Below are positions 1-64,000 of a DNA stretch of 64,000 nt, piece after piece. A program made the position numbers and the translations under genes. The notes under the pieces were generated by a model. That model did no database searches, was not told the origin of the DNA, and saw only the letters and a program-made list of their open reading frames with translations. The stretch is from Zootoca vivipara (taxonomy: Eukaryota): assembly GCF_963506605.1 (NCBI RefSeq), contig NC_083277.1, forward strand, positions 3,906,001 to 3,970,000, given 5' to 3'. Numbering within the stretch: position 1 is the stretch's first letter; each line of letters begins with the position of its first letter.

Positions 1-1476
1 CCGTATGGATTCTGTGATGAGAGGTAAGACTTGAATTCCAACTGAAGGTCTTTCCACATTCCAGACATTTAAATGGTTTTGCTCCTGTGTGGATTCGCTG
101 ATGGGAAGTAAGGTGTGTTCTCTGATGGAAGCTCTTCCCACAATCCAAGCACTTATACGGTTTCTCCCCTGTGTGGATTCTCTGATGTAAAGTGAGGTTT
201 CGGCTCTGACGGAAGCTCTTTCCACAGTGCAAGCATTTAAATGGTTTCTCCTCTTTGTGAATTATTTGATGCCTGTTAAGAAGTGTGCCATCACTGAAGC
301 TCTTTCCACACTCCAAGCATTTGTAAGGTTTCTCTCCTGTGTGGCTTCTCTGATGTAAAATAAGCTGTGTGCTGTTACTGAAGCACTTCCCACACTCCAG
401 ACATGTGTATGGCTTCTGTCTTGTGGCACCTCTGTGTATTCTCTGATGTGAAGTAAGACTTGACCTCTGACTGTAGCACTTTCCACATTCCAAGCATTTA
501 AATGGTTTCTCCCCTGTGTGGATTATCTGATGTCTAGTAAGGAGAGTGCTCTCTGAGAAGCTCTTTCCACACTCTGAACACTTAAAAGGTTTCTCTCCTG
601 TGTGAGTCTTATGATGTGAGGCAAGTTGTGTGGTAGTACAGAAGCTCTTCCCACACTCCACACACTTATGTGGTTTCTCTCCTGTGTGAATCCTGTAATG
701 TGAAGTAAAATTTGAATTCCAGCTGAAGCTCATTCCACATTCCAAGCATTTAAATGGCTTCTCCCCTGTATGGATTCGTTGATGGGAAGTAAGGTGTGTT
801 CTCCGGTGGAAGTTCTTCCCACAATCCAAGCACTTGTAGGGCCTCTCCCCTGTGTGTATTCTCTGGTGCAAAGCAAGGTTTCTGCTCTGATGGAAGCTCT
901 TCCCACATTCCAAGCACGTAAATGGCTTCTCCCCTGTGTGGATTATCTGATGTCTAGTAAGGAGTGTGCTATCACAGAAGTTCTTTCCACATTCCAAGCA
1001 CTTGTACGGCTTCTCCCCTGTGTGGATCCGCTGGTGTGAAGTCAGATTTGAATTCCAACTGAAGCTCTTTCCACATTCCAAGCACTTGTACGGCTTCTCC
1101 CCTGTGTGGATCCGTTGATGGGAAGTCAGGTTTCTGCTCTGGCGGAAGCTCTTTCCACACTCTGAACATTTATATGGTTTCTCTCCAGTGTGCGTTCTGC
1201 AATGGACAGCAAGGAGAGACTTAGAACTGAAAGCTTTCCCACAAAAAGGGCACTCGTACCTCTTTTTCCCCTTGTGGTGTTTATATTGTACTGGGGTTTC
1301 ATGAAGGTCATCAGCAAGAGACACAATGGATTTATCTCTCCAGTTCTCTGTCTGGTTTTCTTCCTGCCTCCTTGATTCATCTTGAGCACTGAAGGTCTCA
1401 CCCCCCAATTCATGCACGGCTGCTTCCGGTGGCACCCGATGTGGTTCTCTACAACCACAATTCTCCTGTCCATCAC
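1..1476 (-). CDS. G1 terminal exon: spacer plus at least 15 tandem C2H2 zinc fingers (truncated by window edge)
   Basis: Minus-strand acceptor ctttattctagcag|GT GAT at 1476 (phase 1). Frame stays open to position 1 with repeating CxxCGKSF...[11 protein letters not shown] units at 84-bp spacing. Absent from the ORF track because no stop occurs in the window. Confidence 0.95.
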
Positions 1477-1749
1477 CTGCTAGAATAAAGAGAGAATCAC
1501 AATAAGAAGAGAAATAAGAATCAGTTGGCCGTTCTTTCGGTATTAATTTCATATACATGTGTGGAGTGTCCCTGAAAAAATTAAATGAAAAGCTGCAAAA
1601 GCTCCCCCAGGAAAGCTGTTACTACAACATTGTTCAGACTGCTCAGGAACAATGATACTCAATAATTTAAAGCTTTTAGGTTAGCTAACCTTCTGTTTAA
1701 GTAACGTTAACTTTATCTTGGGGAAATTATCCCCGACTGCTCATTTTAA

Positions 1750-2093
1750 AAAATTCTTTCAGTAGCACCTTAAAGACCAACTAAGTTTTTATTTTGGTAT
1801 GAGCTTTCGTGTGCATGCACACTTCCTCAGATACACATGAAACAGAAAAGTCAGACCCTTATGTATATTCAGAGGGTGGTGGGGGTGGGTGGGAATGGGT
1901 GATGGGCTGGTGGGAGTGGTAAACCTGTAGATGGCTGTTAACGACTGCTGATGACTGCAATTAGTCCTGGGGGGGGGAGCAAGGGCCGAGGCGCTAAAGA
2001 AAGCTTGATCATGCATAATGAGATAAGAATCCGATGTCTTTATTCATCCCAGGTGGCTCCATGGTTTTAAGCTTGGTAATGAGTTCCAATTCA
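1750..2093 (-). mobile_element. Penelope-like element 3' fragment (pLTR with hammerhead motif)
   Basis: Reverse complement of the 3' end of the GIY-YIG-bearing element at 51840-52200. Confidence 0.8.
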
Positions 2094-2759
2094 TTTAAGT
2101 TTATGTTTAGTTCCTGATAGCTTTTCCTAGCTTCTATTTAGTTATTATGAACTTATTCTTGTAGCAATTTCCCTCTGAGGAAACAGACATTATGTCCAGT
2201 GAAATGAGTAATGAGCCGGCATCTCGTCAGGGTTGACTTTAGTTCAGAGGTTATTTTGTAAATTTATGTCCTTATCTTATCTAATCTCTTGAGAGGTTTA
2301 TACCCATTATATTCTTTGAGTGGTGTTTGGTTTAAGTTCAGTATTTTTCACTTAATTACATCTCGTTTCAGGGATTTGTCACGGCTGGGTTCTAATTTTT
2401 ATATTATATAAAAATTCTTATTATATATTCTTATTATATATGCTGTAACAGTCTTTTTTGCCAGCATTTGCCTTCAGGAGCAGTAAAGCTCTGCTGGATG
2501 AAATATAATTGCCTCTATTGGGGGTGGGGGATCCTGCAACATGTTTAAGCTTTTACTCCGCTAACTATACATTGGAATCTACTCTGGATCAATACTGAGC
2601 AGAATTTCAATGACTATTTCAACCCCCACAAGAACCATTCTGCAAACAACACAACTACTACAGAGATGGTTCTTTCCTCATCCCGTTCAACCTGATCATG
2701 AATTCGTCTGGAGAATGGACACGTCAACTGCCTCTACAGCAATATCAAATAAAGACACA

Positions 2760-3002
2760 GGTATACTTTGGCCACCTCATGAGAAGAGAAGAATTCTTGG
2801 AAAAGACCCTGATGTTGGGAAAGATTGAGGGCACTAGGAGAAGGGGATGACAGAGGACGAGATGGTTGGACAGTGTTCTCGAAGCTACGAACATGAGTTT
2901 GACCAAACTGTGGGATGCAGTGGAAGACAGGAGTGCCTGGCATGCTCTGGTCCATGGGGTCACGAAGAGTCAGACATGACTAAACGACTAAACAACAACA
3001 AC
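2760..3002 (+). mobile_element. BovB/RTE LINE 3' fragment
   Basis: Matches the 3' end of the RT-bearing copy at 29490-30570; ends in cgactaaacaacaac. Confidence 0.9.
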
Positions 3003-3010
3003 ATACTTAC

Positions 3011-3086
3011 CCAGAGAGGTCTCATTCCCACAGTTCTCCAGGGTGACTTCCTCGCACGCATCCATCTCCTCAGAGGATGGTGGAAC
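3011..3086 (-). CDS. G1 shortened, divergent KRAB-A-like exon (VPPSSEEMDACEEVTLENCGNETSL|G)
   Basis: Acceptor ctttctccag| and donor G|gtaagt; phase 0 to 1, matching the ZNF exon. C-terminal half resembles KRAB-A EVMLENYGNVASLG. Length is 76 bp instead of the usual 127. Confidence 0.7.
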
Positions 3087-3629
3087 CTGGAGAAAGAAAG
3101 CATAACATATCATTATTTATTATTTATATCCCGCCCATCTGGCTGGGTTTCCCCTGCCACTCTGGGCGGCTTCCAACAAATACCAAAATACATTAAAATA
3201 TCACAGATTAAAAACTTTCCTAAACAGGGCTGCTTCAGGTGTTTTCTAAATGTCAGGTAGTTCTTCTTCTCCTTGACCTCCGATGGAAGGGCGTTCCACA
3301 GGGCAGGCGCCATTACCGAGAAGGCCCTCTGCCTGGTACGGCCAAGCCTGATGGATCGAGCCAAAGGGCTATGTGTTACTACAGCATCCTGTTCTCACAG
3401 TGACCAGCCAGATGCCCAAAATCAGAACGTGAGGCTAAGCTTAGCCAGAATGGCCAAAGCAGGCCTAGGACTGGCCAGTTCATTCCTCTTTGGAAACAAC
3501 TCTCTCCCTACCTACGATTGCCAGCGATTTGTATTTACAGAGGTACAAAATTGAATATTTTTTGGCTGGTGGTCTTAATGTTTTCATAGCAACGTACTCC
3601 TTTCTCTCTTTTTTGCAGCCTTTATTGTC

Positions 3630-4012
3630 TGTCAGGGAGGATTCGGAGGAGCAACGGACAGGAGGCGGAACAGAGGCTCAGGGATGCTGAAGAGCCCCAC
3701 AGCCGTCCAGAGACAGAGGAAGCGGGAGAGAATAGCCAGGGAGAGCAGGGGCTCAGGGATGCTGGGGAGCCCTGCAACCAACCAGAGGCTCCGGTGGAAG
3801 GAAGCACAGACAAGGAGGGAAATGAAGCTTAAGGATCAAAGACGTCTCCCACTTTGTTGGCACAGCAATCGTAGGAAGCCACTCCCCGAATCTGACTCAA
3901 TGGGTTCGGACGCGTAATTCTGAGCTGTTTCTTGTATATATGTAATAAAGACTGTAAATACCAAGCTGACTGTGCCGGAGTGTTACTGCGAAGGGGAAAC
4001 ACCACCTTTACA
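3630..4012 (+). mobile_element. Solo LTR
   Basis: TGT...ACA termini, 5-bp TSD ttgtc (3625-3629 and 4013-4017), internal AATAAA near the 3' end. Confidence 0.8.
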
Positions 4013-5429
4013 TTGTCAGACTTCCTGTGTATAAAAAGGGGGTCTCTACCCTGAATGGCAACCCTTCCCAGTTTTCATAGATTCATAGAATCTTAGAGTT
4101 TGAAGAGACCGACCCCCTGCAATGCAGGAATATGCAGCTGTCCCATGCGGGGATCGAACCTGCAACCTCAAGGACCGCCTCTTTCCATATGAACCTACCC
4201 TGACTCTGAGATCATCTTCTGAGGCCCTTCTTCATGTGCTTCCTCCTCTAGAGGTCAGGAGGGTGGCAACACGAGAAAGGGCCTTCTCTGCAGTGGCTCC
4301 TCGTCTGTGGAATGCTCTCCCCAGGGAAGTTCACCTGGCACTGTCATTATACACATTTAAGTGCCAGGCAAAAACGTTCCTTTTTAAGCAGGCCTTCGGT
4401 TGACCTGACAGACATCCTATCAATCTTTGGCTCTTTGGGTGGGGGGTGTTATAGGGTTATTGTTCTTATTTTGATTTTATATATTGTGATCTTTTCTGTG
4501 AACTGCCCTGAGACCTCCAGGTATAGGACGGTATATAAATTCAATAAATAAATAAAATAAAATAAAAATAAACAAACCTTGGCCTTATCAGCACCATGCT
4601 CTAACCAACGGAGCTATCATTTTTATTTTTCTCCCACACAGGGTGGCAAACAAAAAAACAATAAAAAATACATGATTCGAAGAACAATGGCAGAACATTT
4701 GGGTGCCCTTTGCCAAATTTTAGAATTAAATCCAAAAACTGCTAATAAAAGACTCATGTAAGCAGAGTTGATTGCAATACTGTTAATATCTATGCAGATC
4801 ACACCTTTTAATTCCAAATACATTTATAAGGAAGAGTGTAACACATAGGTAAAATAGTGGCACAATGCCTTCATAAAAGGAATACGCTATAAAGTAAATA
4901 AAAATATATATATAAGGAAAAGGCATTCAACATCTAGCATAACATTGCAATTGCTACAACAGGCAGAAAATAAAAAAATCCGTGGTCCACAAAACGTCTC
5001 TGCCATTTTCAAGCAGTCTGTTGAAGGGGAGGGGAGGGTGGGCTCACTGGCCTCAGGCAACCTTTTTTGCAAACTGATGTTCTCAATATGTTGCTCCCAA
5101 CCATGCCTGACTGGGACTGATGGGAGTCAGTAGTCTGAGTGGCAGTGTGGTGTAGTGGTCAGAACTTCAGGCTAGGATCTGAGAGGGTTTAAATACCCAC
5201 TCAGCCCTGACGCTCAGCGGGTGGCAAGTCACTGCAGCCTCTCAGCCTTACCTACCTGGCAGGGTTGTTGGGGAGATTAACATGGGCATGGGAAAAGAGC
5301 AGCCTGCTGGATCAGGCCAATGGCCCATCTAGTCCAGCATCCTGTTCTCTCTACGGCTGATCAGCTACCTGAATGGGAAAGCAGAAGTGTTGCTGCCTCC
5401 AGCATTAAACGACTGGGGGAGAGGGCCAT

Positions 5430-6875
5430 GAACGCCACCTTGAACTCCTTGGGAAGGATGAAATATGGTACATAACTGTTCAAATGTCTGGATGGCTACG
5501 TGGGAGCCGGTTGAAGTTAAATCCTTCAAAGACAGAGGTCCTTTGGCTGGGTCAAGACGATAAGGGGTTGGGGGGGCCCAACTCCCATCCCTTGCGGGGT
5601 GCAACTAGTGCCAGCACCTTCCGTCTAGAATTTGGGAGTAATCTTTGATGACGCCTCCCTTTCTATGGAGGTTACAGCTATACCGAAAGCAGCCTTTTTT
5701 CCATCTCCATCAAGCTAAGCATTTGGTCCCTTACCTCTCTCTCCCTGATGTAGCCACTGTGGTCCATGTGACAGTCACCTCCAGGCTTGATTAATGTAAA
5801 TTACTCTATGTGGGGCTGCCCTTCATAGCTGCCAAGTACCCCGTTTTCCCCGGGAAACCCTCGTTTTTACTTACCTTTTCCCGGTGGTCCCCCGTATCAC
5901 TTTGTCTCCCGTTTTTCTCCGTTATTTTCTCCTGCCGGCAGCCATTTTTTTTCTTTCCGATTTGCCCTTCTATGGGCACCAAAAATGGCCGCCGCCGGCT
6001 TCAAAAGTTACATCTACACATGTCCGGAAGTGCATAGACGTGACTTCCGCTGTCGGCGGCGGCCATTTTTGGTGCCCATAGATGGGCGGAGCGACACCGG
6101 AAGTTATGTCGACGCAACTTCCGGTGTCACACGGCTGCCAGTCCCGGATTCTGCAGTCCGGGACTTGGAAGGTAAGCTGCCCTTGAAACTGACCCATAAA
6201 CTCCAGCAGGTGCAGAACGCTGCGGCAAGACTCCTTATGGGGTCTTCGCTGCAGAATCATATTCACCCAGTGCTATACCAGCTGCACTGGCTCCCGGTGG
6301 AGTACAGGATCAGGTTTAAGGTGCTGGTTTTTAACCTTTAAAGCCCTATACGGCCTAGGACCCTCGTACCTACAGGACCGCCTCTCCTGATATGTCCCCA
6401 CAGAGGACCTTACGGTCTGCAAATTACAACACCCTGAAGATCCCGGGTCGCAGGGAGATTAGACAGGCCTCGAACAGAGCCAGGGCCTTTTCAGCCGTGG
6501 CCCCGGCCCGGTGGAATGCTCTCTCACAAGAGACCAGGGCCCTGCGAGATTTGACATCCTTCCACAGGTCCTGCAAGATGGAGCTGTTCCGCAGGGTTGA
6601 GTCTGACTCATTTTCTCTTGTATAAGAACAAGCACGAAGGAGGTTTCCCAGCCCGCTCACAGGTCCTTATAATATGGCAAGTATTAACCGCTTTCAGTTT
6701 TAACCTGAGGATTGTCATTTGTCCAGTTTTGATTCTAATTTTAACTTATTTGAATTAATTTTGGGGTGCATTTTAATCGATTGATTGCTTGTTTTTTATG
6801 TATATTGTATTATTTACATGATGTTAGCCGCTCTGAGCCTGGATCCGGCAGGGGAGGGCAGGCTATAAATAATAA

Positions 6876-6880
<5 letters not shown>
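5430..6880 (+). mobile_element. L2-type LINE 3' fragment interrupted by a MITE-like insert (~5823-6170)
   Basis: Decayed KLQQVQNAAARLL...LHWLPV motif shared with the L2 copy at 57951-58700. Insert begins catagctgccaag, like the hAT MITEs elsewhere in the window. Confidence 0.75.
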
Positions 6881-6922
<42 letters not shown>

Positions 6923-7136
6923 GATACATGCAATAAATAAGTAATAAATCAATTTAGAGCATTTGGGCCTGCGTCCCTTTATCCAACTATCCCTCTGATG
7001 ACTCCTCTGTCTAGCAGAGTACCCCCTTCCAGGGGTCCCAGAAATGTTGCCACCTGTCCTGTATAATACAGGATTGTCCCGATTTCAATGTAATATGCTA
7101 CATCTTGTATTGATATAGCTTTGTCCTGCATTTCAG

Positions 7137-7190
<54 letters not shown>

Positions 7191-7354
7191 TGTGTGTGTC
7201 TGCCAAGTTAGGGATCCTCTCCAAATGCCTGTGTTTGGTAGGGTGAGTGAAAGGTCATGGAATCTAGACTTGGAAGGGAGAACCAAGGGTCATCAAGCCC
7301 AACCCTCTGCAGGTCAGAGTAGCTCTGGGTAGCCAAACACAGATTTACTCTACT

Positions 7355-7782
7355 TACAGGTAGGTAGCCGTGTTGGTCTGCCGTACTCGAAACAAAATTA
7401 AAAAATTCCTTCCAGTAGCACCTTGTTGTTGTTTAGTCATTTAGTCGTGTCCGACTCTTCGTGACCCCATGGACCAGAGCGTGCCAGGCACTCCTGTCTT
7501 CCACTGCCTCCCGCAGTTTGGTCAAACTCATGTTCGTAGCTTCGAGAGCAAACTTAGTTGGTCTCTAAGGTGCTACTGGACAGTGTTCCAGTAGCACCTT
7601 AGAGAACAACTAAGTTTGTCATAGGTATGAGCTTTTGTGTGCATGCATGAGCTTTTCTGTGCATGCAGACTTCTTCAGATACACTGAAACAGAAGTGTGC
7701 ATGCACACGAAAGCTCATACCAATGACAAACTTAGTTGGTCTCTAAGGTGCTACTGGAAGGAATTTTTTATTTTGTTTCGAC
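7355..7782. mobile_element. Short Penelope-derived inverted pLTR pair with nested BovB tail (7423-7547)
   Basis: agtagcaccttagag...aactaagtttgtcataggtatgagc and its reverse complement; BovB tail on the minus strand inside. Confidence 0.7.
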
Positions 7783-7789
7783 AGATTTA

Positions 7790-7851
<62 letters not shown>

Positions 7852-7999
7852 TTCCAGAGGGACCCTGGACCCATCCTGTTAGGCTGCTAGATTGTAATGG
7901 ATTGCTTCGGAGTCACCAGATGAAAACAAAAAACCAAACACGCCCCACAACCAGCCCACCCCATATTTTGCCAGAACAAAGCTCCTGGGCAATGAAGGG

Positions 8000-8700
8000 C
8001 CTTACCCAGCTTCAAAAAGACCCCCACCCCAGTTTAGCAAGAGGGGGGGGGTCGGGGATTGAACCTGCTGCAACCCTGCGCATTGCGGGAAAGTGCCCAG
8101 CTCCCTTCTTCCCCCAACCCCTACACCCCCTCTCCTCCTTTTCCTTGGGGTGGGGAGGGGAGTCTCACTCCAGGACAGAGCAATCCCTTCCCTCAACCCC
8201 CCCAGCCCCTTTCCACTCACCTTTCCAGCTCCCCCCAAAAAATGGTGGTGGGGGGCAGCAGAGTAGAGAAAGGATGGAAAGAAAGGACACCCACCCCACA
8301 CCAGCTGACACCCTGTGGCCTCTCTAGGAATGCAAGAGCCCCTCCCACTCCTCCTCAATAAAGAAAAATGATTGGAGGAGGAGGAGGAGGAGGAGGCAGG
8401 GATGGCCGGAAACGAGAGGGAGAGTGCTGCTTCATAGAGAGGCAGCACTTCCGCCCCCTCCCCGTGGGAAAGGAGCCGGGTATTGTCCCACGCCCAGCGC
8501 GACGCGCCTCTGCTTCTGCCTTCTTGGCAAGAGAGCGTGTGGGTGCAAAGGGCCTTTTGGGGTGCAAGGGAACTGGGGCGGGGTCGTGGGGAGGGAGGAA
8601 AGGAGCTCTGCTCCAGGCAGGGGGTGGCAACCAGAGAGGCAGGGAGGCCGCTTCTGGGGGAGGTGGGAACATAGGTCATAGGATGCTGCTGCCTGGTGCC
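8000..8700 (-). promoter_or_regulatory. Probable G1 promoter and non-coding first exon
   Basis: GC/CpG-enriched; ETS-like CCGGAA and CACTTCCG; minus-strand donor-like ggtaag at ~8001-8006; minus-strand TTCCTAGAGAGG motif shared with the other promoters. Confidence 0.5.
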
Positions 8701-8765
8701 CTGTCAGGCAATCGGGGCATCCAGCTCACTCCAGGGTTGCCACCTGTCCTGCATAATACAGGTTT

Positions 8766-9773
8766 CATCATCATCATCATCATCATCACCATCATCAATC
8801 TTTACTACGGTCCAGAGACCCAATAAACCGTTACAAAGCAATATACAATTCAGACAGCCTGCCTCCAGGTTAAACAAGCATTTTGTTCAGCCTTAAAGAT
8901 AGGGATCGTTGGTTCTTGCAACTACCGATAAAAACCTTGCCACTGCCAATGTTTTAGCGTTTTACCGGCCTTCCAATAGGAATTTGACATAGTGAGCATC
9001 TGATTTTCCTGGGAAAGGTATCAGTAAGGGTAATAGTTCAACCCTGGCTTGCTTGTATTTCGTGCAGTGCAGCAAAATATGTTTTATTATAGAATCGATG
9101 TCTTGGGCACACGAGCAAAGCCTGTTTTGGTAGGGGACTCCTCTCAACCTACCATCCAACACTCCAGAAGGAAAAACCTCTAGTCCGGCTTTGGTGAATA
9201 ACCTTCCATAATTTCGTACTGTCAGGTTCCTAATGTAAGGTGTTAACTTAAAGATATGCCCATATTGTACTCCTACTGCCAACGGACTACAGACTGCGTG
9301 TATTATCCCATAATCTTTACTTTAATGTTTTAAGAGCGCCTTCATAACCCGGGTAATGAAGGGGGGGTGACAGACCAATAGAGGTGGCTTTTCTAGCCAT
9401 GGTTTCCTGCCATTTGCTGACGAACTCCTCATTGGTCAGATTACAAACCCTTTCCCGATCAAACATTGAAATCCTGAGTCAATGTTTTAGGGCAGCCTTT
9501 AGGGCATGCTTTAGTTGAGACTGGGCATTCACCAGATTCTAACAGAAGTATGGAGTTGGGAACACAGTGAGAGACCTGTAGCAGAGATCGTATAAATTTT
9601 GCCTGAAAGCTGTCTAGCTTAGGCAAGTCCCCATTGTGCCAGACATTGGCAGTGTAAAGGAGTTGAGAAACGGATTTTGCGTTGAAAACCCTTAAAGGCT
9701 GCTGGAACATACTTTGTGAAAAAGAATCTGAGTATGGCTAACTCTTGTGATCTCCACCTTTTGAAGGGAGGTT
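8766..9773 (-). mobile_element. 5'-truncated non-LTR retrotransposon (RTEX-like ORF2 C-terminus)
   Basis: 16-bp TSD tgcataatacaggttt (8750-8765 and 9774-9789); (CAT)n tail; decayed RLCSC...HILLHC zinc knuckle. Confidence 0.75.
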
Positions 9774-10419
9774 TGCATAATACAGGTTTGTCCCGTATTT
9801 CAGTGTGAAATGCCACATGCTGCATTGATACAGTTTTCAGCCACCCCTCTCCCCTCTCTGCCAAGTTAGGGATACTCTCCAAATGCTTGTGTTTGAAAGG
9901 GTGTGTGAAAGTCTAAGATCTGGATAGCGAAACGGAGGCAGATTTGCAAATATGTGTGTGTGACAAATTCCAGAGGCGCCACCCTACAATAGCTTGTAAT
10001 GGATTGCTTTGAAGTCACTTCAGCATCAGATTAAAAAGAAAAGTTTTCCCACCTGTCCTGTATTTTGCCAGAACAAAGGTGGCAGCTGTACTCTACACGG
10101 CCTGGCAATGGTGTCTCTCTTCTGCACGCAAAGCTTCTGTGCTGTAGCCCTTCCAAAAGGGCTCAGCATCAGGGCATCTGTCTTGCATACAGAAGGCGCC
10201 AGGCTAATACATATAACCATAGAATCGTAGAGTTGGAAGGGACCCAAGGGTCATCTAGTCCAACCCCCTGCAATGCAAGAATCTCAGCTAACGCATGCAT
10301 GCCAGGTTGCCATCCTAGCTCTGCTTAGAAACCTCCAAGGAAGGAGAGTCCGCCCACCACCTTGTAAGGGAAGTCCATTCCGCTGCCCAACAGCTGTTAC
10401 TGTCAGATCTTCAGTTTGC

Positions 10420-10900
10420 CAACAGGAGCGCGCATGCGTAAAACTCCCAAGGCTTGCAAAGGGGGTGGGGGCAGGTCCTGCCCCTCAAGTCTTCCGATTT
10501 GGGCAAAGGAGCCCAGCCCTGCTTCCTAGAGAGGCAGGAAGTATGATTCAAAAAGCGAGGGAGGCGGAGGAAGGGGAGAGTGTGTGAGAGAGAGATTGCT
10601 GAAAGGGCGGGACGCCATCCCTAACTCGGCCTGGATAGAGACAAGGAGCTTGGAGCAGGCAAAGGAGAAAGGGGTGCGCAAGGTGGAAGGGGCGGGGGGA
10701 GGGTTTGATTTTGGAGGAGGGTCCAAAGGAGCCCCACCCCCAGCTTCTCTATTTAGGAACCCCGTGATAGAGCAGCGTGGGAAGAGGCGCATTCCTGCAG
10801 TCCACTTGCAACGCGCGCAGTAAAGCGCGCAGCAGTTCCCAGCGCAAGATCCACCGCGAAGCCGCCGCCCTTCCAGTATCAGCGCCGTAGTTTTAGGCTA
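10420..10900 (+). promoter_or_regulatory. CpG-island promoter of G2
   Basis: High CpG; GCGCATGCG (NRF1-like), GGGCGG and CAGGAAGT; shared TTCCTAGAG-n5-GGAAG motif at 10523-10541. Confidence 0.6.
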
Positions 10901-12039
10901 TGGAGATGGAGTAGTGGGGGATTGATGCGGGCAAGACGCCCTTTCTTGGGAGAGAGGGGGAAACGCGAGGAAAATGACTCTGGGTGCTTGCAGGCAGTTT
11001 GCAGACTTCTTCTTAAATATCTCACGGGCTGCCTGTCATATGGAAGAGGGAACCAGCTTGTTTTCTCCTGCTCCAGAGAAGCAATGGATTCAAGTTACAT
11101 GAAAGGAGATACGGAATAACTTGCTGACAGTAAGAGCTGTTCAGCAGTGGAACAGCCTCACACGAGAGGTGGTGGACTCTCCTTCCTTGGAGGTTTCTAA
11201 GCAGAGCTTGGATGGCCACCTGTCAGGGATGCTTGAGCTGAGATTCCTGCATTGCAGAGGGTTGGACTAGATGACCCTTGGGTACCTCCCAACTATAAGA
11301 TTCTATGATTCTCCAGCTGCAAAGTTGTCACCCAACTACCGCACCTTGCTTTCAGCGCAGGATCTTCCGACCCACCCCATTTGGCTCAGGGGACATAGCC
11401 TGGGGGGGGGGGAGTTATATGGCGAGAGGTGGGGCTGGGATTTGCCGTACTGTTTTTTTACATCCAAAACCTTGGTTGGTTGGTCTGGGTTGTTTGTTTA
11501 TCGAATTCATTTCCTACCGTTTCTCCAAGGAACCGAAAGTGACCTACATGGTTCTCTCCTTCCCAGTGCAGGTGCCAGGCTATTTTGCGCCCAGGGCAAT
11601 GCTAACAACTATTTAAGCAGTTTACATCAGTTATAATACAATAAACAAACATACAAACAAACAAACAAATGAAATAAGACCACCAGCTGAGTACTGATGG
11701 AACTCGTCATTCACAGATCATATATATGTAGATCAGTGTTTCCCAGACTTGGGTCTCCTGCTGGGACTACAATTCCCATCATCCTTAACCACTGGTCCTC
11801 CTAGCTAGGGATGATGGGAGTTGTAGTCCAAAAAAAGCAGCTGGAGACCCACGTTTGGGAAACGCATACATAGAGGGAGGAAACAAAAGGATGAAGGATG
11901 AAATCCTCTTCACCCCTGTCTCTCCTTTGCAGGCATTTGCAAGCTACACCCTATTTTAAAGGACATCTTCACAACAACTCTGGGTGTCCCAGGAGTGGTC
12001 CAGTTTAGGCCTCTTCTTTCATCTCCTCCTGGCAGCACA

Positions 12040-15000
12040 ATGGCCTCCGAGGCACCGCCTGTAGAAGGATCAGAAAGAGCTGCCAGGCAGCCATCCCAGG
12101 TAAGGAAAGGATTGTTTTGGGAGAGGCAAGAATGAGCAGCTTGGATTGAGTCTCTGTGGGCTGAGTGGGGGGGGGGGGCTCTGAAAGAATATGTCTTTTT
12201 ATAATACTAATAAAAATATTTATTTAAAGTTATTGTTATTATTATTATTATTAATTTACACCCCGCCCATCTGGCTGGGTTTCCCCGGCCCCTCTGGGCG
12301 GCTTCCAACAAATATAAAGTTCATAAAGTACATAATTATATGTGCACTAAACATGGTGAGACATAAACAAAAAGAGAAACCAAACCCGTGTAGAAGGGAA
12401 AATAAAGGGGGGAGGGGGGAAACCCCAAACTGCATACTTTGCAAGGTAGTTATTGTATTTCACCAGATCGTTTCCTATTACAGTATTTGCAAGCAGGGGC
12501 AGAGCAAAGGGGGGGCGGGAGGCAGATCGCCTTGGGTGCCATCTTTGAGGGGGTGACAAGAAGGCACCCCATGGGGGGCTCACCCCGCCACCATCATGCT
12601 ACCCAAGACGCGTGCAGAGGATCCTCCGCTGCGGCTGCACCCTCCGCCGCTGTCCGTACGACCCTTGGGCGGCGCCATTGGCAATCCACCTGGGGGCGCG
12701 TGCTCGTGCGCCGTACAGATGGTGCATGTGTGGTGCCGCTCGAGCTCTGTACGCGAGCTCTGTTTGCAAGAATGGATTCCAAATATCATCGAAGTTCTCC
12801 ATGGCAAGTCTGCATTTATATGCAAGTTGTTCATATGTTGTGAGTTTGTATAAGTCTCCAATCCAATCGTAGAAGGGAGCCACATTTTTATTTTTCCAAT
12901 TCATCAGTATCGGTCTTTTTGCTGTGCTAAGGGCACTGAGAGTCCACTCATATTGTCCTTTTGTAAGGTTCTATGTGCTGGGTATATAATTTTATATATA
13001 ACTATCTGGCCCGGCCACGCGTTGCTGGGGCTCAGTCTGTTAAATGGACCCTCAGAGTCCCCCACCAGACTCCCCTCACCTTCAGAGTCCCCATTCATTT
13101 TGTTGAAATGTTTTACGCGTGTTCTGTTTACACAGACTCATCCCTGTGACTCCCCCCACCCTGTCCCGACCCATGACCTATCCTGCCCCCTCCTCCCCCC
13201 ACCCCGGCTCATCCCTGTGGTTGTCCCCACCCTAACCCGACCCATGAGGTATGCCGCCCCCTCCTCCCCCCACCTCCCGGCTTATCCTTGTGGCTGGGCA
13301 TACCCTGTCCCAACCCATGACCTATCCCGTATCTGAAGAAGTGTGCATGCACACAAAAGCTTATACCAAAATAAAAACTTAGTTGGTCTTTAAGGTGCTA
13401 CTGAAGGAATTTTTTTATTTTACTTCGACCCAGACCAACACGGCTACCTACCTGTAAATATATACGTGTGTTTGTGTGTGCGTATAGATATAAATACAGT
13501 GGTACCTCTACTTACGAATAACTCTACTTACGAATGTTTCTACTTACGAATGGAGCTCCGTCCGCCATCTTGTATGCGGTTTAGATAGGATTTTTTCTAC
13601 TTACGAATTTTTAGATAGGGTTGCTTCTACTTACGAATTTTTTCTCCCAATGCATTCCTATGGGATTCGACTTACAATTTTTTTCGACTTACAAATGTGC
13701 ATTCGGAACGCATTAAATTCGTAAGTAGAGGTACCACTGTACACTATATAGATATAGATATATAATGCCTTGTTGTCTCCACGTTTGGCGTTATATCAGA
13801 ACATCCTGCCAGATGGGGCCAAGGGCCCATCTAGTCCTGCGTCCTGTTCTCACAGGTGCCACACAGGTGCCTGTGGGAAGCCCTGCAGGTGAGACCTGAG
13901 TCCAATAGCCCTCTCCCCTCTTGTGATTCCCAGCAGGTATACTGCTTCAAATTTTGGAAGCCGGCGATAGCTGTCCTGGCTTGTAGCCACTGAGAGCTTT
14001 TACTCTCCTTGAATTTGTCAAGTACTCTTTCCGAGCCAACGATCTTGGTGGCCATCATCGAAAGATCTCAAAGGGAGAACATCCAACCACTGTGTTACCC
14101 TTCCTATCAGGAGGGTGGTGCATGGTGAATCTGTTACCGTGTTTTTCCTACTTCCAGGGCCTGATGACCTTCCAGGCTCTCTTAACCTTTGAGGAGGTGG
14201 CTGTGTTTTTCACAGAAGAGGAGTGGGCCCTGCTGGATCCTGGCCAAAGGGCTCTGCACAGGGAAGTCATGGAGGACAATTATGAGATGGTGGCCTCGCT
14301 TGGTAAGGACACTTTTTTTCCTTGGTTGCTGCTTTATTCTGAAGGTATAGATTTGCTATTTGTGGCATTTATTCCTGTACTGCAGGGATGCTATCGTGGA
14401 AATGGGCATGCGGGGCATGTGTAGCTTGGTGGGAGAACACCTGGTTGGCTCACAAAAGATCTTAGTTTCAGTGTCTGGCATCCCCTGGGAAGCTGGGTAG
14501 GATCAGGTAAGAGGGAACAAGCTTGTTTTCTCCTGCTCCAGAGAAGCAATGGATTCAAGTCACAGGAAAGGAGATTTCAGCTAAATATACAGGAAAACAT
14601 TCTGACAGAAAGAGCTGTTCAGCAGTGGACCGGTCTCCCACAAGAGGTGGTGGGCTCTCCTTCCTTGGAGGCTTTTTAAGCAGAGGTTGCATGGCTACCT
14701 GTCATGGATGCTTGAGCTGAGATTCCTGCACTGTGGGGGGTTGGACTAGATGATCCCTTGGGACCCCTCCCAACTCTACAATTCTATGATTCTAGGCCAG
14801 GCATCCCCAAACTGCGGCCCTCCAGATGTTTTGGCCTACAACTCCCATGATCCCTAGCTAACAGGACCAGTGGTCGGGGAAGATGGGAATTGTAGTCCAA
14901 AACATCTGGAGGGCCGAAGTTTGGGGATGCCTGTTCTAGGCAGTAGGTTCTGCAAAAAGTCTTCCTTTGAGATTTTTTCTTTTTTCTTTATTAAATTTGT

Positions 15001-18000
15001 ATACTGCCCTTCATCTGCAGATCTCAGGGTGGTTCACATCATGAAAAGCAAAATACATAGTACATGATAAAAACAAAACGGCCTCCGCCCAGTATACCTG
15101 AGGGAGCGTCTCCGCCTACATTGCTCAGCCTGGACACTGAGGCCCAGCTCCGAGGGCCTTCTGGTGGTTCCAAGGAACCGGGCAGAGGGCCTTCTCAGTA
15201 GTGGCACCCGCCCTGTGGAACACCCTCCCATGAGATGTCAAGGAAATAAACAACTATCTGACTTTTAGAAGATATCTGAAGGCAACCCTGTTTAGGAAGT
15301 TTTTTATGTTTGATGTTTTATTGCTTTTTATTATTATTAATAATAATAATATTCTGTTGGGAGCTGCCCAGGTGGGCGGGGTATGTATAAATAAATAAAC
15401 AATAAACACAATAGCCTCCTGGCCCACCCCACCCCCTCCAATAAACACATATAAAAGTGTATAGGTTGTTAATCAGCTAAAGGCCTGGTTGAAGAGGAAC
15501 GTTTTTGCCTGGCCCCTAAAGGTGTATCATGAAGGCGCCAGGTGAACCTCCCCGGGGAGAGCATTCTACAGATGGGGAGCCACTGCAAAGAAGTCCCTGT
15601 TCCCTATTTAGGGCCTCAGGACCATTCAGGATAGCTCAGGGCAGCAATACATCAAGGACCGCCTCTTTACATCTGAACCTACCTGGACCTTGAGATCATC
15701 TTTTGAGGCCTTTCTTTGTGGGAATGGATGGGGATTGGACCATTTCTGACTCCACAAATCTATTGCAGCAGCTTGAATTTTAATCTCCATAAAATAAAGA
15801 TTTCCCACGGAATAGTAACTTTGAAGGGTACCCCAGGCTTGCTTTTGGAGGAGAAGGACTGGCTCCCAGGCTGATTTTACATTCAGTGCGATAAAATGAT
15901 AGCAGTTCCAATGAAAACAGCTGGATTATTACATTCCACAGCAGCATTCCATAGTGATCTTGCTGGGACACAGGACACAGACGTGTTCTATTCACTCCAT
16001 GCAGAAGTCGCAAAATCAAAATAATACCTCTTGTTAGCTTTTAAAAGGCTCAATTTCGAATTGCTTAGTATTATGTGACCAAACATAAGCCCCCTTCTCT
16101 GATTCCTTGACAGAGTCAGACCTCAATTCCTGTTGGAAAGGAGAAGATCTGTTGGGAAGGAGAAGAGAGACATCATCTGGTAGGAATTAATTTTGTTTGG
16201 GAGCCATCTTCATAATTTACTCACCTGTCTGCTACGTTGAAAGCAGTTTCCAAACCAAGCTTCATTTCAGGGCCCTGGTGACATGTTTTTTATGTAGATG
16301 GTCTTAGAAGAAGAAGAAGAGTTTGGATTTGATATCCCATTTTATCACTACCCTAAGGAGTCTCAAAGAGGCTAACATTCTCCTTTCCCTTCCTCCCCCA
16401 CAACAAACACTCTGTGAGGTGAGTGAGGCTGAGAGCCTCCAGAGAGAAGTGTGACTAGCCCAAGGTCACCCAGCAGCTGCATGTGGAGGAGCGGAGACAC
16501 AAACCCGGTTCCCCAGATTATGAGTCCACCGCTCTTAACCACTAAACCACACCTAGGTTTAATCCCTGGAATTTTGTGACTGCCACTAAAGTCATTGGGA
16601 TCACAGAGCAGGCAGTGATCTTCCCAGTTTGGCCTCTTTCCCAGCTTTCCTAGACGTCTGTTATTCTCCTTATTCTTGTAGAAATGTATATACCACTGTT
16701 GTTGGAAAGGAGAAGATATCATGCACATCTAATTTTAATGACATCATGTGGTATATGGACCAGAAAGGAATAAGAGGTTGTGTGGGATTCTGGAATGTTC
16801 AAAAGGTGACCTTGATTTCAGCAGGTCAATCACAGGGGGCAATCACAGAGATGCAAAAAATCTGAGAAACACCTAATTGGGCTCAGTCTGTGATTGTTTC
16901 TGCCTTGAAATTAAATGTGATTCTTCTTAAAAGCAAGGTACAATAAAATACAAATTTACAAATACTAATACAGTGGTACCTTGACATCCGAATGACTCAA
17001 CTTCCGAAGGTTTCAACTTACGAAGTCGGCAGACCCAGAAGTCTTTTTGCCGTGCGCGCATTCTGCGCATGCGCAGAAGTGCACAATCGCGCATGCGCAA
17101 AACAGACGCTTTGACGACCAAATACTTTGACTTACGAAGAGCACCACGGAACGGATTGCCTTCGTAAGTCGAGGCACTACTGTAGTATTAAAACAAATTG
17201 AAGGCAGCAAAGGACTACAGTATTATCAATAAACTTATTATTCCAGGGATTACAAAGAATACCCATCTTTCAGTGTCTTACCAGGTTGAATTATGTGTAC
17301 TTCTATAATAAGCTAATATAATCATTGTTATTATTGACCAGATCTTATCAAACTATTCATATACAACAAGAGATGTACCGTAGTTTTCAGTGTATGAGAC
17401 GAGGTTTTTTTTTTATTTAAAAAATCGTTTGAAAAATTTGGGGGAGTCTTATACAGTGGTACCTCGGGTTAAGAACTTAATTTGTTCCGGAGGTCCGTTC
17501 TTAACCTGAAACTGTTCTTAACCTGAAGCACCACTTTAGCTAATGGGACCTCCTGCTGCTGCCGCGCCGCCAGAGCACGATTTCTGTTCTCATCCTGAAG
17601 CAAAGTTCTTAACCCGAGGTACGATTTCTGGGTTAGCGGAGTCTGTAACCTGAAGTGTCTGTAACCCGAGGTACCACTGTACATGAATAGTGCATAGTGG
17701 GGATGTGGGATTCGTTGCTTCCGCAAGCTGGAGATATTAAGCGACTATAGGTCATGTTATTGGTGGCTGCGGCAAGGGCTGCGGTTGATTGGCTGTCGCT
17801 GCGGCAATTGGGCGGGTAATCGGCGGCTTCTGCTGATGGTGTGATATACAATAGTTGGCTTTTGCGACACATGCGTGTGGCAGCGTCGGTCAGGTGGGTG
17901 AGCGATTTTCTGCAATCCCTCCTATAAAAAAAAGCTCAACAACTGTGAGCAATCTCCCCCCATTTTCTTAATTGTGAGTCCCCCAAAATAGGGGTTGTCT

Positions 18001-19392
18001 TATACACGTTCTCGAAGCTATGAACATGAGTTTGACCAAACTGCAGGAGGCAGTGCAAGACAGGAGTGCCTGGCGTGCTATGGTCCATGGGGTCACGAAG
18101 AGTCGGACATGACTAAACGACTAAACAACAACAACTTATACACGGGGACGTGTTATACACTGAAAAAATGGTACTTTCCCCCTAGTTCTTGGGAATAATT
18201 TTTTCTGTTTTAGTGATTTAAATAAATGTAAATAAATAAATGTATTACACGAGTAAACGACTAAACAACAACAACTTATACACGGGGACGTGTTATACAC
18301 TGAAAAAATGGTACTTTCCCCCTAGTTCTTGGGAATATTTTTTTTCTGTTTTAGTGATTTAAATAAATGTAAATAAATAAATGTATTACACGACTAAACA
18401 ACAACAACTTATACACGGGGACGTGTTATACACTGAAAAAATGGTACTTTCCCCCTAGTTCTTGGGAATATTTTTTTCTGTTTTAGTGATTTAAATAAAT
18501 GTAAATAAACAAATGTATTACACGACTAAACGACTAAACAACAACAACTTATACACGGGGACGTGTTATACACTGAAAAAATGGTACTTTCCCCCTGGTT
18601 CTTGGGAATAATTTTTCTGTTTAGTGATTGAAATAAATGTAAATAAATAAATGTATTACATTTTTAAAGGATGAAAAAGAAAAGAGATAAAACATGTTTT
18701 CCCCTTTCCTTCCACACTCTGCAGATGATGTACAAAACAACGAGCTACATAGGGAACCACATACGGAGGCAGCAGCAGCAGCCAAGCCTGAAGTTGGAAA
18801 AGAGGTGCTTGGAAATCACAAGGGACCCAGAATGCCTGAAAAAAGAACATACACCGTGATGGAATCATATACATGTATGGAGTGTGGAAAGAGCTTCAGT
18901 CTGAGCTGTAACCTTATTACACATCAGAAAACCCACGCAAGGGAGAAGCCATTTAAATGCAGGGAGTGTGGAAAGTGCTTTAATAGGAGGAGTAGCCTTT
19001 GCAGACATTTGAGAACCCACACAGGAGAGAAACCATTTGAATGCATGGAATGTGGAATGAAATTTAGAGCGAACAGTAACCTTACTGAACATCAAACAAT
19101 CCACACAGGGGAGAAGCGGTATCAATGCATGGAATGTGGAATGAGATTTAGAGTGAGCAGTAATCTTACTACACATCAAAGGACGCACACCGGGGAGAAG
19201 CCATTTAAATGCATGGAGTGTGGAAAGAGCTTTACACAGAGCAGTAAACTTACTGTACATCAAAGGAAACACTCTGGGGAGAAGCCGTTTAAATGTGTGG
19301 AGTGCGGAAAGAGCTTTACACAGAGCGGTAGCCTTACTAAACATCAAAGAACCCACACACGGGAGAAGACGTTTGAATGCATAGAGTGTTGA
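12040..19392 (+). CDS. G2 KRAB-A/B zinc-finger protein, ~306 aa, 6 C2H2 fingers; exons 12040-12099, 14176(or 14158)-14302, 16114-16179, 18725-19392
   Basis: ATG exon MASEAPP...PSQ|gtaagg; [39 protein letters not shown]; KRAB-B-like [12 protein letters not shown]; consistent phases 0/1/1; ZNF ORF in the ORF track. Confidence 0.88.
13497..13739. mobile_element. Tigger/pogo-like MITE
   Basis: TIR cagtggtacctctacttacgaa, TA TSD. Related elements at 16971-17182, 17454-17679, 34847-35077 and 50153-50393. Confidence 0.85.
14798..14933. mobile_element. hAT MITE (~135 bp)
   Basis: TIR caggcatccccaaact, 8-bp TSD ttctaggc. Related copies at 11733-11862, 19602-19736, 19828-19963, ~23100-23210 and 42100-42235. 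Confidence 0.9.
16330..16555 (-). mobile_element. tRNA-derived SINE
   Basis: Minus-strand gtgtggtttagtggttaagagc (A box) and B-box-like head; (TTC)n tail. Confidence 0.75.
17378..18171. mobile_element. Tc2/mariner-like non-autonomous element with nested Tigger MITE (17454-17679) and BovB tail (~18009-18134)
   Basis: Imperfect TIRs ccgtagttttcagtgtatgagacg / cgtgttatacactgaaaaaatgg with TA flanks. The BovB insert has TSD cttatacacg. Confidence 0.7.
18114..18660. repeat. Four-copy tandem repeat, 133-140 bp unit
   Basis: Unit cgactaaacaacaacaacttatacacgggg...aaatgtattaca starts at ~18118, 18258, 18391 and 18531. Confidence 0.95.
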
Positions 19393-19600
19393 GAGCACCC
19401 AAGTCTGAGTAGTCAGCGTACTCATCATAAAAGAACTCACAGAGGGGAGAAACCATTTAAATGCAGAGAGTGGAGAAAGACCTCTTGGCAGAGTACTCAC
19501 CTCATTCATCATCAGAGAATCTACAGCGGGGAGAAACTATTTAAATGCATGGAATGTGGAATCAGTTAGAGTAGTCAGCTTACTTATCAGAGAATCTACA
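19393..19600 (+). pseudogene. Decayed zinc-finger remnants downstream of the G2 stop
   Basis: ggggagaaaccatttaaatgc-type linkers continue after CIEC-TGA with frameshifts. Confidence 0.75.
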
Positions 19601-20095
19601 TCAGGCATCCCCAAACTGCGGCCCTCCAGATGTTTTGGCCTACAACTCCCATGATCCCTAGCTAACAAGACCAGTGGTCGGAGAATATGGGAATTGTAGT
19701 CCAAAGCATGTGGCGGGCCGAAGTTTGGGATGCCTGATCTACATAGAGGGGCCTCTGGGGAAAGCTATAGCACTGGAGAAAATCTCTGATTAAGACCTTG
19801 AGGGATTCACTGTTTGTTGTGGTGTACCAGGCACCCCCAAACTTCGGCCCTCCAGATGTTTTTGGACTACAATTCCCATCTTCCCTGACCACTGGTCCTG
19901 TTAGCTAGGGATCATGGGAGTTGTAGGCCAAAACATCTGGAGGGCCGCAGTTTGGGGATGCCTGTGGTACACAGTCCTGAGCTTCCTATGGAATTCTGTT
20001 ATTCCAAGTAAAAGCAACAAGATGTTGGTTTGAAGAAATCCTGCTTATGGCTGCCTCTTTATAACGCCTCTTTATAACAGCCTAGTCCCCTACAC

Positions 20096-20633
20096 CAGCG
20101 TTTCTCAACCGCTGTTCCGCAGCACACTAGTGTGCCACGAGACGCTGGCTGGTGTGCCGCGACGTGCGACGACGAGAAGGGCGATTTGCATTGTCACGTG
20201 CCTAGCGGCCGCCAATAAGCATCACTGACCCGCCGGAAAGCAATATTTCTCTTCCTCTTTCCCAAAGCTCAGTGCAAACGAGCCTGGCGGCCGCCAATAC
20301 ACAACACTGACCCACCGGAAAGCAATATTTCTCCTCCTCTTTCCCAAAGCTCACTGCAAACGAGCCTGGCGGCCGCCAATACCCAGCACTGACCCACCGG
20401 AAAGCAATATTTCTCCTCCTCTTTCCCAAAGCTCAGTGCAAACGAGCCTGGCGGCCGCCAATACGCTACACTGACCCGCCGGAAACCAATATTTGGCAAG
20501 TGTTTCTTACAGTCATAATTATAATATAGGGTGGCACAGAGTTAAATTTTTTAACTTTTTTAATGGTGGTGTGCCTCGTGATTTTTTTCACGGAACAAGT
20601 GTGCCGTGGCCCCAAAAAGGTTGAGAAACACTG
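20096..20633. mobile_element. hAT (Charlie-like) MITE with internal ~85-bp minisatellite (20203-20490)
   Basis: TIR cagcgtttctcaacc / ggttgagaaacactg; near-perfect 8-bp TSD ccctacac/ctctacac. Confidence 0.85.
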
Positions 20634-21004
20634 CTCTACACAACCCAGGAATCGTCCATAATCTATAGCCTTGGTTCTCAAGCTCCTCTCTTCAAGGGCT
20701 GTCCTGAGTGACTGAGCAACTGCTGAGCGTATTTCTGGACCACGTAATGATTATTCTGAAGTTTAGCAATCATAACGTACTGTTCCAGATGCTGTATAAG
20801 GAATTCCGTTTTCAAACCAACAAAATTCAGTGACAAATAAAGCAATTATTGTGTGTGCTTTTTTTTTTTTAATGCTGTGTGCTTGCATGCTACCTTAAGC
20901 TGGGGATAACTAGGATGCTATCGAAGCACATCAGTCTGTCCCCACTTGCCTTTAATGAGGGAAGCTCCAAGTCTGAATTCAGTGGAAGTCAAACTGTGGA
21001 CAAG

Positions 21005-21656
21005 GGGCAGGTAGGTAGCTGTGTAGGTCTGAGTCGAAACAAAATAAAAAAAATCCTTCAGTAGCACCTTAAAGACCAACACTGAAGTTAGATACACTGT
21101 TAGATACACTGAAACAGAAGCCGCCAGACCCTTATGTATATTCAGAGGGTGGGGGGTGGGGGTGATGGGCTGATAGGAGTGGTAAACCTGTTGATGACTG
21201 TTAATGACTGTTAATGACTGCAATTGGTCTTGCAGGGGAATAGCAAGGGCTCAGGTGCTAAGGAAAGCTTGATTATGTATAATGAGATAAGGAAAGCATG
21301 ATCATGTATAATGAGATAAGGAAAGCTTGATCATGTATAATGAGATAAGATAACAAAGACATAGGATTCTTATCTCATTATACATGATCAAGCTTTCCTT
21401 AGCACCTCAGCCCTTGCTCCCCCCCCCCGCAAGACCAATTGCAGTCATTAACAGTCGTTAACAGTCATCAGGTTTACCACTCTTCAGCCCATCACCCATT
21501 CCCATCACCCCCACCCCCCACCCTCTGAATATACATAAGGGTCTGGTGGATTCTGTCTCAGTGTATCTGACGAAGTGTGCATGCACACGAAAGCTCATAC
21601 CAAAATAAAAACTTAGTTGGTCTTTAAGGTGCTACTGAAGGTTTTTTTTTTATTTT
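21005..21656. mobile_element. Penelope-like element: inverted pLTR pair
   Basis: 21040-21290 is the reverse complement of 21370-21656; hammerhead motif at 21563-21600. Confidence 0.85.
21563..21600 (+). ncRNA. Minimal hammerhead ribozyme motif (Penelope pLTR)
   Basis: gtat-CTGACGA-a-gtgtgcatgcacac-GAAA-gctc-atac: conserved core, stem II hairpin, stem I gtat/atac. Confidence 0.75.
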
Positions 21657-22189
21657 GTGGACAAGGGGGGCAGGCCCTTTTATGCTCACCTACTGGTCAA
21701 AACATTGGGTCCTGAGCCACAGGCTGCCTGCTTCATCACATCTTTTCCACATGGTGACTTGACCTTATTTTCAGTAATTTGGTTAACATTCCATCATGTG
21801 ACCGTTTTGGCAGACCTAGTTCCCCTTTCATATAGATTGCAGGGTGGCATTTTTATGTGTTACTTGTAGCTTGCCTCTGGGGTTTTCTTTGGGGGGGGGG
21901 TAGGTAGGTAGGTAGGGGGCACATGTTATGTAAACCAAGGCCTGCCATGTTACATAACGGAGAGCCATTGCTCATCAATGAAAAAGAAAGCAGTGGTTTT
22001 TCTTTGGCTTGAACCTCTGCAGGGGAGCGACCCTGTAGCTTTGCCATGGTGAATTCTAGGGCTTGGCCAGGCTGGGCCACAGTGGGGCAAAATGTGAAGC
22101 GGGTACAAAGATGGCTGCTTGGGATGTGACAAGACATACTTCCTCCTGAAGTGGTATTTCCTGATTCAGAGCTGAATTCTGGTAGCAAG

Positions 22190-22278
22190 CATAGTTGTCA
22201 AGTTTTCCCTTTTCTCGCGAGGAAGCCTATTCAGCATAAGGGAATTTCCCTTTAAAAAAGGGAGAACTTGACAGCTAT
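22190..22278. mobile_element. Short hAT MITE (catagctgccaag family)
   Basis: TIRs with 8-bp TSD gtagcaag. Relatives at 46885-46974 (TSD tcaaagaa) and 49713-50045 (TSD ctacccta). Confidence 0.85.
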
Positions 22279-22639
22279 GGTAGCAAGTGGATGCCTGGGG
22301 GAATTGGAATTAGCCTGCAAGCTGGCAAAGCTTGCCACAAGTCAAGAATATGCAACAGCAGCAGCAAAAAAGAAAGAAAGAAACCGCAAGTCGAGCTCTT
22401 CTTCAGACCTGTGCTCGGCTAACTCAACTAAAATATGGTGGGCTGAGATAAAACATCTACACATGATCGCTCCTTTGCTATGCAATACAGAAGTAGAGTC
22501 GGAAGGGACCCCCTGCAATGCGGGTCATATTGTGACACCTTCCCTGCTTGGGAGACTGCTGGCTAGCGCTTTTTGATTTCTGTTTTTTCCCCTACGTGCT
22601 TTTTTTTTAAAAAAAACAACTCCCTAAAAGCGTTTTAAA

Positions 22640-22821
22640 AGCTCGCGTTTGTTTGTGCGTGAATGCGCGCGCGCCTTAAGTTCAGCGAAGGGTTAATTCA
22701 TCGAGCTCTGCTTCCTAGAGGGGCAGGAAGTTGGCATCGGATGGAAGGAGCGGGGCTTTGCCCATATTGCTTCCTCCGGGTTCCGGACGGCGGAAGGGAA
22801 CTGCTGGACCGGGCGCTACAG
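22640..22821 (+). promoter_or_regulatory. G3 promoter and non-coding first exon
   Basis: CpG cluster; TTCCTAGAG-n5-GGAAG at 22712-22730; ETS-like CGGAAG; donor cag|gtgaga after 22821. Confidence 0.65.
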
Positions 22822-24019
22822 GTGAGAAGAGGTGTCAGGTAGGAGGGAGGGAGGGAAGGGAAGGATTTAGGGCGGGGGGGGTGTGGTGTTGGAGCTGGAA
22901 GGAAGAGAAGGGACCCCACCCCACTTCCTTCCCATTCCTCCTCAGATCCTTTCTAAAGGGGACCTGGCCCGGTAAGGAAGTCAGAAATCGCTCTCAATTT
23001 GGTGGATGCTCTGAGTCGGGCTGGGACGGAACTCTTTTCGGAACCAGGAGTGGAGACGAGGTTGGAGGAGGACCGAGATGGCCAGGCTGACCGGGGGTCG
23101 TGCTGTTTCTGGACTACAACTCCCATCATCCCTAGCTAACAGGACCGGTGGCCAGGGATGATGGGAATTGTAGTCCAGAAACAGCTGGAGACCCAAGCTT
23201 GGAAATCACTGATCTATGTATATATGATCTGCGAATGTCATGTTGCGTCCGCTGCGGGTTGCGTCTTTTCAAGATAAGAACGCGGCAAACCTGGAAGTGT
23301 TTCGCCACACGTGCATGCGCAGAAGCGTTCTGCACGCTTCACGCATGCACAAAAGCGCCGTTCTAGTTACGGACTTTTCGGGGTACAAATGGCACCCCAG
23401 AATGGATCGAGTCTGTAACTAGAGGTACTGCTGTATATGATCTGTGAATGACATGTCCTACCAGTAGTAGTACTGTAGTAGTAGTAATAATAATAATAAT
23501 AATAATAATAAATTTATTATTTATACCCTGCCCATCTGGCTGGGTTTCCTCAGCCACATTGGGCAGCTCCCAACAGAATATTAAAAACACAATAAAACAT
23601 CAAACATTAAAAACTTCCCTAACCAAGGCTGCCTTCAGATGTCTTCTAAAAGTCAGATAGTTGTTTATTCCCTTGACATCTGGTGGGAGGGCATTCCACA
23701 AGGTGGGCACCACCACCAAGAAGGCCCTCTGCCTGGTTCCCTGTAACTTCACTTCTCGCAGTGAGGGAACCCCCAGAAGGCCCTCGGAGCTGGCCCTCAG
23801 TGAGCTCAGTGGTCTCTTTTCATTTGCTTGTGTGTTTGTTTACTGTATTATAGCAGAGGTTGGAGATGGCTGACACCCCTCCAATCTCCTGTTTCTCCCC
23901 TGCAGGCGCTGGGATGACCTCGCTTGACGGCTGCAACATGCTTTGAAGTGCACCGGGGGAGCAGCTGTGACAGTCCCGGGAGTGGCCCGGTTCCTCCTTC
24001 ATGCCCTGAAGGCAGGGCT

Positions 24020-33090
<9,071 letters not shown>

Positions 33091-33805
33091 GGTATTTTAA
33101 AAACTGAAGTGTGGTCCCAATATTTTTATTGTACTGTATAAACAAACAGGTAAGTGTGATTTATTCATACGCCTTTTTAAACAAACTTTGCAGGTTTTTT
33201 TGTCCTTGTCACAGAACTCATAACAAATTGATAGTAATCTTGGCAAATAAATTAGTGTTACAGGTTACCGTAATAATAGCTGCCACCTTCTTGTAATTGG
33301 TTTATCGCTTTAGCATAAGGCAGGGCCGAAAATAGGTTTTTTGTCACCTGGGTCAAAGGCCCAGTTTGGTCCCCTGCCTCCCGGATGTGTGTTTGCGTAC
33401 ATACACATACAAATAAAAATAAACACACAAACACATCAACACATTTATTCTTAAAGGGCATAAAAAGTAGGCAGTATATCATTTGAATACAAAGGAATTC
33501 TAAGAAGTATTATGACTGTATTGCCAAAGGGCCAATGAGCATCCCTTTCAGTAAAAGCAAATTATTTGTCAAAAGTTCCATGTGCAGCAATTGTCTATCT
33601 GAGGTCAGGTTTTGAATTGGATTTATTTGGTCACAGGATCATTAAAAGACTGCATTTCCATAAGATCAGCCAAGACCCTCTGGTTTCCTTTTAAAATGCT
33701 CCCCCCCCTCGTTGCGGCTTTTTGCCACCCACCCTTCTTATTGGTTCTGTGCAAACCCTTTCAAGGAGTTTTGACGTGTGAATTTACTCCTGAGTAAGCT
33801 TCAAC

Positions 33806-34243
33806 AAGCTGGACCATGAAGAAGGCTGATCGCCGAAGAATTGATGCTTTTGAATTATGGTGCTGGAGGACTCCCTTCAGAGACCCATGGACTGCAAGAA
33901 GATCAAACCTATCCATTCTGAAGGAAATCAGCCCCGAGTGCTCACTGGAAGGACAGATCCTGAAGCTGAGTGCTCACTGGAAGGACGGATCCTGAAGCTG
34001 AGGCTCCAATACTTTGGCCACCTCATGAGAAGAGAAGACTCCCTGGAAAAGACCCTGATGTTGGGAAAGATTGAGGGCAGAAGGAGAAGGGGACGACAGA
34101 GGACAAGATGGTTGGACAGTGTTCTCAAAGCTACGAACATGAGTTTGACCAAACTGCGGGAGGCAGTGGAAGACAGGAGTGCCTGGCGTGCTCTGGTCCA
34201 TGGGGTCACGAAGAGTCAGACACGACTAAACGACTAAACAACA
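33806..34243 (+). mobile_element. BovB/RTE 3' fragment
   Basis: TSD aagcttcaacaa; matches the 3' end of the 29.5-kb copy. Confidence 0.9.
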
Positions 34244-35564
34244 AGCTTCAACAATATTCCTTTCAAAATCTTTGGGATTACTCATTTTAGGAAATGATAA
34301 TTTTGTGGTCATTTTAGGTTCCATGTAAGGTGAAAAATGCTTTTTGCGAGTCTAAAGTAGAAAGTACCCTTCCGTTACAATCCTAATGGAGCCGGGCTGA
34401 CCAGGGAACTGCCTCGGGCATGAAAAATGCTCATACATCCCTTACTTTCCTGTGTGTAGATCATGTGTAATCTGTAAAAATGACTCAACCTTCGCCTATT
34501 TAAACACGTTCAATGTTCTGAAGGGGTCATAGAATTGTAGAGTTGGAAGGGACCCCAAGGATCATCTAGTCCAAGTGGTTCTCTTTCTCAGATTCTCGAC
34601 CCTCCGTCCCTCCATTTCTTTTTCACACAGTAGCAAAAACCCACAGGGGATCCTATCTTCTGCTTCACTGGGGAGAGCCACGCTGCCCCTCCAGGTTTTC
34701 CAAGTCTTCCTCTCCCTGTAATTGAGCCTGCTTCAGCTGCATGGGGAAAGGGGAAGGATGGAGCTCGTGGCTGCTGTTCACTTTTCCATCTTTCTCTCTG
34801 GCTGAAGCCCAGACATGCTAGGAGTCTCAATGATAATAATAATTTACAGTGGTACCTCGCAAGACTAAAATAATGAGTTCCGCGGGTTGCTTCGTCTAGC
34901 AAGATTTTCGTCTTGCGGAAACAAACGGCAGACAGCAAAAAAAAAAGGCAAAAAAAATTTGTCTTGTGAGACACGGCCATAGAAAGCTTCGTCTTACGAG
35001 GCAACAAAGAATCGCTAGACGCTTTTGTCTAGCGAGTTTTCCGTTGCGTGAGGCATTCGTCTTGCGAGGTACCACTGTATACCCCGCCCATCTGGCTGGG
35101 TTTCCCCAGCCACTCTGGGCATCTCCCGACAGAATATTAAAAACATGATAAAACATCAAACATTTAAAACTTCCCTAAACGGAGAACGTCAACCAAGTAC
35201 TGGAATAAAACTTTATTGTCATAACAGAATAGTTTGCACACTGTCAGAATGGAAGAACGCGTTTACCCATAAGAAAATCAAAATCGAACAGTGATGTTAC
35301 AGCTCTGCACAAGTAATAAATAAAATACTGTTGTCATATAAAGCCGTGTCGAGTACAAATCTAGCACAATATTTTATTTTATATCTGTACATATACAGAT
35401 ACATGCTGGTGTTTATAAATATTACTTATTCAAATTGCTTACGGTTGGCTACTATTGCCGAGGCTGAGCCCCATTTATGTTTGTGGTGTCAAATTCGCAA
35501 TTGCTATTAAAAATGTGGTATTAAAAATGTGTCCCTGGTGTGAATTGTGTTTCATTTGTTAAGA

Positions 35565-35566
35565 AA

Positions 35567-35622
<56 letters not shown>
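35565..35622. repeat. (GAAA)n microsatellite
   Basis: Read directly. Other SSRs include (TTA)n 6877-6918, (TC)n(TG)n 7140-7199 and (AAT)n 25381-25426. Confidence 0.95.
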
Positions 35623-37164
35623 GAAAGATGACTGTAATTGGTAAAACGTGCAACTGAATTGTTAAATGCATTTTAACATTGATGATATACACAATTTATT
35701 TTTTGTTTTGTAATCTTGTTTAAAAAAATGGCAGCTAGGCATTTATTGTGGCGACCATAGTCTATGTTTAAGGTGCCACTTGGCAATTAGCTTATATACA
35801 TGGGAGGTGCTTCTATCTAACAGTAATGACTTCCAAGTGCAATATATATACATCCTGAAACATTTTATAAAGCTTTGAACAGCTCAGGGTCCGTGAGAGC
35901 TTTTCCCTGCTTCTCCTTGTCACAAGTTGCTAGAAGTGTGTCATCCCGGATCCGATTTCAGAAAGAGCTTTGAGAAAAGTTCTTGCTACCTCTGGAATAT
36001 TACGGAGACACTCTCTGCCTCCTCTCCCAATTGTTGGAGCATTTTATACCCTTGGTCCTTCTGTCGAGTGATGCATGCATTTCAATCCACAGACAAAACA
36101 TCCTTTTCTCACTCTCCCATAAGGCTAAAATCTTCTCCATTTGGCAGAAGGGCAGTGGTTGTGGGGAGGGGGTTCCCCTGACTCGGGATAGCATGGATGG
36201 CTGGGAGACCCCAACCGCACGGATTCCTCCTCCCTCGGCCACCATTACTTCCCATCAGATAAAGAATGGAAAAAGCAGTGTTGGGAGAAGGAAAGTCTCT
36301 TGCTTGGCACTTTTCAATTCTGGACAAAGAGCAAAAGTGGGTCCCAGCAGGGAGCGTGGGAGGCCATCTGTCATGGATGCTTTAGCTGAGATTAGATCGG
36401 AGTAGGCAACCTAAGGCCTGGGGGCCAGATGCGGCCCAATCACCGCCTGCGGACGGTCCAGGAATCATGAGTAGAATGTGTGCTTTTTAAAAAAAACGCA
36501 TCTCTGGGTTATTTGTGGGGCATAGGAATTTGTTCATTCCCTCCCCCCAAAAAATATAGTCCAGCCCCCCCCCCCCATGGTCTGAGGGACAGTGGACTGG
36601 CCCAAGGCTGAAAAAGGTTGCTGACCCATGGATTATCCTTGGAGGCCCTTCCAATCCTAAGGAAACCAAGCCTTGTGAGGAACGGTTGAAGGAGCTGGGT
36701 ATGTTTAACCTGGAAGAGAGAGAGAGAGGAGATATGATAGCTGTCTTCAAATGTCCAAAGGGTTGTCACATGGAAGAGGGAACAAGCTTGCTTTCTCCTC
36801 TGGAAGGTAGGATTCGAACCAATGGCTTCCATTTACAAGGAAGGAGATTCCGACTAAACATCAGGAAGAACTTTTTTTGACAGCAAGAGCTGTTCAACAG
36901 TGGAACGGACTCCCTTGGGAGGTTGTGGACTTCCTTTCCTTGGAGGTTTTTAAGCAGAGGCTGGATGGCCATCTGTCAGGGATGCTTTAGCTGAGATTCC
37001 TGCATTGCAGGTGAAGCAAAAAAATAAAAAAATCCTTCCAGTAGCACCTTAGAGACCAACTAAGTTTGTCATAGGTATGAGCTTTCGTGTGCATGCAGAC
37101 TTCTTCAGATACACTGAAACAGAAGTGTGCATGCACACGAAAGCTCATACCTACGACAAACTTA

Positions 37165-37930
37165 ATTTTAACAAGGAGAAATGTAAAGTACTACACCTGG
37201 GCAAAAAAAAAGAGGCACAAATACAGGATGGGTGACACCTGGCTTGAGAGCAGTACATGTGAAAAGGATCTAGGAGTCTTGATAGACCACAAACTTGACA
37301 TGAGTCAACAGTGTGATGCAGCAGCTAAAAAAGCCAATGCAATTCTGGGCTGCATCAATAGGAGAATAGCGTCTAGATCAGGGGAAATAATAGTACCACT
37401 GTATTCTGCTCTGGTCAGACCTCACCTGGAGTACTGTGTCCAGTTCTGGGCACCACAGTTCAAGAAGGATACAGACAAGCTGGAAATGTGTCCAGAAGAG
37501 GGCAACAAAAACGGTCAAAGGCCTGGAAACGATGCCTTATGAGGAACGGCTTAGGGAGCTGGGTATGTTTAGCCTGGAGAAGAGAAGGTTAAGGGGTGAT
37601 ATGATAGCCATGTTCAAATATATAAAAGGATGTCATATAGAAGAGGGTGAATGGTTGTTTTCTGCTGCTCCAGAGAAGCGGACACGAAGCAGTGGATTCA
37701 AACTACAAGAAAGATGATTCCACCTAAACATTAGGAAGAACTTCCTGACAGTAAGATCTGTTCGGCAGTGGAATTTGCTGCCAAGGAGTGTGGTAGAGTC
37801 TCCTTCTTTGGAGGTCTTTAACCAGAGGCTTGACAGCCATATGTCAGGAATGCTTTGATGGTGTTTCCTGCTTGGCAGGGGGTTGGACTGGATGGCCCTC
37901 GTGGTCTCTTCCAATTCTATGATTCTATGA
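37165..37930 (+). mobile_element. CR1 LINE 3' fragment
   Basis: EKDLGVLIDHKLDMSQQC...[12 protein letters not shown]; ttctatga tail. Confidence 0.9.
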
Positions 37931-37934
37931 AAAA

Positions 37935-38140
37935 GGCGCGGGGTGTGTGCGTCCTGCCGCTCGGTCCGCCGGGGAGGAGGGATGGGGGTTAAGGAACCGA
38001 GTTGTGGTTCCTAGAGATGCCGGAAGCTGCACTGCAACAGGGGTGGGGGTAGAGGGGCTCTTTCCTTCTTCCGGCAGGAGAAATGGTCCAGCGGAGAAGG
38101 AGGTTGCGGAAGAGGTGCGGCTTATGGGCAGCGAATAGCG
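37935..38140 (+). promoter_or_regulatory. Probable G4 promoter / first exon
   Basis: CpG cluster; TTCCTAGAG-n5-GGAAG at 38008-38026; CTTCCGG. Confidence 0.55.
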
Positions 38141-39354
38141 GTGAAATCTAAGAGGTGCCCTATTATGGGGGGGGGTGTATGAAGTTGGGGAGGGGGCGCA
38201 GGAGGAGGGTTTGCTTGGGGAGGCGAGGGGGGGTAAATAGCAGACAAGGCTAGTAGAATATGTGGAAATGGCAAGACTGACAAACAGAACAAGAGATCAT
38301 TAGGCGTTTTGGGCGCCTAATCCGGCCCACCGGTCGATTTAATCCTGGGGGTATATGTCCTGGGGGTACAACCCTTTAAAAAGCTGAGCAACTTCAATCC
38401 CCCCCCCAAAAAAAGCTCAGCAAATTTGGTCGTCCCTCGTGCATATTCACTTTATCAAATCTTGAAAAAAGTTTGGGCATAAATGAAATAATTGAGATAT
38501 GAAGATGAGGAATAGGAGAAATGTAGCTGGAAAGGCAGTGATAAAATGCACCACCAGGGAAGAGGAGTCAGTGGCGGTTGTGTGTGTTTCTTTTATTTGA
38601 AATGTTCTTATTGTTTCAAGTGTAAAATGGAAATTAAATGGGGGGGGTGCTGGGGAAGCGAGAACCTCTGGGAAGCTGCCCTCCCCCCTCCAAAGGGATC
38701 AAGCCACTTCTCTCCCCCTTGCAGTGGGGGGGGGGGTTTCAGGGAGAGGGCAGGGGAAACCGCTTTGGTGCAGGCAAAACTGACTTATGGGGATGAGTGG
38801 GATGGGGGGGGGGGGTGTTGTTCTGCTTTTGTGCCCTAGAGCCAGAGGCAGACCCTCCAAGGGTCCCTATTTTCCAGGGACTTTCCCTGATTGAGAGAAG
38901 CCCATCCCAGTTTCTGATTTGATCCCGGAATGTCCCGCTTTTCCTTAGGACGTTCCTGTTTCCATCAGAGAAATGTTGGAGGGGATGGAGTTATCCAGCT
39001 TCTGAGCCATCTGAAGGCAAACCTGTAAAGGAAAGGGTTTTTTAAATGTTTAATGTTTTATTATCATTTTATATATGTTGGAAGCTGCCCAGGGTGGCTG
39101 GGGCAACCCAGTAAGATGTGTGGGGCATAAATAGTAAAATTATCATTATGGAATAGGACACCCCTATTTTCATTGGAGAAATGTTGAAGGGTATGTGGAG
39201 GAGAGACACCTTTGGGAGAAAAATTGAGACATTCCCAACTCCCTCTCTCCCTCCCTGTCCCTCTCATGTTTACCAAATTCCTCTGATGTTCTTGCCCATC
39301 CATTTACTTTAGTGACTCTTTGTGCATATGGCTTGTGTTTCCTTCTTATTCTAG

Positions 39355-39481
39355 GCTTGCTTGACCTTTACGGAAGCGGCTGTGGCTTTTATGGAGGACA
39401 GGTGGCACCTGCAGGATCCCAGCTGAAGATCTCTGCGCAAGGAAGTCATGGAGGAGAATTATAAGACGGTGGCCTCTCTAG
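39355..39481 (+). pseudogene. G4 degenerate KRAB-A exon with in-frame TGA (39424-39426); in-frame ATG at 39448 downstream
   Basis: 127 bp with intact ag|...|gtaagg; translates ACLTFTEAAVAFMEDRWHLQDPS*RSLRKEVMEENYKTVASL. Confidence 0.85.
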
Positions 39482-39771
39482 GTAAGGGTGCTTTTTTCCT
39501 CAGTTTGTTTGTTCAGCATGTTTTTGTCCTTTCTGCTCTTCCCCCACCAACCCATCAAATTTGCCCCTTTTGTTCTGCACCTCCCTCAAGGCTTTTCTTT
39601 GTGCTACAAGACATCTGAAGGCAGCCCTGTTTGGGGAAGTTTTTAATGTTTGATGTTTTATCGTGTTTTTAATATTCTGTTGGGAACCGGCCAGAGTGGT
39701 TGGGGAGGCCCGGCTAGATGGGCAGAGTATAAGTGATAAATTATTTATTATTCTTATTATTACTGCCACTT

Positions 39772-40270
39772 TTGTTGTTATTTAGTCGTTTAGTCGTGTC
39801 CGATTCTTCGTGACCCCATGGACCATAGCACGCCAGGCACTCCTGTCTTGCACTGCCTCCCGCAGTTTGGTCGAACTCATGTTCGTAGCTTCGAGAACAT
39901 TGTCCAACCATCTTGTCCTCTGTCATCCCCTTCTCCTAGTGCCCTCAATCTTTCCCAACATCAGGGTCTTTTCCAAGGATTCTTCTCTTCTCATGAGGTG
40001 GCCAAAGTATTGGAGCCTCAGCTTTACGATCTGTCCTTCCAGTGAGCACTCGGGGCTGATTTCCTTCAGAATGGATAGGTTTGATCTTCTTGCAGTCCAT
40101 GGGACTCTCAAGAGTCTCCTCCAGCACCATAATTCAAAAGCATCAATTCTTCGGTGATCAGCCTTCTTTATGGTCCAGCTCTCACTTCCATACATCACTA
40201 CTGGGAAAACCATAGCTTTAACTATACGGACCTTTGTCGGCAAGGTGATGTCTCTGCTTTTTAAGATGCT
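39772..40270 (-). mobile_element. BovB/RTE 3' fragment
   Basis: Near-identical to the 29.5-kb copy. Another at 46490-46841 (TSD agcattctt). Confidence 0.9.
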
Positions 40271-40574
40271 CTTCAATTAGGACTCTTTGAATCCTTTGAC
40301 TTCCCTCTGCCCCTTCCATGGTTACCATTGTCAGTCTTTTCTTCTCCTTCTGCTTATCTAATTTTCTCTCATTTGTTAAAAAAGTAGTGATTCATTTTTG
40401 CATAGTTTTTTGTACATTACCAGCATTACTCAAATCCTGCCAAAGTTTTTTGTTGTTTACAGTGTTCTCTTTAATACAGACAGAAAAAGGGAGAATCGGG
40501 GAGATGCCAAAATGGGGGTGGTGGGGTGGTAAATGGGTTCAATCTGTGATGAGAACCTTTGATTTCCCCCTTGA

Positions 40575-41625
<1,051 letters not shown>

Positions 41626-43390
41626 TAAATGTGGAAAGGTTATTAACATGAGTCGCAACTGGGAGGAAGACGTCCAATAAATACAGGAGGAACTGCATGT
41701 GGAAAAAATGTGATAGCTAAAGGAAATATGCATCATAAGATTTCTTGTAAGGATTTGCAGTCTAACATGGAAGCTTTGGGCAGAGGAAAACAAGTGAGAT
41801 CTTACTAGGGTGTTTTGGCATGAGGGGTTTGTAGATGGCGAAGAAGAACAGAGATAAGGTAGCAAATAGCATAGCTGGGTGGCCATCTGCCGTGGATGCT
41901 TTAGTTGAGATTCCTGCACTGCTGGGGGTTGGATTAGATGACCCTTGGGTTCCCTTTCAAATCTACAACTCTGAAAGTTTCCTTCAATACCCTCCTTTGG
42001 CCTGATCTAGCTTCCAGGCTTTTATATTCTTAAGCAGTTCCTGATCTAAGCTTACCAAGGAAGTTTTGAAAGTCCCAAGTTAGTACACAATATCTAGTAC
42101 AGTGATGGCCAAACTTGGGCCTCCAGCTGTTTTGGGACTACAATTCCCATCATCCCTGACCACTGGTCCTGTTTGCTAGGGATGATGGGAGTTGTAGTCC
42201 CAAAACAGCTGGAGGGCCAAGGTTGGCCATCACTGATCTAGTAGATTCCCTCATCTGCATGACCCTAAGATATTTAACAGGGACTCCATGAAAAGCTAAC
42301 CTTTCAGCGGTATCACGATTTTGTTCATAAATAAATAAATTTGCTTCACTTTGTTTCACCGTGCAATCATTGTATCCTGAGAGTTTTTATCTAGAGTGTG
42401 GTTCTGAATTTTTGTTTGTGGGTTTCCCTAATCCAAAAGTGCAATGCGTTCGCTGGACTTCTGCCGATTTATTTTAAATACATATTCCAAACTGATTTCA
42501 CTCTCTGGTTGTATATTAGAGTTGTGTTTTAGCAACAATCACAAAGCTGAATTGGCTTCCCCAGGCAGTTTAGGAAGCTTTGGGAAAGGCAGCAGTTCTG
42601 CTGAAGAGCTTGGAGGAGTAACTGCCTGTCCAAATACAGTCGTACCTTGGTTTTCAAACAGCTTAGTTCTCAAATGTTTTGGCTCCCGGATGCTGAAAAC
42701 CTGGAAGTGACTGTTCCGGTTTGTGAACTAGTTTTGGAAGCCGAACACCACGGCTTCCGATTGACTGCAGAAGCCAATCGGAAACCACACTTTGGTTTCC
42801 GAATGTTTTGGAAGTCGAACGGACTTCTGGAACGCATTCCTTTCAACTTGTTCCAAGGTACAACTATATATTTCCCTGTACTTTTTTTTCAGTGCCTGCT
42901 TAAAACATACTGGTACCGTACTTGTTTCAGCATGCCTATGCAAACACGTAGATACTGAAGTGTTTTAATCATTCTTATTACTCACGTTGATTATTTTTAA
43001 TCCTCCAAACCTTTTTCATTTCAGAAAGGATTTTTTATTTTGATGCAGGGTGTCACCCGCTCTCATACCAGGATCACTTGCAAATTACTTACCCCAACCC
43101 TCCCCCCCCCCACTCCTCCAAACCAGAGTTTGTGGTGCGAGCCCCTCTGCAATCCCGTCTCCCCCCCCCCAAATGACCTTTACATCTTGCCTTTCCTGTT
43201 ATTTTTGTTCTTTAAAAAGCCCTAGGAAGTTATATAATATATAAGCTTCTGCCACTGTCACACCTTTGCACACCGGGATACACTTTTGTTGGAAGTAGCA
43301 ACGAAAGTGTATGGACAGAGAGGGGGGAAAGCAGGGTAGATGCATAAGCTTTGACTAAATGTTTTTGGGCATCCCTCCAAGAGGAAGAAG

Positions 43391-43732
43391 GGCCCCAGGT
43401 GGCGCTGTGGTTAAACCACTGAGCCTAGGGCTTGCTGATCAGAAGGTCAGCAGTTCGAATCCCTGTGACGGGGTGAGCTCCTGTTGCTCAGTCCCAGCTC
43501 CTAGCAGTTCGAAAGCACGTCAAAATGCAAGTAGATAAATAGGAACCGCTACAGCGGGAAGGTAAACGGCGTTTCCATGTGCTGCTCTGGTTTGCCAGAA
43601 ACGGCTTTGTCATGCTGGCCACATAACCTGGAAGCTATACGCCGGCTCCCTCAGCCAATAATGCGAGATGAGCGCGCAACCCCAGAGTCGGTCACGACTG
43701 GACCTAATGGTCAGGGGTCCCTTTACCTTTTA
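43391..43732 (+). mobile_element. Sauria-type SINE, full length
   Basis: tRNA-like head ggtggcgctgtggttaaacc...gttcgaatccc; accttt tail; TSD ccaagaggaagaag. Second copy on the minus strand at ~48430-48775. Confidence 0.88.
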
Positions 43733-43789
43733 CCAAGAGGAAGAAGCTGGAATAGGTTTTATGTTGGGGAAGCAAGCAGATGGTCAGGG

Positions 43790-43835
<46 letters not shown>

Positions 43836-45474
43836 CAACGCTTTCCTGGTGTCACTGATGCCTGCCTGCCTGCCTGTTACTCATTCACTAGTGCTGTAGA
43901 AGCCTGACGAGAGAGAGATTTTAAGAGCCCCAGCAGCCCTCTGCAAGCCTCAGAGGGTTTCTAGCCATGAGAGGCCTGTGTCACAGAGCTGGCATCTGCA
44001 GGGATCAGAATCTGCGAGGAGGAGATGGTCTCCCTCTCAGCTGTTGGGAATGGAGGAGTCCTCTGGATTTCCCTTCCAAAACATCTCAGAGCACAGAAGA
44101 CTGGTGTTTCTGCTTCCTGGTTGGTGTTCCATGCTATTGCCTCCCTCCAGTGCCTGTCTTATGAGGCCAGCTTTACCTGCCTTTCCACCCCCCAAGAACC
44201 TGATTACTGGGTGGGTTGTTTGAGTTCTTCAAAACTAATCTAAAAATTTGTTTGGAAAGTGGGTAGGGGCAGCATGGTAGCCTTCAGTTTAGCTGGGGCG
44301 AGGGCAACACTTGACTTTCAATGTGGGGAATTCGTGATTCTGGACGATGTCCAGAATAAGCTGGTAAGTAGCCGTGTTGGTCTGGTGTAGTCGAAACAAA
44401 ATAATTCTTCTTCCAGTAGCACCTTAGAGACCAACTACCCCAAAGGACAGGATCACACTTCAAAATGACCTTAACAGATTAGACAACTGGGCCAAAGCAA
44501 ACGATAAATTTTAACAAGGAGAAATGTAAAGTACTACACTTGGGCAAAAATAATAATAATGAATGGCACAAATACAGAATGGGAGACACCTGTCTTGAGA
44601 GCAGTACATGTGAAAAGGATCTAGGAGTCTTGGTAGACCACAAACTTGACATGAGGCAACAGTGTGATGCAGCAGCTAAAAAAGCCAATGCAATTCTGGT
44701 CTGCATCAATAGGAGTATAGCATCTAGATCAAGGGAAGTAATAGTACCACTGTATTCTGCTCTGGTTTTCTGCTGCTCCAGAGAAGCGGACACGGAGCAA
44801 TGGATTCAAACTACAAGAAAGAAGATTCCACCTAAACATTAGGAAGAACGTCCTGACAGTAAGAGCTGTTCGGCAGTGGAATTTGCTGCCAAGGAGTGTG
44901 GTGGAGTCTCCTTCTTTGGAGGTCTTTAAGCGGAGGCTTGACAGCCATATGTCAGGAATGCTTTGATGGTGTTTCCTGCTTGGCAGCGGGTTGGACTGGA
45001 TGGCCCTTGTGGTCTCTTCCAACTCTATGGTTCTATGCTTGTTATCTCCCAATAAATGAATATTGTCTGCTGTCTGTCTGACACCTTAATCCAGTCCAGT
45101 CCATTTCAGGGGGAACAAGACATTCCCAGCCCCCAGCCCCCCACCTTTGCACCGAAAACATCTCATGCCACCAAGGAAAACTATTTGCCATGTGTCCTTT
45201 CAAGTGCAGGTCTTTCAGATAAAGCAGGCTTTTCTGCTGAACTCTTCACAAAAAAGGCACTTCTTTGTCCTCCTCCTCTGTGCATCTGCCTCGCTTGCAT
45301 CCCTTATCCAAGAGATCTCTGGAGCCCGGCTCCCTCCCTCCCCAATCTTCAGGGCGCCTTTCTCAATGCCACCCATGGGCATCGCCGAGACACTTCGGGT
45401 TCCCATTCGCAGGCTGCCAGCGCAACGGAAACAGCTGTTTGCTCCTCCCTCCCTCACTCTCCCCGCTCGTTTGA

Positions 45475-56010
<10,536 letters not shown>

Positions 56011-56334
56011 GGATCTCGCTCATGCCTACGGAGATGGCACCGGATACCAGTTCAATTTTCATATGCTGCCAAGGGGAGGGGGCTTCGCCATTGTGCTGGA
56101 GGGGTGTGTGGTGAAAGACGATTGGCGTTTCATTTGGGTTGGGGTTGCCCCAGGGCTTCCCCCCACTCCCGCTGGGACTCACCAGAACTCAATTCCAGCA
56201 CCTCTCAGGTGGGCACCATTGCCATCACAGTTGTACCTTTCGAAGAGTCGAAGAGAATTCGTTCTGGAAGTCTGTTCGACTTCCAAAATGTTTGAAAACT
56301 AAAGCGCGGTTTCTGATTGGCTGCAGGAAGCTCC

Positions 56335-56960
56335 TGTAAGGGATTCCCTGTTTCCCACCCCTCACTGCGTTAACAACAGAGGCTCTCCCTGTGCTTCTCT
56401 ACAAACAGGAGAAAAAACCTCCAGTGTCCAAATTGGACTTGTCTCCAGAGTACCTCTGGCACTGCGTTCGAAACCTATTGCCACCAGTGGGGTCTCCCTC
56501 CCTGGGATCCCTACTGCTACAATGTGCCTCTCCCTTAGGCAACTATGTGCTCCTTTGGCTTCGCTAACCAGCCCTTTGTATGAAAGGAGAAAAAGCAAAC
56601 AGTTTCCTCTTCCACAGGAAAGCTTTGTTCTCCCCTCTTTGTCACACCTCTGAAGGTACTGAGACACTGCCGAGTCAGTGAACATTTAAGCACATTTAGC
56701 TTTATTATTTAACTTATAAACATGAATTTATCTGGTTCTTAAAAGCACATATCTTCTTTTCATATAACACAGACTTGTTAACACAGCTCCTGCATCTCTC
56801 TCTAACACTCTACTCCCAACTGCCAACTCCTAACTGCCAAATCCCAACTGCCATTTAGAATGCCCTCTAGCTCCGCCTCCCAGGGAACACCTGCCTATAA
56901 TGGGAGTGATAGATTGACCCATGATGAACTGGAAGCATCATCAGGCACTATTCCGCCACA
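56335..56960 (-). mobile_element. Solo LTR inserted in a Tigger-like MITE (~56228-57113)
   Basis: TGT...ACA termini; 5-bp TSD gctcc (56330-56334 and 56961-56965). Confidence 0.8.
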
Positions 56961-57879
56961 GCTCCTGCAGCCAATTGGAAGCCGCATAAGCCCAGTCGGA
57001 CATTCAGCTTCCAAAAATAGTTTGCAAACTGGAACACTCACTTTCCCACGTTTGCAGCGTTTGGGAGCCAAAATGTTCAGGAGCTAAGCTGTTTGAAAAC
57101 CAAGGTACGACTGTATAATGCAATTCTAGCCCTGTTCTCAGTCAGAACAGGTAGCGATCCCACAGTCCAGCACAAAGACCTGCTTGCAATGTTCCCAGCT
57201 GTCAGCGATGGCACCAAAAGCGGTCTCTGCCTACAAAGGTTGGGTAGTGCAGTAAAAATTGGGGCACAGCTTTATGTGAACATTTGACCCAGCACAGAAG
57301 AGTTGTTGCAGGTAAAGCGAAACGGGATGAATTGTTTCTGTTCGTTAGTTTTGTTGATAACAATACCTGCTCTCCCAGATCTCCAGTCACCCTTCTGTTA
57401 CTGGGGAGCGTTAACTTGACTTTTTTTATTCTGTCATCGTCTCCTCCTCAACAGACTTGTTTCCCCTCTCTCTGTTCTTTGTTGCTGTTGTAGTTATGTC
57501 AGTAATTGTTCTCTAGTGCTCAGCTGCCGTTTTCTAGATATAATTATGAATATCAACTTTTTAAAAATACAGACGTGTCATTTACAATGAATATTTCAAT
57601 CCTTTTTCTTAGTTCTCTTAGCTTCATAGGTCCCTTGACTGTACAAGTTACTTTTCAAGCCCGTACGTCTAAGCCTGGCACACAGCTAGTATGTAGAACT
57701 CACAGGGGCATTGTGAGTTTGGTTGGGGGAAATGAACAATCCATATTCCGCTAGATGTATATTTTGAGATTTTCTTTATTCTCTTAACTGTGTTTTTTAC
57801 ACTTGAGAATGTTGGGGTGGGGATGAAAGGCCGAGGATAGGCTTTTTCTTTTCTTTTCCACAGCTGCCACACACTGGGT

Positions 57880-58785
57880 CACCATCTTCATCACGGTTTC
57901 CTTCCTGGTCAGTTATCCTGTGTGAGTGTCTGGAGGCGGTTGGAGGTTGGATGGTGGCTAACAGATTGAGGCTGAATCCTGACAAGACAGAAGTATTGTT
58001 TGTGGGGGACAGGAGGCGGGAAGGTGTGGGGGACTCCCTGGTCCTGAATGGGGTAACTGTGCCCCTGAAGGACCAGGGCGCAGCCTGGGAGTTATTTTGG
58101 ACTCAGATGTCCATGGAGGCGCAGGTCAATTCTGTGTCCAGGATGGCTGTCTACCAGCTCCATCTGGTACGCAGGCTGAGATCCTACCTGCCGGCGGACT
58201 GTCTCGCCAGAGTGGTGCATGCTCTAGTTATCTCTCGCTTGGACTACCACAATGCGCTCTACGTGGGGCTACCTTTGAAGGTGACCCAGAAACTACAATT
58301 AATCCAGAATGCAGCAGCTAGACTGGTGACTGGGAGGGGCCGCCGAGACCACATAACACCGGTCTTGAAAGACCTGCATTGGCTCCCAGTACGTTTCCGA
58401 GCACAATTCAAAGTGTTGGTGCTGATCTTTAAAGCCCTACACGGCCTCGGTCCAGTATACCTGAAGGAGCATCTCCACCTCCATCGTTCTGCCTGGACAC
58501 TGAGGTTCAGCACCGAGGGCCTTCTGGCGGTTCCCTTGCTGCGAGAAGCCAAGTTACAGGGAACTGGGCAGAGGGCCTTCTCTGTAGTGGCACCCGCCCT
58601 GTGGCATGCCCTCCCACCAGATGTCAAAAAGAAAAATAACTACCAGACTTTTAGAGGACATCTGAAGGCAGCCCTGTTTAGGGAAGCTTTTAATCTTTAA
58701 GAAATTAGTGTATTCTAATATTTCTGTTGGAAGCCACCCGGAGTGGCTGGGGAAACCCAGCCAGATGGGCGGGGTATAAATAATA
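57880..58785 (+). mobile_element. L2-type LINE 3' fragment
   Basis: NRLRLNPDKTE...SRLDY...LHWLPV. Further pieces at 3110-3340, 4170-4550, 15080-15400, 23520-23800, 25430-26020 and 47660-48410. Confidence 0.9.
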
Positions 58786-58786
58786 T

Positions 58787-58821
<35 letters not shown>

Positions 58822-59027
58822 GATCAATTCTGACCTCATGGGCTTATATGTGAAATTAATACCCCCACCCCACCCCGCCACTATACCCAAAACTTTATTT
58901 TTCTTTTTTTTCACATTGAATTGCATTTGCCATTTTTCTACCACTTCCTCCTGTTGATGAGGTCCTGAACGATTTAGTATTGTCGGAAAACTGCATTCAT
59001 TGGTCTGATGATGATGTCTTTCATATA

Positions 59028-59444
59028 TAGTGGTACCTCGGTTCTAAAACTTAATCCGCTCCAGAAATCTGTTTCGAAACCAAAGCATTCCCAAACCAAG
59101 ACGTGCTTTCCCATAGAAAGTAATGCAAAACGGATTAATCTGTTTCAGACTTTTAAAAACAACCCCTGAAACAGCAATTTAACCTGAATTTTACTATCTA
59201 GCGAGACCATTCATCCATAAAATGAAAGCAATAAACAATGTACTGCAGTCACACAATCAATCAGTAGCTGAACTGGGTTCCACACAGTCACAAAAACAAA
59301 ACGAAAAAGAGCCGCAAAAACCCAAAAGTCCTCAGCATAACACTCAAAACGCAAGTGTGTCACTCAAAACAGAAATGTGTCACTCAAAACGGAGGACATT
59401 TGGCTTCCGAAAAATGTCCACAAACCGTAACACTTACTTCCGGA
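59028..59444. mobile_element. Tigger-like element (left part), insertion target of the gypsy element
   Basis: Begins tagtggtacctcggtt; interrupted at 59445 by an LTR. Confidence 0.7.
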
Positions 59445-59872
59445 TGTGAGGGACAGGGGATATCGCGAAGTCCCTCCCCTCCTGAGTTCAAGCCCGTCCC
59501 CGAGCAAAGGGGAAAGCAGGGAGAGTTCCGATTCCAGTGGGGAAGCAGGAAGTCGTGTCCGAGGCTCAGGCAAGGTAGAGGAGCCAGGGTCCCAGGTGGG
59601 ACAGGAAGGGGCAAGCAAGGGGGGAAGACCCATCCCTCCAACTCCAGAATTACGCAGGAAGAGGAGGGGCAAGAGGATGGGTCTGCCAAAGCTTTTGTGT
59701 TGGAGAAAGACGCGCCAAAAGCCATTAGGAGGTTCTGAAACCGACTGACAACATCGCTCCGTGTAAATAGCAATGACTTGAGCACTGTAAATACGCAGCA
59801 CCAATAAAAGAATAAAATGCAGAGCTGCGTAGCGTCGTTACTCTGAAGTAGTCCACTCCGGCCACTGTGACA
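59445..59872 (+). repeat. 5' LTR (428 bp)
   Basis: TGT...ACA termini; AATAAA at 59803 and 59811; followed by the PBS. Confidence 0.8.
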
Positions 59873-59914
59873 GCAACCTCCTAATCATTTTTGGGCTACT
59901 TCGGAGTTGCCGGG

Positions 59915-61141
59915 ATGAGCGTGTCCGAGGCGGAGAAGTGGCGGCAGATCGCTGAGCAAGCCCAGCTAGAACTGCAACAGCTGTCGCTGCAGGCGCAGGG
60001 AGAATTGAAGGCAGCTAAAGAGGAGACTAAGAAGGTCCAGGACGACCGGCTACAACTTGCGGAACAGGTGAGAGAGCTCCAGGAAAAAGAGCAGCATTTA
60101 AGGGCGGTGGCGGTAGACCTCCAAAACAAGCTGGATGCAGAGAAAAACAAGGCGGGAGGGGCTCCCCAAGTCCAAGTGCTGCCAGGAAGGAGAGCAGGGA
60201 CCCTTGTAAGCAAGTTCAATGGAGACCCGAAGGAGTTTCAGGGCTTTGAGACTGAGATCGTGTATGCTCTTGAGCTGCACCAGAATGAGTTCCCCGATGA
60301 TGAGCACAGAGTAGCGTTTATTGTGGAACATCTCACCGGAGCAGCCAGGGAGTGGCTAAGACCATTAATCGCAACCAAGAATCCTTGCATGAAAAATGTC
60401 CAACAATTTCTAGAAGGTTTGAGGACGATGTATTCGTCCGATAGTCATTTGGACCAGACTAAGGAGGAACTGCATAATTTACGCCAAGGAAATATGACAG
60501 TTCGCGCATATTGGGCGAAATTCACCATGCTGGTGCACAGACTGGGGTGGGTTTTGGATTCGCCTCCCATGCAAGCTGCGTTTTACTTGGGTTTGAGCGA
60601 GGAGGTGAAGGATGAACTCTCGAGAGGTCCAAAGCCCAGTACTATGGATCAGCTGAGCAAAGCAGCTCTGGCGGTGGGGGTGAGGCAGGAATCCCGGTGG
60701 AACGACAAGCAAGCGACGCGCGCAAAGCGGGCTTGGTTCCCACGGTCGCAGGAGAAGCCACTCCCTCAACAACCCTTTCAGGCCACGCCTGGAGCCAGCC
60801 AGGACCAGGAGCCCATGCAGATTGATAGCGCGCGCGCGCGGGCTTTTCAAACCCCAGCGGCGCCAAGACGCAAGGAGGGAAGGGGCGGGAATTGCTTTCT
60901 CTGCAACTCACCCCAGCATCTCGTCAGAGACTGCCCACATCGCAGGGAGTGGCAAGGAAAGGCGGGAACGGTGGTGCCCTCCCCCACTGACGCAGCACCA
61001 CAGCAGGGAAACGGGAAAGCCTGGCTGCAGGAGACAAGGGGCAGCAGCCAGGCACAGTCAGCAGACAACAGCCCCAGCCCGCCCACCCGCACAGAGAGGT
61101 GCAGAGCCAGCCCACCCCTCCCAGAGCAGGAGTGGTTCTAG
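59915..61141 (+). CDS. gag: Gag (coiled coil, capsid, CCHC knuckle)
   Basis: KFNGDP...LTGAAREW...LRQG; PMQID; CFLCNSPQHLVRDC. Confidence 0.92.
   Translation: MSVSEAEKWRQIAEQAQLELQQLSLQAQGELKAAKEETKKVQDDRLQLAEQVRELQEKEQHLRAVAVDLQNKLDAEKNKAGGAPQVQVLPGRRAGTLVSKFNGDPKEFQGFETEIVYALELHQNEFPDDEHRVAFIVEHLTGAAREWLRPLIATKNPCMKNVQQFLEGLRTMYSSDSHLDQTKEELHNLRQGNMTVRAYWAKFTMLVHRLGWVLDSPPMQAAFYLGLSEEVKDELSRGPKPSTMDQLSKAALAVGVRQESRWNDKQATRAKRAWFPRSQEKPLPQQPFQATPGASQDQEPMQIDSARARAFQTPAAPRRKEGRGGNCFLCNSPQHLVRDCPHRREWQGKAGTVVPSPTDAAPQQGNGKAWLQETRGSSQAQSADNSPSPPTRTERCRASPPLPEQEWF
61006..61075 (+). other. -1 programmed ribosomal frameshift signal
   Basis: G GGA AAC heptamer in the gag frame, 6-nt spacer, 10-bp stem gcctggctgc/gcagccaggc. 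Confidence 0.85.
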
Positions 61142-64000
61142 AAGTGACGCTAACGCTCCCAAATGGCTATCCCCTGACGGTCCTCGCCTTAATTGACAGT
61201 GGGGCGTCCGCCAACTTCTTCTCGAGAAGCTTTGCAGAAGAGCACCAAATCCAGCTTTTGCAGTTGGATTTTCCTCTGCACGTAGCAACCATTGACGGCA
61301 GGGAGCTGCTGGGAGGGGCCATCACACATCAAACCCCCCCCATGAGAATGACGGTGGGAAGGCACTCAGAGACACTGGCGTTCAACGTCACCACCATCTC
61401 AGACCCCCCCATCGTCTTGGGCATGAGCTGGCTGGCGCGCCACGACCCCTCCATCAGTTGGCACCAGAGGTGCATCACGTTTGGGTCAGACTTTTGTCTG
61501 GAACATTGCATGCAGCACCAACCAGGGGAGGGGCCTCCGATAGCCACGGTGGCCACCATGCATATCAAAGGGGGTGAGGCAATACCCAAGCAGTACTGGG
61601 ACCTGCAGGAGGTCTTCAGCGAAGCGGAGTCCGACCACCTACCCCCGCACAGGCCTTTTGACTGCCAGATCAACCTGGTGCCAGGGGCGACGATACCCCC
61701 AGCCAAGCTGTACGCCATGTCAGACCAGGAGCTGGAGGATCTGCGCGCTTTCATCGACAAGAACCTCAAGCGGGGGTTCATAAGGGAAAGCACGGCAGCA
61801 GGGGGCAGCCCGGTCTTCTGGGTGGACAAGAAAGACACGCAACAGCGCCGTCTTGTGGTGGACTTTAGACGGCTGAATTCGGTGACAGAGCCCGTGGCTT
61901 TCCCCATGCCCAGAGTGGATGATCTCCTGACAGCGGCACGCAGGGGCAAGATTTTCACCAAGCTGGACCTAAGGGGGGCGTACAACTTGATCAGGATCCG
62001 GGAAGGAGATGAATGGAAAACCACGATGTTCACGCCTCTGGGCTCTTTTGAATATCTGGTGATGCCCTTCGGTTTGCAAGGGGGCTCGGCATGCTTCCAG
62101 GCCTTCATGCACCACGTCCTGGGGTCCCTCCTCTTCAGGAAATGCTTGGTCTTCCTAGATGACATCCTTATCTACTCGAATGACCCAGTGCAGCATGTGA
62201 AAGATGTCAGAGAGGTGTTGCAACGCCTGAAGGAGAACCACCTGTATGTGAAGCTGGAGAAGTGCAAGTTTCACACCAAAGAGGTGGACTTCCTGGGCTA
62301 CAAGCTGTCAGACAAGGGGCTGGCGATGGACAAGGACAAGGTGCAGGCCATCCTGGACTGGCACAGCCCCAGGACGCGCAAAGATGCCCAACGCCTACTA
62401 GGCTTCGCTAACTTCTACAGGAAGTTCATCAAGAACTTCTCTCGCGTTACGGCTCCCATCACGGACTGCCTGAGAGGCAAGCAGAAGTTCAAGTGGACAC
62501 CAGAGGCGCAAGCAGCGTTCGAAAGCCTCAAGAGAGTGTTCGCCTCAGACCAAAACCTGTTCCATGTGGTGCAGGACGCGCCCCTACGCATTGAGACAGA
62601 TGCTTCTGAAAAAGCTGTGGGCGCAATTTTGTTGCAACTGGACGCCAACAGGGAGTGGAGACCCTGTGCCTTCTTCTCCAGGAAGCTGACACAGCCTGAA
62701 CGCAACTACACAGTGTTTGATAGGGAACTTCTTGCGATCTACGCTGCGTTCCAGCACTGGCGACACTTCCTGGTGGGCGCGAAGCACCCCATCCAGGTGT
62801 GCACAGACCACAAGAACCTGGAGTTCTGGAGAACTGCCAGGGTGCTCAACCAGCGGCAGATACGGTGGGCAGAGTTCTTCTCGAACTTCAACTTCTCCAT
62901 CCACTACATCCCGGGGGAGCAGAATGTCAGGGCGGATGCCCTCTCCCGCAAGCCAGAGTACATGGAGGAGGAGGCGCCACCAGCCCCAAGGCACATTCTC
63001 CCCCCGTCGGCATGGTCCTGCGGAGCAGCTGTGGTGAGCGAGGCAGAACTCACAGCACTGACGGCAGCGGATGAATTTGCCAACCGCATCTTCAGAGAAC
63101 TGAGAGGGGGGAGGGAGCAGGCAAAAGACTTTGCAGAACGCAGAGGGCTGCTTTTCTACAAGGGTGCGCTGTACCTACCCACCACCCAGCTTCGACGTAC
63201 GGTCCTCAAGCAGATGCACGACAACCCTACAGCGGGGCATTTTGGAAGGGACAAAACCGCTCACCTAGTCATGAGACACTTCTGGTGGCCAGGGGTGCGG
63301 GAAGATGTTCGAGACTATGTAAGGGGCTGTACCACCTGCCAGCGGGCGAAGGTGGTCAGAGCAGCGCCACCAGGGTTGCTGCAGCCCTTAGCCACACCAC
63401 ACAGGCCGTGGGAAGTGGTGTCCATGGACTTCATCACAGATCTGCCTTCGTCCAGGGGTAAGACTGCAGTGTTGGTGGTGGTGGACCTTATGTCCAAAAT
63501 GTGTCACTTTATACCGTGTGCCAGGGCAGTCTCGGCAGAAGAGACAGCCAAACTGTTTGTTGATCACATTTTCAGACTGCATGGATTACCTTTAAGGGTT
63601 ATTTCGGATCGTGGCCGCCAATTTGTTTCCAGGTTCTGGCGGCGGCTCATGAACCTCCTGCAGGTGGAGGTCAGCTTGTCGACGGCTAGACACCCGCAGA
63701 CCAACGGACAAGCGGAGAGGGTCAACGCCATTCTGCAGCAGTACCTGAGATGCTACGTCAGCCAGCGGCAAACGGACTGGGTGGATCGCTTGCCACTAGC
63801 AGAATTTGCCTACAACAATGCAGTGCACGTATCCACAGGGGTGTCGCCCTTTAAGGCCAATTACGGGCGCGACCTCAGATCTTTCCCAGAGAGGGAGAGG
63901 GAGGAGGAGGAGGAGGAGGGCCCACAGGCTGAGGATTGGGCAGAGGAACTGGAGACGGTGCACCAGCAGCTCAGAGAACACTTGGAGAGGGCCAAGGAAG
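61006..64000 (+). CDS. pol: Pol in the -1 frame (protease, RT, RNase H, integrase), 3'-truncated by window
   Basis: LIDSGAS, VMPFGL, FLDDILIYS, TDAS, HHCC zinc-binding region, SMDFIT / SDRG / QAER catalytic motifs; frame open from the slippery site. Confidence 0.93.

Follow-up and report, generated by a model that had tools for sequence, protein, structure and literature searches.

Tf1/sushi retrotransposons are found in vertebrates, fungi and non-seed plants, and self-priming of reverse transcription has been termed a common feature of the group (10.1101/2022.12.06.519325). In fission-yeast Tf1, the RNA's first 11 bases pair with its primer-binding site (PBS), and RNase H cuts between bases 11 and 12 (PMC7175516), and Tf1 cDNA retains a copy of the PBS plus non-templated bases at its 3' end (PMC11042837). 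The accessible parts of the literature present self-priming as demonstrated for Tf1, and as "implicated" or "predicted" for elements from fungi to vertebrates. Butler et al. reportedly predicted in 2001 both self-priming and a "pretzel" fold for the vertebrate sushi group. The initial annotation of the locus described here rightly called self-priming a proposed property of that group, and since it had already been proposed, finding it here is not surprising for the clade. Our comparison of Tf1/sushi elements draws on the accessible parts of 10.1101/2022.12.06.519325, PMC6317226, PMC3601003, PMC4600332, PMC11042837, PMC7175516 and PMC5341516; PBS types are listed in the supplements of PMC6317226, which may be informative on the frequency with which such pairing has been catalogued.

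The window analysed is a stretch of 64,000 nt from the lizard Zootoca vivipara, numbered from its first base on the forward strand. Judged by its sequence features and by the hosts of its relatives, the element near its right end is a young, full-length chromodomain Ty3/gypsy element (chromovirus) of the Tf1/sushi type. Its PBS is exactly complementary to an 11-base stretch of the element's own LTR, and the element very probably primes with nucleotides 1-11 of its own RNA rather than with a tRNA.

Architecture and relatives of the element

Table 1. Features of the self-complementary element, with positions in the window.
Feature	Position	Strand	Remarks
Left target-site duplication, CCGGA	59440-59444	+	Right copy, CCGGG, lies outside the window; single mismatch adjoins the LTR
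5' LTR	59445-59872	+	428 bp, TG...CA; identical to the 3' LTR 5,385 bp further on, beyond the window
T-rich stretch where a TATA box would lie (-33 to -23 relative to the primer)	59691-59701	+	Putative role; TTTTATG in two sister families
Predicted self-primer, ATTAGGAGGTT	59724-59734	+	Taken as RNA nt 1-11 (start of R); the C before it makes a pyrimidine-purine initiator
Candidate short third duplex, CTG	59735-59737	+	Pairs with CAG at 59871-59873, 59874 bulged; weak, varies among families
Two AATAAA polyadenylation signals (59803, 59811)	59803-59816	+	From the sequence
U5 arm of the U5-leader duplex	59840-59855	+	From folding and shuffles
2-nt spacer GC, LTR end to PBS	59873-59874	+	GC or GT in 12 of 12 family representatives
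Primer-binding site, AACCTCCTAAT	59875-59885	+	Exact complement of 59724-59734
Leader bases 3' of the PBS	59886-59888	+	In rare copies at other genomic sites, overwritten by the complement of LTR -1 to -3
Leader arm of the U5-leader duplex	59892-59907	+	16 bp with G-U pairs
gag, 408 aa	59915-61141	+	Retrotrans_gag, Ty3_capsid and DUF4939; CCHC knuckle in the translation
pol, 1,380 aa stop to stop	60991-64000 (window end), ending within the 3' LTR	+	Protease, RT, RNase H, integrase, Tf2-type SH3, chromodomain
Candidate -1 frameshift slippery site, GGGAAAC	61006-61012	+	In the gag-pol overlap; putative function

Together with neighbouring DNA (locus L031), the whole element measures 5,813 bp, including the PPT. 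The order PR-RT-RH-IN with a C-terminal chromodomain, the TG...CA LTRs, the PPT and the 5-bp duplication are those of Ty3/gypsy chromoviruses, while a CCHC-bearing Gag and the overlap of gag and pol in the -1 frame are those of Tf1/sushi members other than the fission-yeast ones. The overlap surrounds GGGAAAC at 61006, where frameshifting is predicted and which we take to resemble the frameshift site of PEG10. The nearest solved relative of the RT is Ty3 RT. Protein comparison found a sole Gag relative, labelled Zootoca vivipara (96% identity), and the Pol relatives of highest identity are labelled Podarcis muralis (62-70%); both agree with the initial annotation's lizard host. Labelled Pol relatives come from lizards, amphibians, fish, fungi and non-seed plants, those named being mostly from vertebrates, fungi and non-seed plants, which corresponds to the host range stated for Tf1/sushi elements (10.1101/2022.12.06.519325). 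The family is of very low age: all 40 scored LTR-leader matches and all 150 scored Gag-core matches are 100% identical to the window copy, and the target-site duplications measure 5 bp in most of the family copies checked.

The pol frame enters the 3' LTR by 304 nt (L031:5830-6133, equivalent to window 59445-59748) and stops just beyond the primer sequence, so that the primer bases double as codons there; family B pol likewise runs into its own LTR. Among 30 5' flanks, five have GGA as their last bases, resembling the PPT side just before the 3' LTR (the window copy at 59440-59444, L006, L007, L010 and L021). The duplication is imperfect in the window copy, L010 and L021 and perfect in L007, and the right flank of L006 was not found. 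Such flanks possibly reflect unprocessed U3 ends or joining by micro-homology. Elsewhere, three PBS sites at 5,385-bp spacing (G000:C2:16765331-16776118) form a tandem array of elements with common LTRs. The window also holds a 603-aa open frame (54199-56010), whose translation we assume to resemble a hAT-type transposase, and a pair of inverted repeats (51311-51519 and 51993-52201; 209 nt, 96%) that is likely a MITE.

Pairing of the LTR with the primer-binding site

The reverse complementarity of 11 nt between LTR and leader reported in the initial annotation is exact. With the LTR end fixed at 59872, the PBS begins beyond the GC spacer, and no TGG of the tRNA type occurs in the first 5 nt past the LTR, as had also been claimed. 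ATTAGGAGGTT and AACCTCCTAAT each occur once in the 64-kb window, and an exact 11-nt complement starting at most 5 nt from the LTR end was obtained with 17 of 20,000 base-shuffled LTRs. The pair is part of a looser inverted repeat (59715-59734 and 59875-59894) of 20 nt and 85% identity, with arms 140 nt apart. This extended repeat was considered as the true primer and rejected, since sister families do not conserve its outer arm (CCAAAA/TTTTGG).

Tf1/sushi elements combine the lack of a tRNA PBS with a PBS complementary to their own LTR, and both were found here. In tRNA-primed LTR elements, the PBS opens with TGG and is complementary to the 3' end of a tRNA or to a half-molecule; neither trait was seen against the partial set of host tRNAs compared, which comprised 39 distinct sequences from 50 loci with 12 anticodon labels, many of them probably tRNA-derived repeats. 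Within that set, the tRNA 3' end (CCA) matches over 0 nt, and internal matches reach 6 nt at best, so the comparison with host tRNAs that had been suggested as a check upholds the claim as far as the set reaches. The partial nature of the set, and the half-tRNA priming that exists in Ty1/copia lineages (PMC6317226, in its accessible parts), speak for priming by a small RNA of the host, such as a tRNA fragment, with the LTR complement as a structural element or relic; the copies and families described below make this highly improbable.

RNA reads of a related species carry an A-to-C change at 59727, inside the primer, and a genome search returned the matching PBS change at 446 sites. Among 30 sites fetched, 27 have a perfect 11-nt pair to their own LTR, two pair over 9-10 nt, and one (L033) has the C-type primer. 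Genome-wide, primer position 4 and PBS position 8 read A/T in 1,245 copies, C/G in 555, A/G in five and C/T in one; primer matches PBS in 1,800 of the 1,806 counted copies, and the six mismatched copies all have the identical primer in both LTRs. With 1,245 copies bearing the window's primer, the family is a large and very recent mutagen of the Zootoca genome. On a tree of 88 sequences (L251, L255 and L258 left out; tips poorly resolved), four of the five A/G copies adjoin the oldest A/T copies, as expected of intermediates, and L166 falls among C/G copies and L167 among A/T copies. In RNA run X20 from a related species, 59727C was present in 45 of 55 reads and 59882G in 54 of 61, unphased. 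The change between A/T and C/G is largely a single evolutionary event counted many times; the independent evidence lies in nine primer types.

These types came from the window and from 40 loci chosen from Pfam match lists. Searches with PF03732 and PF19259 gave for the most part members of the family group to which the window copy belongs. Eight loci (L102, L198, L199, L201, L202, L203, L205 and L213) could not be judged, as a 5' LTR end of their own or a match within the searched span was not found; the 32 that were judged have a PBS at LTR+2 that pairs with their own LTR at at least 9 of 10-11 positions. Each of the nine types, the window's included, pairs with its own PBS at LTR+2, six perfectly (ATTAGGAGGTT, ATTCGGAGGTT, ATTCGGAGGTA, AGTGCCGGATT, AGATGAGTCAT and GCCACAGCAA) and three at 10 of 11 positions, these last being single copies (ATTGCGAGGTT, ACTTCCGGATT and AGTCGAGTCAA; CpG decay explains two). 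Cross-pairing among distant groups (A, B/D and C) gives 2-5 matches. Every primer type has a purine first and a pyrimidine before it. Compensatory changes among family copies, proposed in the initial annotation as a check, are thus present both in the genome-wide counts and in the nine types that each fit their own PBS. Against a small host RNA as primer, nine PBS sequences would require nine different RNAs from the host, and the LTR of the element itself would have to match every one of them; moreover, the PBS tracks the LTR change in nearly all counted copies.

That all families have a C-G pair with a bulge at the cut site does not hold as a general rule, since L208 and L200 have no C after the primer, and the apparent LTR of L201 was dropped as a family C solo LTR, nested in reverse. 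Family C loci (L103-L111, L207, L214 and L215) mostly have large internal pol deletions together with near-identical LTRs bearing a pyrimidine-rich tandem repeat, which suggests non-autonomous spread. L102 (G000:C5, about 7.166 Mb) has an open 397-aa gag-like frame with DUF4939 as its top match and no LTR pair or pol in 10 kb, and is a candidate domesticated gag gene.

A duplex between U5 and the leader flanks the primer pairing. In the window copy it has 16 bp, with -35.7 kcal/mol for the region, a value matched by 2 of 300 shuffles. Of the 12 representatives, 10 have a duplex better than their shuffles (13 of 300 at most), while in the two from family B it is not significant (60 and 220 of 300). 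The third duplex, between R past the primer and the LTR end, has 3 bp here (CTG/CAG), up to 5/6 bp in some sisters, and is absent in others. Because the U5-leader and primer duplexes cross, nested folding holds only one or the other; the MFE structure from 59724 contains the U5-leader stem only, with z-scores of about -0.9, and folding energy is therefore no evidence either way.

Copying scars and the start of transcription

Since Tf1 cDNA keeps a PBS copy and non-templated bases, traces of such an end were sought in inserted copies. The base 3' of the PBS is C in 1,577 of 1,600 copies, G in 21, T in two and A in none, G being the complement of LTR -1. Seven of the 21 G copies are changed at this one base, 11 read GGC (complement of -3 to -1), two run on into a complete inverted U3, and one has GTC. 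Both LTRs of this last copy share a private C-to-A change at LTR -2 (GAC) that occurs nowhere else in the assembly. Scar variants are dispersed over the tree, and several, apart from the scar, match the window copy fully or almost fully across 1.3 kb, which argues for repeated origin. A CGC leader, a possible descendant of the GGC copies, was searched for and none was found, and no G scar appeared among two non-C matches in sister family A2.

Three insertions, L251, L255 and the family B copy L267, are fold-backs from two families, with the order LTR-GC-PBS-inverted U3 between 5-bp duplications, and two of them belong to the 21 G copies. L251 has an additional inverted LTR as well as an LTR-GGA-LTR joint, and the two arms of L267 agree at all 305 nt. 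No fold-back joints were present in three raw RNA runs of a related species. PBS position 11 varies to A only, in nine of nine cases: four substitutions, three insertions, and two junctions at a single tandem-LTR locus, where LTR, GC, 10 PBS bases and A are followed by the PPT end. Positions 5 and 6 show no variant, under search patterns that required more context than for position 11.

By analogy with Tf1, transcription would begin at about 59724, RNA nt 1-11 would anneal to the PBS within a pseudoknotted three-duplex fold, the element's RNase H would cleave after nt 11, and RT would extend via GC, U5 and R. The primer would remain on the minus strand and be copied into the plus-strand end, whereby the daughter PBS would be partly rewritten from the primer. 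What the Zootoca genome adds are two possible routes to the scars: the plus-strand primer-copy end, complementary to R+1 to +11, may snap back on R, with extension then proceeding through U3; or the copied primers may be ones that carry 1-3 additional bases at the 5' end. Either would give the G, GGC and GTC overwrites and the LTR-PBS-inverted-U3 insertions; snap-back is favoured by the GTC copy, which has no parent, and by the identical arms of L267. Either route would require a DNA end situated at PBS position 11 or inside it; such an end fits an 11-nt self-primer and not an 18-nt tRNA primer. The scars thus fit a primer of about 11 nt starting at, or at most 3 nt from, 59724. They follow from complementarity and a DNA end at the PBS, and cleavage by RNase H is proposed on the model of Tf1. 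Compensatory changes, a second Tf1-like duplex between U5 and leader, and scars ending at the primer boundary together support the self-priming that the initial annotation had proposed for this lizard element.

Complement and scars might also come from quasi-palindrome correction or gene conversion between the arms in chromosomal DNA, with no role in priming. The 20-nt, 85% inverted repeat counts in favour of this, as does the perfecting of inverted repeats that can take place during host DNA replication. The changes, however, run one way only, with 21 in the leader against none of the LTR to G (0 of 4 LTRs with non-C at -1), although the pattern misses long corrections that lengthen the A run. 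Having two U3 ends and 5-bp duplications, the fold-backs most likely integrated as such, and correction in the chromosome would leave the element without any primer. We give this account very little chance compared with copying from a self-primer.

The transcription start claimed at about 59724 found indirect support. In families B and C, a TATA-like motif (ATAAA or TAAAA) precedes the primer by 29-32 nt, and this spacing agrees with the scars, which put the primer-copy end at most 3 nt away; we infer a start at about 59724 from both. In the window's own family there is no canonical TATA box, only the T-rich stretch, and RNA-seq gave transcripts of LTR and leader but no start site. Three raw runs from a related species contain sense reads through the LTR end into gag and cover U3 too; in X20, positions 59684-59749 have a depth of about 30 and positions 59838-59848 one of about 97. 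Read ends do not pile up at 59724, and reads lie on both sides. Reads from 3' LTRs and solo LTRs would account for this.

The same primer sequence could instead come from a longer RNA with cleavage after +11, supplied by an upstream start, read-through, the 3' copy of R or another packaged genome; 59724 need not then be the main start. RNA coverage of U3 and the missing TATA box of the window's family agree with such a source, as do the whole U3 behind the PBS in fold-backs, the LTR-GGA-LTR joint of L251, the mismatched copies with one primer in both LTRs, and L166 and L167, which lie inside the other subfamily's clade and fit two-template events. Most scars, however, end after 1-3 nt, a third of the G copies after a single base; PBS position 11 is an error hot spot; the ATAAA of families B and C has the spacing of a start at the primer; and the identical arms of L267 are what self snap-back predicts. 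We therefore regard a longer source RNA as unlikely and retain priming by the RNA's own 5' end.

C follows the PBS (59886 in the window) in 10 of 12 representatives, though LTR -1 is never G; L240 has G and then C. Speculatively, this C is a copy of the RNA cap G.

Meaning of the scars and comparison with described elements

We lean towards reading the 1,800 copies as a germ-line fossil record of self-priming, in which the PBS is rewritten each cycle, snap-back overwrites and inverted U3-ended dimers are specific to self-primed elements, and the C after the PBS may copy the cap. With the PBS rewritten from the element's own primer each cycle, compensation would take one mutation, not two. If this is true, scar counts would map primer length and start site of any self-primed family from genome sequence alone, and they offer a cheap way to separate self-priming from tRNA priming where the former is merely suspected (BEL/Pao, copia). 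The family itself provides genome-scale in vivo support for self-priming in a vertebrate, with the exact bases named. Self-priming is expected for the clade; the genomic scars are the new part, and covariation and scars together exceed routine annotation. In the literature outside subscription journals, no paper turned up that deals with lizard self-priming or with genomic scars of this kind, which is weak evidence of novelty, nor were genome-wide covariation counts and copying scars found for vertebrate sushi elements.

As far as the accessible parts of the sources describe them, Tf1 and Tf2 of Schizosaccharomyces pombe share with the lizard element an 11-nt primer complementary to the PBS, a flanking U5-leader duplex and a chromodomain integrase. 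One flanking duplex of the Tf1 "pretzel" is thus shared, whereas the other has only 3 bp here. Cleavage is proven in Tf1 and proposed by analogy in the lizard element, and the Tf1 PBS abuts the LTR directly, where the lizard element has its 2-nt spacer. In Tf1 and Tf2 there is one ORF, without CCHC, in contrast to the two ORFs in -1 overlap and the CCHC Gag found here. The PBS copy and non-templated bases at Tf1 cDNA ends correspond to the scars of the lizard element (PMC7175516, 10.1101/2022.12.06.519325, PMC11042837, PMC5341516). Tj1 of S. japonicus and the Tosmo/Tcry and Tcn1 clade likewise have a PBS complementary to their own LTR, from which self-priming was deduced. With the vertebrate sushi elements, the accessible parts of whose description cover these traits, the lizard element shares a vertebrate host, a chromodomain, the -1 overlap of gag and pol, a CCHC Gag, LTR ends TGT...ACA and AATAAA near the LTR end (PMC3601003).
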